Source of the DNA: a virus
Lineage: Duplodnaviria; Heunggongvirae; Uroviricota; Caudoviricetes
Reading direction: 5' to 3' (one strand)
Length of the DNA stretch: 8,739 nucleotides
IMG/VR virus record: IMGVR_UViG_2681813233_000012
Location: 1-8,739 of that record
The position numbers and the translations under genes were made by a program. The notes below the pieces were generated by a model. The model saw only the letters and a program-made list of their open reading frames with translations, was not told the DNA's origin and made no database searches. This document shows, piece after piece, positions 1-8,739 of this stretch; the first letter of the stretch is position 1, and each line of letters starts with the position of its first letter.

Positions 1-39
1 TAAGTTGGAGTCATTACCGACGATGTTGACGGGCAGGAG

Positions 40-1866
40 ATGCCAGGGCCCAACGAAAGCGACAATTTCCCAGTAGAATCTGCGACGGCAAATACCGTAG
101 TAAGTGGTGATTATGCTGGAGGCCAGATAGCGATGAAAATCGTCAAGCAGGCTGAGTTCGACTACTTCATGGGGCTCGTGCTACCGCATTCTGTCACCTT
201 TACAATTAATGTCACCTACAACACTACATCGGGCAGCGTTACAGAAGATGTGCTTTTCTCAGGTACGCTGATTTCTGCTGTAGAGAGTGATGATGGTTCC
301 TTGATAGACCATGTTCAGTGGTACACGTTCACCATGACAGATTTGCAGGGACCGCCAACAGTTCCATCTACTGCCACCATTAACACGACAAAATTCATTC
401 TCAATGATAACGAGGCGCTTGTTGTGGGGCCTTTCTTCTCGCCTGTTGAGTCAACTGAGCTGTGGCTGCATACACAGTCATCACTTGGTGGCGGTAACTG
501 GACGGACTGGACGGTAACAATCTGGAAAATTGACGACGATTACAATCAGATCCCCGGAACTCAGCAGGCCTTCACCTATCATCAGGGAACGCCGCATAAG
601 TCGACCAGCGAAGTGTTTTATCGCACCGATAAAATAATTCCAGCAGGAGGGTTTGGTAAATACGCCATCAACTTCCAGCGTACAAACAACTCCAATGATG
701 CCTCTATCCTGAAGGTCGAAGAGATTCACGCCGTTAATATTCGCAGCAATGTGGTTCACCCGACTGATACGCTTGTTCGTGTGAAGGTCAGGGCGACAGA
801 GAATGCACTGGGTAGCCGTGACCGCAAATACAACGCCATGGTGACTCGCCACACCATCAGTTACAACCTGACGACACAGTCCGTGGATTACACATTACGG
901 CCGTCTCGGTCGTTTGCTGACGCGGTGGCGCATACCTGGCTTGTAATGGGAGGCCAACCAGAAAACAGTATTGATCTGTACGGCCTGTACTCTATCGTGG
1001 AAAGCCTGCCTGATGAGCGGCTGGGCTACTTCGACTACACGTTTGACGATGAGAACGACTCACTTGGTGACAGGGTGCAGGCGATCTGCAATGCAGCATC
1101 CGTCATGGCGTACTGGGATGACGGTGTGCTGACATTCACCCGCGACCAGAAGGTTGATTATCCTGCTGCTGTATTCAACCGGGCCAACATGAAGACAGAC
1201 GAGTACAAAATTACGTACGAAGCCACTCTTCCCGGAGGTTACGACGGCGTTCAGGTCTCCTACGTTCATCCGACTACGAATAACAAGACGTACATCAACT
1301 ACCGCGTTCTGAACGGCGTTATCGTCGAGCAGGAAGCTGAGAACCCAAACAAGCTTGAGATAGTAGGATTCCGTAACGAGTACCAGGCTCGTGAGCGAGC
1401 GTTACGCGAAACAAAGCGGCTTATCTACTCCCGGGTGAAGATGAATGCCAAGGTATTTGAGGACGGGATTATCCAGGTGGGCAGCGTTATCCAGATGCCG
1501 GATATCTACGACAGCAACCAGCAGCAGGGTTACATCACCGGCCGCACTGGGAATAACTTCGATACGAGCGAACCAATCAAGTTTACCGGAACGATGTATG
1601 TTCTGGTTACTGACAGCTTGGGCAATCCAACACTGCGTTATCCGGCAACGGCCCGCAGCGACACGAAATATGGATTTACTGCAGCAATACCCACCATTCA
1701 GCTCAACATATGGAACGGAGACACTGTGCAGCTCCCGTCGCGCTATCTCATAGCGACCGTAGAAGAGTTAGATAGTCAATTATGGACAGTCAACAGCATC
1801 AAACCGAACACTGACAATACGGTATCCCTGATCGTCGCAGAGTACAGCGACTCAGTCTACGGATAG
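40..1866 (+). CDS. Phage virion structural protein, 608 aa (tail-associated or ejection-type protein; family not recognised)
   Basis: Long uninterrupted ORF with ATG at 40 and an in-frame TAA at 1..3 just upstream, so the ORF is complete. AGGAG lies immediately 5' of the ATG. The protein is Thr/Asn/Ser-rich and beta-like, and sits directly upstream of the tailspike gene. Product assignment is by position and composition only. Confidence 0.8.
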   Translation: MPGPNESDNFPVESATANTVVSGDYAGGQIAMKIVKQAEFDYFMGLVLPHSVTFTINVTYNTTSGSVTEDVLFSGTLISAVESDDGSLIDHVQWYTFTMTDLQGPPTVPSTATINTTKFILNDNEALVVGPFFSPVESTELWLHTQSSLGGGNWTDWTVTIWKIDDDYNQIPGTQQAFTYHQGTPHKSTSEVFYRTDKIIPAGGFGKYAINFQRTNNSNDASILKVEEIHAVNIRSNVVHPTDTLVRVKVRATENALGSRDRKYNAMVTRHTISYNLTTQSVDYTLRPSRSFADAVAHTWLVMGGQPENSIDLYGLYSIVESLPDERLGYFDYTFDDENDSLGDRVQAICNAASVMAYWDDGVLTFTRDQKVDYPAAVFNRANMKTDEYKITYEATLPGGYDGVQVSYVHPTTNNKTYINYRVLNGVIVEQEAENPNKLEIVGFRNEYQARERALRETKRLIYSRVKMNAKVFEDGIIQVGSVIQMPDIYDSNQQQGYITGRTGNNFDTSEPIKFTGTMYVLVTDSLGNPTLRYPATARSDTKYGFTAAIPTIQLNIWNGDTVQLPSRYLIATVEELDSQLWTVNSIKPNTDNTVSLIVAEYSDSVYG

Positions 1867-1888
1867 AACCTAATCCGAATATCACAAT

Positions 1889-1911
1889 CCGGCCACTGAG
1901 CCGGTTTTTTT
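1889..1911 (+). terminator. Rho-independent terminator candidate (CCGGC / GCCGG stem, 6-nt loop, T7 tract)
   Basis: CCGGC at 1889..1893 pairs with GCCGG at 1900..1904, followed by TTTTTTT at 1905..1911, 23 nt after the stop of the 40..1866 ORF. Confidence 0.55.
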
Positions 1912-1922
1912 ATGGAAAAATT

Positions 1923-4298
1923 ATGGCCACCCAACCAACAAATAACGCAGTGCCAAGCGAATCACCCCGTGATCTGAAGTTTAACGCGGGGAAAATTGAT
2001 GAGTTCGTTACGTCTGAGAATCATGATTATGTTGACAGATTTGGCAATAAACATCGTACAATTGAAGGCATAAATTACGATTCGAACCAGGCAATTCTGA
2101 ATTATGGCTATATCACGAAGGATTCTTTTGAAGATGGCAGCACCATTAGCCTTGCTAACGAGTGCTTACGCTGGAAGAGCAACGGCGAGTACTACAGATG
2201 GGATGGGTCACTCCCCAAAGTAGTTCCCCCTGGCTCTACTCCGGAAGGCACTGGTGGGCTAGGGAAAGGTAAGTGGGTTGGTGTCGGAGATGCATCTTTG
2301 CGATCGGCAATGAAGAATGAGAATGGTACTGATTTAATTAATGGAACAAAATCTGTTGTTGGGTCAGTTACAAGATCACTAACAGATATGTTGTCAGACA
2401 AGATATCCGTGCGGGATTTTGGCGGAATTGATGACTATGATGGAACAAATGCATCAACATGCACTAACAACAGAATTCCATTTCAACGGTATTTTGAATA
2501 TCTTAATTCAATTGGCGGTGGCGATCTAAATATTCCACGTAAATTAACCGGGAAATATTTTATTAGTGGTGATGACCACACACAAGTTACCTCTAAAGTT
2601 CGTTTAAATACTGACGAAGGTGTATCTATACATCTTGATTTCTCTGGAGGTGCTTCAAATACTCCATTTGCCAATCTCGATTTAAGGGCATCGAGCCAGA
2701 TAAAGATTGAGTATGTTAATTTTGGTTATCCGTCATATGTTGGTGGTAGCGTAGACACGCCATTTAGTGACTCTTTGCAAACCATGAACAATGGTGATGG
2801 TATTTACACGGTGCCAGAAGTACTATCAGGTAGTGATTTTAAAGTCATTTCATTGGGAAATAGCTCTGTTGAAATACCACCGTTATCAACATCCGGAGAT
2901 ACAATCTCTTTTAATGGCGGAGGGGTTCCAACTGCAGCAGTCATCAGCGTGACTCCTGGTGACGAAATTATGGCGTTAATAGGCTCGAATTCGCTTGGGG
3001 GAATTATTGCCGGTGTCGTCACGGTTAATGGCTATGCTTATGTTTCTCAAGATACTTCTAGTGGTAATATTACCCTTGCAGAAGGCACGATAGGGCAGCC
3101 AAATATACTAACTGGTCTTAATTATGCTCTCATGGATCAGCTAAGAGATCGGTTTGACCGTGCTATCATAACAGTAAAAATTACTTCATCGAGAACCTTT
3201 ACCGTTATGGCTAACGGTCTGGCAATATGCAGTCATACCACCAGGTCTAGTATTCTTGGCGCTTGTCTTGGTACTTCCGACATTAATAGTATTGTGAATG
3301 TATCACAAATGTCTCGAGTTAGAGGGCATAGTTTTTCCGGGTCCAAGCCTTTGAGGATATTGGTTTGCGGAGATTCAATTACCGATCAAAATAATCAATA
3401 TTCATGGGCCAAATATCTCCAGATGCAGTTGGGCTCAGCTGGCGTTAACATTGCAGAGATAAATAATTTAGCAGTGGCTGGACAGACAGCGGCCCAACAA
3501 CTCAGCATCCTGAAAACTGTTGGTGTAGGATATGATATCTGCCTGATACAGGTTGGTGTAAATGATGTTCAGTTACAGACTCCGGTAGCATCCTTCATTT
3601 CGACAATAAATGAAATGGTCACTTACGCGAAGGGGATTGGAGCATTTCCGATTGTTGGTGTACCCACGGCTTTTTATTCTCTTGCAGAGGCGAATGCTAA
3701 TGGGCAAACGGGAGGGCAAAACACATCAAACAACTCTTCGATAGGGATGTACCGATCGCTTCTTATTCGTGCTGTTGCAGCAGCTGGCGGAATTGTTAAC
3801 CTTGAGCCTATGAAAGGACATGGAGCTATGACGGCTAAGTGGCTGTCACTGAAACCGTATGCCGTCAGCGATAGCATCGTGCTGGACAATATTCACCCCA
3901 CTCCATATGGGTCGATGCTCCTGGCACAAGGATATGCGCGATGCATTCTTGGATGGCTTACTAGGCCTGACATGACACCAACGGAAAGCTTTGAATTTAT
4001 TCCTAGCGGGTGGCTTAGCCCAGGATTTGGCGAAACATCGATCCCTAAAATTAAAGGAAGGGAGTTCTCTGGGTTGATAAGTCTGCATGCAACAAATATC
4101 AATGATGGTTCAGTGGCCTTCACTTTGCCACCATCATTTAAAGTAGATAACGTTAAGATGCTTGCGGTGACAGGGACAAACAGTTCCGGGCTTCCGGTAG
4201 GTGTTTGTAATTTATATGTTGGGACAGACGGGAAGTGTTACTTCTTTAATATTCCAGAAGGAGTTACCCAAGTATCAATGGACGGTGTGGTTTTATAG
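1923..4298 (+). CDS. Tailspike / tail fibre protein with a C-terminal SGNH-hydrolase (polysaccharide esterase) domain, 791 aa
   Basis: N-terminal ~115 aa adaptor-like region, then a segment typical of the start of pectate-lyase-like beta-helix tailspikes (ISVRDFGGIDDYDG...IPRKLTGKYFISGDD). All SGNH blocks are present in order: GDSIT (Ser485, nt 3375..3377), block II Gly in NLAVAGQT (Gly520), GVNDV (Asn547), DNIH (Asp655/His658, nt 3885..3896). A further ~130-aa C-terminal domain follows. Confidence 0.85.
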   Translation: MATQPTNNAVPSESPRDLKFNAGKIDEFVTSENHDYVDRFGNKHRTIEGINYDSNQAILNYGYITKDSFEDGSTISLANECLRWKSNGEYYRWDGSLPKVVPPGSTPEGTGGLGKGKWVGVGDASLRSAMKNENGTDLINGTKSVVGSVTRSLTDMLSDKISVRDFGGIDDYDGTNASTCTNNRIPFQRYFEYLNSIGGGDLNIPRKLTGKYFISGDDHTQVTSKVRLNTDEGVSIHLDFSGGASNTPFANLDLRASSQIKIEYVNFGYPSYVGGSVDTPFSDSLQTMNNGDGIYTVPEVLSGSDFKVISLGNSSVEIPPLSTSGDTISFNGGGVPTAAVISVTPGDEIMALIGSNSLGGIIAGVVTVNGYAYVSQDTSSGNITLAEGTIGQPNILTGLNYALMDQLRDRFDRAIITVKITSSRTFTVMANGLAICSHTTRSSILGACLGTSDINSIVNVSQMSRVRGHSFSGSKPLRILVCGDSITDQNNQYSWAKYLQMQLGSAGVNIAEINNLAVAGQTAAQQLSILKTVGVGYDICLIQVGVNDVQLQTPVASFISTINEMVTYAKGIGAFPIVGVPTAFYSLAEANANGQTGGQNTSNNSSIGMYRSLLIRAVAAAGGIVNLEPMKGHGAMTAKWLSLKPYAVSDSIVLDNIHPTPYGSMLLAQGYARCILGWLTRPDMTPTESFEFIPSGWLSPGFGETSIPKIKGREFSGLISLHATNINDGSVAFTLPPSFKVDNVKMLAVTGTNSSGLPVGVCNLYVGTDGKCYFFNIPEGVTQVSMDGVVL

Positions 4299-4302
4299 TT
4301 CC

Positions 4303-4326
4303 GTGTGGGAGGTCTCCCTCCCACAC
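4303..4326. terminator. 10-bp GC-rich hairpin between convergent genes (candidate bidirectional terminator)
   Basis: GTGTGGGAGG at 4303..4312 is the exact reverse complement of CCTCCCACAC at 4317..4326, with a 4-nt loop. It lies between the tailspike stop (4298) and the stop of the - strand gene (4333). There is no clean U-tract on either side, so terminator function is inferred. Confidence 0.5.
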
Positions 4327-4332
4327 TCACTA

Positions 4333-5412
4333 TTAATTGTAAGGGGTTTCTCTTTCCATTTCTAAAACTATGGCTCTGAAATTTCTATTAAACTCATAAC
4401 CAGGTTTATTATGTAACTCTGCATTTATGCAGTCTCCTAGAAGAGAACTTCTGATTCTAGCACCATACCCATTGGTATGATAAGCAGAGTCCATAAATAA
4501 TTTTCCTCCAAGATTAGACGCGCTTGGTGCGCAAATAACGTTAATACCAGCAACAGAAAGCAAACCCTTAAGTTTCATTAACGACTGCATGGTTTGTCCA
4601 TTATCAGTGTCAAACCCCGGATTTCGCATCGTAACAGGCCATGTAATAAATAATTTCCCACCTTTATTAGAAACAAAATTATTTATTTCCTTGAGTGTTG
4701 TATATGTATGTTCAGATATTTTAGGAATGTCTGAGTTATATGTAAATGTGCCATTATACACAGAATCGTAAACAGTTTTACCGTCAATAAAAACATTGAT
4801 GTCACCGTTTTTATTTAGACTTTTATAACTGTACCCATTATATTCACCATTGGTAGAGTTAAGATGATTGATGACATCACTCAACGGTGAAACCAGGCCT
4901 TTATCTTCTGCATTAAATCCTTCAACTAACCTTTTGGGGCTAACATTCATCATGAACTTTATACGGTTATAAATGTTGATGCTTGATAGGTAATCCTGGC
5001 CCCACCCCAATATATTATTAACAAACCAATCAGTTGGTGCTTCCGTACGTGTGTAGTACTCATACTCAAGCGGCATTACAACGATATCACCATTTTTAAA
5101 ATGCTTTTTTAATTGATAAAAATGATAGTTTATATCTAGCTCTGCATGCGTTGCAATATTTACAACTGGAAGTGATGTTTTATGGGAAATAATTTCACTA
5201 TTTATAGAAAATAAGCTATTCGACCCGCTAGAGATTATTATTTTTTTCCCATTTATCCTGTCAGCGGCAACGCCTTTAAAATCAATTACGTTCTTTAGCC
5301 ACCACCCACCTACAACCTGCTTTCCTTCCTGCATTTTGAAAGCATAAATAAACGTCCCAGCGGCAAATGCAAGTATTGCTAAGAATATAGAGAAGCTGAA
5401 TTTATAATTCAC
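4333..5412 (-). CDS. Membrane-anchored SGNH/DltD-like (PatB/AlgJ-class) protein, predicted periplasmic partner of the upstream MBOAT acyltransferase, 359 aa
   Basis: GTG start at 5410..5412 preceded by AAGGG 6 nt upstream, 9 bp after the MBOAT stop, suggesting an operon. N-terminal hydrophobic anchor (FSIFLAILAFAAGTFIYAF). Ser-rich motif IISSGSNS (res 59..66) near the N-terminus and DSAYH (Asp308/His312) near the C-terminus, the SGNH-like order of nucleophile then Asp/His. Very AT-rich. Confidence 0.6.
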   Translation of the reverse strand: MNYKFSFSIFLAILAFAAGTFIYAFKMQEGKQVVGGWWLKNVIDFKGVAADRINGKKIIISSGSNSLFSINSEIISHKTSLPVVNIATHAELDINYHFYQLKKHFKNGDIVVMPLEYEYYTRTEAPTDWFVNNILGWGQDYLSSINIYNRIKFMMNVSPKRLVEGFNAEDKGLVSPLSDVINHLNSTNGEYNGYSYKSLNKNGDINVFIDGKTVYDSVYNGTFTYNSDIPKISEHTYTTLKEINNFVSNKGGKLFITWPVTMRNPGFDTDNGQTMQSLMKLKGLLSVAGINVICAPSASNLGGKLFMDSAYHTNGYGARIRSSLLGDCINAELHNKPGYEFNRNFRAIVLEMERETPYN

Positions 5413-5421
5413 TGTTCGCCC

Positions 5422-6267
5422 TTAAAAATTGAAGTAAATAAAGGATCCGGGAGCCGCCCCACCCAAGGAAGCAGTCACTGCAATGCAAACGCCAAAGGCA
5501 CACAGGCATGGAGCAAGCAGATTCCACGCTATACCACTCTTATGTTCTTTGGTCATCTCCATGAAAACATTAGAATTTACATTAATTAAGCACGTCATAA
5601 TGGCAATGGCGCAAACAGCTATCATATAGAAACCACCTTTCGATGCCTCATAGAGGAAAGAGTCCGCAAAAGGTTGAGCATATTTAAATCCGGAAACCAA
5701 AGAATCGTAACCAGCAAACATTTTCTTTAGCAAACTAAAAGCATCATTTAAGTTATCTGTTCTGAAGAAAATCCAGGTGATATTCACGTAATTGAATGTT
5801 ATAAACCAACCTACAACGCTCGGCATGCGAAAGCCATTTTGTGACCAATACCTGTGAATGACAAGCCCAGCCCCGTGTAAAGCGCCCCACGCCAAAAAAT
5901 TCCATCCAGCTCCATGCCAGAAACCGCCGATCAAAAACGTCAAAAACAGGTTTAGATATGTGCGTAATACACCATTTCGGTTTCCGCCAAGAGGAATGTA
6001 GACATAATTCCTGAGCCACGTGGAAAGGGTAATGTGCCAGCGTCTCCAGAAATCTTGAAGGTCTGTTGCTATGTATGGTGAATTGAAGTTGATAGGCAGC
6101 ACAACGCCAAACAGAAGGGCCGAGCCAATCGCCATGTCAGTATATCCGGAGAAATCAAAGTATAACTGGATACTGTATGAGAGGCTGGTTATCCATGCCT
6201 CCAAAGCACCAAGGGCTGAGATATTTGCATAACCTTGATCCGCTATAGAGCCAAAATATGAAGACAA
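5422..6267 (-). CDS. MBOAT-family membrane-bound O-acyltransferase (AlgI/DltB/PatA-like), C-terminal portion; the frame is open upstream to 6357
   Basis: Contains the MBOAT signature region: YFDFSGYTDMAIG, FWRRWHITLSTWLRNYVYIPLGGNR and GGFWHGAGWNFLAWGALHG (conserved His). The ORF-track start at 6267 is a TTG; the same frame stays open to a TAA at 6358..6360. Confidence 0.8.
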   Translation of the reverse strand: MSSYFGSIADQGYANISALGALEAWITSLSYSIQLYFDFSGYTDMAIGSALLFGVVLPINFNSPYIATDLQDFWRRWHITLSTWLRNYVYIPLGGNRNGVLRTYLNLFLTFLIGGFWHGAGWNFLAWGALHGAGLVIHRYWSQNGFRMPSVVGWFITFNYVNITWIFFRTDNLNDAFSLLKKMFAGYDSLVSGFKYAQPFADSFLYEASKGGFYMIAVCAIAIMTCLINVNSNVFMEMTKEHKSGIAWNLLAPCLCAFGVCIAVTASLGGAAPGSFIYFNF

Positions 6268-6334
6268 GACAACTTTTTTGAATATTCCGACACTAAATAT
6301 AAATACTGCGGGAACGAAATATTTCCCGAAATAA

Positions 6335-6859
6335 TTATCCCTTGAGTTGGTTTGTAATTACATCATAATTTGTTATCGGGCCAGAGATGAGCTTAGGGAA
6401 AAACAAAATGTAGCAGCAATAATTTAATATTGAAATGTTAGATATCTGTTTTCTATACAAACTAACTGATAAAGAAATCTGCTGAAATGTATAGAAGCTT
6501 ATGGCTAACGGCGCAATAACATTCATGTGGCCTATATTTAGGTTGAAAATACTAGATATGTTACTTGCAAAGAAGTTGCAGTATTTAAAATAACCAAGAG
6601 ATGCCACGTTAAATATAACTGATAATGCTACATATAATTTTGTCTTTTCAGATTTCATCATTGTTAATATTGCGTAGTTTATCAGCATCGATATCAACAA
6701 AAGAGGCAAGAAATTAAATGTGAAAAAAGTATAGAAATACAGGCTAGCGCAACAAATCCACACCTTGGAGAGAGCAATGTTAAATTTTTTCAGGAAAAGG
6801 AATATCAATACCACCAAAGGTAAAAACATTACAGAATATTCTAACGAGTTAAATAACAT
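6335..6859 (-). CDS. MBOAT-family O-acyltransferase, N-terminal portion (same gene as 5422..6267, separated by a frameshift)
   Basis: ATG at 6857..6859 with AAGG/AGGGA upstream. Typical AlgI/DltB N-terminus: multiple TM helices, ISFYTFQQISL and FFPKLISGPI motifs. Ends at TAA 6335..6337 in a frame offset by one from the C-terminal portion. Confidence 0.8.
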   Translation of the reverse strand: MLFNSLEYSVMFLPLVVLIFLFLKKFNIALSKVWICCASLYFYTFFTFNFLPLLLISMLINYAILTMMKSEKTKLYVALSVIFNVASLGYFKYCNFFASNISSIFNLNIGHMNVIAPLAISFYTFQQISLSVSLYRKQISNISILNYCCYILFFPKLISGPITNYDVITNQLKG

Positions 6860-7110
6860 GCCTTATCCCTTATATAAGTTATCAATCAAGTTTAAACCGC
6901 TATCAGAACACCAAATTCGCTTATCCATTCATGAACCTCTTCCACGCGCAATCTGCAACCACACTTAACATCCATGGTATTAACTTTAATTCCTAAAATT
7001 AGTGACATGGAGTTTACCACTACAGAGAAATCTGATCATTACTTGATCGAAAGAAGGGAACGTGGTGCTGTGCGTATACACAGCAATGGTCGGAGAAGCA
7101 TCTCTGATCC
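6860..7110 (-). promoter_or_regulatory. Putative regulatory region of the MBOAT operon (RBS, weak sigma70-like elements, cluster of three GATC sites)
   Basis: Shine-Dalgarno-like AAGG immediately 5' of the ATG. Candidate -35/-10 (TTTAAA / TATATA on the - strand) has sub-optimal spacing. GATC at 7034..7037, 7045..7048 and 7106..7109. No experimental support. Confidence 0.3.
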
Positions 7111-7405
7111 CATATGCTCGCTCTTTGGTGGTTTGCAGAATGGAAGGCGAGTTGAGGATAAGGCGATATCGTAAATCATCAACTCCTCACCTGGAGGAAT
7201 TGCAGACGGGGAGGCGTAAAAGATACCAGTGCACGATGACGGAACTAGCCCGGATGCGATCTTTGGGATGTTCACCTACATCATCCACGATGTTCGCTCT
7301 GACGAGTTCGACGACTTTCTGGTGATGTGATGGGGCATGGATGAGGAAAACATTATCGAAAACAACCCAAAACAGATGGAGTTGAGAGGTGTCTTGCACC
7401 ATTTC

Positions 7406-8560
7406 TCACAACTTACCATCAAGCCAGTCTGCCCACCACTGCATCATCTCCCTGCGCTTATCCATGTACTGAGCGTGATTGTATATCCCACGAATGGAGC
7501 CGCTGTTAGCGTGCGCCAGTTGCTTCTCTATGGCATCAGCAGGCCACTCGTGCTCATTCATTATTGTGCTGAACTGGTGCCGGAAACCATGTCCACTGGC
7601 GAGGCCCTCGTAGCCTATCTGCCGAATAACCAGCAGAACGGCGTTTTCACTGAGCGGCTTTGTTTTGTCATTGCGCCCGGCGAACACGAAGCTTGATATC
7701 GGCTGCGTTACCGGCCTCAGGGTTTCAAGCAAAGAGACAACTTGATCTGACATTGGGACAAGGTGGGGGCGGCGGCCTTTCATCACCTCTTCGGTGATCG
7801 TAATCGTCCTGGTTTCGAAATCGACGTTCGACCATTGCATAGACCTGAGTTCTTTAGTCCTGAGCACGGTGTACTGCAATACCTGCGTCGCAATCTTCGA
7901 TACGATGCTGCCAGAGAAGCCAGCCAGAGCCTTATTGAATTCCGGTATCTGGTCTGCAGGAAGGAAGGGGTAGTTCTTTTTCCGGTATCCCTTCATGGCA
8001 TCAGCAAGGTCAGGAGCCGGGTTATATTTCGCTCTCCCGGTAACTATCGCGTACCTGAATACTTCCCCGCACCTCCTCCGCGCCTTATTGGCCCGCTCCA
8101 TTGCTCCACGGTCTTCGAACCTGCGGATCACTTCCAGTATCTGCATTGGTTCTATCTCGTTAATCTCCATCCCGCCAATCAACGGCAGAATGTCATCCTG
8201 GAACATGCGTGACAGTTCGGTGCTGTACACTTCTGACCATACCTGTTTTTTGTGCTCGTACCATTCTTGGTATATAGAGCCGAAAGAGTTGTCTTTAACT
8301 GACAGTTTTTTAGCCTTTACAGGATCGACGCCGAGAGACACATCCTTTTTGGCAAGCCAAGCTTTGTCTCTGGCTTCCTGCAATGACATGAGCGGGTATT
8401 TGCCTACCGTCAGAACCTTCTCTTTACCATCGAGCTTGTAACGCAGCTGCCAGACTTTCTTTCCGGTAACCGGAACATAAAGGTACAGTCCGTTGCTGTC
8501 GAGTAGCCGGTACGGTTTATCTTTCGGCTTTGCCGCGTCGATCTGCTTGATGGTGAGCAT
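7406..8560 (-). CDS. intS: Tyrosine integrase, P4/IntS-type (site-specific recombinase with N-terminal arm-binding domain), 384 aa
   Basis: N-terminus MLTIKQIDAAKPKDKPYRLLDSNGLYLYV is typical of P4-family integrases. Catalytic-domain motifs HGFRHQFST (HxxR) and a C-terminal Tyr region (IRGIYNHAQY). It sits next to the 3' end of an argW-type tRNA in the same orientation, as for IntS of the E. coli K-12 CPS-53/KplE1 prophage. The symbol is assigned by this context and recalled similarity, not by a search. Confidence 0.9.
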   Translation of the reverse strand: MLTIKQIDAAKPKDKPYRLLDSNGLYLYVPVTGKKVWQLRYKLDGKEKVLTVGKYPLMSLQEARDKAWLAKKDVSLGVDPVKAKKLSVKDNSFGSIYQEWYEHKKQVWSEVYSTELSRMFQDDILPLIGGMEINEIEPMQILEVIRRFEDRGAMERANKARRRCGEVFRYAIVTGRAKYNPAPDLADAMKGYRKKNYPFLPADQIPEFNKALAGFSGSIVSKIATQVLQYTVLRTKELRSMQWSNVDFETRTITITEEVMKGRRPHLVPMSDQVVSLLETLRPVTQPISSFVFAGRNDKTKPLSENAVLLVIRQIGYEGLASGHGFRHQFSTIMNEHEWPADAIEKQLAHANSGSIRGIYNHAQYMDKRREMMQWWADWLDGKL

Positions 8561-8585
8561 GGGTAAAATTCCGGAGGGTAAAATT
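8561..8585 (+). repeat. Two direct copies of GGGTAAAATT (8561..8570, 8576..8585) abutting the int start codon
   Basis: Exact 10-bp direct repeat separated by 5 bp (CCGGA). On the - strand it reads AATTTTACCC-TCCGG-AATTTTACCC-ATG. Confidence 0.6.
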
Positions 8586-8595
8586 ATTTACTCGT

Positions 8596-8625
8596 TTTTT
8601 ACCCGCCGAAGCATGCGGCTGTCAA
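8596..8625 (-). promoter_or_regulatory. Candidate sigma70 promoter for int (-35 TTGACA, 18-bp spacer, -10 TAAAAA)
   Basis: On the - strand, TTGACA (8620..8625) and TAAAAA (8596..8601) are separated by 18 nt, ~35 nt upstream of the int ATG. Confidence 0.35.
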
Positions 8626-8634
8626 CGTTCTATT

Positions 8635-8714
8635 GCGAACTATGGCGAACTAATATTTTATTGAGAGCTTGCTGTGTAAGGGATTTTGCGAACTACTGCG
8701 GAGAGTGGCGAACT
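8635..8714 (+). repeat. Four direct copies of GCGAACT (8635..8641, 8645..8651, 8688..8694, 8708..8714): candidate integrase arm-type binding sites in the att region
   Basis: Heptamer repeated four times in the same orientation, in two pairs, between the tRNA 3' end and the int promoter. Arm-type sites of P4/lambda-family integrases are short direct repeats in this position. Confidence 0.5.
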
Positions 8715-8720
8715 GTGAAA

Positions 8721-8739
8721 TGGTGTCCCCTGCAGGAAT
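8721..8739 (-). tRNA. argW: 3' end of a tRNA-Arg gene (argW-type, anticodon CCU), partial: only the last 19 nt including CCA are in the window
   Basis: Reverse complement of 8721..8739 is ATTCCTGCAGGGGACACCA, which matches my recollection of the 3' terminus (T-arm, acceptor stem, CCA) of E. coli argW. The gene continues beyond the window end. Confidence 0.6.

What the first reader, a model, noticed from the sequence alone, without database searches (positions are those of the whole stretch)
1923..6859. Possible write/erase pairing: acylation module next to a tailspike with its own esterase domain
The same prophage end encodes a putative O-acyl-adding module and a tailspike carrying an SGNH esterase that would remove O-acyl groups from a surface polysaccharide. 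If both act on the same polymer, the prophage may install the modification its own virion recognises and cleaves, or modify a neighbouring position to block superinfection by relatives. Either way this would be a self-contained receptor-editing system.
Basis: inference. Interest (0 to 1): 0.75.

Follow-up and report, generated by a model that had tools for sequence, protein, structure and literature searches.

The report
Esterase tailspike beside broken acetylation cassette
The end of a decayed E. coli prophage carries a tail spike with a sugar-deacetylating domain next to a two-gene membrane acetyltransferase cassette that is now frameshifted; this is the usual temperate-phage layout of a tail spike followed by genes that modify the host surface sugar, in an uncommon version, and nothing shows a dedicated write/erase cycle.

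Summary
Positions 1923-4298 encode a 791-aa tailspike with a complete SGNH esterase domain. Convergent with it are a 359-aa membrane-anchored SGNH-fold protein (4333-5412) and an MBOAT acyltransferase (5422-6859). A 5-nt deletion splits the MBOAT; a near-identical prophage has it intact.

This spike clade always sits beside this cassette on this phage backbone (6 lineages). But in 91 related loci the slot after the spike nearly always holds some O-antigen-modifying cassette (AT3 acyltransferase, MBOAT pair, GtrABC, Wzy), whatever the spike's enzyme.

- Esterase spikes also pair with glucosylation cassettes.
- Near-identical esterase spikes carry different cassettes.
- The same esterase head occurs in podoviruses without any cassette.
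- Enrichment of acyl cassettes next to esterase spikes is weak (14/18 vs 19/38 lineages, p=0.08).

The closest precedent is Pseudomonas phage JBD44 gp40-41, an MBOAT plus SGNH-like pair beside the tail spike. It acetylates O-antigen and stops progeny re-adsorbing to lysogens.

The most likely reading is a classical lysogenic-conversion cassette, dead in this copy, inside a defective prophage (IS1 cuts tipJ). It is a new variant of a known kind, of modest interest.

The parts
1..18 (.). Terminal inverted repeat of an IS1 element abutting the truncated tipJ gene
   Evidence: TAAGTTGGAGTCATTACC is the last 18 nt of the annotated IS1 copies in L028 and L019. Homology to intact tipJ genes starts at nt 18-19.
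19..1866 (+). C-terminal about 610 codons of the TipJ-family tail-tip (host specificity) protein; the N-terminal third is missing
   Evidence: NCBIfam NF040662 E 1.6e-147. 100% identical to residues 308-915 of the L008 ORF.
1923..4298 (+). Tailspike, 791 aa: N-terminal adaptor (aa 1-139), small domain, beta-sandwich (about aa 296-469), SGNH esterase (about aa 477-684), C-terminal beta-sandwich
3351..3974 (+). SGNH esterase domain of the tailspike (S485, G520, N547, D655, H658)
   Evidence: Pfam GDSL_2 aa 482-663. The catalytic residues are invariant in 36 homologues. Fold matches to carbohydrate acetylesterases.
4304..4327 (.). Perfect 10-bp inverted repeat (GTGTGGGAGG tctc CCTCCCACAC) between the two convergent stop codons; likely bidirectional terminator
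   Evidence: Read from the sequence. The simple terminator scan did not list it, because there is no T-run.
4333..5412 (-). Partner protein, 359 aa: N-terminal membrane anchor plus extracytoplasmic SGNH/DltD-like domain (invariant G63-S64-N65, H312)
5422..6267 (-). MBOAT acyltransferase, C-terminal 281 codons, now out of frame with the start; carries the catalytic His (RRWH, H277 of the intact protein) and the C-terminal FIYFNF (FxYxxF) acyl-shuttle motif
   Evidence: PF03062 E 1e-28. DltB structures E 4e-30 for the intact homologue. Motifs.
6335..6859 (-). MBOAT N-terminal 174 codons, ending at a premature stop created by the frameshift
6341..6350 (-). Frameshift site: one CAACT unit lost from CAACTCAACTCA
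   Evidence: Alignments to L008, L022, L003, L010, L001, L005, L026 and L027 all show 5 extra nt.
7086..7330 (+). Remnant of a umuD/HumD-like S24 peptidase gene: residues about 48-130 only, in two frames
   Evidence: tblastn with the L002 HumD, 47% and 71% identity over two segments, E 9e-16.
7406..8560 (-). Tyrosine integrase, 384 aa
   Evidence: PF00589, PF22022 and PF13356. 95.6% identical to the L002 integrase, which lies next to tRNA-Arg.
8721..8739 (-). First 19 nt of the 3' end of a tRNA-Arg gene (attachment site), cut by the window edge
   Evidence: Window 7426-8739 aligns to L002 11497-12810, where tRNA-Arg is annotated at 12792-12866. ARAGORN finds no whole tRNA in the window.

Best explanation
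This is the right end of a defective siphoviral prophage of E. coli integrated at tRNA-Arg. The order is IS1, a truncated tipJ, the tailspike, a lysogenic-conversion cassette, a umuD remnant, and the integrase.

Tailspike (inferred). It binds an O-acetylated surface polysaccharide, most likely the O-antigen, and strips acetyl groups with its SGNH domain instead of cutting the chain.

Cassette (inferred from family mechanism). It is a two-gene MBOAT-SGNH O-acyltransferase expressed from the prophage.
1. The MBOAT takes an acyl group from cytoplasmic acyl-CoA.
2. It loads the group onto the Tyr of its C-terminal FIYFNF motif.
3. It passes the group to Ser64 of the membrane-anchored SGNH-like partner.
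4. The partner puts the group on the polysaccharide outside the cytoplasm.

Purpose (inferred from precedent). The cassette alters the receptor polysaccharide of lysogens so that the phage's own progeny and related phages no longer adsorb productively. This is superinfection exclusion, also called the 'anti-Kronos' effect. The spike head and the cassette travel together because both must fit the same serotype-specific polymer, not because they form an erase/write cycle on one group.

State in this window (shown). The system is dead: the MBOAT is frameshifted and tipJ is interrupted by IS1.
For: Anatomy:
- Spike esterase residues and fold.
- Partner SGNH fold, membrane anchor and invariant Ser/His.
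- MBOAT catalytic His and C-terminal FxYxxF motif.
- The cassette has 31-41% GC against 48-54% in the phage backbone, and lies on the opposite strand.

Slot logic:
- In 64 lineages the position after the spike holds AT3 (31 lineages), MBOAT pairs (9), Gtr and/or Wzy genes (13) and other or nothing (11).
- GtrABC and Wzy act on O-antigen, which points to O-antigen as the usual target of this slot.

Precedent:
- JBD44 gp41 is an MBOAT 50% identical over residues 74-382.
- JBD44 gp40 is an AlgX-type SGNH-like protein.
- The two genes lie between the tail spike and the endolysin and acetylate O-antigen (serotype O10). Deleting them lowers free phage in lysogen cultures about 10^4-fold (bioRxiv 10.1101/2024.03.05.583538).
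- BTP1 OafB acetylates O-antigen rhamnose and blocks the BTP1 tailspike (PMC9558356).

Co-inheritance.

Decay:
- Frameshift.
- IS1 end at the window's left edge.
- umuD remnant.
Against: - No experiment or computation here identifies the acceptor polymer or the position acylated.
- The partner belongs to a very small uncharacterised family (24 homologues in 5.8 billion proteins). It has no sequence similarity to AlgX, AlgJ, PatB or JBD44 gp40, and its catalytic acid could not be assigned.
- A modest excess of acyl cassettes beside esterase spikes (78% vs 50% of lineages, p=0.08) leaves room for a chemistry-specific link.
- The cassette is inactivated independently in sister prophages that have 100%-identical spikes (window; L022 with W34* plus IS1). 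That pattern is unusual for a beneficial conversion gene.
Confidence: 0.62

Rival explanations
1. True write/erase pair. The cassette installs the same O-acyl group that the tailspike esterase recognises and removes. The prophage would then create the receptor mark for its own virions or its kin. Equivalently, the esterase spike evolved to strip the exclusion mark laid down by relatives, allowing infection of heteroimmune lysogens.
For: - Strict co-occurrence within this spike clade on this backbone (6 lineages).
- Co-divergence of spike head and partner.
- Acyl cassettes somewhat enriched beside esterase spikes (OR 3.5, p=0.08).
- Repeated loss-of-function of the writer in sister prophages. 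This would be expected if the mark attracts esterase-spike phages.
- Two decayed remnants keep only the spike and the cassette, with long intact ORFs.
Against: - Esterase spikes also pair with GtrABC cassettes, and 95-99% identical esterase spikes carry different cassettes.
- MBOAT pairs also sit beside beta-helix and P22-type spikes.
- The same esterase head occurs without a cassette in podoviral prophages and in Proteus.
- Installing one's own receptor on lysogens would increase loss of progeny, the opposite of the measured role of JBD44 gp40-41.
Confidence: 0.12
2. The cassette modifies a polymer unrelated to the spike's receptor, such as peptidoglycan, enterobacterial common antigen, colanic acid or a capsule. 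It would serve the host through immune evasion, lysozyme resistance or defence against unrelated phages. Its adjacency to the spike would only reflect the standard insertion slot for accessory genes at the prophage end.
For: - Known bacterial MBOAT-SGNH pairs act on peptidoglycan, alginate, cellulose and teichoic acids (PMC9558356 and PMC12148441).
- The slot is generic and cassettes are swapped independently of the spike.
- Partner homologues occur in Campylobacterota (Arcobacter, Sulfurovum). Their gene neighbourhoods were not examined.
Against: - The cassette type tracks the spike type over long divergence.
- Neighbouring alternatives in the same slot are O-antigen-specific (GtrABC, Wzy).
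- The homologous JBD44 cassette acts on O-antigen, the receptor of that phage.
- The partner is no closer to PatB than to other SGNH proteins.
Confidence: 0.16
3. The split MBOAT is not a dead gene. It is either a sequencing or assembly error, or an OFF state of slipped-strand switching at the CAACT repeat.
For: The lesion is loss of exactly one unit of a two-copy pentanucleotide repeat, with no other change in 200 nt. From my own knowledge, not tested here: the prophage-borne capsule O-acetyltransferase NeuO of CUS-3 is phase-variable through a heptanucleotide repeat.
Against: - Two copies is too short for efficient slippage, and no allele with three or more copies was seen in nine loci.
- The same prophage shows other decay (IS1 in tipJ, umuD remnant).
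- A sister prophage killed the gene by different lesions.
Confidence: 0.08

Closest known systems
Pseudomonas phage JBD44 gp40-gp41 O-antigen acetylation ('anti-Kronos' superinfection exclusion) cassette
   Same: A two-gene cassette of an MBOAT (gp41, 50% identical over residues 74-382) plus an extracytoplasmic SGNH-like partner. [quoted passage not shown]
   Different: The JBD44 partner is AlgX-type (PF16822, DxHW motif). It has no detectable sequence similarity to the window's DltD-like partner. The JBD44 spike gp39 has no recognisable esterase domain. JBD44 is intact and functional, whereas this copy is frameshifted.
Classical serotype-conversion genes next to the tailspike and attachment site: Shigella phage Sf6 oac, Salmonella P22 gtrABC, BTP1 oafB (gtrC family II)
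   Same: An accessory cassette between the tailspike gene and att/int that chemically alters the O-antigen the spike binds, blocking re-adsorption. The BTP1 case is cited in PMC9558356. Sister prophages of this window carry exactly such AT3 and GtrABC cassettes in the same slot.
   Different: Those systems use AT3 acyltransferases or Gtr glucosyltransferases, and their spikes are glycosidases. Here the transferase is an MBOAT-SGNH pair and the spike is an esterase. The Sf6 and P22 gene orders are from my own knowledge, not tested here.
Esterase tailspike gp63.1 of coliphage G7C, and SGNH receptor-binding proteins of Klebsiella prophages
   Same: A virion spike with the same N-terminal adaptor family (PDB 4qnl matches aa 58-133) and an SGNH domain. 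gp63.1 deacetylates O-antigen, and two Klebsiella SGNH receptor-binding proteins are active esterases (PMC13123978).
   Different: The esterase region shows no sequence-level match to gp63.1, and the Gp63_3rd_G7C domain is absent. That domain is present in the T2 group of sister prophages. The architecture here, a beta-sandwich plus SGNH, resembles CE2-type carbohydrate esterases.
Bacterial MBOAT-SGNH polymer O-acyltransferases: PatA/PatB, AlgI/AlgJ/AlgX, WssH/WssI, DltB/DltD
   Same: An MBOAT with the catalytic His and the C-terminal FxYxxF acyl-shuttle motif, plus an adjacent extracytoplasmic SGNH-fold transferase.
   Different: The partner is a separate, tiny family with no Pfam model. The cassette is carried on a prophage, and the acceptor is unknown. 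There are no DltA, DltC or DltX genes, so the donor is presumably acyl-CoA.

Membership tests
Bacterial MBOAT-SGNH polysaccharide O-acyltransferase pair (PatA/PatB type) | MBOAT domain with the universally conserved catalytic His | tested here: met
   PF03062 E 1e-28. DltB structures E 4e-30. FWRRWH with H277 is conserved in all 14 homologues that cover the motif.
Bacterial MBOAT-SGNH polysaccharide O-acyltransferase pair (PatA/PatB type) | C-terminal FxYxxF hexapeptide (acyl-Tyr shuttle) at the very end of the MBOAT | tested here: met
   The protein ends in FIYFNF. Homologues end in FIYFNF, FIYSNF or FIYAAF. The motif is defined in PMC12148441.
Bacterial MBOAT-SGNH polysaccharide O-acyltransferase pair (PatA/PatB type) | Adjacent extracytoplasmic SGNH-fold partner with a catalytic Ser-His(-Asp) | tested here: inconclusive
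Bacterial MBOAT-SGNH polysaccharide O-acyltransferase pair (PatA/PatB type) | Intact reading frames | tested here: not met
   The window's MBOAT is split by a 5-nt deletion. The gene is intact (480 aa) in L008, L003, L010, L001 and others.
Bacterial MBOAT-SGNH polysaccharide O-acyltransferase pair (PatA/PatB type) | Transfer of an acyl group from acyl-CoA to an extracytoplasmic glycan | not testable with these tools
   Needs biochemistry.
SGNH esterase tailspike (G7C gp63.1 type) | Virion-attachment adaptor at the N-terminus | tested here: met
   PF18668 E 1e-17. Matches PDB 9occ gp13 over aa 1-134 (E 2e-47) and 4qnl over aa 58-133. The gene follows tipJ.
SGNH esterase tailspike (G7C gp63.1 type) | Complete SGNH catalytic blocks I, II, III and V | tested here: met
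   S485, G520, N547 and D655/H658 are invariant in 36 homologues. Fold confirmed.
SGNH esterase tailspike (G7C gp63.1 type) | Homology of the esterase region to gp63.1 itself | tested here: not met
   phmmer aligns only the adaptor to 4qnl. There is no PF21562 domain, although sister spikes of group T2 have it. This is a separate lineage of esterase spikes.
SGNH esterase tailspike (G7C gp63.1 type) | Deacetylation of the host polysaccharide receptor | not testable with these tools
   Needs enzyme assays on purified polysaccharide.
Prophage lysogenic-conversion (receptor-masking) cassette | Accessory cassette between the tailspike gene and att/int, with its own orientation and foreign base composition | tested here: met
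   Gene order spike, cassette, umuD remnant, int, tRNA-Arg. GC is 31-41% against 48-54%.
Prophage lysogenic-conversion (receptor-masking) cassette | The same slot in relatives holds known O-antigen-modifying genes | tested here: met
   AT3, AT3-SGNH, GtrA/GtrB/GtrC-type and Wzy-type genes in 53 of 64 lineages.
Prophage lysogenic-conversion (receptor-masking) cassette | Lysogens resist adsorption of the same phage | not testable with these tools
   Shown only for the homologous JBD44 cassette.
   14/18 vs 19/38 lineages, p=0.08. Esterase spikes occur with Gtr cassettes and with swapped cassettes. MBOAT pairs occur beside beta-helix spikes.
   No substrate information can be derived from the sequence.

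The most novel reading that the evidence does not exclude
Within this clade the MBOAT-SGNH cassette and the esterase spike act on the same O-acyl mark of the O-antigen. Lysogens would be tagged with an acyl group that excludes depolymerase-type phages, and only virions carrying the matching esterase could strip it. That would make a phage-borne mark-and-unmask system for competition among related temperate phages. It would also explain three observations: the spike and cassette are retained together in otherwise deleted prophages, the writer is repeatedly knocked out, and acyl cassettes tend to sit beside esterase spikes.
Probability: 0.12. Interest if true: 0.7.

Novelty: new variant of a known kind. 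Interest (0 to 1): 0.3.

Why it matters
If the cassette works as inferred, it extends prophage serotype conversion in Enterobacteriaceae beyond the familiar AT3 and Gtr systems to MBOAT-SGNH pairs. It also adds a previously undescribed SGNH partner family, very rare in the databases.

The survey gives a practical rule for this phage group: the gene or genes after the spike predict how lysogens alter the receptor. That matters for O-serotyping from genomes, for predicting phage host range, and for phage therapy cocktails.

The survey also tempers a tempting idea. An esterase spike next to an acyltransferase is not in itself evidence for a write/erase cycle.

Tried and rejected
- **Common origin of the two SGNH domains.** I tested whether the spike's SGNH domain and the partner are related, as duplication would suggest. 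They show no similarity (BLASTP E 0.26).
- **Sequence-based naming of the partner.** Pfam, NCBIfam, PHROGs and PDB sequence searches gave nothing. Only structure prediction resolved it.
- **Similarity of the window's partner to JBD44 gp40.** None was found.
- **Promoter and terminator scans of 4200-7450.** Hits did not exceed shuffled expectation, and none lay upstream of the MBOAT start.
- **Exclusive association of esterase spikes with acyl cassettes.** Rejected by Gtr-bearing esterase-spike lineages and by cassette swaps.
- **Isolated phage genomes.** The partner is absent from 50,697 phage records, and no phage record matches 2091-6859 at the DNA level.
- **Prevalence in E. coli.** Only two of 5,426 complete genomes gave a match covering the cassette.
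- **Source locus for P0007 (Cedecea).** It was not on record.
- **Peptidoglycan O-acetylation (PatAB-like).** Considered as the function and ranked low (see the rival explanations).

Full report
**What is in the window.** Six features account for the sequence.
- A TipJ-family tail-tip gene lacks its 5' third (19-1866, +).
- A 791-aa tailspike follows (1923-4298, +).
- Two convergent genes lie on the minus strand. One is a 359-aa protein without any family hit (4333-5412). The other is an MBOAT acyltransferase in two frames (5422-6267 and 6335-6859).
- A remnant of a umuD-like gene lies at 7086-7330.
- A tyrosine integrase lies at 7406-8560.
- The last 19 nt are the 3' end of a tRNA-Arg gene. 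I infer this from the annotated sister prophage L002.

The first 18 nt are the terminal inverted repeat of IS1, identical to the ends of annotated IS1 copies in L028 and L019. The tail-tip gene is therefore interrupted and the prophage is defective. The cassette has 31-41% GC, against 48-54% for the phage backbone. A perfect 10-bp hairpin (4304-4327) separates the two convergent stop codons.

**The tailspike.**
- Residues 1-139 are the adaptor shared by many spikes: PF18668; PDB 9occ gp13 with E 2e-47; also G7C gp63.1, adaptor only.
- The remainder (aa 140-791) has 43 homologues. They are fused to at least six different adaptors, including the P22 head-binding and T7 fibre N-terminal types, so it is a mobile receptor-binding head.
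- The SGNH residues S485, G520, N547, D655 and H658 are invariant in 36 homologues.
- The AF2 model (pLDDT 83) shows a beta-sandwich followed by an SGNH domain. Its best matches are carbohydrate acetylesterases such as YxiM, PbeAcXE, a CE2 esterase and the peptidoglycan O-acetylesterase Ape1.

It is a credible polysaccharide O-acetylesterase. It belongs to a different lineage from G7C gp63.1.

**The cassette.**
- The MBOAT has the catalytic His (RRWH, H277) and ends in FIYFNF. FxYxxF is the acyl-tyrosine shuttle motif shown for PatA and proposed for all acyl-CoA-dependent MBOAT-SGNH pairs (PMC12148441).
- The partner has only 24 homologues in 5.8 billion proteins.
- Its model (pLDDT 88) is a membrane anchor plus an SGNH fold.
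- G63-S64-N65 and H312 are invariant.

The pair therefore meets the sequence and fold criteria of an MBOAT-SGNH O-acyltransferase. The acceptor is unknown.

**The frameshift.** Relative to eight homologous loci the window lacks one CAACT unit of CAACTCAACTCA.
- L008 is 96.5% identical over 18-8560 and has a 100%-identical spike. It encodes an intact 480-aa MBOAT.
- L022, a sister prophage in an E. coli chromosome, also has an identical spike. It killed the gene differently, with a W34 nonsense change plus an IS1 inserted at the 3' end.
- In Citrobacter L028 an IS1 truncates the partner.
- In one Ewingella assembly the partner is split.

**Is the pairing special?** Within this spike clade on this backbone the cassette is always present: window, L001, L003, L005, L008/9, L010, L011, L022-24, L026-28. 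Spike head, partner and MBOAT diverge together.

To see whether this is specific, I fetched 80 further loci through the spike adaptor and analysed 91 loci (64 lineages) in all. The position after the spike holds:
- AT3 or AT3-SGNH acyltransferases in 31 lineages;
- MBOAT pairs in 9;
- GtrABC-type and/or Wzy-type genes in 13;
- other or nothing in 11.

Spikes with esterase domains (GDSL or SASA) are followed by acyl cassettes in 14/18 lineages of the unbiased subset. Other spikes are followed by acyl cassettes in 19/38 (odds ratio 3.5, p=0.08, not corrected for phylogeny).

Four observations count against a dedicated pair:
- G7C-like esterase spikes are paired with glucosylation cassettes.
- Spikes 95-99% identical carry AT3, GtrABC or DUF6056-Gtr cassettes.
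- More distant MBOAT+partner cassettes (35-37% partner identity) sit next to beta-helix and P22-type spikes.
- The window-type esterase head occurs in podoviral prophages followed directly by lysis genes, and in Proteus at a prophage end, with no cassette.

The adjacency is therefore the generic arrangement of a spike followed by a serotype-conversion slot. The spike head and cassette are exchanged as one block between conserved flanks.

**Precedent.** The intact MBOAT is 50% identical over residues 74-382 to gp41 of Pseudomonas phage JBD44. The neighbouring gp40 is an AlgX-type SGNH-like protein, and both lie next to the tail spike. A preprint reports that these two genes acetylate the O-antigen (serotype O10). 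It also reports that deleting them lowers free phage in lysogen cultures about 10^4-fold, because progeny re-adsorb to lysogens (10.1101/2024.03.05.583538). OafB of prophage BTP1 likewise acetylates O-antigen and blocks the BTP1 spike (PMC9558356). A 2026 Klebsiella study found SGNH receptor-binding proteins to be common in prophages. It noted prophage acetyltransferases and suggested an acetylation/deacetylation layer of competition, but it did not describe a linked pair (PMC13123978).

**Conclusion.** The 'write/erase' reading is not supported as a specific system. The 'modify the receptor to block superinfection' reading is the best explanation, and it is a known kind of system. What is new is modest:
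- an MBOAT-based conversion cassette in enterobacterial prophages;
- an undescribed DltD-like partner family;
- the cassette lying beside an esterase rather than a glycosidase spike.

In this window the system is a relic: the MBOAT is frameshifted, tipJ is cut by IS1, and umuD is a remnant. A same-group write/erase relation remains possible (about 0.12) and is cheaply testable.

Noticed in passing
window 1-18: The window starts with the last 18 nt of an IS1 inverted repeat fused to the middle of tipJ. The prophage is therefore tail-defective in this strain. I cannot tell whether this is a simple insertion or an IS1-mediated deletion.
   Followed up: partly
window 7086-7330: Frame-broken remnant of a umuD/HumD-like S24 peptidase gene. 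Sister prophages carry intact umuD-umuC-like genes and an SOS-response-associated peptidase at this position.
   Followed up: partly
L022 13525-15770; L028 9415-11036; L026 9418-10496: The cassette is inactivated repeatedly and independently. L022 has a W34 nonsense change plus an IS1 at the 3' end of the MBOAT, in a prophage whose spike is 100% identical to the window's. In Citrobacter L028 an IS1 truncates the partner. In one Ewingella assembly the partner is split. This could be selection against the cassette, IS1's preference for AT-rich DNA, or neutral decay.
   Followed up: partly
L001 7183-12774; L026/L027 6302-11950: Two unrelated, otherwise deleted prophage remnants keep only the tailspike, partner and MBOAT, all as long intact ORFs. 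One is in E. coli YZ22MPE6 between yiiG and frv. The other is in Ewingella americana next to dsbB. This could be coincidence of position or retention of the trio by the host.
   Followed up: no
window 6335-6859 vs L001 12260-12774: The first third of the MBOAT is only 67% identical (aa) to the YZ22MPE6 allele, while the rest is 96% identical. This marks a recombination junction inside the gene, close to the frameshift site.
   Followed up: no
L019 10022-12872: In E. coli FDAARGOS_1277 the slot after the spike holds a GNAT N-acetyltransferase, an IS1 and a polysaccharide deacetylase family gene. That is a possible add/remove pair on the lysogen side.
   Followed up: no
L017 11226-14744: An SGNH spike is followed by a separate 227-aa SGNH protein, an IS5 insertion and an AT3 acyltransferase. 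This looks like a split AT3 + SGNH acyltransferase interrupted by the IS.
   Followed up: no
L018 7907-9142: A sister prophage has a short spike annotated as a glycerophosphodiester phosphodiesterase, followed by a hypothetical gene and an AT3. This suggests spikes that cut phosphodiester-linked polysaccharides.
   Followed up: no
L085 9684-14644: Six consecutive minus-strand ORFs (141-525 aa) follow the spike instead of a 1-3 gene cassette. This may be a larger polysaccharide-modification cluster. Not annotated.
   Followed up: no
P0013, P0017, P0018, P0019, P0023 (alignment A2 columns about 400-520): Five partner homologues (one named Arcobacter; most unnamed) carry a conserved extra C-terminal domain of about 120 aa that is absent from the enterobacterial proteins.
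   Followed up: no
window 7406-8560 vs L008 1-1155: The integrase is only 83% identical (aa) to that of L008, although the spike is 100% and the cassette over 99% identical in protein. The prophage end is mosaic, with the junction near the integrase gene.
   Followed up: no

What the first reader, a model, noticed from the sequence alone, without database searches (positions are those of the whole stretch)
3354..3920. Complete SGNH-hydrolase domain embedded in the tailspike
All four SGNH blocks occur in the correct order and spacing (Ser485 in GDSIT, Gly520, Asn547 in GVNDV, Asp655/His658 in DNIH). This marks the receptor-binding protein as a probable polysaccharide deacetylase rather than a glycosidase. 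Esterase tailspikes are known, for example phage G7C gp63.1 and Vi-antigen-specific phages, but are the minority. Here the domain is followed by an extra ~130-aa C-terminal domain of unknown role.
Basis: partly seen in the sequence, partly recalled or inferred. Interest (0 to 1): 0.6.

Follow-up and report, generated by a model that had tools for sequence, protein, structure and literature searches.

The report
Acetyl-esterase tailspike of an E. coli prophage
The receptor-binding tail protein of this E. coli prophage carries a complete esterase domain that most likely strips acetyl groups from the host's surface polysaccharide instead of cutting it; this is real, but it is a new example of a type of phage protein that is already known and common in prophages.

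Summary

The most likely function is a trimeric, non-depolymerising O-acetyl esterase acting on O-antigen or capsule, as in G7C gp63.1, Possum gp66, Moo19/B2 and Klebsiella prophage fibres.

NCBI already names an identical protein "GDSL-type esterase/lipase family protein". SGNH receptor-binding proteins are now reported as among the most prevalent in temperate Klebsiella phages, so "minority" is outdated. Verdict: new member of a known kind, low to moderate interest.

The neighbouring MBOAT plus 359-aa acetylation module, frameshifted here, is the more curious feature.

The parts
1923..4298 (+). Complete tailspike / receptor-binding protein gene (791 aa plus stop). It follows the TipJ-family tail-tip gene.
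   Evidence: ORF list. An identical protein, P0001, is named 'GDSL-type esterase/lipase family protein [Escherichia coli]'. PHROG 13362 matches full length, E 4e-105. The same gene order TMP...NlpC/P60-TipJ-tailspike is seen in L003.
1923..2324 (+). Virion-attachment region, residues 1-134. It comprises N-terminal helices (about 15-60) plus the Tail_spike_N (TSP1/Gp66) domain (65-123).
   Evidence: PDB 9occ_G (Sf11 gp13) matches residues 1-134, E 2.2e-47, with R16 and K19 conserved. PF18668 E 1.2e-17. In Sf11 these helices form a trimeric bundle around an adaptor helix of the distal tail protein (PMC12724387).
2370..2792 (+). Middle module, residues about 150-290. It is short, mixed alpha/beta, and begins with DFGG-x-DD...TNN. 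Its role is unknown; it may be a vestigial start of a spike body.
   Evidence: pLDDT 82-90 for residues 165-245. phmmer aligns residues 59-263 with CBA120 TSP3 residues 92-306. No Pfam hit even at E<=10. Y212 is invariant.
2808..3326 (+). All-beta sandwich domain, residues about 296-468, directly preceding the esterase domain. Probably a carbohydrate-binding accessory domain.
   Evidence: Strands 296-468 with pLDDT about 85-93. Foldseek finds two-domain hits to beta-sandwich+SGNH carbohydrate esterases (YxiM 2o14, PbeAcXE 7toh, CE2 2waa, Ape1 8gkd) and to a galectin (3wg3, TMt 0.54-0.57); assigning the galectin hit to this domain is my inference, since the output gives no query coordinates.
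3351..3962 (+). SGNH hydrolase (esterase) domain, residues about 477-680. Block I is GDS 483-485, block II G520, block III GVND 545-548, block V DNIH 655-658. A family-specific insertion at 584-606 carries invariant Y585, G598 and Q599.
3981..4295 (+). C-terminal beta-barrel 'head' domain, residues about 687-791. Probably a trimeric receptor-binding knob.
4303..4326 (.). Perfect GC-rich hairpin between the convergent tailspike and 359-aa genes. Probably a bidirectional terminator.
   Evidence: Sequence GTGTGGGAGG-tctc-CCTCCCACAC. dG -20.8 kcal/mol, z -5.6, 0 of 200 shuffles fold as well.
4333..5412 (-). Context: 359-aa membrane-anchored protein of an unannotated family. Probably the periplasmic SGNH-like partner of the adjacent MBOAT.
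   Evidence: No Pfam, NCBIfam, PHROG or PDB sequence hit. 46 relatives, none with a Pfam domain or an informative name. Invariant G62-S63-N64, D108 and H311. Faint single-member hits to ALGX and DUF1574. It is always next to an MBOAT gene where the context is preserved.
5422..6859 (-). Context: MBOAT-family O-acyltransferase gene, split here into two ORFs (6335-6859 and 5422-6267) by a 5-bp deletion at about 6345-6350.
   Evidence: PF03062 E 1.1e-28. TIGR04091 DltB-like hits on both halves. The frame change and the loss of one CAACT copy relative to L003 and L001 are shown.

Best explanation
The gene encodes the side tailspike of a lambda-like, non-contractile-tailed prophage integrated beside yfdC in E. 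coli (the tRNA-Arg site in a related prophage). Trimers attach to the tail tip through the N-terminal helices and the Tail_spike_N domain. The distal 500 residues form a beta-sandwich / SGNH esterase / head-domain module.

On contact with a host, the head and beta-sandwich domains bind a surface polysaccharide, either O-antigen or capsule. The SGNH site then hydrolyses its O-acetyl esters without cutting the glycan chain: Ser485 is the nucleophile, His658/Asp655 the general base pair, and Gly520 and Asn547 the oxyanion hole. De-O-acetylation serves as the specific, reversible first adsorption step and loosens the polysaccharide layer, so that the tail tip (TipJ) can reach the outer membrane.

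Shown here: the motifs, their conservation, the predicted fold, the domain order, and the tail-gene context. Inferred: trimeric state, catalytic activity, acetyl as the leaving group, and which polysaccharide is the substrate.
For: - Motifs are at the stated positions.
- PF13472 and PF00657 score above their curated cut-offs.
- All catalytic and oxyanion residues are invariant in 26 homologues at 28-83% identity, while the rest of the protein averages 40% column identity.
- A family profile aligns blocks I-III with TesA and other SGNH esterases, and block V with acetyl-xylan esterase 7ddy.
- It also matches two-domain carbohydrate esterases that have a preceding beta-sandwich: CE2, PbeAcXE, Ape1 and YxiM.
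- The N-terminus is homologous to Sf11 gp13 (E 2e-47), CBA120 TSPs and the G7C gp63.1 anchor. The gene follows TipJ in a tail operon.
- The C-terminal domain has a phage receptor-binding head fold.
- Phage proteins with an SGNH domain in the receptor-binding protein have demonstrated esterase or deacetylase activity: G7C gp63.1 and Klebsiella prophage fibres (PMC13123978), Possum gp66, which has the same SGNH-plus-PSA-like-head layout (PMC9569702), Moo19 gp82 and B2 gp48/49 (PMC11654681), and the epsilon15 petal domain (bioRxiv 10.64898/2026.07.31.742079).
- The module is always C-terminal in 600-1100-aa proteins, and there are 318 clusters at 50% identity.
Against: - No assay exists. SGNH enzymes also include lipases, lysophospholipases, thioesterases and acyltransferases, and several top single-domain structural hits are annotated 'lipolytic'.
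- The model is a monomer, and its coordinates could not be inspected, so catalytic-triad geometry was not measured.
- The substrate polysaccharide and the host serotype were not identified.
- The prophage tail in L003 lacks a long Sf11-type distal tail protein, so the exact attachment partner is unknown.
Confidence: 0.8

Rival explanations
1. The SGNH domain is a lipase or phospholipase (GDSL lipase sense). It attacks outer-membrane lipids or lipid A acyl chains to help tail penetration, rather than acting on a polysaccharide.
Against: - The domain sits between a beta-sandwich of the kind seen in carbohydrate esterases (CE2, PbeAcXE, Ape1, YxiM) and a saccharide-type receptor-binding head.
- It lies on a side spike that, in Sf11, stands off the tail tip.
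- Every tested phage receptor-binding protein with an SGNH domain is an acetyl esterase acting on polysaccharide or pNP-acetate.
- The family diverges rapidly (28-83% identity), as expected for serotype-specific glycan recognition and not for a conserved lipid target.
Confidence: 0.07
2. The esterase site is retained, but the domain works mainly as a binding module: a lectin for acetylated sugar with very slow or no turnover. Adsorption would then depend on binding, not on deacetylation.
For: In epsilon15 the petal esterase is slow, and acetyl groups are dispensable for infection. The protein carries two further putative binding domains.
Against: Strict invariance of all five catalytic and oxyanion positions across 26 divergent homologues argues that chemistry, not only shape, is under selection. 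G7C needs deacetylation for infection (as cited).
Confidence: 0.08
3. The enzyme removes an ester other than O-acetyl, or acts on a non-serotype polymer such as colanic acid, enterobacterial common antigen or peptidoglycan O-acetyl groups.
For: The SGNH fold does not specify the acyl group or the acceptor. Ape1 (a peptidoglycan O-acetylesterase) and a sialate esterase are among the structural neighbours.
Against: The rapid divergence and modular exchange of this protein between prophages fit variable O- or K-antigens better than conserved polymers. A side spike cannot reach peptidoglycan before penetration (inference).
Confidence: 0.05

Closest known systems
Pectobacterium phage Possum gp66 (O-polysaccharide-deacetylating tail fibre)
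   Different: Possum is a virulent N4-like podophage, and its fibre has a different N-terminal attachment region. I made no direct sequence comparison with gp66 here. The host and substrate differ.
E. coli phage G7C gp63.1 (PDB 4QNL) and Shigella phages Moo19 gp82 / B2 gp48
   Same: The N-terminal Tail_spike_N anchor is homologous (4qnl E 9.4e-9, 9d84 E 4e-12, 9d80 E 1.8e-12). They have an SGNH esterase in the distal part and are homotrimers with proven esterase activity. Foldseek gives a whole-chain match to 4qnl at E 1.4e-11.
Shigella siphophage Sf11 tailspike gp13 (PDB 9OCC)
   Same: It is the closest solved relative of residues 1-134 (E 2.2e-47), with the contact residues R16 and K19 conserved. 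The gene position after the TipJ/BHUB2 gene is the same. There are six trimers per tail tip in Sf11.
   Different: The Sf11 gp13 body is a P22/Sf6-like beta-helix endoglycosidase, whereas this body is an esterase module. The prophage tail seen in L003 has small lambda-like tip proteins and no 457-aa distal tail protein with an adaptor arm.
SGNH-domain tail fibres of temperate Klebsiella phages (164_08-KL2, 174_38-KL55)
   Same: They are prophage-encoded, lack a beta-helix, carry a C-terminal SGNH-containing module, are active on pNP-acetate and are proposed to deacetylate surface polysaccharide (PMC13123978).
   Different: They target capsule in Klebsiella and often have gp11/gp12-type fibre domains. 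Sequence relatedness to this protein was not tested.
Salmonella phage epsilon15 gp20 petal domain, and CE2 / PbeAcXE-type carbohydrate esterases
   Same: They are two-part esterase units: a beta-barrel or beta-sandwich plus an SGNH alpha/beta domain, with the glycan groove between them. The same structural neighbours appear here (7toh/7tog, 2waa, 2wao).
   Different: In epsilon15 the esterase is an appendage on a beta-helix endorhamnosidase, giving a dual enzyme. Here no glycosidase domain is present.

Membership tests
SGNH/GDSL hydrolase superfamily (Pfam PF13472 / PF00657) | Block I GDS(x) with the nucleophile Ser at the start of the domain, after the first beta-strand | tested here: met
   GDSIT at 483-487 follows strand 477-483. 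G483, D484 and S485 are invariant.
SGNH/GDSL hydrolase superfamily (Pfam PF13472 / PF00657) | Block II Gly and block III GxND Asn (oxyanion hole) | tested here: met
   G520, G545 and N547 are invariant. They align with the corresponding blocks of TesA, 9otv and 3hp4.
SGNH/GDSL hydrolase superfamily (Pfam PF13472 / PF00657) | Block V DxxH (catalytic Asp and His) | tested here: met
   DNIH at 655-658 is invariant. It aligns with the D..H of 7ddy, 9otv, 1yzf and 3hp4.
SGNH/GDSL hydrolase superfamily (Pfam PF13472 / PF00657) | Score above the curated Pfam gathering threshold | tested here: met
   PF13472 scores 49.8 bits against 32.9; PF00657 scores 29.6 bits against 23.6.
SGNH/GDSL hydrolase superfamily (Pfam PF13472 / PF00657) | Three-layer alpha/beta/alpha flavodoxin-like fold | tested here: met
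SGNH/GDSL hydrolase superfamily (Pfam PF13472 / PF00657) | Spatial convergence of Ser, His and Asp into a triad, and esterase activity | not testable with these tools
Deacetylating phage receptor-binding proteins (G7C gp63.1 type) | Virion-attachment N-terminus of the TSP1/Gp66/gp63.1 kind, in a tail-gene context | tested here: met
   PF18668 E 1.2e-17. 4qnl matches residues 58-133, E 9.4e-9. The gene follows TipJ.
Deacetylating phage receptor-binding proteins (G7C gp63.1 type) | Esterase module homologous in sequence to gp63.1 | tested here: not met
Deacetylating phage receptor-binding proteins (G7C gp63.1 type) | Homotrimer that removes O-acetyl groups from the host polysaccharide without depolymerising it | not testable with these tools
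   Inferred from homology of the N-terminus to trimeric Sf11 gp13, from the trimer-forming head fold, and from the absence of any glycosidase domain.
Beta-helix depolymerase tailspikes (P22 / Sf6 / CBA120 TSP bodies) | Long right-handed parallel beta-helix catalytic body | tested here: not met
   There is no Pectate_lyase_3 or beta-helix Pfam hit, even at E<=10 on residues 145-296. The model shows only a short roughly 140-residue module between the anchor and the beta-sandwich. Matches to CBA120 TSPs are confined to the first ~300 residues.
Siphophage receptor-binding head domain (Listeria PSA gp15 / lactococcal p2, TP901-1, bIL170) | C-terminal ~100-residue beta-barrel head fold | tested here: met
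Sf11 gp13-type attachment (tailspike helices bundled with a distal-tail-protein adaptor helix) | Distal tail protein with a long adaptor extension in the same phage | tested here: inconclusive
   The gene lies outside the window. In L003 the proteins between the tape-measure protein and TipJ are 75, 165, 156 and 121 aa, and none resembles the 457-aa Sf11 gp17 in size. No comparison was run.

The most novel reading that the evidence does not exclude
The tailspike esterase and the convergent MBOAT plus 359-aa module are a matched eraser/writer pair for the same acetyl ester on the host O-antigen or capsule. The prophage would write the mark using an MBOAT partnered with a previously undescribed periplasmic protein family; I am not aware of a phage-borne MBOAT-type serotype-conversion system, as the known ones use the acyltransferase-3 family. 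Its virions would read and erase that mark. The writer is broken in different ways in different lysogens (frameshift here; stop codon plus IS1; partner frameshift; IS1 truncation). This would then reflect selection on that mark rather than ordinary prophage decay.
Probability: 0.12. Interest if true: 0.6.

Novelty: new member of a known kind. Interest (0 to 1): 0.3.

Why it matters
The gene adds a clear E. coli siphophage example to the growing evidence that temperate phages often recognise hosts by deacetylating surface polysaccharide rather than cutting it. It also supplies a defined domain map: anchor, short middle module, beta-sandwich, SGNH, receptor-binding head. The catalytic residues to mutate are S485 and H658. 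Practically, such proteins are candidate serotype-specific probes or glycan-editing enzymes. The finding does not change what is known about phage adsorption. The adjacent, repeatedly inactivated MBOAT-type acetylation module is the part that could repay further work.

Tried and rejected
- **Close phage relatives by DNA.** Megablast of the gene against 50,697 phage records found nothing. By protein, only Aeromonas phages phiA014S/L cover at least 80% of the query, at about 29% identity, annotated 'hypothetical'.
- **Direct homology of the esterase domain to G7C gp63.1.** Not detectable by phmmer or by the family profile.
- **Is the downstream acyltransferase specifically coupled to SGNH tailspikes?** An acyltransferase gene or remnant lies directly downstream in 9 of 11 distinct SGNH-tailspike contexts (the four window-type E. 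coli copies counted once). The same slot is also filled behind a glycerophosphodiesterase-type, a beta-helix and an unassigned tailspike in the same prophage family. The pairing is therefore a generic serotype-conversion slot and not evidence of functional coupling.
- **Identifying the 359-aa neighbour.** Pfam, NCBIfam, PHROGs, PDB by sequence and a PDB profile search all gave nothing significant. Only faint ALGX and DUF1574 hints came from single family members.
- **Naming the middle module (150-290).** No family hit.
- **Catalytic-triad distances in the model.** Coordinates are not exposed to the scripting tool.
- **tRNA at the window end.** None found. The attachment site is inferred from related loci.
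- **A first shuffle test.** It timed out and was rerun with a faster script.
Full report
**What is in the window.** The 8.7-kb window is the right end of an enterobacterial siphovirus-type prophage. It contains:
- the C-terminal 608 aa of a TipJ-family tail-tip protein at 40-1866 (+) (NCBIfam NF040662, E 1.6e-147);
- a 791-aa ORF at 1923-4298 (+);
- a 359-aa ORF at 4333-5412 (-);
- an MBOAT acyltransferase gene split into two ORFs, 5422-6267 and 6335-6859 (-);
- a P4-type tyrosine integrase at 7406-8560 (-).

A protein identical to the 791-aa product is on record from E. coli as "GDSL-type esterase/lipase family protein" (P0001). In the chromosome GCA_052766365.1 the gene closes a tail operon: terminator, Ig-like tube protein, tape measure, small tip proteins, NlpC/P60, TipJ, then this gene. 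That prophage lies beside yfdC and mlaA; a related E. coli prophage sits there next to a tRNA-Arg gene.

**Checking the observation.** Translation places GDSIT at 483-487, G520, GVNDV at 545-549 and DNIH at 655-658. Coordinates 3354-3920 are exactly residues 478-666.
- The ordered motif set arises in 44 of 100,000 composition-preserving shuffles.
- Pfam Lipase_GDSL_2 matches 482-663 at E 7.5e-13 (49.8 bits, cut-off 32.9), and Lipase_GDSL also passes its cut-off.
- In an alignment of 26 homologues at 28-83% identity, only 17 columns are invariant. Eight of them are G483, D484, S485, G520, G545, N547, D655 and H658.
- A profile of the domain aligns blocks I-III with P. aeruginosa TesA and other solved SGNH esterases, and block V with acetyl-xylan esterase 7ddy.

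**Structure.** A full-length AlphaFold2 model (pLDDT 77.9) divides as follows:
- helices 15-60;
- a beta domain at 61-125 (Pfam Tail_spike_N);
- a disordered linker at 127-147;
- a short mixed module at about 150-290;
- an all-beta sandwich at 296-468;
- an alpha/beta domain at 477-680;
- a beta domain at 687-791.

**The C-terminal domain.** Modelled alone (pLDDT 87.6), residues 683-791 match receptor-binding head domains:
- more distantly, reovirus sigma1 and adenovirus fibre knobs.

The experimentally proven O-polysaccharide deacetylase gp66 of Pectobacterium phage Possum has the same arrangement, an SGNH region followed by a PSA-like head (PMC9569702).

**Attachment to the virion.** Residues 1-134 match Shigella siphophage Sf11 tailspike gp13 (PDB 9OCC) at E 2.2e-47, and the contact residues R16 and K19 are conserved. 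In Sf11, the N-terminal helices of three gp13 chains bundle around an adaptor helix of the distal tail protein, and six trimers decorate the tail tip (PMC12724387). Residues 58-140 also match the anchors of the CBA120 TSPs, G7C gp63.1 and the Moo19/B2 fibres. The trimeric state here is inferred from these homologies. The prophage in L003 has no long Sf11-type distal tail protein, so the docking partner is unresolved.

**Mechanism.** The best-supported reading is a non-depolymerising O-acetyl esterase that acts as the receptor-binding protein. The head and sandwich domains bind O-antigen or capsule. Ser485/His658/Asp655, with the Gly520/Asn547 oxyanion hole, remove O-acetyl groups. This gives specific, reversible adsorption and access to the outer membrane.

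Support comes from strict conservation of the chemistry in a fast-diverging family, from the carbohydrate-esterase-like domain pair, and from the experimental record for analogous phage proteins:
- G7C gp63.1 and two Klebsiella prophage fibres (PMC13123978);
- Possum gp66;
- Moo19 gp82 and B2 gp48/49 (PMC11654681);
- the epsilon15 petal domain (bioRxiv 10.64898/2026.07.31.742079).

A family-specific insertion between blocks III and V (584-606; Y585, G598 and Q599 invariant) is a candidate substrate loop. Activity, acyl group and substrate are all inferred. Lipase, binding-only and other-ester alternatives cannot be excluded by sequence, but they fit the domain context less well.

The beta-sandwich / SGNH / head module has 318 clusters at 50% identity in 1.84 billion representative proteins: 224 at E<=1e-10 and 42 at E<=1e-30. 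In the 150 hits listed, it lies almost always at the C-terminus of 600-1100-aa proteins. PHROG 13362 covers the whole protein but is labelled "unknown function". The only cultured phages with the module over at least 80% of its length are Aeromonas phages, at about 29% identity.

**Novelty.** SGNH receptor-binding proteins are established. [quoted passage not shown] NCBI's pipeline already labels this protein as a GDSL esterase. This is a new, uncharacterised member of a known kind. What this analysis adds is the domain map, the identity of the C-terminal head domain and the Sf11-type anchor.

**Context and things noticed.**
- An O-acyltransferase gene or its remnant lies immediately downstream of the spike in 9 of 11 distinct SGNH-tailspike contexts, counting the four window-type E. 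coli copies once. It is convergent with the spike wherever strands were read. The types seen are MBOAT plus partner, acyltransferase-3, and an AT3-SGNH fusion.
- The same slot is occupied behind non-SGNH tailspikes of the same prophage family. It is a generic serotype-conversion slot, as is known for other temperate phages (PMC10408124), and not evidence of specific coupling.
- The MBOAT here is frameshifted by loss of one copy of a tandem CAACT.
- Other copies carry different lesions: a stop codon plus IS1 in L003, a partner frameshift in Ewingella, and an IS1 truncation in Citrobacter. The E. coli YZ22MPE6 copy is intact.
- The 359-aa partner belongs to a small unannotated family: 46 relatives, invariant G-S-N, D and H positions, and faint AlgX/DUF1574 hints. 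This is consistent with the MBOAT-SGNH pairs described for other envelope polymers (PMC12148441).

**Verdict.** The finding is ordinary in kind and of low to moderate interest.

Noticed in passing
window 5422-6859 (-), lesion at about 6345-6350: The MBOAT O-acyltransferase gene is split into 174-aa and 281-aa ORFs. One copy of a tandem 5-bp repeat (CAACT) present in related copies is missing, which shifts the frame. It is either a pseudogene or a slippage-prone site. Other copies carry different lesions: a TGG->stop change plus IS1 in L003, a frameshifted partner in Ewingella L007, and an IS1 truncation in Citrobacter L006. The E. coli YZ22MPE6 copy (L001) is an intact 480-codon ORF.
   Followed up: partly
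window 4333-5412 (-): This is a 359-aa protein with an N-terminal hydrophobic stretch that reads like a transmembrane anchor (not run through a predictor). It has no Pfam, NCBIfam, PHROG or PDB sequence match. Only 46 relatives exist among 5.8 billion proteins, none with a Pfam domain or an informative name. G62-S63-N64, D108 and H311 are invariant. It sits next to the MBOAT gene in every copy where that gene is still present. It is probably a new SGNH-like periplasmic partner of an MBOAT polysaccharide O-acetylation pair, and I am not aware of such a pair being described on a phage.
   Followed up: partly
window 4303-4326: A perfect 10-bp GC-rich hairpin (GTGTGGGAGG tctc CCTCCCACAC) fills most of the 34-nt gap between the convergent tailspike and 359-aa genes. 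dG is -20.8 kcal/mol and z is -5.6. It is probably a bidirectional terminator.
   Followed up: yes
window 5424-5431 (boundary); whole window against L003: Window 18-5431 is 99.87% identical to the E. coli prophage in L003, but 5424-8739 is only 89.9% identical, with 32 gaps. The switch falls at the 3' end of the MBOAT gene, exactly where L003 carries an IS1. This marks a recombination boundary inside the conversion module.
   Followed up: partly
window 4250-7000 against the flanks: G+C falls to 0.31-0.41 across the acetylation module and to 0.39-0.47 in the tailspike. It is 0.49-0.54 in TipJ and the integrase. This is consistent with the tailspike and conversion genes being horizontally exchanged cassettes.
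   Followed up: no
L001 (E. coli YZ22MPE6), locus 7183-12774; L013-L016: In YZ22MPE6 the tailspike (5'-truncated by IS1), the partner and the MBOAT survive together at 93% identity as an isolated remnant between fdhD/yiiG and frv, far from any prophage. In the same prophage family the tailspike slot is filled by very different enzymes: a glycerophosphodiester phosphodiesterase-family protein, a beta-helix protein and an unassigned protein. Each is followed by an acyltransferase gene of some kind; in FDAARGOS_1277 this is a GNAT, with a polysaccharide deacetylase gene two genes further on, after an IS1.
   Followed up: partly
window 1889-1914: A short GC hairpin followed by a T7 run (CCGGCcactgaGCCGG TTTTTTT) lies between the TipJ stop and the tailspike start codon at 1923. 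It looks like a terminator, but its fold is weak (dG -8.7, z -1.8). It could attenuate read-through into the tailspike or mark the cassette boundary.
   Followed up: partly
window 6860-7405 and 8561-8739: No convincing gene lies between the MBOAT start and the integrase. Related prophages carry umuD-like or S24 peptidase genes in that position. No tRNA is found in the 179 nt beyond the integrase, although a related prophage abuts a tRNA-Arg gene.
   Followed up: no

What the first reader, a model, noticed from the sequence alone, without database searches (positions are those of the whole stretch)
4333..6859. Prophage-borne MBOAT plus SGNH/DltD-like two-gene O-acylation module in the lysogenic-conversion slot
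Between the tailspike and the integrase, where temperate enterobacterial phages usually carry gtrABC or an acyltransferase-3 O-acetylase (Oac/OafA type), this element carries an MBOAT membrane acyltransferase followed 9 bp later by a membrane-anchored SGNH-like protein. That pairing is the architecture of the PatA/PatB (peptidoglycan), AlgI/AlgJ/AlgX (alginate), WssH/WssI (cellulose) and DltB/DltD (teichoic acid) O-acylation systems. I am not aware of this two-component type being described as a phage serotype-conversion module, so it may be an undescribed phage-encoded surface-glycan acylation system. The target is unknown; O-antigen, capsule, ECA or peptidoglycan are all possible.
Basis: partly seen in the sequence, partly recalled or inferred. 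Interest (0 to 1): 0.85.

Follow-up and report, generated by a model that had tools for sequence, protein, structure and literature searches.

The report
Broken prophage MBOAT sugar-acetylation gene pair
An E. coli prophage carries, next to its tailspike gene, a two-gene system (a membrane acyltransferase plus an uncharacterised periplasmic partner) that most likely acetylates the cell's surface sugar coat. A comparable two-gene system is already reported in one Pseudomonas phage, and in this strain the first gene is broken by a 5-base deletion.

Summary
On the minus strand, between a tailspike (1923-4298) and an integrase (7406-8560) of an E. coli prophage at tRNA-Arg(CCT)/argW, lies an MBOAT gene (5422-6859). 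Nine bases later comes a 359-aa membrane-anchored protein (4333-5412).

The pair sits side by side in about 30 of 36 genomes from many phyla, usually among glycan-synthesis genes. It lies downstream of the tailspike in all 7 related viral contigs. Sister E. coli prophages carry an acyltransferase-3 gene in that position.

Two things reduce the claim. First, the MBOAT here is a pseudogene. One copy of a CAACT-CAACT tandem repeat is lost, and all six assemblies of this lineage that I checked share the loss. A near-identical prophage keeps an intact 480-aa gene.

Second, the architecture is not undescribed. Pseudomonas phage JBD44 gp41 (MBOAT, 46% identical) and gp40 (AlgX-type) are reported to acetylate O-antigen.

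Verdict: a new variant of a known kind, with a new partner family. The O-antigen target is inferred, not shown.

The parts
5422..6859 (-). MBOAT membrane acyltransferase gene, frameshifted. The N-terminal ORF is 6335-6859 (174 aa); the C-terminal ORF is 5422-6267 (that frame is open from about 6357). The catalytic-type His of the FWHG motif lies in the C-terminal part.
   Evidence: PF03062 at 1.1e-28 on the C-terminal ORF. The NCBIfam DltB model hits both halves below its cut-off. The intact 480-aa allele in L045 scores PF03062 2.7e-35 and DltB structures 4e-30, with FWHG aligned to GFWHG. It is 46% identical over 393 aa to JBD44 gp41.
6345..6349 (-). The single remaining CAACT. The intact allele has CAACTCAACT, so loss of one 5-bp copy shifts the frame and gives a TAA stop at 6335-6337.
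   Evidence: Alignment with L045. The same gap-free sequence occurs in L039-L043, at 99.96% identity. Apart from the 5-bp gap, only four single-base differences separate the window from L045 across the module.
4333..5412 (-). Partner protein, 359 aa. It has an N-terminal hydrophobic helix (residues about 3-27) and then an SGNH-fold domain. Ser64 sits in a GSN motif after strand 1, and His312 in a YHxN motif after the last strand.
4303..4326 (.). GC-rich 10-bp-stem hairpin between the convergent tailspike and partner genes. It is probably a shared transcription terminator.
   Evidence: Fold energy -21.8 kcal/mol, z = -4.2 against shuffles. The consensus terminator scan did not list it.
1923..4298 (+). 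Tailspike, 791 aa: an N-terminal TSP1/Gp66-type domain and a C-terminal GDSL/SGNH esterase domain (aa 482-663). It converges on the module and travels with it.
   Evidence: Pfam. The N-terminus matches solved tailspikes, including G7C gp63.1. The same tailspike type lies next to the module in L001, L003, L004 and L045-L048.
7406..8560 (-). Tyrosine integrase of the prophage.
   Evidence: PF00589, PF22022 and PF13356. It lies next to tRNA-Arg(CCT) in L039.
8721..8739 (-). The last 19 nt of tRNA-Arg(CCT) (argW), the attachment-site end of the prophage, cut by the window edge.
   Evidence: The window's reverse complement starts at L039:6674. The tRNA-Arg is at L039:6618-6692.

Best explanation
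This is a prophage-borne, two-component, extracytoplasmic glycan O-acylation (most likely O-acetylation) module sitting in the lysogenic-conversion position.

Proposed mechanism, for the intact allele:
1. The 480-aa MBOAT takes an acyl group from a cytoplasmic donor. By analogy with AlgI, PatA and WssH the donor is acetyl-CoA. It passes the group across the inner membrane using its conserved His.
2. The partner is anchored by one N-terminal helix, and its SGNH-fold domain faces the periplasm. It accepts the acyl group on Ser64, with His312 as the base. The acid residue is uncertain; D109 and E116 are the invariant candidates.
3. The partner transfers the group to a hydroxyl of a surface polysaccharide, most probably the O-antigen.
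4. This alters the receptor that the phage's own tailspike and rival phages recognise. The result is superinfection exclusion and protection of released progeny.

In this window's E. coli lineage the MBOAT is inactivated by loss of one copy of a 5-bp tandem repeat, so the module is probably silent here.

Shown: the gene identities, the partner's fold, the conserved residues, the synteny, the position in the prophage, purifying selection, and the frameshift. Inferred: the donor, the topology, the transferase direction, the O-antigen target and the phage-exclusion phenotype.
For: - MBOAT identity and conserved His.
- Partner SGNH fold, with the longest alignments to DltD (221-223 residues) and hits to PatB, OatA-C and the OafB SGNH domain, all of which are acyl-transfer partners.
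- Invariant Ser64 and His312 in 65 diverse homologues.
- The MBOAT gene lies immediately upstream of the partner in about 30 of 36 genomic loci across many phyla.
- Neighbours in non-phage loci are mostly GT2, epimerase/dehydratase, GDP-mannose dehydratase, Polysacc_synt_2, ABC-2/Wzt_C and GT9 genes. No alginate, cellulose, dlt or peptidoglycan genes appear among the 25 most frequent neighbour families.
- All 7 IMG/VR contigs with the partner show TipJ, tailspike, then partner and MBOAT on the opposite strand.
- Sister E. coli prophages have an acyltransferase-3 gene (PF01757 confirmed for M37H; 'acyltransferase family protein' in the RefSeq annotation of the other three) in the same place, whether the tailspike is GDSL-type or beta-helix.
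- Three prophage remnants (E. coli YZ22MPE6, Ewingella, Cedecea) keep both genes intact while the rest of the phage is gone.
- dN/dS is 0.06-0.12 for both genes.
- The MBOAT is 46% identical to JBD44 gp41, one of two genes reported to acetylate O-antigen and protect progeny phage.
Against: - No biochemical or phenotypic data exist for this family.
- The target is inferred only from gene position and from the neighbours of distant homologues. The neighbour enrichment had no formal control.
- The block III Asn and block V Asp of classical SGNH enzymes are not conserved, so the catalytic details are uncertain.
- The partner is unrelated in sequence to JBD44 gp40, so the analogy rests on the MBOAT half and on architecture.
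- In the window itself the MBOAT is frameshifted. The partner also carries Gly36 where nearly all homologues have Glu.
- I could not retrieve the primary source for the JBD44 statement (reference 46 of the preprint).
Confidence: 0.62

Rival explanations
1. The module acylates a different envelope polymer, such as capsule, colanic acid, enterobacterial common antigen, cellulose or PNAG. It would benefit the lysogen, for example through biofilm formation or immune evasion, rather than change the phage receptor.
For: Known MBOAT plus SGNH-like pairs act on exopolysaccharides (alginate, cellulose), as reviewed in PMC9558356. The glycan-cluster neighbours of distant homologues do not separate O-antigen from capsule.
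Against: No alg, bcs/wss or pga genes appear among the 25 most frequent neighbour families. The module is tied to the tailspike gene in every phage copy. It replaces acyltransferase-3 genes at the position downstream of the tailspike, and tailspikes of this type normally read O-antigen or capsule.
Confidence: 0.17
2. It is a PatA/PatB-like peptidoglycan O-acetylation system that hardens the lysogen's wall against lysozymes or the lytic enzymes of incoming phages.
Against: No ape-type esterase or cell-wall genes are among the frequent neighbours; glycan-synthesis genes dominate. The match to PatB is no better than to dozens of generic SGNH esterases. The closest characterised MBOAT in a phage is linked to O-antigen acetylation.
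Confidence: 0.08
3. It is a DltB/DltD-like system that transfers D-alanine or another non-acetyl group.
For: DltB is the best solved-structure and NCBIfam sequence match for the MBOAT. DltD gives the longest structural alignment to the partner.
Against: The DltB model score is far below its cut-off (122.8 against 375). No DltA ligase or DltC carrier gene is in the window or among the frequent neighbours. E. coli has no teichoic acids. No Pfam family, DltD included, reached E <= 0.01 for the window protein, and none of the seven families with any member hit among the 65 homologues was DltD.
Confidence: 0.03
4. It is decaying cargo with no present function in any copy. The conserved architecture reflects common descent only.
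For: The window lineage carries a frameshift that is fixed in all six assemblies checked. An umuD-like gene next door is also degraded.
Against: All other enterobacterial copies examined are intact at 480 and 359 aa, with dN/dS about 0.1. The intact MBOAT allele is on 45 contigs, against 10 for the truncated product. Three remnants kept the pair while losing the phage.
Confidence: 0.08

Closest known systems
Pseudomonas phage JBD44 gp41/gp40 (two-gene O-antigen acetylation and superinfection-exclusion system; Taylor et al., bioRxiv 10.1101/2024.03.05.583538)
   Same: Both have an MBOAT gene followed within about 10 bp by a roughly 360-aa second gene, convergent with the tailspike of a temperate phage. 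The MBOATs are 46% identical over 393 aa. The JBD44 pair is reported to acetylate O-antigen.
   Different: JBD44 gp40 is an AlgX/DHHW-type protein (PF16822, 6.7e-13). It has no detectable sequence relation to the partner here. The host is Pseudomonas, not Enterobacteriaceae. The JBD44 genes are intact.
DltB/DltD (teichoic acid D-alanylation)
   Different: There is no DltA or DltC here. No Pfam family, DltD included, reached E <= 0.01 for the partner. The NCBIfam DltB score is far below its cut-off. The host is Gram-negative.
PatA/PatB, AlgI/AlgJ/AlgX and WssH/WssI (MBOAT-dependent O-acetylation of peptidoglycan, alginate and cellulose)
   Different: There is no sequence membership: ALGX gave one marginal hit among 65 homologues. 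The genomic setting is a prophage and glycan clusters, not alg, wss or ape operons.
Phage acyltransferase-3 O-antigen acetylases (Oac of Sf6, OafA/OafB; AT3 with or without a fused SGNH domain)
   Different: The membrane component belongs to an unrelated family (PF01757 against PF03062). The 2022 review stated that AT3 and MBOAT were known to share a function only in peptidoglycan O-acetylation.

Membership tests
MBOAT (Pfam PF03062) | Profile match above the curated cut-off | tested here: met
   C-terminal ORF: 100.9 bits against a cut-off of 27. Intact allele in L045: 122.7 bits over residues 40-362.
MBOAT (Pfam PF03062) | Conserved catalytic-type histidine in a membrane helix | tested here: met
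   The FWHG motif (WHG at position 316 of the intact protein) aligns with GFWHG of DltB and GGLWHG of JBD44 gp41.
MBOAT (Pfam PF03062) | One uninterrupted reading frame encoding the whole multi-pass protein | tested here: not met
   A 5-bp deletion at 6345-6349 splits the gene. All six assemblies checked share it.
SGNH hydrolase superfamily (fold) | Three-layer alpha/beta/alpha fold similar to solved SGNH enzymes | tested here: met
SGNH hydrolase superfamily (sequence blocks) | Block I Ser nucleophile and block V His | tested here: met
   G63-S64 follow strand 1, and H312 follows the last strand. All three are invariant in 65 homologues. Assigning them to blocks I and V is inferred from secondary-structure order, not from a superposition.
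SGNH hydrolase superfamily (sequence blocks) | Block III GxND Asn and block V DxxH Asp; a match to the GDSL profiles | tested here: not met
   The block III position reads MPLE116. The Asp four residues before His312 alternates between D and N. PF00657 and PF13472 do not hit.
DltD family | Match to DltD sequence models, with DltA and DltC encoded alongside | tested here: not met
   No Pfam family, DltD included, reached E <= 0.01 for the window protein, and DltD was not among the seven families with any hit in the 65 homologues. No PDB sequence hit with the family profile. No dltA or dltC in the window or among the frequent neighbours. The similarity is structural only.
AlgX/AlgJ/DHHW family (PF16822, PF14286) | Profile match and the D-x-H...S residue order | tested here: not met
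   The window protein gives no hit. One of 65 homologues hits ALGX marginally at 2.7e-3. hhalign against JBD44 gp40 gives probability 0.3. The residue order here is Ser then His.
PatB-type peptidoglycan O-acetyltransferase | Specific similarity to PatB and a link to ape and cell-wall genes | tested here: inconclusive
Phage two-gene MBOAT O-antigen acetylation module (JBD44 gp40-41 type) | Homologous MBOAT next to the tailspike of a temperate phage | tested here: met
   46% identity, E 5e-125. The layout is the same.
Phage two-gene MBOAT O-antigen acetylation module (JBD44 gp40-41 type) | Homologous second gene | tested here: not met
   BLASTP E 4.3. hhalign probability 0.3.
Phage two-gene MBOAT O-antigen acetylation module (JBD44 gp40-41 type) | Acetylation of O-antigen and exclusion of the phage | not testable with these tools
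   This needs LPS chemistry and adsorption assays.
Acyltransferase-3 O-antigen acetylases (Oac/OafA) | PF01757 domain | tested here: not met
   PF01757 hits neither protein. It is present in the equivalent gene of the sister prophage in L002.

The most novel reading that the evidence does not exclude
The 359-aa partner founds a large, unnamed family of MBOAT-coupled periplasmic glycan O-acyltransferases. The family has about 3000 clusters at 50% identity with E <= 1e-10, no Pfam model and no solved relative by sequence. It would be a further SGNH-like solution to this task beside AlgX/AlgJ, PatB/WssI and DltD.

In enterobacterial phages this pair has taken over the O-antigen acetylation role usually played by acyltransferase-3. 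It often travels as a cassette with an esterase tailspike. If so, one phage would carry both a writer and an eraser of sugar acetylation.
Probability: 0.45. Interest if true: 0.62.

Novelty: new variant of a known kind. Interest (0 to 1): 0.48.

Why it matters
If the intact module acetylates O-antigen, this would extend MBOAT-based serotype conversion to enterobacteria. So far that role in enterobacteria is attributed to gtr genes and acyltransferase-3 genes.

It would also give a function to a sizeable 'hypothetical protein' family that always sits beside an MBOAT in glycan clusters across many phyla.

It matters in practice as well. Such modules change O-antigen chemistry without changing the O-antigen gene cluster. 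This affects in-silico serotyping, phage-therapy host range and vaccine epitopes.

The naturally broken and intact alleles differ in the module by one 5-bp deletion and four single-base changes. That makes a nearly matched pair for testing the phenotype.

Tried and rejected
- **Partner sequence searches.** Pfam, NCBIfam and a profile search of PDB sequences found nothing meaningful. Scanning 65 diverse family members gave only single marginal hits, to DUF1574 and ALGX.
- **Deposited phage genomes.** Nucleotide search of the module against 50,697 phage genomes gave no match. tblastn with the partner also gave none.
- **'Bacteriophage sp.' faecal contigs.** MBOAT hits in 37 of these looked promising. 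The four extra phage records I opened (three faecal contigs and Pseudomonas phage Y5) are all marked UNVERIFIED. Next to the MBOAT the three faecal contigs carry, respectively, a GDSL-type gene, a DHHW/ALGX-type gene and a thioredoxin-like protein, and one also has a MatE transporter beside it. They may not be phages, and the partner-family HMM did not hit them. I do not use them as evidence.
- **Relation to JBD44 gp40.** A relation between the partner and gp40 was tested and rejected.
- **An exclusive link to esterase tailspikes.** I considered and dropped this. L049-L051 pair a 35%-identical module with a beta-helix tailspike, and strain 53 pairs a beta-helix tailspike with an acyltransferase-family gene.
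- **Promoter and terminator scan.** The consensus scan of 4200-7450 found no more sites than shuffled sequence.
- **Programmed frameshifting or sequencing error.** Both were rejected as explanations of the split MBOAT. Six independent assemblies share the break, and the intact allele differs by one copy of a 5-bp repeat.
- **Unavailable resources.** The afdb50 fold library was not available. BFVD gave only weak generic SGNH matches. The primary reference for JBD44 serotype O10 conversion could not be found in the paper library.
Full report
**What is in the sequence.** The window is a whole 8739-bp contig of an E. coli draft genome (GCA_001576375.1 LOOX01000240.1, reversed). Its layout is as follows.

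| Coordinates | Strand | Feature |
|---|---|---|
| 40-1866 | + | C-terminal part of a TipJ-like tail protein |
| 1923-4298 | + | 791-aa tailspike: TSP1/Gp66-type N-terminal domain and a GDSL/SGNH esterase domain at aa 482-663 |
| 4303-4326 |. | Strong hairpin (-21.8 kcal/mol, z = -4.2) |
| 4333-5412 | - | 359-aa ORF, the partner |
| 5413-5421 | . | 9-nt gap |
| 5422-6859 | - | MBOAT gene |
| 7086-7327 | + | Degraded umuD-like remnant |
| 7406-8560 | - | Tyrosine integrase |
| 8721-8739 | - | Last 19 nt of tRNA-Arg(CCT) |

Longer contigs of the same lineage continue into yfdC-mlaA-yfdF-fadL-fadI, and those flanks are 99.8% identical to E. coli. GC content drops to 0.30-0.40 over the module, against about 0.5 around it.

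**The MBOAT is real but broken here.** PF03062 matches the C-terminal ORF (1.1e-28). The NCBIfam DltB model touches both halves, far below its cut-off.

An IMG/VR contig, L045, carries the same prophage arm. Its TipJ and tailspike proteins are 100% identical to the window's, and its partner differs by one residue. Its MBOAT is intact at 480 aa.

The only length difference is that L045 reads CAACTCAACT where the window reads CAACT (6345-6349). Losing one 5-bp copy shifts the frame and creates the stop at 6335-6337. Five other assemblies of the window's lineage are 99.96% identical across the module, with no gaps. The break is therefore a fixed mutation, not a sequencing error.

Across public data the intact protein is on 45 contigs and the 174-aa truncated product on 10. 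The intact protein aligns with solved DltB structures (4e-30), with its FWHG motif on the catalytic-His motif of DltB.

**The partner is an SGNH-fold protein from an unnamed family.** It matches nothing in Pfam, NCBIfam or PDB sequences, even with a 25-sequence profile. An AlphaFold model built from that alignment is confident (pLDDT 88.4, pTM 0.88).

- Foldseek puts rhamnogalacturonan acetylesterase and DltD at the top.

The model has an N-terminal helix over residues 3-27, which are plainly hydrophobic in the sequence.

An exhaustive profile search finds 4627 clusters at 50% identity with E <= 1e-3, and 3019 with E <= 1e-10. In 65 diverse members, G63, S64, N85, D109, E116, W137 and H312 are invariant. 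Ser64 follows the first strand and His312 follows the last. These are the usual places for the SGNH nucleophile and base. The classical block III Asn and block V Asp are not kept. None of the 65 members hits a Pfam family convincingly.

**The two genes belong together.** In 36 species-representative genomes that encode a relative of the partner, about 30 have an MBOAT gene immediately upstream. These genomes include Campylobacterota, Desulfobacterota, Gammaproteobacteria, Melainabacteria, Bacteroidota and others. The main exceptions are short contigs that end just upstream of the partner.

The 131 neighbouring proteins in the non-phage loci are dominated by glycosyltransferases, sugar-nucleotide epimerases and dehydratases, Polysacc_synt_2, ABC-2/Wzt_C transporters and heptosyltransferases. 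No alginate, cellulose, dlt or peptidoglycan genes appear among the 25 most frequent neighbour families. This enrichment has no formal control and should be read as a trend.

Both genes are under purifying selection (dN/dS 0.06-0.12).

**Its place in phages.** All seven IMG/VR contigs that encode the partner show the same order: TipJ, tailspike, then partner and MBOAT on the opposite strand.

Four other settings also hold intact copies of both genes next to a tailspike gene:
- E. coli YZ22MPE6 and LF4-1, where the cassette sits beside an IS1 between yiiG and frv.
- Ewingella americana and Cedecea davisae, where it sits among host genes.

These look like prophage remnants that kept the pair.

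Sister E. coli prophages with the same tail genes carry an acyltransferase-family gene directly after the tailspike. PF01757 was confirmed for M37H; for the other three the label comes from the RefSeq annotation. This holds for GDSL-type tailspikes (M37H, XJ5.2, 20A24) and for a beta-helix tailspike (strain 53). The position is thus a recurrent acyltransferase slot, and here the MBOAT pair fills it.

The module is not tied to esterase tailspikes. L049-L051 combine a 35%-identical module with a beta-helix tailspike.

**Is it new?** A 2022 review of bacterial sugar acyltransferases says that MBOAT and acyltransferase-3 proteins were known to share a function only in peptidoglycan O-acetylation. 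It lists alginate, cellulose, peptidoglycan and teichoic acid as the MBOAT targets (PMC9558356).

However, a protein search of deposited phage genomes found MBOATs in ten Pseudomonas phage records, among them JBD44, JBD88b, JBD94b, LC3I3 and DO4. In JBD44, gp41 is an MBOAT (PF03062, 4e-38). It is followed 12 bp later by gp40, an ALGX-type SGNH-like protein (6.7e-13). Both converge on the tailspike gene gp39 and lie near the integrase.

Taylor et al. [quoted passage not shown] They also report that a lysogen of the gp40-41 deletion accumulates about 10^4-fold fewer free phages. I could not retrieve the reference they cite for the acetylation.

The E. coli MBOAT is 46% identical to gp41 over 393 residues. 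The partner has no detectable relation to gp40. So the architecture and its use by a temperate phage are already on record. What is new is its presence in enterobacterial phages and a different, uncharacterised partner family.

**Most likely mechanism and its limits.** By analogy with AlgI/AlgJ-AlgX, PatA/PatB, WssH/WssI and JBD44 gp41/gp40, the proposed sequence is:
1. The MBOAT moves an acetyl group from cytoplasmic acetyl-CoA to the periplasmic face.
2. The anchored partner takes it on Ser64, with His312 as base.
3. The partner places it on a surface glycan, most probably the O-antigen that the adjacent tailspike reads.
4. The lysogen becomes a poor target for the same and related phages.

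The gene identities, fold, conserved residues, synteny, position in the prophage and selection are shown. The donor, topology, transferase direction, target and phenotype are inferred. In this window the system is very probably off because the MBOAT is truncated.

Rival targets (capsule or other exopolysaccharide, peptidoglycan) and a Dlt-like chemistry are less likely, for the reasons given under each rival, but they are not excluded.

**Verdict.** I rate it a new variant of a known kind, of moderate interest. Its main value is the unnamed partner family and a natural pair of intact and broken alleles for experiments.

Noticed in passing
window 1923-4298: The tailspike carries a GDSL/SGNH esterase domain (aa 482-663). 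Its N-terminus resembles solved tailspikes, including the esterase tailspike gp63.1 of phage G7C. The phage may therefore carry both an acetyl-removing tailspike and an acetyl-adding conversion module. Whether they act on the same group is unknown.
   Followed up: partly
window 6345-6349 (compare L045:2208-2217): The inactivating lesion is the loss of one copy of a two-copy 5-bp tandem repeat (CAACTCAACT to CAACT). This is a slippage-type change that could in principle revert. Both alleles circulate in E. coli: 45 contigs for the intact protein and 10 for the truncated one.
   Followed up: yes
window 5305-5307 (partner residue 36): The window's partner has Gly36, while the near-identical L045 allele and nearly all homologues have Glu (the AEWW motif). 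This is the one amino-acid difference between the two alleles and it falls at a conserved position. It may reflect relaxed selection after the MBOAT broke, or chance.
   Followed up: partly
window 7086-7327 (+): A degraded umuD/HumD-like (S24 peptidase) gene. Only residues about 48-92 and 104-129 are recognisable, in two different frames. Sister prophages have intact umuD-like, Y-family polymerase and SRAP genes here.
   Followed up: partly
window 7034-7048; L047; L049 and L051 upstream of the MBOAT: A pair of GATC sites 11-13 bp apart lies 130-190 bp upstream of the MBOAT start in two unrelated upstream sequences. The groups are window/L045/L047 and L049/L051. In the second group the pair sits beside a perfect LexA box, TACTGTGTTTATATACAGTA. 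This recalls Dam-dependent phase variation of gtr operons. I did not test it.
   Followed up: no
window 7400-8739 compared with L045:1-1330: The window and L045 differ by only seven single-base changes plus the 5-bp deletion from position 18 to about 7400. From the 3' end of the integrase gene onward they are about 17% divergent (integrase proteins 83% identical). This marks a sharp recombination boundary between the integrase and the cargo and tail module.
   Followed up: partly
L001 (E. coli YZ22MPE6, NZ_CP139339.1 4398107-4402784): A stand-alone cassette sits beside an IS1 between yiiG and the frv genes, far from argW. It holds an N-terminally truncated GDSL tailspike, an intact partner and an intact MBOAT. 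RefSeq annotates the MBOAT as 418 aa, but the ORF is 480 aa.
   Followed up: partly
P0013, P0017, P0018, P0019, P0023 (alignment A1 columns 400-520): Some partner homologues, from Arcobacter and other Campylobacterota, carry a C-terminal extension of about 120 aa. It gives marginal hits to the type II secretion pseudopilin G family (PF08334, 1.6e-3). Its function is unknown.
   Followed up: no
L009 (Oleiphilus MAG) 7268-11017; L018 and L023: One MBOAT is followed by two tandem partner paralogues in Oleiphilus. Two loci (L018, L023) carry a second MBOAT a few kb away. The system appears to diversify by duplication.
   Followed up: no
cluster members: Only two members carry serotype labels: an MBOAT fragment from E. 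coli O119 and a tailspike from E. coli O109:H45. A paper title cited in PMC7685785 links the O109 and O119 O-antigens through shared L-RhaN3N derivatives. This may hint at the receptor, but it rests on only two cases.
   Followed up: no
L002, L053, L054, L055 (E. coli prophages at argW or next to yciB): In this prophage lineage the gene after the tailspike is an acyltransferase-family gene in the four sister prophages examined, whatever the tailspike type. Tailspike and acyltransferase seem to be exchanged together as a receptor-specificity cassette.
   Followed up: partly

What the first reader, a model, noticed from the sequence alone, without database searches (positions are those of the whole stretch)
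4333..6900. Compositional island: the acylation module is far more AT-rich than its flanks
60-nt stretches counted by hand gave about 20..38 percent G+C inside the two module genes, against about 40..48 percent in the structural and tailspike genes and about 57 percent in the integrase. The module therefore looks like a separately acquired moron cassette, as is common for O-antigen-modifying genes.
Basis: seen in the sequence. Interest (0 to 1): 0.4.

Follow-up and report, generated by a model that had tools for sequence, protein, structure and literature searches.

The report
AT-rich tailspike-plus-acylation cassette, decayed prophage
The AT-rich stretch is real, but it is only half of a larger swappable block (the receptor-binding part of a phage tailspike plus a two-gene sugar-acylation module) at the end of a decayed E. 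coli prophage, the module's main gene is broken here, and the pattern is ordinary for phage genes that deal with the host's surface sugars.

Summary
Observation partly confirmed. Region 4333-6900 has 36.9% G+C against 46.6% on the left and 49.2% on the right. The right edge (about 6845-7090) is a true break in both G+C and codon usage. The left edge at 4333 is not. Third-codon-position G+C and synonymous codon usage of the module match those of the tailspike's receptor-binding part (permutation p = 0.70). The extra dip is predicted by the module's amino-acid make-up. The real left break lies inside the tailspike gene at about 2290, where homology to related prophages also stops.

The unit of exchange is therefore tailspike receptor-binding/esterase part plus module (about 2294-7090). 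It fills a slot that holds a different sugar-modifying gene in each of the three related E. coli prophages examined.

The module is an MBOAT acyltransferase with catalytic His317 and a C-terminal FIYFNF acyl-shuttle motif. Its partner is a membrane-anchored, SGNH-like protein from a large family with no database model. In this window the MBOAT is a pseudogene, caused by a 5-nt deletion that nine assemblies share. The prophage itself is a remnant: IS1-truncated tipJ, truncated humD.

The parts
1..18 (.). Terminal inverted repeat of IS1. It truncates tipJ and is where the contig ends.
   Evidence: Window 1-18 is the reverse complement of GGTAATGACTCCAACTTA. In L010 this sequence continues into an IS1 transposase gene. 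Homology to the intact prophage L005 starts at nt 18.
40..1866 (+). C-terminal 608 codons of the TipJ-family host-specificity tail protein (915 aa in L005). This is phage core composition.
   Evidence: NCBIfam NF040662, E = 1.6e-147. G+C 0.505, GC3 0.593. Codon usage matches the upstream tail genes of L005 (p = 0.58).
1923..2293 (+). Tailspike N-terminal adaptor part, including the Tail_spike_N domain (nt 2115-2291). It is conserved among related prophages and has intermediate GC3.
   Evidence: Pfam PF18668, E = 1.2e-17, aa 65-123. Homology to L004 and L007 ends at 2293; homology to L003 and L006 starts at 2091. GC3 0.46.
2294..4298 (+). Tailspike receptor-binding part with an SGNH/GDSL esterase domain (nt 3357-3920). 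It is the left half of the low-GC3 cassette.
   Evidence: Pfam Lipase_GDSL_2, E = 7.5e-13, aa 482-663. Motifs GDSIT, GVND and DNIH are visible in the translation. GC3 0.347, falling to 0.22-0.30 at 2283-2880. Codon usage differs from TipJ (z = 9.7) but not from the module (z = -0.6).
4303..4326 (.). Perfect 10-bp G+C-rich hairpin in the 34-nt gap between the two convergent stop codons. Probably a bidirectional terminator, although no T-run follows it.
   Evidence: Sequence. RNA fold -21.8 kcal/mol, z = -4.2. Identical in L003 and L006. The consensus terminator scan did not call it.
4333..5412 (-). orf359: a membrane-anchored, SGNH/DltD-like protein, the putative acyl-transfer partner of the MBOAT. 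The gene is intact.
   Evidence: No Pfam, NCBIfam or PHROG hit. AlphaFold2 pLDDT 88.5. Best Foldseek PDB hits are SGNH esterases and DltD. G63-S64-N65 and H312 are invariant in 25 homologues. The gene lies directly downstream of an MBOAT in the window family, L007, L017 and L019/L020.
5422..6859 (-). MBOAT acyltransferase pseudogene. Two ORFs remain (6335-6859, 174 aa; 5422-6267, 281 aa). They are separated by a frameshift from a 5-nt deletion: a single TTGAG at 6342-6346 where L005 has TTGAGTTGAG.
   Evidence: Pfam MBOAT, E = 1.1e-28 on the C-terminal ORF. The gene is an intact 480 aa in L005, L007 and L003. Alignment. The same deletion is present in all nine contigs that carry the identical orf359. 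The product matches the intact protein up to residue 172; His317 and FIY477FNF lie downstream of the break.
6860..7085 (.). AT-rich non-coding stretch upstream of the MBOAT start. It belongs to the cassette and is the presumed promoter region.
   Evidence: G+C 0.408 for 6860-7121. Homologous to L007 up to 7095. No consensus sigma-70 site was found there.
7086..7327 (+). Remnant of humD (umuD-like, S24 peptidase). Only residues 48-128 remain, with a frameshift near 7215. Phage core composition resumes here.
   Evidence: blastx against the HumD proteins of L007 and L004. DNA matches of 69-82% to humD/S24 genes of E. coli prophages. G+C change point at 7055.
7406..8560 (-). Tyrosine integrase (argW type).
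   Evidence: Pfam Phage_integrase, E = 1.3e-35, plus arm-binding and central domains. 87.5% identical to the integrase beside tRNA-Arg in E. coli M37H. G+C 0.514, GC3 0.626.
8721..8739 (-). 3' end of the tRNA-Arg (argW) gene, that is, the attachment-site core at the contig end.
   Evidence: Window 8739 aligns to L004 10810, inside the tRNA-Arg annotated at 10792-10866. L008-L012 continue into yfdC, mlaA and fadL.

Best explanation
**Setting.** The window is a whole 8.7-kb contig (LOOX01000240.1 of GCA_001576375.1). It holds the right-hand end of a decayed siphovirus-type prophage integrated at tRNA-Arg (argW) of E. coli. The order is: IS1 end, truncated tipJ, tailspike, [orf359, MBOAT] on the opposite strand, humD remnant, integrase, att.

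**The island.** The AT-rich stretch is real. It is the right half of one larger low-GC3 block of about 4.8 kb (about 2294 to about 7090). The block consists of the tailspike's receptor-binding/esterase part plus the convergent two-gene acylation operon. It is exchanged as a unit between phage backbones, with further recombination inside it. It occupies a slot (tailspike to humD) that holds a different glycan-modifying gene in each of the three E. coli relatives I examined. The module looks even more AT-rich than the tailspike only because its proteins are rich in residues with AT-rich codons. F, Y, M, I, N and K make up 34-46% of the module's residues (39-46% in orf359 and the MBOAT N-terminal part), against 27% in the tailspike.

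**Mechanism of the module when intact (inferred by analogy with PatA/PatB).**
1. The MBOAT takes an acyl group, most likely acetyl from acetyl-CoA, at the cytoplasmic face.
2. His317 passes it to Tyr477 of the C-terminal FIYFNF shuttle peptide.
3. That peptide hands it to Ser64 of the periplasmic, membrane-anchored SGNH-like orf359.
4. orf359 esterifies a surface polysaccharide, most probably the O antigen.
5. This changes the receptor that the adjacent esterase-bearing tailspike deals with.

**Status here.** In this lineage the MBOAT is cut after residue 172 by a 5-nt deletion, so the module is most likely inactive.

**Shown:** composition, boundaries, mosaicism, pseudogenisation, motifs, fold, gene linkage. 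**Inferred:** acyl donor, acceptor, biological role.
For: **Composition.**
- G+C and GC3 by gene.
- GC3 change points fall only at 1934 and 6845.
- Sliding GC3 falls from 0.41-0.49 to 0.22-0.30 at about 2290.
- Codon-usage permutation tests.
- Expected against observed G+C given the amino-acid sequence.

**Boundaries from relatives.**
- L004 matches only 18-2293 and 7122-8739. L003 matches 2091-6859.
- L006 shares 2091-5412 at 95% on a different tail backbone, with a different tailspike N-terminus.
- L007 has the same architecture at about 72% identity, with intact MBOAT and humD.

**The same low-GC3 pairing of tailspike and modifying gene** is seen in L004, L022, L023 and L017.

**Module.**
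- MBOAT Pfam hit. DltB structures at E = 4e-30 with the WHG histidine aligned.
- C-terminal FIYFNF against the FXYXXF shuttle motif, which is FIYANF in N. gonorrhoeae PatA (PMC12148441).
- orf359 fold and invariant Ser/His.
- The partner gene lies immediately downstream of an FXYXXF MBOAT in four separate lineages.

**Pseudogene:**. **Host and remnant status:**
Against: - Raw G+C does drop significantly at 4333 (p = 4e-5).
- The module is also found beside a non-homologous P22-type tailspike, so it can move without this tailspike.
- Identity to L003 changes abruptly inside the MBOAT at about 6290 (93% down to 65-69%), so the block is itself mosaic.
- No promoter was identified for the operon.
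- orf359 has only low TM-scores to SGNH structures (0.31-0.37 normalised by query) and no sequence-model hit.
- Nothing here shows which polymer is modified or with which acyl group.
- An acetyl-adding module beside an acetyl-removing tailspike is not self-evidently coherent.
Confidence: 0.75

Rival explanations
1. The two module genes alone (4333-6900) are a separately acquired moron cassette. It was inserted between the tailspike and the integrase region, and its AT-richness marks its own foreign origin, distinct from the tailspike's.
For: - Raw G+C falls at 4333 (0.427 to 0.351, p = 4e-5) and rises at about 7055.
- A strong hairpin lies at the tailspike/module junction.
- A distant version of the same gene pair sits beside an unrelated P22-like tailspike.
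- Midgardsormr38 has no gene between its tail protein and humD.
Against: - There is no GC3 or codon-usage break at 4333 (p = 0.23 and 0.70).
- The dip is predicted from amino-acid composition under tailspike codon usage.
- The lowest GC3 in the window lies in the tailspike at 2283-2880.
- Homology to relatives breaks at 2091/2293, not at 4298-4333, and tailspike plus module are shared together by L003, L006 and L007.
- The slot is filled by another modifying gene in all three E. coli relatives examined.
Confidence: 0.15
2. There is no foreign origin at all. The low G+C is only a by-product of encoding membrane proteins rich in Phe, Ile, Asn, Lys and Tyr.
For: - GC1 and GC2 of orf359 and the MBOAT N-terminal part are very low (0.26-0.40).
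- The low-N/higher-C G+C pattern of the MBOAT recurs in four lineages, so it is a property of the protein.
Against: - With the codon usage of TipJ plus integrase, the same proteins would give 0.458/0.505/0.414, against 0.351/0.435/0.310 observed.
- GC3 is 0.31-0.45 against 0.59-0.63 in the core genes.
- Codon usage differs from the core with z = 8.6-10.2.
- The soluble tailspike part shows the same shift.
Confidence: 0.03
3. The module, when intact, acylates something other than the O antigen. Candidates are capsule, colanic acid, enterobacterial common antigen, cellulose or peptidoglycan. It may also transfer an acyl group other than acetyl, for example D-alanyl as in Dlt.
For: - The best NCBIfam and PDB matches of the MBOAT are DltB.
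- The shuttle motif is shared with PatA, which acts on peptidoglycan (PMC12148441).
- Temperate Klebsiella phages pair SGNH receptor-binding proteins with capsule types and often encode acetyltransferases (PMC13123978).
- The acceptor was not tested.
Against: - The DltB score (169 bits) is far below the equivalog cut-off of 375.
- No dltA, dltC or dltX-like genes are present.
- The MBOAT carries its own FXYXXF tail, which DltB lacks (PMC12148441).
- The position convergent on the tailspike and next to int/att is where I recall P22-like and Sf6-like phages carrying gtr/oac O-antigen genes (my own knowledge). In relatives that position holds AT3-type acyltransferases.
Confidence: 0.2
4. The break in the MBOAT gene is not a stable loss. 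It is either an assembly error or a reversible phase-variation switch at the TTGAG repeat.
For: The deletion removes exactly one unit of a tandem 5-nt duplication. That is the signature of strand slippage.
Against: - The same one-copy state is present in all nine contigs that carry the identical orf359. They come from five NCBI assemblies and four independent read sets, so an assembly error is very unlikely.
- Two repeat units are far fewer than in known slippage switches (my own knowledge).
- The rest of the prophage is also decayed: IS1 in tipJ, and a truncated and frameshifted humD.
Confidence: 0.05

Closest known systems
PatA/PatB, and MBOAT-SGNH acyltransferase pairs in general (AlgI/AlgJ/AlgX, WssH/WssI, PatA1/PatB1), as described in PMC12148441
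   Same: - A polytopic MBOAT with the universal catalytic His (His317 in the FWHG motif).
- A C-terminal FXYXXF acyl-shuttle hexapeptide: FIYFNF here, FIYANF in N. gonorrhoeae PatA and in the L017 homologue.
- An adjacent gene for a single-pass, membrane-anchored periplasmic protein with an SGNH-like fold and an invariant Ser and His.
   Different: - orf359 has no detectable sequence similarity to PatB, AlgJ or any Pfam/NCBIfam model.
- Its fold match is only moderate.
- It is carried by a prophage next to a tailspike.
- The acceptor polymer is unknown.
- The MBOAT is a pseudogene in this window.
DltB/DltD (teichoic-acid D-alanylation)
   Same: DltB is the closest solved structure to the MBOAT by sequence (8jem, E = 4e-30). 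DltD is the second-best structural match of orf359 (6o93, E = 9.4e-4).
   Different: - The host is Gram-negative.
- There are no DltA, DltC or DltX genes.
- The shuttle motif is fused to the MBOAT rather than carried on a separate microprotein.
- The NCBIfam DltB score is far below the cut-off (169 against 375 bits).
Pseudomonas temperate phage JBD44 gp41 (MBOAT) + gp40, and relatives (LC3I3, JBD88b, DO4)
   Same: - The MBOAT shows 46-50% amino-acid identity over 64-73% of its length.
- It ends in FLYFNF.
- The layout is the same: MBOAT, then partner, convergent on a large neighbouring gene (gp39, 720 aa, annotated hypothetical; I take it to be a tail-fibre gene) and close to the integrase.
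- The module has lower G+C (0.43) than the rest of the phage.
   Different: The partner gp40 is of the AlgJ type (YYKTDTHWN motif) and unrelated in sequence to orf359. The host and the phage backbone are different.
Classical serotype-conversion cassettes of enterobacterial prophages (as I recall them: Sf6/SfII oac-type AT3 acyltransferases, gtrABC)
   Same: - The genomic position between tailspike and integrase/att.
- Opposite-strand orientation.
- Low G+C.
- The presumed role of altering the phage's own receptor.
- The direct relatives L004 and L023 carry acyltransferase genes in exactly this slot; L004's product is annotated 'acyltransferase family protein', which I take to be AT3.
   Different: This is a two-protein MBOAT + SGNH-like system rather than a single AT3 or AT3-SGNH protein or a Gtr trio. 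No homologue of orf359 exists in 50,697 deposited phage genomes or in PHROGs.
Morons (independent transcription units inserted between phage genes; see SfIV orf47-49 in PMC3851460)
   Same: Accessory genes that are not needed for phage growth. The orientation is opposite to the late operon. G+C is lower than in the phage core. A hairpin lies at the 3' end.
   Different: The composition break does not coincide with the module. The module is co-inherited with the tailspike receptor-binding part. It replaces other genes in a variable slot rather than interrupting adjacent genes. No promoter was detected.
SGNH-esterase tailspikes (phage G7C gp63.1 O-antigen deacetylase is the example I recall; SGNH receptor-binding proteins of temperate Klebsiella phages, PMC13123978)
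   Same: The tailspike has a Tail_spike_N adaptor; the listed PDB match to chain 4qnl (a 'tail fiber protein') covers residues 58-133 at E = 9e-9. It also has a complete set of SGNH motifs.
   Different: Outside the N-terminal 140 residues there is no sequence match to any solved tailspike. The substrate is unknown.

Membership tests
MBOAT family (PF03062), bacterial FXYXXF subgroup (PatA/AlgI-like) | Significant match to the MBOAT profile | tested here: met
   PF03062 at E = 1.1e-28, 100.9 bits against a cut-off of 27, on ORF 5422-6267. DltB structures at E = 4e-30 with the intact L005 orthologue.
MBOAT family (PF03062), bacterial FXYXXF subgroup (PatA/AlgI-like) | Universally conserved catalytic histidine | tested here: met
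   His317 in GGFWHGAGW aligns with the WHG histidine of DltB. It is encoded at window 5422-6267.
MBOAT family (PF03062), bacterial FXYXXF subgroup (PatA/AlgI-like) | C-terminal FXYXXF acyl-shuttle motif with an invariant Tyr (PMC12148441) | tested here: met
   The protein ends ...GSFIYFNF*. The homologues end FIYFNF (L007), FIYANF (L017), FLYFNF (L019/L020, JBD44).
MBOAT family (PF03062), bacterial FXYXXF subgroup (PatA/AlgI-like) | One uninterrupted reading frame of about 480 codons | tested here: not met
   A 5-nt deletion at 6342 shifts the frame after codon 172 and gives a stop at 6335-6337. The gene is intact in L005, L007 and L003. So it is a member by descent but a pseudogene here.
SGNH hydrolase/transferase superfamily (orf359) | SGNH (flavodoxin-like alpha/beta) fold | tested here: inconclusive
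   The AlphaFold2 model is confident (pLDDT 88.5, pTM 0.88). Top Foldseek PDB hits are SGNH enzymes (1deo at E = 1.7e-4, probability 1.00; DltD 6o93 at 9.4e-4; acetylxylan and sialate esterases). However, TM-scores are only 0.31-0.37 by query and 0.34-0.56 by target.
SGNH hydrolase/transferase superfamily (orf359) | Block I nucleophile Ser near the start of the catalytic domain, and block V His near the C-terminus | tested here: met
   G63-S64-N65 and H312 are invariant in 25 homologues that go down to 32% identity. The Asp three residues before the His (D309) is not invariant.
SGNH hydrolase/transferase superfamily (orf359) | Match to a curated SGNH/GDSL, DltD or AlgJ sequence model | tested here: not met
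   No Pfam, NCBIfam or PHROG family, even at E <= 1. No PDB sequence match with the family profile.
Moron (independently acquired transcription unit in a phage genome) | Nucleotide composition distinct from both flanking phage genes | tested here: not met
   It is distinct from the right flank. At synonymous sites it is not distinct from the left flank, the tailspike.
Moron (independently acquired transcription unit in a phage genome) | Inserted between genes that are adjacent in related phages | tested here: inconclusive
   The E. coli relatives L004, L022 and L023 all have a different modifying gene in the slot. Erwinia phage Midgardsormr38 goes from its tail protein straight to humD and int, but its tail genes are unrelated.
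Moron (independently acquired transcription unit in a phage genome) | Own promoter and terminator | tested here: inconclusive
   A strong hairpin lies at 4303-4326 but has no T-run and was not called by the scan. No sigma-70 consensus site lies upstream of 6859, and promoter-like hits in the region are no more frequent than in shuffled sequence (9 against 10.9).
Prophage serotype-conversion (receptor-modifying) cassette | Envelope-glycan-modifying genes located next to the tailspike/tail-fibre gene and the integrase/att end of a temperate phage | tested here: met
   Gene order in the window. The same order occurs in L005, L007 and L017, and in JBD44 next to gp39, a 720-aa hypothetical protein that I take to be a tail fibre. 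Integration at argW.
Prophage serotype-conversion (receptor-modifying) cassette | Demonstrated change of O-antigen or capsule chemistry in lysogens | not testable with these tools
   This needs LPS or capsule chemistry. In this window the MBOAT is broken, so no activity is expected.

The most novel reading that the evidence does not exclude
The orf359 family has no Pfam, NCBIfam or PHROG model, yet it has 3,019 representatives of 50%-identity clusters at E <= 1e-10. It may be an undescribed class of SGNH-like acyl-transfer partners for FXYXXF-type MBOATs. In enterobacterial prophages it would form, with the adjacent esterase tailspike, a co-inherited 'write/erase' pair acting on the same acyl mark of the O antigen. 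The prophage would write the mark to mask the receptor, and the virion enzyme would erase it to gain entry. The two halves would therefore be exchanged together as one host-range cassette.
Probability: 0.3. Interest if true: 0.55.

Novelty: new member of a known kind. Interest (0 to 1): 0.3.

Why it matters
- **For the scan.** A raw G+C step at a gene boundary can come entirely from amino-acid composition. Third-position G+C and comparison with relatives moved the true boundary 2 kb to the left, into the middle of the tailspike gene.
- **For phage biology.** The result adds a clean example of a tailspike receptor-binding domain and a receptor-modifying enzyme sharing one compositional and recombinational block. 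This recurs in five backbones with four different enzyme types.
- **For annotation.** It flags a large unannotated protein family that always sits behind an MBOAT. It also identifies an MBOAT-type (rather than AT3 or Gtr) candidate O-antigen acylation module in E. coli prophages.
- **For this genome.** The module should not be scored as a functional serotype-conversion locus, because the MBOAT is a pseudogene inside a prophage remnant.

Tried and rejected
- A tRNA scan of the window found nothing. Only the last 19 nt of argW are present.
- An Rfam scan of the whole window gave no match.
- A search for orf359 in the GTDB representative genomes by back-translated peptides found nothing.
- tblastn of orf359 against deposited phage genomes found no match.
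- PHROGs had no family for orf359 or for the MBOAT.
- The plasmid collection held only distant MBOAT cores at 66-76% identity over about 300 nt, in unrelated bacteria. This was uninformative.
- The PDB sequence search with the orf359 family profile gave only a spurious aminotransferase hit at E = 1.4.
- The exact-sequence look-up of the Cedecea homologue P0007 returned nothing.
- The consensus promoter/terminator scan gave hits no more frequent than in shuffled sequence, with none upstream of the operon.
- I considered that the G+C step at 6252 inside the MBOAT marks the recombination breakpoint seen against L003 at about 6290. I rejected this because the same N-low/C-high G+C pattern is present in L003, L007 and L017 and lies in codon positions 1 and 2.
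- I considered using the host flank as a codon-usage reference. I set it aside because the five flanking genes gave an unexpectedly low GC3s of 0.45, probably driven by yfdF.
- I considered phase variation at the TTGAG repeat and rated it unlikely (see rival explanations).

Full report
**What the window is.**
The 8,739-nt window is a complete contig, LOOX01000240.1 of assembly GCA_001576375.1 (L013). Longer contigs carrying the same sequence continue into yfdC, mlaA, yfdF, fadL and fadI. That flank is 99.8% identical to E. coli chromosomes.

From left to right the window holds:
- the last 18 nt of an IS1 end;
- the C-terminal 608 codons of a TipJ-family tail protein (40-1866, +);
- a 791-aa tailspike with a Tail_spike_N adaptor and an SGNH/GDSL esterase domain (1923-4298, +);
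- on the opposite strand, orf359 (4333-5412) and an MBOAT gene split into two ORFs (5422-6267 and 6335-6859);
- a 5'-truncated and frameshifted humD remnant (7086-7327, +);
- a tyrosine integrase (7406-8560, -);
- the first 19 nt of tRNA-Arg argW, by alignment to the annotated E. coli M37H prophage.

It is therefore the att-proximal end of a decayed prophage.

**Checking the observation.**
The module interval 4333-6900 has G+C 0.369. The left flank (1-4332) has 0.466 and the right flank (6901-8739) has 0.492.

A likelihood-ratio change-point search on the raw sequence gives breaks at 1904, 6252 and 7055. The segments have G+C of 0.506, 0.414, 0.320 and 0.504. All breaks lie far above the permutation limit. 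So an AT-rich region is really present and is not chance.

- 60-nt windows inside the module span 0.22-0.57, and half of them exceed 0.38.
- TipJ averages 0.505, the tailspike 0.434 and the integrase 0.514. Only 2 of 19 integrase windows reach 0.57.

The module is also heterogeneous: orf359 is 0.351, the MBOAT C-terminal part 0.433 (the same as the tailspike, p = 0.80) and the MBOAT N-terminal part 0.309.

**Where the compositional boundary really is.**
I separated codon positions.

| Gene or part | GC3 |
|---|---|
| TipJ | 0.593 |
| integrase | 0.626 |
| tailspike downstream of nt 2294 | 0.347 |
| orf359 | 0.311 |
| MBOAT C-terminal part | 0.450 |
| MBOAT N-terminal part | 0.389 |

- A change-point search on the GC3 series finds only two breaks, at 1934 and 6845, and none near 4333.
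- A sliding GC3 profile shows intermediate values (0.41-0.49) in the tailspike's N-terminal adaptor. It then falls to 0.22-0.30 at 2283-2880, the lowest values anywhere in the window.
- A permutation test of synonymous codon usage, conditioned on amino-acid content, finds no difference between the module and the tailspike C-terminal part (z = -0.6, p = 0.70). Both differ strongly from TipJ (z = 9.7 and 10.2), and the module differs from the integrase (z = 8.6). TipJ matches the upstream tail genes of the intact relative (p = 0.58).
- If the module's proteins were encoded with the tailspike's codon preferences, their G+C would be 0.365, 0.406 and 0.305. The observed values are 0.351, 0.435 and 0.310. 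With the core genes' preferences the values would be 0.458, 0.505 and 0.414.

The step in raw G+C at 4333 (p = 4e-5) is therefore an amino-acid effect. Residues with AT-rich codons (F, Y, M, I, N, K) make up 39-46% of orf359 and the MBOAT N-terminal part, against 27% of the tailspike. The low-N/higher-C G+C pattern of the MBOAT recurs in four lineages and lies in codon positions 1 and 2. It is a property of the protein, not a sign of mosaicism.

**Boundaries from related sequences.**
- **L005.** An IMG/VR prophage contig is 100% identical to the window over 18-7400. It has an intact 480-aa MBOAT and a different integrase, 62-86% identical.
- **L004.** The E. coli M37H prophage at the same argW site matches only 18-2293 and 7122-8739. 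In between it carries another SGNH tailspike and a gene annotated 'acyltransferase family protein', which I take to be of the AT3 type.
- **L003.** E. coli YZ22MPE6 and LF4-1 carry just the block 2091-6859 next to an IS1, away from any prophage.
- **L006.** This contig shares 2091-5412 at 95% on a different TipJ/tape-measure backbone. Its tailspike has a different first approximately 100 residues.
- **L007.** This contig has the whole architecture at about 72% identity, with intact MBOAT and intact humD.

The left breakpoints (2091 and 2293) flank the Tail_spike_N domain. The right breakpoint lies between the MBOAT start and humD (6859 to about 7090).

The block is itself mosaic. Identity to L003 falls from about 93% to 65-69% at about 6290, inside the MBOAT.

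**A variable slot, not an insertion.**
In this prophage family the tailspike-to-humD slot holds a different gene set in each member examined:

| Prophage | Gene(s) in the slot |
|---|---|
| L004 | acyltransferase family protein (taken to be AT3) |
| L022 | GNAT acetyltransferase plus polysaccharide deacetylase |
| L023 | acyltransferase, behind a glycerophosphodiesterase-type tailspike |
| window | MBOAT pair |

In every case the tailspike GC3 (0.34-0.39) equals that of the modifying gene(s) (0.33-0.40) and lies far below TipJ (0.59-0.71).

A distant MBOAT + orf359-type pair (37% identity) sits convergent on a P22-type tailspike in another prophage. It shows the same pattern: GC3 of 0.28, 0.24 and 0.31, against about 0.51 in host genes.

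Low G+C of O-antigen-related genes is well known (my own knowledge; a low-G+C moron in a Shigella converting phage is described in PMC3851460).

**What the module is.**
- **The MBOAT.** It matches Pfam MBOAT and DltB structures at E = 4e-30, with the WHG histidine aligned. In the intact protein this is His317. It ends in FIYFNF. That is the FXYXXF acyl-shuttle motif, whose Tyr is auto-acetylated from acetyl-CoA in PatA and donates the acetyl to the SGNH partner PatB. N. gonorrhoeae PatA ends in FIYANF (PMC12148441).
- **orf359.** It has an N-terminal transmembrane helix and no hit in Pfam, NCBIfam or PHROGs. A word-indexed search found 24 homologues. A profile search found 4,627 cluster representatives at E <= 1e-3 and 3,019 at E <= 1e-10. 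G63-S64-N65 and H312 are invariant. A confident AlphaFold2 model (pLDDT 88.5) has SGNH esterases and DltD as its best PDB matches, though with modest TM-scores.
- **Linkage.** The orf359-type gene lies immediately downstream of an FXYXXF MBOAT in the window family, L007, L017 and an Arcobacter-like metagenome bin.
- **Precedent.** Pseudomonas temperate phages such as JBD44 carry a 46-50% identical MBOAT in the same convergent layout. Their partner is of the AlgJ type (DTHW motif) and unrelated to orf359.

The most likely mechanism is therefore that of PatA/PatB. Acetyl-CoA passes its acetyl group through His317 to Tyr477, then to Ser64 of orf359, then to a hydroxyl of a surface polysaccharide. 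By genomic position the acceptor is most probably the O antigen. Donor, acceptor and role are inferred, not shown.

**Status in this window.**
Relative to L005, the window lacks one copy of a tandem TTGAG (window 6342-6346). This shifts the frame after codon 172 and places a stop at 6335-6337. His317 and Tyr477 lie downstream, without a proper start.

The same deletion is present in all nine contigs that encode the identical orf359. They come from five NCBI assemblies and four independent read sets, so it is a lineage trait and not an assembly error.

Together with the IS1-truncated tipJ and the broken humD, this shows that the element is a remnant and the module is most likely inactive here. 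orf359, the tailspike and the integrase remain intact.

**Comparison with what is known, and verdict.**
Each ingredient is known:
- low-G+C conversion genes next to tailspikes;
- modular exchange of tailspike receptor-binding domains at the N-terminal adaptor;
- MBOAT-SGNH acyltransferase pairs;
- SGNH esterase tailspikes.

The specific combination appears not to be described:
- an MBOAT pair in the conversion slot of an enterobacterial prophage;
- a partner from a large family without any database model;
- co-inheritance with an esterase tailspike.

No deposited phage genome and no PHROG holds an orf359 relative. My literature searches found no paper on a phage-borne MBOAT conversion module.

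I rate this a new member of a known kind. The interest is modest, because the given finding (a compositional island) is ordinary, only partly correct, and concerns a pseudogenised module.

Noticed in passing
window 6335-6346 (single TTGAG at 6342-6346): The MBOAT gene carries a 5-nt deletion: one unit of a TTGAG tandem duplication that is present in L005. It causes a frameshift after codon 172 and a stop codon. The same allele is present in nine independent contigs.
   Followed up: yes
window 1-18 and 40-1866: The contig starts with an IS1 terminal repeat that truncates tipJ (608 of 915 codons remain). In L008 and L009 the IS1 end lies about 200 nt further into tipJ, so different strains carry different IS1-mediated truncations.
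   Followed up: partly
window 7086-7327: The humD (umuD-like S24 peptidase) gene is reduced to residues 48-128 and is frameshifted near 7215. About 150 nt of its 5' end, present in L007, are deleted. L005 has the same state.
   Followed up: yes
window about 7400-8560, compared with L005: The window and L005 are identical up to about 7400 and then diverge to 62-86% identity across the integrase gene. The integrase (and hence the att specificity) has been swapped, with a breakpoint at the integrase stop codon.
   Followed up: partly
window about 6290, compared with L003 (10437-10774): Identity to the E. coli YZ22MPE6 copy drops from about 93% to 65-69% inside the MBOAT gene. L007 is closer (72-85%) over that N-terminal part. 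This indicates a recombination breakpoint within the gene.
   Followed up: partly
window 4303-4326: A perfect 10-bp G+C-rich palindrome (GTGTGGGAGG TCTC CCTCCCACAC) lies between the convergent tailspike and orf359 stop codons. It is 100% conserved in L003 and L006. No T-run follows it on either strand.
   Followed up: partly
L003 5183-10774 (E. coli YZ22MPE6; also LF4-1): The tailspike-orf359-MBOAT block occurs on its own, directly after an IS1. It lies between yiiG and the frv operon, with no other phage genes. The MBOAT ORF is open for 480 codons, although PGAP annotates only 418.
   Followed up: partly
alignment A1, columns about 400-520 (P0013, P0017, P0018, P0019, P0023): Five distant orf359 homologues, from Arcobacter-like and unassigned metagenome sequences, carry an extra C-terminal domain of about 120 aa. 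It matches Pfam T2SSG (type II secretion pseudopilin G) at E = 6.6e-5.
   Followed up: no
L022 3845-8789 and L023 8907-11956: Related E. coli prophages pair other tailspike types with other modifying enzymes in the same slot. One pairs a glycerophosphodiesterase-family tailspike with an acyltransferase. Another pairs a 690-aa tailspike with a GNAT acetyltransferase and a polysaccharide deacetylase, with an IS1 between them.
   Followed up: partly
window 1923-2330 (tailspike residues 1-134): The tailspike N-terminus matches a recently solved 'putative tail protein gp13' (PDB 9occ) at E = 2e-47 over residues 1-134. I did not identify which phage that is.
   Followed up: no

What the first reader, a model, noticed from the sequence alone, without database searches (positions are those of the whole stretch)
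6338..6357. MBOAT gene interrupted by a single-base frameshift
The N-terminal (174 aa) and C-terminal (281 aa) MBOAT portions are in reading frames offset by one nucleotide. The only place the switch can occur is 6338..6357, between the TAA in the downstream frame at 6358..6360 and the TAA ending the upstream frame at 6335..6337. Removing one base there, for example one G of the coding-strand GGG at 6339..6341 or one A of an AAA run, would give a contiguous protein (...GPITNYDVITNQLKDNYFGKYFVPAVFIF...). This could be a pseudogene in this lysogen, an assembly error, or a slippage-prone on/off switch.
Basis: seen in the sequence. Interest (0 to 1): 0.6.

Follow-up and report, generated by a model that had tools for sequence, protein, structure and literature searches.

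The report
Prophage acetyltransferase gene broken by 5-bp deletion
A sugar-acetylating membrane enzyme gene carried by an E. coli prophage is genuinely broken here, not by one extra base but by loss of one copy of a doubled 5-base motif. It is an ordinary inherited pseudogene, and most related prophages carry the intact version.

Summary
On the minus strand, a 174-codon ORF (6859..6335) and a +1-offset open frame (6357..5422) are the two halves of one MBOAT O-acyltransferase gene.

The lesion is not a single-base indel at a homopolymer. Intact alleles, otherwise identical in protein sequence, read CAA CTC AAC TCA AGG GAT (…NQLNSRDNYF…). The window has lost one unit of the tandem AACTC|AACTC, and the surviving unit lies at 6348..6344. 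Re-inserting 5 nt restores a 480-aa protein identical to the intact E. coli alleles.

The deletion is present with identical sequence in at least 16 independent assemblies or SRA runs, so it is not an assembly error. About 20 of 24 related prophage contigs read are intact.

Haplotypes fit a single origin. Only 1- and 2-copy alleles were seen, orthologues lack the repeat, and there is no slippery codon. Neither a phase-variation switch nor programmed frameshifting is therefore supported.

The gene belongs to a lysogenic-conversion-type cassette. The MBOAT carries a C-terminal FIYFNF acyl-shuttle motif. Next to it lie an unannotated SGNH-fold partner (5412..4333) and a tailspike with a GDSL esterase domain. 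The cassette sits in a prophage at argW, and this copy of the prophage is also hit by IS1.

Verdict: an ordinary young pseudogene in a decaying prophage. Low interest.

The parts
6335..6859 (-). 5' fragment of the MBOAT pseudogene: 174 codons plus a premature TAA. The last two codons (AAG GGA) are out-of-frame read-through after the deletion.
   Evidence: ORF list and translations. It aligns to residues 1-172 of the 480-aa homologues. The identical product is found on at least 14 contigs.
6342..6349 (-). Deletion scar. This is the remaining CAACTCAA tract (1.6 units of period 5). Intact alleles have CAACTCAACTCAA (2.6 units). The single AACTC at 6348..6344 is read as (C)AA-CTC (Gln-Leu) in the upstream frame and as AAC-TC(A) (Asn-Ser) in the downstream frame.
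   Evidence: The predicted ancestral 23-mer was found exactly in viral contig L095. Copy counts are 1 versus 2 across loci. Re-inserting 5 nt gives a 480-aa ORF identical in protein to L102-L106.
5422..6357 (-). 3' fragment of the MBOAT pseudogene in the +1 frame. It is homologous from 6348 onward and carries the RRWH and FWHGAGW histidine motifs and the C-terminal FIYFNF acyl-shuttle motif.
   Evidence: Translation. Pfam MBOAT 104 bits and MBOAT_2 31 bits. Alignment to DltB 6BUG across FWHG. Invariant columns in the homologue alignment. The motif is defined in PMC12148441.
4333..5412 (-). Intact partner gene of 359 aa: an N-terminal membrane helix plus an SGNH-fold domain (DltD/PatB-like). 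It starts 9 nt after the MBOAT stop codon.
1923..4298 (+). Tailspike of 791 aa with an N-terminal Tail_spike_N domain and a GDSL/SGNH esterase domain, convergent with the acetyltransferase pair.
   Evidence: Pfam PF18668 and PF13472. PHROG tail fibre and tailspike families. It travels with the MBOAT pair in E. hormaechei (L091) and in an E. coli remnant (L001).
7406..8560 (-). Tyrosine integrase of the prophage (type A variant). The attachment site is next to tRNA-Arg(CCT) just beyond the window.
   Evidence: Pfam Phage_integrase, Arm-DNA-bind_3 and Phage_int_M. tRNA-Arg(CCT) was found in L004 and L102. There are 335 differences from the type B integrase.
1..1866 (+). IS1 terminal repeat (1-17), followed by the 3' part of an IS1-interrupted TipJ-family tail gene (ORF 40..1866). 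This is a second disabling lesion in this copy of the prophage.
   Evidence: Sequence at the window start. The same junction continues into IS1 in L098. The uninterrupted 825-aa gene is seen in L102. NCBIfam TipJ hit.

Best explanation
The gene is a null allele (pseudogene) of a prophage-borne MBOAT O-acyltransferase.

In the intact gene, the loop after the conserved FFPKLISGPI motif is encoded by CAA CTC AAC TCA (Gln-Leu-Asn-Ser). By chance this contains a tandem pentanucleotide, AACTC-AACTC. One unit was lost, most likely through strand slippage during replication (inferred). That shifts the frame by +1 and terminates translation two codons later.

The product is a 174-aa N-terminal stub. 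It lacks the catalytic His (FWHG) and the C-terminal Tyr acyl-shuttle motif (FIYFNF), so the enzyme cannot load an acetyl group for its SGNH partner.

The intact pair is predicted, by analogy with PatA/PatB and AlgI/AlgJ-X, to O-acetylate a periplasmic or surface glycan of the lysogen, in the manner of lysogenic conversion. That activity is therefore lost in carriers of this allele (inferred; the acceptor polymer is unknown).

The allele arose once on the type B prophage background. It was inherited and then became fixed in a sub-lineage, which includes the window, that also acquired a different integrase module and an IS1 insertion in a tail gene. This is prophage decay.

Whether the loss was neutral or selected, for example to change phage sensitivity or antigenicity, is not determined.
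For: Shown:
- The frames and stop codons are as described.
- Eleven of the twelve closest homologue clusters are single 480-aa ORFs with a loop of constant length (the twelfth, 462 aa, is shorter only at the N-terminus).
- P0123 is an E. coli protein on 31 contigs. It equals the window's two fragments joined by ...NQLNSRDNYF....
- The ancestral DNA predicted from this protein was found exactly in L095.
- Loci carry either 1 or 2 AACTC units and differ by 0-4 other substitutions over 7.4 kb.
- Repairing the window with 5 nt gives a protein identical to L102-L106.
- The deletion has identical sequence in at least 16 independent samples, comprising 7 NCBI assemblies and 9 SRA runs.
- About 20 of the 24 contigs read with the same tailspike are intact.
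- All 16 contigs with the window-type integrase carry the deletion. L003 and L007 differ from intact L102 only by the deletion at the variable sites tabulated, so one origin suffices.
- Host flanks are 99.9-100% identical, which fits inheritance within one E. coli lineage.
- The catalytic His region and the FXYXXF motif lie downstream of the break.
- The partner has an SGNH fold.
- IS1 interrupts the tail gene in the same haplogroup.
Against: - No expression or biochemical data exist. A C-terminal fragment could in principle be made from the internal TTG at 6267 or the ATG of the 237-aa gene call.
- No second disabling mutation has accumulated in either fragment or in the partner gene. The pseudogene is therefore young, or the locus is still under some constraint.
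- The deletion allele is found on two prophage haplotypes. Under a single origin this requires a later integrase-module exchange plus three substitutions. Recurrent deletion is not formally excluded.
Confidence: 0.86

Rival explanations
1. Phase-variable (contingency) switch. The AACTC repeat would gain and lose units reversibly by slipped-strand mispairing, turning prophage-encoded glycan acetylation on and off in the population.
For: - The lesion is exactly one unit of a tandem repeat, which is the signature of slippage.
- Both alleles coexist in very closely related lysogens.
- The tract is the longest period-5 repeat in the gene, which holds 4 such tandems against 1.4 expected from shuffles.
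- No further decay is seen in the off allele.
- Surface-glycan modification genes are classic phase-variable loci (general knowledge).
Against: - There are only 2.6 units in the on state and 1.6 in the off state. Known pentanucleotide contingency loci carry many units (general knowledge). After the deletion there is no tandem left to slip back.
- Only two states were seen. No 3-copy allele turned up in the loci read or in IMG/VR.
- A single mutational origin explains all haplotypes. All 16 contigs with the type A integrase are off, and none is on.
- The repeat is not conserved. E. hormaechei has CAGATTAACTCA and E. coli YZ22MPE6 has CAGTTTAACAGT at the same place.
Confidence: 0.06
2. Sequencing or assembly artefact. 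The gene would be intact in the real genome.
For: The window is a short draft contig of 8.7 kb. Frameshifts in draft assemblies are often errors.
Against: - The identical 5-bp deletion appears in at least 16 independently sequenced and assembled samples.
- A 5-nt loss in a non-homopolymer context is not a typical platform error.
- The allele co-segregates with linked SNPs and an integrase variant.
Confidence: 0.01
3. The interrupted gene is still functional, either through programmed +1 ribosomal frameshifting across 6338..6357 or as a two-piece enzyme (174-aa fragment plus a separately initiated C-terminal fragment).
For: - An AGGG stretch lies immediately before the TAA, which is reminiscent of the Shine-Dalgarno-like stimulator of prfB frameshifting.
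- Start codons exist in the downstream frame (TTG 6267, and the ATG of the 237-aa call).
- The allele persists without further damage.
Against: - No codon in 6357..6338 lets the P-site tRNA re-pair in the +1 frame. ACA-A, AAC-C, CAA-C, CTC-A, AAG-G and GGA-T all fail on direct reading.
- Any shifted product would lack two residues of a loop whose length is invariant in 12 homologues.
- No homologue is frameshifted or split. All twelve closest are single ORFs.
- The break falls inside the contiguous MBOAT core as aligned to DltB.
Confidence: 0.03

Closest known systems
PatA/PatB, AlgI/AlgJ-AlgX, WssH/WssI: bacterial MBOAT-SGNH polysaccharide O-acetyltransferase pairs (mechanism in PMC12148441)
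   Same: - MBOAT with the conserved His (FWHG).
- Two extra C-terminal helices ending in the FXYXXF acyl-shuttle motif. Here it is FIYFNF; N. gonorrhoeae PatA has FIYANF.
- An adjacent membrane-anchored SGNH-fold partner.
   Different: - Sequence identity to characterised members is low. The best NCBIfam hit is DltB, at 168 bits against a 375-bit cutoff.
- The partner matches no Pfam, NCBIfam or PHROG model.
- The pair is carried on a prophage next to the tailspike, rather than in a chromosomal polysaccharide operon.
- The acceptor polymer is unknown.
- In this window the MBOAT is inactivated.
Prophage lysogenic-conversion O-acetyltransferases (Oac of Shigella phage Sf6, OafA/GtrC-type, phage D3)
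   Same: - A surface-glycan acetylation gene carried as a moron between the tail/tailspike genes and the integrase/att site of a temperate phage.
- Such genes are often found inactivated in some lineages.
   Different: The classical examples are AT3-family proteins (PF01757), sometimes fused to SGNH (PMC9558356, PMC7448272). Here the membrane component is an MBOAT with a separate SGNH partner. The MBOAT has no PHROG family.
Frameshift pseudogenes created by deletion of one copy of a short tandem direct repeat (replication slippage)
   Same: There is an exact loss of one repeat unit, a premature stop a few codons downstream, and an intact allele segregating in the same lineage.
   Different: Nothing distinctive. 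This is the textbook case.
Esterase tailspikes such as phage G7C gp63.1 (4QNL) and SGNH-domain receptor-binding proteins of temperate Klebsiella phages (PMC13123978)
   Same: The neighbouring 791-aa tailspike has a Tail_spike_N domain plus a GDSL/SGNH esterase domain. Deacetylating tailspikes are known receptor-binding enzymes.
   Different: The tailspike itself was not modelled or compared here. Its linkage to an acetyltransferase pair in one cassette is not described in the papers read.

Membership tests
MBOAT (PF03062) membrane-bound O-acyltransferase | Significant match to the family profile | tested here: met
   The downstream frame scores 104.4 bits against a 27-bit cutoff, E 9.7e-30, and also hits MBOAT_2. 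The repaired or intact protein matches DltB 6BUG at E 4.9e-31.
MBOAT (PF03062) membrane-bound O-acyltransferase | Invariant catalytic histidine | tested here: met
   The FWHGAGW histidine is invariant in 13 sequences. It aligns with the FWHG of DltB.
MBOAT (PF03062) membrane-bound O-acyltransferase | One uninterrupted reading frame encoding the whole fold | tested here: not met
   The window has a premature TAA at 6337..6335 after a 5-bp deletion. It is therefore a pseudogene of a family member, not a functional member.
MBOAT-SGNH acyl-shuttle pairs (PatAB/AlgIJX type) | C-terminal FXYXXF motif with an invariant Tyr on the MBOAT | tested here: met
   The protein ends ...GSFIYFNF. F473, I474, Y475, F476, N477 and F478 are invariant in 13 homologues. 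The motif is defined in PMC12148441.
MBOAT-SGNH acyl-shuttle pairs (PatAB/AlgIJX type) | Adjacent extracytoplasmic SGNH-fold partner with a catalytic Ser/His | tested here: met
MBOAT-SGNH acyl-shuttle pairs (PatAB/AlgIJX type) | Acetyl-CoA-dependent O-acetylation of a defined envelope polymer | not testable with these tools
   This needs biochemistry, or NMR/MS of LPS, ECA, capsule and peptidoglycan from isogenic lysogens.
Simple-sequence-repeat phase-variation (contingency) locus | Long tandem tract giving a high slippage rate | tested here: not met
   The tract is 13 nt (2.6 units) in intact alleles and 8 nt in the window. TRF finds no array.
Simple-sequence-repeat phase-variation (contingency) locus | Multiple repeat-number states, with recurrent switching across the phylogeny | tested here: not met
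   Only 1- and 2-copy alleles were seen among the related E. coli prophage loci examined. There is no 3-copy allele in IMG/VR. Haplotypes fit one origin. Read-level heterogeneity could not be tested.
Simple-sequence-repeat phase-variation (contingency) locus | Repeat conserved at the DNA level in orthologues | tested here: not met
   E. hormaechei L091 and E. coli L001 encode the same loop without the repeat.
Programmed +1 ribosomal frameshift (prfB type) | Slippery P-site codon allowing re-pairing in the +1 frame, and a frameshift conserved among homologues | tested here: not met
   No re-pairing codon exists in 6357..6338 (direct reading). Every homologue listed is a single ORF, and the closest twelve align across the junction without a break.

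The most novel reading that the evidence does not exclude
The two-copy AACTC tract would be a low-frequency but reversible switch, letting lysogens toggle prophage-encoded glycan O-acetylation. In a cassette that also encodes a deacetylating tailspike, such a switch would tune sensitivity to the phage's own relatives. The coexistence of on and off alleles in near-identical hosts would then reflect switching or balancing selection rather than decay.
Probability: 0.05. Interest if true: 0.45.

Novelty: already known. Interest (0 to 1): 0.15.

Why it matters
As a frameshift, it matters little. It is a correctly spotted, real but ordinary inactivating deletion in a decaying prophage.

Its practical value is for annotation:
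- The 174-aa 'hypothetical protein' and the 237/281/292-aa 'MBOAT family protein' calls in at least 16 assemblies are two halves of one pseudogene.
- The correct repair is +5 nt, not -1 nt.

The context is mildly more interesting. The intact allele defines a prophage-borne MBOAT-SGNH acetyltransferase pair with the FXYXXF acyl-shuttle motif. Its partner belongs to a small protein family with no database model. The pair is genetically linked to an esterase tailspike. Natural on and off alleles in near-isogenic E. coli would make convenient material for identifying the acetylated glycan and its effect on phage adsorption.

Tried and rejected
- Complete E. coli genomes (megablast). There were only two hits, at 87% identity. 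Both are an N-terminally truncated remnant cassette next to IS1. They showed a 5-nt length difference but were too divergent to define the lesion.
- INPHARED phages. Nothing covered the MBOAT region.
- GTDB species representatives. Only relatives at 51% identity or less were found. They confirm that one ORF covers both halves, nothing more.
Intact loci were reached instead through the window's own tailspike protein.
- Searches for the deleted allele and for a 3-copy allele in IMG/VR found nothing. A JGI metagenome scan for any allele also found nothing.
- TRF on the intact gene reports no tandem array.
- Programmed frameshifting is rejected on codon inspection and on homologue architecture.
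- Recurrent origin of the deletion was considered, because the allele lies on two haplotypes. The ordering intact-B, then deleted-B, then deleted-A needs only one deletion, and no intact type A prophage was found among 16 contigs.

Full report
**Observation**

On the minus strand, an ATG ORF runs 6859..6335. It gives 174 aa and ends ...GPITNYDVITNQLKG followed by TAA at 6337..6335. The frame displaced by one base is open from 6357, just after the TAA at 6360..6358, to the TAA at 5424..5422.

The downstream frame is a strong MBOAT match: PF03062, 104 bits, E 9.7e-30, plus MBOAT_2. The 174-aa part has no Pfam hit alone. It nevertheless aligns along its length with the N-termini of the closest homologues, eleven of which are single ORFs of 480 aa (84-89% down to 66% identity; the twelfth is 462 aa). 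A single alignment to the solved MBOAT DltB (6BUG) runs straight across the junction. The coordinates and the 'one gene, two frames' reading are therefore confirmed.

**What the lesion really is**

A first alignment with an 87%-identical E. coli copy showed a 5-nt length difference rather than 1 nt. An intact Enterobacter hormaechei gene (L091) showed the same difference. It also showed that the window's downstream frame already matches the intact protein from AAC TCA AGG GAT (N-S-R-D), while the upstream frame matches up to CAA CTC (Q-L).

This predicted an ancestor ...AAC CAA CTC AAC TCA AGG GAT AA..., that is a tandem AACTC-AACTC of which the window keeps one unit. Three results confirmed the prediction:
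- The 23-mer occurs exactly in an IMG/VR contig (L095) that is 96.5% identical to the window over 8.5 kb.
- The 90% cluster containing the window's fragments holds an E. coli protein on 31 contigs (P0123). It is identical to the two fragments joined by ...ITNQLNSRDNYFGKYF....
- Re-inserting five bases into the window gives a 480-aa ORF whose protein is identical to five intact loci (L102-L106), with only 1-2 synonymous nucleotide differences.

The surviving AACTC lies at 6348..6344, within the 8-nt periodic tract 6349..6342. It is read as (C)AA-CTC in one frame and as AAC-TC(A) in the other.

**Artefact or real**

The 174-aa product is on at least 14 contigs. The site sequence is identical in every locus read that carries the split gene, from 7 NCBI assemblies and 9 SRA runs. 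The deletion also co-segregates with linked variants. It is a real, heritable allele.

**Population picture**

Looking up contigs through the window's own tailspike protein gave 24 contigs read. About 20 of them carry the intact 470/480-aa gene and about 4 carry the deletion.

Over window positions 1-7400 the loci differ at only about a dozen sites, and two haplogroups appear:
- Group B (1888C, 4909A, 5306T, integrase type B) holds all the intact alleles and also four deleted ones. L003 and L007 differ from intact L102 only by the deletion at the variable sites tabulated.
- Group A (1888T, 4909T, 5306C, with an integrase differing at 335 positions) is deleted in all 16 contigs found through its integrase.

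The ordering intact-B, then deleted-B, then deleted-A (integrase-module exchange plus three substitutions) needs only one deletion event. Chromosomal flanks (fadI to yfdC to tRNA-Arg CCT) are 99.9-100% identical among carriers, so this is variation within one E. coli lineage. No second disabling mutation is present in either fragment or in the partner gene, so the pseudogene is young.

**Switch or recoding?**

The tract is only 2.6 units long. It is the longest of four period-5 tandems in the gene, against 1.4 expected by shuffling, and TRF reports nothing. Only 1- and 2-copy alleles exist in what was read, and no 3-copy allele is in IMG/VR. Orthologues encode the same loop without the repeat. 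After the deletion no tandem remains to slip back. This does not look like an evolved contingency locus, although slippage is the probable mechanism of the one-off loss.

For +1 recoding, none of the codons between 6357 and 6338 allows P-site re-pairing. Every homologue is a single ORF with a loop of invariant length.

**What was lost**

The intact protein has the MBOAT histidine (FWHGAGW). It ends in FIYFNF, the FXYXXF acyl-shuttle motif. Anderson et al. (PMC12148441) showed that in PatA this motif is auto-acetylated on Tyr and passes the acetyl group to the SGNH partner PatB.

The pair is therefore an MBOAT-SGNH O-acyltransferase of the PatAB/AlgIJX kind. It sits between a tailspike with a GDSL esterase domain (1923..4298) and the integrase, in a prophage at argW. 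This is the classical position of lysogenic-conversion genes.

The frameshift removes the catalytic His and the Tyr shuttle from the translated product, so acetyl transfer should be abolished. This step is inferred, and the acceptor glycan is unknown.

**Context of decay**

The first 17 bases of the window are the IS1 terminal repeat. In L098 the same junction runs into IS1, whereas intact prophages read through an 825-aa TipJ-family tail gene. The window's 608-aa ORF (40..1866) is therefore the remnant of an IS1-interrupted tail gene. The group A prophage is defective, which fits ordinary prophage erosion.

**Comparison and verdict**

- In mechanism, the intact gene belongs with PatA and AlgI.
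- In genomic role, it resembles phage O-acetyltransferases such as Sf6 Oac, but those are AT3 proteins (PMC9558356).
- The interruption itself is a textbook short-repeat deletion pseudogene.

The residual novel reading, a reversible low-rate switch of conversion, has about 5% probability.

Noticed in passing
window 1-17 and 40-1866; L098 15300-15570; L102 3467-5944: The window begins with the IS1 terminal inverted repeat. The 608-aa ORF is the 3' remnant of an 825-aa TipJ-family tail gene interrupted by IS1. This explains why several contigs of this haplogroup break at the same base. This copy of the prophage is defective.
   Followed up: yes
window 4333-5412 (-): The 359-aa partner has no Pfam, NCBIfam or PHROG model and only 24 homologue clusters in 5.8 billion proteins, many of them from Campylobacterota. 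It is confidently predicted as a membrane-anchored SGNH-fold, DltD/PatB-like protein. It appears to be an unnamed family of MBOAT partners.
   Followed up: partly
window 1923-6859; L091 10001-14949; L001 5850-10527: The MBOAT, the SGNH partner and the GDSL-esterase tailspike stay together as a three-gene cassette. This holds in an E. hormaechei prophage inserted at a different chromosomal site and in a stranded remnant next to IS1 in E. coli YZ22MPE6 (93% identity over 4.4 kb). It suggests a functional link between the acetylating module and the putatively deacetylating tailspike.
   Followed up: partly
window 7400-8739 versus L002/L102: The integrase module differs at 335 positions between two otherwise near-identical prophage haplotypes at the same argW site. 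This indicates a recombinational swap of the integrase region with a sharp boundary near 7400.
   Followed up: partly
proteins P0125, P0132, P0133 (cluster of P0001): Some E. coli copies of the intact MBOAT end ...FIYFNFW. An extra Trp follows the acyl-shuttle motif, which implies a mutated stop codon (TAA to TGG-type change or similar) at the position of window 5424..5422. The effect on the C-terminal motif is unknown.
   Followed up: no
window 6449: This is a private synonymous substitution of the window (AAG to AAA, Lys) in the 5' MBOAT fragment. All 21 other loci aligned have C on the plus strand.
   Followed up: yes
public annotations of the same locus: Gene callers split the pseudogene inconsistently. 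Some aa 'hypothetical' plus 237 or 281 aa MBOAT. Some call a 292-aa fragment starting at an ATA codon. Some make no call at all. The intact allele is called as 470 or 480 aa depending on the start chosen.
   Followed up: no

What the first reader, a model, noticed from the sequence alone, without database searches (positions are those of the whole stretch)
8561..8739. Prophage/host junction at tRNA-Arg with repeated GCGAACT motifs overlapping the int promoter region
The window ends inside the 3' end of an argW-type tRNA, so this is an att junction, and the phage-side arm carries four direct GCGAACT copies plus a near-consensus -35 (TTGACA) for int. Arm-type integrase sites overlapping the int promoter would allow autoregulation of int at the junction, as I recall being described for the KplE1/CPS-53 prophage at argW in E. 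coli K-12. The exact core and crossover point cannot be defined from this window alone.
Basis: partly seen in the sequence, partly recalled or inferred. Interest (0 to 1): 0.5.

Follow-up and report, generated by a model that had tools for sequence, protein, structure and literature searches.

The report
Prophage attL at argW, excisionase sites
This is the left junction of an E. coli prophage inserted in the argW tRNA gene, a well-studied type of junction; the repeated GCGAACT words are real, but they match the known binding sites of the phage excisionase, not of the integrase.

Summary
Four direct GCGAACT copies lie at 8635, 8645, 8688 and 8708. A perfect TTGACA lies on the int strand at 8625..8620. 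The last 19 bases of the window are the 3' end of argW, tRNA-Arg(CCU). Other assemblies with an identical junction carry the whole tRNA.

The region is orthologous, site for site, to attL of the KplE1/CPS-53 prophage and to attP of HK620 and Sf6. The GCGAACT repeats (AGTTCGC on the int strand) fall on the five published TorI excisionase (RDF) sites I1-I5, which have a GTTCG core and a 2+3 layout. I5 abuts the -35 and is degenerate here (GAACG).

The integrase arm-type sites are a different repeat. They are GGGTAAAA copies at 8561-8604, and one of them overlaps the -10 (TAAAAA).

Three comparisons support this split:
- GTTCG is absent from the P arm, while GGGTAAA occurs on both arms.
- The GGGTAAAA class changes together with the Int N-terminal domain.
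- The GTTCG class changes independently of Int.

The likely mechanism is Int autorepression at the -10 and RDF repression at the -35, alongside RDF-directed excision. This has been published for KplE1. The finding is ordinary and of low interest.

The parts
8721..8739 (-). 3'-terminal 19 nt of argW, tRNA-Arg(CCU). The tRNA is cut off by the end of the window, which is also the end of the contig.
   Evidence: Identical to K-12 argW in the alignment. The full tRNA is found by ARAGORN in six contigs with the identical junction.
8720..8735 (-). att core CTGCAGGGGACACCAT, 16 nt. This is the segment shared by attL, attR, attP and attB, and it contains the crossover.
   Evidence: Same 16-mer as the duplicated KplE1 core (PMC2951348). 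Homology between this attL and free-phage attP sequences ends at its outer edge. It is duplicated at both ends of the related L73 prophage.
8708..8715 (-). RDF (TorI-type excisionase) site I1, CAGTTCGC.
   Evidence: Maps onto published TorI site I1 of KplE1. The GTTCG pentamer is invariant in 12 attL/attP sequences.
8688..8695 (-). RDF site I2, TAGTTCGC, 12 nt from I1.
   Evidence: Maps onto published site I2, which is GTCCG in K-12.
8645..8652 (-). RDF site I3, TAGTTCGC.
   Evidence: Maps onto published site I3. The pentamer is invariant.
8635..8642 (-). RDF site I4, TAGTTCGC, 10 bp from I3. In KplE1 this site is needed for TorI repression of intS.
8625..8632 (-). RDF site I5, degenerate (TAGAACGT). 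It is 10 bp from I4 and abuts the -35, overlapping it by one base.
   Evidence: It aligns with K-12 I5 (CAGATCGT) and is a perfect GTTCG in the Erwinia phages. Whether it works here is inferred, not shown.
8620..8625 (-). -35 hexamer TTGACA of the int promoter, orthologous to PintS.
   Evidence: Invariant in all 12 close relatives, and TTGAC is invariant in 20 genera-wide loci. PintS was mapped by primer extension in K-12 (PMC2951348).
8596..8601 (-). -10 hexamer TAAAAA, 18 nt downstream of the -35.
   Evidence: Identical to the K-12 PintS -10.
8589..8590 (-). Predicted int transcription start (T, A), by orthology with the K-12 start.
   Evidence: The K-12 start sites are the T and A that lie 6-7 nt after the -10 (sequence). 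The same TA is found here. This is inferred.
8597..8604 (-). Int arm-type site P'1-like, GGGTAAAA, overlapping the -10. This is the probable autorepression site.
   Evidence: The paper states that P' sites carry TAAA and that P'1 overlaps the -10. The block is invariant. GGGTAAAA occurs 3 times in the window, all here, and 1 of 200 shuffles reach 3.
8586..8593 (-). Degenerate arm-type copy GAGTAAAT (GGATAAAA in K-12).
   Evidence: Alignment. The assignment is by motif only.
8576..8583 (+). Int arm-type site GGGTAAAA, inverted relative to P'1.
   Evidence: The HK620 record annotates this stretch as attP repeats.
8561..8568 (+). Int arm-type site GGGTAAAA, directly abutting the int ATG.
7406..8560 (-). 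int: an IntS-type tyrosine integrase of 384 aa, 82% identical to K-12 IntS.

Best explanation
Positions 8561-8739 are the attL junction of an E. coli prophage integrated in the 3' end of argW. The junction belongs to the KplE1/HK620/Sf6 recombination module.

Reading from the tRNA towards int, the junction contains:
- the 16-nt core;
- two RDF sites (I1, I2);
- a poorly conserved spacer of about 35 bp;
- three RDF sites at 10-bp phasing (I3, I4 and a degenerate I5) that run into the -35 of the int promoter;
- the -10, overlapped by an Int arm-type site;
- three further arm-type copies that reach the int ATG.

The GCGAACT repeats are the binding sites of the prophage's small winged-helix excisionase (a TorI/HkaC homologue). 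This protein binds them cooperatively to shape attL for excision. Through the two promoter-proximal sites it also blocks RNA polymerase at the -35 and so lowers int transcription.

The integrase N-terminal domain binds the GGGTAAAA sites. Through the copy over the -10 it represses its own promoter, which keeps Int low and constant in the lysogen.

The sequence orthology, site positions, conservation and co-variation are shown here. Binding and repression in this particular element are inferred from the KplE1 experiments.
For: Orthology with KplE1
- Column-by-column alignment with K-12 attL is possible.
- The published TorI blocks land on window 8715..8688 and 8652..8625, which cover the four GCGAACT copies plus the degenerate fifth. 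These blocks are 28 nt each: two 8-mers 12 nt apart, and three 8-mers 2 nt apart, with cores GTTCG/GTCCG/GATCG.
- The paper shows that I4 and I5 mediate TorI repression and that IntS represses via sites at the -10. It also states that P' sites carry TAAA.
- attL has five cooperative TorI sites by EMSA (PMC3509656).

Integrase
- Int is 82% identical to IntS, and its arm-binding domain is conserved.

Conservation across relatives
- In 12 attL/attP sequences from E. coli, Shigella, Erwinia and Klebsiella phages, the I pentamers, the -35, the -10/P'1 block and the P' copies are invariant or nearly so. The spacers between them vary. For example, the I3 and I4 pentamers are 5/5 invariant, against 7/34 positions in the I2-I3 spacer.
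- Motif offsets from the core are identical in all of them.

Which arm carries which motif
- The P arm of 9 relatives has two GGGTAAA copies and no GTTCG. The TAAA motif is therefore on both arms, as Int bridging requires. GTTCG is on one arm only.

Co-variation with the proteins
- In more distant modules the two repeat classes change independently of each other.
- The P' class follows the Int N-terminal domain. The Tatumella punctata Int is a chimera. Its N-terminal part is 77% identical to the Kluyvera type and 56% to the window. Its C-terminal part is 80% identical to the window. Its P' repeats are of the Kluyvera-type GGGCATAT class.
- The I class follows neither Int domain.

Excisionase in relatives
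- Every relative with a visible other side of the core has a 66-67-aa TorI homologue there.
- The residues needed for attL binding (F15, M17, F22, Y28, R45, A46) are invariant in these homologues.

tRNA and host
- The tRNA and the E. coli host flank are confirmed on longer contigs.
Against: - No protein-DNA binding or expression data exist for this element.
- The RDF gene and attR are not in the window, because the contig ends 4 nt past the core. I could not reach them, so the prophage may have lost its RDF.
- I5 differs from GTTCG at two positions (GAACG), where K-12 has one change (GATCG). RDF repression at the -35 may therefore be weaker here.
- The exact borders of the published sites are uncertain by 2 nt. 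The paper's coordinates convert to NC_000913.3 with an offset of 1980 if anchored on the ATG, but 1978 if anchored on the start sites.
- The papers that first mapped the sites (JBC 2007, Virology 2010) were not available. The P' borders rest on the 'TAAA' statement plus conservation.
- The generic promoter scan did not report this promoter. Its rule needs a T at the last -10 position, and it accepts spacers of 16-18 nt.
Confidence: 0.9

Rival explanations
1. The GCGAACT repeats are arm-type binding sites of the integrase, and Int autoregulates int by binding them next to the -35.
For: The repeats are real, direct, phased and promoter-proximal. Int has an arm-binding domain. Int autoregulation at this junction type is published.
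Against: - The orthologous K-12 positions are experimentally TorI sites. IntS arm sites are the TAAA-containing P' sites.
- GTTCG is absent from the P arm of all 9 relatives examined, while GGGTAAA is on both arms.
- Across lineages the Int N-terminal domain co-varies with the GGGTAAAA/GGGCATAT class and not with the GTTCG class.
Confidence: 0.04
2. The sites are a relic. The prophage is defective or has lost its RDF, so the GCGAACT repeats are conserved sequence without a current function. Only Int autorepression would remain.
For: The RDF and attR could not be seen for this prophage. Every contig found stops inside the prophage about 7.6 kb beyond int. I5 is degenerate. KplE1 itself is a 10-kb remnant.
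Against: - Four sites are perfect copies. All other module elements are intact and identical in at least 8 independent assemblies.
- The window carries intact tail and tailspike genes.
- The closest complete relative (L73) is a 44.8-kb prophage with the RDF and both core copies.
- Even the KplE1 remnant keeps torI and still excises (PMC2951348).
Confidence: 0.07
3. The repeats are bound by some other regulator, either a host factor or the phage repressor, and are unrelated to recombination.
For: None specific. The only point in favour is that no binding was tested here.
Against: The site-for-site orthology with mapped TorI sites. The repeats keep a fixed distance from the att core in all relatives, including free attP sequences.
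Confidence: 0.02

Closest known systems
attL / PintS of the KplE1 (CPS-53) prophage at argW in E. coli K-12 (Panis et al. 2007, 2010; PMC2951348)
   Same: - Same host gene (argW) and the same 16-nt core.
- Same order and spacing: core, I1-I2, spacer, I3-I5, -35 TTGACA, 18 nt, -10 TAAAAA, P' sites, ATG.
- Same distance from the tRNA end to the ATG: about 160 nt here, 161 nt in K-12.
- Int is 82% identical.
   Different: - I2 is a perfect GTTCG here (GTCCG in K-12).
- I5 is GAACG here (GATCG in K-12).
- The spacers and the middle of the promoter spacer differ.
- The element here carries tail, tailspike and acyltransferase genes next to int, rather than the gtr genes of a 10-kb remnant.
- The RDF and attR were not seen here.
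attP of the P22-like phages HK620, Sf6 and CUS-3, and of Erwinia phage Midgardsormr38 and Klebsiella phage vB_Kpn_Chronis
   Same: Same P' arm architecture and the same core. In those phages a TorI homologue (100% to 82% identical to TorI) and two GGGTAAA copies lie on the other side of the core.
   Different: Those are unintegrated attP sites with both arms. Here only the P' arm is visible, fused to the tRNA. Identity of the junction DNA is 77-84%.
Lambda attP with Xis and Int
   Same: It works in the same way. A heterobivalent Int binds core and arm sites, and a small winged-helix RDF binds phased direct repeats in one arm to direct excision. This comparison rests on established knowledge and on the introduction of PMC2951348.
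   Different: In lambda the Xis sites lie on the P arm (attR), and int is transcribed from PI/PL outside att. Here the RDF sites lie on the int-proximal arm and the int promoter is inside attL. Int and the RDF therefore both repress int, and int and the RDF gene are transcribed separately.
Satellite phage P4 int regulated by Int and Vis
   Same: The integrase gene is down-regulated by both the integrase and its RDF (cited in PMC2951348).
   Different: Vis is proposed to act on the mRNA, whereas TorI-type proteins bind DNA at the -35. P4 integrates at a different tRNA and has different sites. This was not examined here.

Membership tests
KplE1/HK620/Sf6 argW recombination module (IntS/TorI) | Insertion in the 3' end of argW, tRNA-Arg(CCU), with the core CTGCAGGGGACACCAT regenerating the tRNA end | tested here: met
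   Window 8735..8720 equals the core. The last 19 nt equal the argW 3' end. The full tRNA-Arg(CCT) is present in six contigs with the identical junction.
KplE1/HK620/Sf6 argW recombination module (IntS/TorI) | An IntS-type tyrosine integrase with an N-terminal arm-binding domain, transcribed away from the tRNA and starting about 160 nt after it | tested here: met
   82% identity to IntS over 384 aa. PF13356 plus PF00589 are present. The 160-nt spacing is seen in 20 loci across genera.
KplE1/HK620/Sf6 argW recombination module (IntS/TorI) | Five RDF sites on the int-proximal arm in a 2+3 layout, with a GTTCG-type core, the last next to the -35 | tested here: met
   Four perfect copies and one degenerate copy lie at the published positions.
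KplE1/HK620/Sf6 argW recombination module (IntS/TorI) | The int promoter (TTGACA / TAAAAA) lies inside attL, with a TAAA-containing Int arm site over the -10 | tested here: met
   The sequence is identical to K-12 over the -35, the -10 and the P'1 block. Promoter activity itself was not tested.
KplE1/HK620/Sf6 argW recombination module (IntS/TorI) | A TorI/HkaC-type 66-aa RDF gene at the far end of the prophage, next to the P arm | not testable with these tools
   The window is a whole 8739-base contig, and all contigs found stop inside the prophage. The feature is met in relatives: L73, L099, HK620, Sf6, and the Erwinia and Klebsiella phages.
KplE1/HK620/Sf6 argW recombination module (IntS/TorI) | A second copy of the core at attR | not testable with these tools
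   It could not be reached for this prophage. It is met in the closest complete relative, L73, with copies 44.8 kb apart, and in K-12.
KplE1/HK620/Sf6 argW recombination module (IntS/TorI) | The RDF and Int bind these sites and repress int | not testable with these tools
   Experimental for KplE1 only.
   There is no GTTCG or CGAAC in the P arm of 9 relatives. GGGTAAA occurs twice there.
   The GTTCG class changes (TCCAT, TCCGC) in lineages that keep the window-type N-terminal domain. It also differs between T. punctata and Kluyvera, which share an N-terminal domain type. The GGGTAAAA/GGGCATAT class follows the N-terminal domain.

The most novel reading that the evidence does not exclude
The window itself shows nothing new. 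The comparison set, however, suggests that this argW module is a fixed scaffold with swappable specificities.

In more distant Enterobacterales the two repeat classes keep their exact positions relative to the core and the promoter, but each is replaced by a different word.
- The RDF class appears as GTTCGC, GTAAAC, GNGAAC, GTTACC or TCCAT.
- The Int arm class appears as GGGTAAAA or GGGCATAT.

The two classes change independently of each other. A natural Int chimera in Tatumella punctata carries the N-terminal domain that matches its arm-site word. This would be a ready-made series of orthogonal Int-arm and RDF-site pairs, which I have not seen described.

A smaller variant of the idea concerns the degenerate I5 here and the one-repeat deletion in L088. 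These may tune how strongly the RDF shuts off int.
Probability: 0.45. Interest if true: 0.3.

Novelty: already known. Interest (0 to 1): 0.1.

Why it matters
It matters little beyond correct annotation. The junction is another copy of a recombination module whose sites, promoter and double negative control of int were worked out experimentally in E. coli K-12.

The useful correction is that the conspicuous direct repeats next to the int -35 are excisionase sites. The integrase arm sites are the less conspicuous GGGTAAAA copies around the -10 and the ATG. Anyone designing footprinting or reporter experiments on this fragment, or annotating att arms automatically from the most obvious repeat, would otherwise test the wrong protein.

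The cross-genus comparison hints at modular swapping of site specificity. This could interest people who build orthogonal integrase/excisionase tools.

Tried and rejected
- ARAGORN on the window found no tRNA. This was expected, since only 19 nt of the tRNA are present. The question was settled with longer contigs.
- The generic promoter scan missed the int promoter and reported only a weak site inside int. I rejected that site as irrelevant.
- The papers that first mapped the sites are not held in the library: JBC 2007, doi 10.1074/jbc.M701827200, and Virology 2010, PMID 20494389. Site positions come from the coordinates and text of PMC2951348.
- The conversion of those coordinates is ambiguous by 2 nt (offset 1978 versus 1980). 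This does not change which motifs are covered.
- No complete E. coli genome among 5426 carries this exact prophage. The best match is 87.6% identity over int and attL. I therefore checked attR and the RDF in the relative L73 only.
- Most IMG/VR prophage contigs are trimmed at the int start and were of no use for the att arm.
- I did not search for the RDF of this very strain. The look-up tools return at most 10 places for a protein that is common in E. coli, so finding the same sample was unlikely.
- An IHF site in the I2-I3 spacer was considered by eye only. K-12 has TATCAA there, while the window has CAGCAA. I make no claim about it.
- Python could read only some of the fetched loci, so the phage loci were aligned with the alignment tool instead.

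Full report
**What is in the sequence**

The int ORF runs from 8560 down to 7406 on the - strand. It encodes 384 aa with an arm-DNA-binding domain (PF13356) and a tyrosine recombinase catalytic domain (PF00589).
- GCGAACT occurs four times in the whole window. All four are on the + strand, at 8635, 8645, 8688 and 8708. Chance expectation is 0.73, and no shuffle out of 200 reaches four.
- On the int strand these copies read (T/C)AGTTCGC.
- TTGACA lies on the int strand at 8625..8620. An 18-nt spacer and TAAAAA (8601..8596) follow.
- The last 19 bases, read on the - strand, are ATTCCTGCAGGGGACACCA.

**The tRNA and the host**

ARAGORN finds nothing in the window, because only the tRNA's end is present. 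A look-up of the exact Int protein showed that the window is the complete contig LOOX01000240.1 of assembly GCA_001576375.1. It also returned longer contigs with the same Int. Six of these contigs carry a complete tRNA-Arg(CCT) ending exactly where the window's fragment ends. In the one I read through (L005), the sequence between the tRNA and int is identical to the window. The host flank on those contigs (yfdC, mlaA) is 100% identical to E. coli chromosomes.

**Orthology with KplE1**

The region aligns column by column with attL of the KplE1/CPS-53 prophage of E. coli K-12. Int is 82% identical to IntS.

Panis et al. 2010 (PMC2951348) report the following:
- The duplicated core is CTGCAGGGGACACCAT.
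- The intS promoter is TTGACA / TAaAAa, and its start sites were mapped by primer extension.
- There are five TorI (RDF) sites in two blocks. I1 and I2 are 12 nt apart. I3, I4 and I5 are 2 nt apart.
- The TorI site cores are GTTCG, GTCCG and GATCG.
- I4 and I5, next to the -35, are required for TorI repression of intS.
- The IntS arm-type P' sites all carry TAAA.
- P'1 overlaps the -10.
- IntS represses its own promoter about five-fold.

Transferring the published coordinates through the alignment puts the two TorI blocks on window 8715..8688 and 8652..8625. These are the four GCGAACT copies plus a fifth, degenerate copy (TAGAACGT) whose last base is the first T of the -35.

One caveat applies. 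The coordinate offset is 1980 if anchored on the ATG and 1978 if anchored on the mapped start sites. The site borders are therefore uncertain by 2 nt. This does not change which motifs are covered. A second paper confirms five cooperative TorI sites on attL by EMSA (PMC3509656).

**Where the integrase arm sites are**

GGGTAAAA occurs three times in the window, all between the -10 and the ATG. The copies are at 8597-8604 on the int strand, overlapping the -10, and at 8576-8583 and 8561-8568 in inverted orientation. A degenerate GAGTAAAT lies at 8593..8586. These match the description of the P' sites. The HK620 record annotates the same stretch as attP repeats.

**Independent checks of the assignment**

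These checks do not rest on the paper's site labels.

- Conservation. I compared 12 attL/attP sequences from E. coli prophages, HK620, Sf6, CUS-3, two Erwinia phages and two Klebsiella phages. The I pentamers, the -35, the -10/P'1 block and the P' copies are invariant or nearly so. The spacers between them are not. All motifs sit at identical offsets from the core.

- Arm distribution. On the other side of the core (attR or the P arm of attP), nine relatives have two GGGTAAA copies directly after the stop codon of a 66-67-aa TorI homologue, and no GTTCG at all. An Int arm motif should be on both arms, and GGGTAAA is. GTTCG is on one arm only.

- Co-variation. I examined 20 IntS-like modules from different Enterobacterales genera. 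Eighteen sit next to a tRNA-Arg(CCT) called by ARAGORN. Most have the same 160-nt distance from the tRNA to int, and the rest fall within 158-164 nt. The two repeat classes keep their positions but change their words, independently of each other.
  - Tatumella saanichensis and Rosenbergiella keep GGGTAAAA but have TCCAT or TCCGC in place of GTTCG.
  - Kluyvera, Izhakiella and two Pantoea species have GGGCATAT, with GTTACC or GNGAAC.
  - The Int N-terminal domain follows the GGGTAAAA/GGGCATAT class.
  - The clearest case is Tatumella punctata, whose Int is a chimera. Its N-terminal 95 aa are 77% identical to Kluyvera and 56% to the window. Its remaining 289 aa are 80% identical to the window and 64% to Kluyvera. 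Its arm-class repeats are GGGCATAT, while its other class (GTAAAC) matches neither relative.

The class that includes GCGAACT is therefore read by a protein other than Int.

**The excisionase in relatives**

The TorI homologues found next to attP or attR are 80-100% identical to TorI. They keep every residue whose mutation impairs attL binding: F15, M17, F22, Y28, R45 and A46.

**The far end of the prophage**

I could not reach it for this strain. The contig ends 4 nt past the core, and every other contig stops inside the prophage.

In the closest complete relative, E. coli L73, int and attL are 87.6% identical to the window and the I3-to-ATG stretch is nearly identical. There a 44.8-kb prophage is bounded by TGCAGGGGAC(A/G)CCAT. 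One copy lies in argW. The other lies next to a TorI-like gene beside dsdC.

A free attP from IMG/VR (L099, Int 88% identical) shows this order: RDF gene, two GGGTAAAA copies, core, I1-I5, promoter, int. Homology between the window-lineage attL and these attP sequences starts at TGCAGGGGACACCAT. This defines the core at 8720-8735.

The rest of the window fits a prophage end. It holds a J-like tail protein truncated by the contig start, a tailspike with a GDSL esterase domain, an acyltransferase module on the other strand, and a UmuD-like remnant.

**Mechanism**

Sequence orthology, positions, conservation and co-variation are shown here. Binding and regulation are inferred from KplE1.
- In the lysogen, int is transcribed from the promoter inside attL. 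The predicted start is at 8590/8589.
- Int is held low by its own N-terminal domain binding the GGGTAAAA copy over the -10.
- On induction, the RDF is made from the other prophage end. It binds the five phased sites cooperatively: 10-bp steps for I3-I5, and 20 bp between I1 and I2. This bends attL for excision.
- Through I4 and I5 the RDF occludes the -35. This sets a high RDF:Int ratio and prevents re-integration.
- I5 is degenerate here (GAACG), so the -35 occlusion may be weaker. This is untested.

**Verdict**

The att-junction and KplE1 parts of the interpretation are supported. The label 'arm-type integrase sites' for GCGAACT is not supported, because these repeats are the excisionase sites. 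The system is already known and was dissected experimentally in K-12, and this is one more copy of it. Interest is low. The only mildly new material is the cross-genus pattern of independent word swaps at fixed positions and the natural chimeric integrase. I did not follow these to the RDF side.

Noticed in passing
window 8736-8739 (contig end); L010: The window is a complete contig that stops 4 nt beyond the att core, inside argW. An independent Logan assembly (L010) stops 10 nt further out. Contig breaks right at the core might reflect a mixed population (attL plus excised attP/attB) splitting the assembly graph, or they might be coincidence.
   Followed up: no
L032, L036, L039-L042, L044, upstream 180 nt of int (alignment A5): In more distant IntS-like modules at tRNA-Arg(CCT), the two repeat classes keep their positions but change sequence, independently of each other. 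The RDF class appears as GTAAAC, GNGAAC, GTTACC, TCCAT or TCCGC. The arm class appears as GGGCATAT or GGGTAAAA.
   Followed up: partly
L032:1501-2652 (Tatumella punctata): A natural chimeric integrase. Its N-terminal arm-binding domain is 77% identical to the Kluyvera type and 56% to the window. The rest of the protein is 80% identical to the window and 64% to Kluyvera. Its arm-class repeats match the N-terminal domain type.
   Followed up: yes
L088:1270-1421: A 96%-identical Int with a tRNA-to-ATG distance of 150 nt instead of 160. Exactly one 10-bp repeat unit is missing (I3 then I5, with no I4). This is a natural one-site deletion next to the -35.
   Followed up: no
L020:49835-49849 versus 5013-5027; several rows of A5: In E. 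coli L73 the core copy inside argW reads GGGGACGCCA, while the attR copy reads GGGGACACCA. The phage-donated tRNA 3' end therefore changes the discriminator base (position 73) from A to G. Strand exchange must lie 5' of that base. The same G is seen in Dryocola, Pantoea stewartii, Edwardsiella, P. latae, Izhakiella and P. alvi. The window has A.
   Followed up: partly
window 4333-6859 (- strand): A probable lysogenic-conversion module lies between the tailspike and int. It has a 359-aa ORF with no family hit, a 281-aa MBOAT protein that matches only the C-terminal half of the Pfam model (positions 171-318 of 337), and a 174-aa ORF with no hit just upstream. The last two may be a split or unusually organised O-acyltransferase. 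The adjacent tailspike (1923-4298) carries a GDSL esterase domain, which suggests an acetylate/deacetylate pairing on the receptor.
   Followed up: partly
window 7062-7325 (+ strand): An 87-aa ORF with UmuD-like (S24 peptidase) similarity lies next to int. E. coli L73 and Erwinia phage Midgardsormr38 have a full S24 peptidase or 'CI' gene at that position. Here it looks like a shortened remnant.
   Followed up: no
window 40-1866 (+ strand): The 608-aa ORF matches positions 279-892 of a 903-position tail-protein profile (phrog_469, J-like). It is called as 681 aa or more on other contigs. The gene is probably cut by the contig start, and the ATG at position 40 is not its real start.
   Followed up: partly
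window 8602-8619 (int promoter spacer): The flanks of the 18-nt promoter spacer (GCCGCA ... GGCGGG) are conserved and partly self-complementary, while its centre varies freely among relatives. This could be part of the P'1 site or have some other role.
   Followed up: no
L023: An 85%-identical IntS-like integrase sits at the start of a contig binned into an 'uncultured Solirubrobacteraceae' MAG. This is most likely a mis-binned enterobacterial contig.
   Followed up: no
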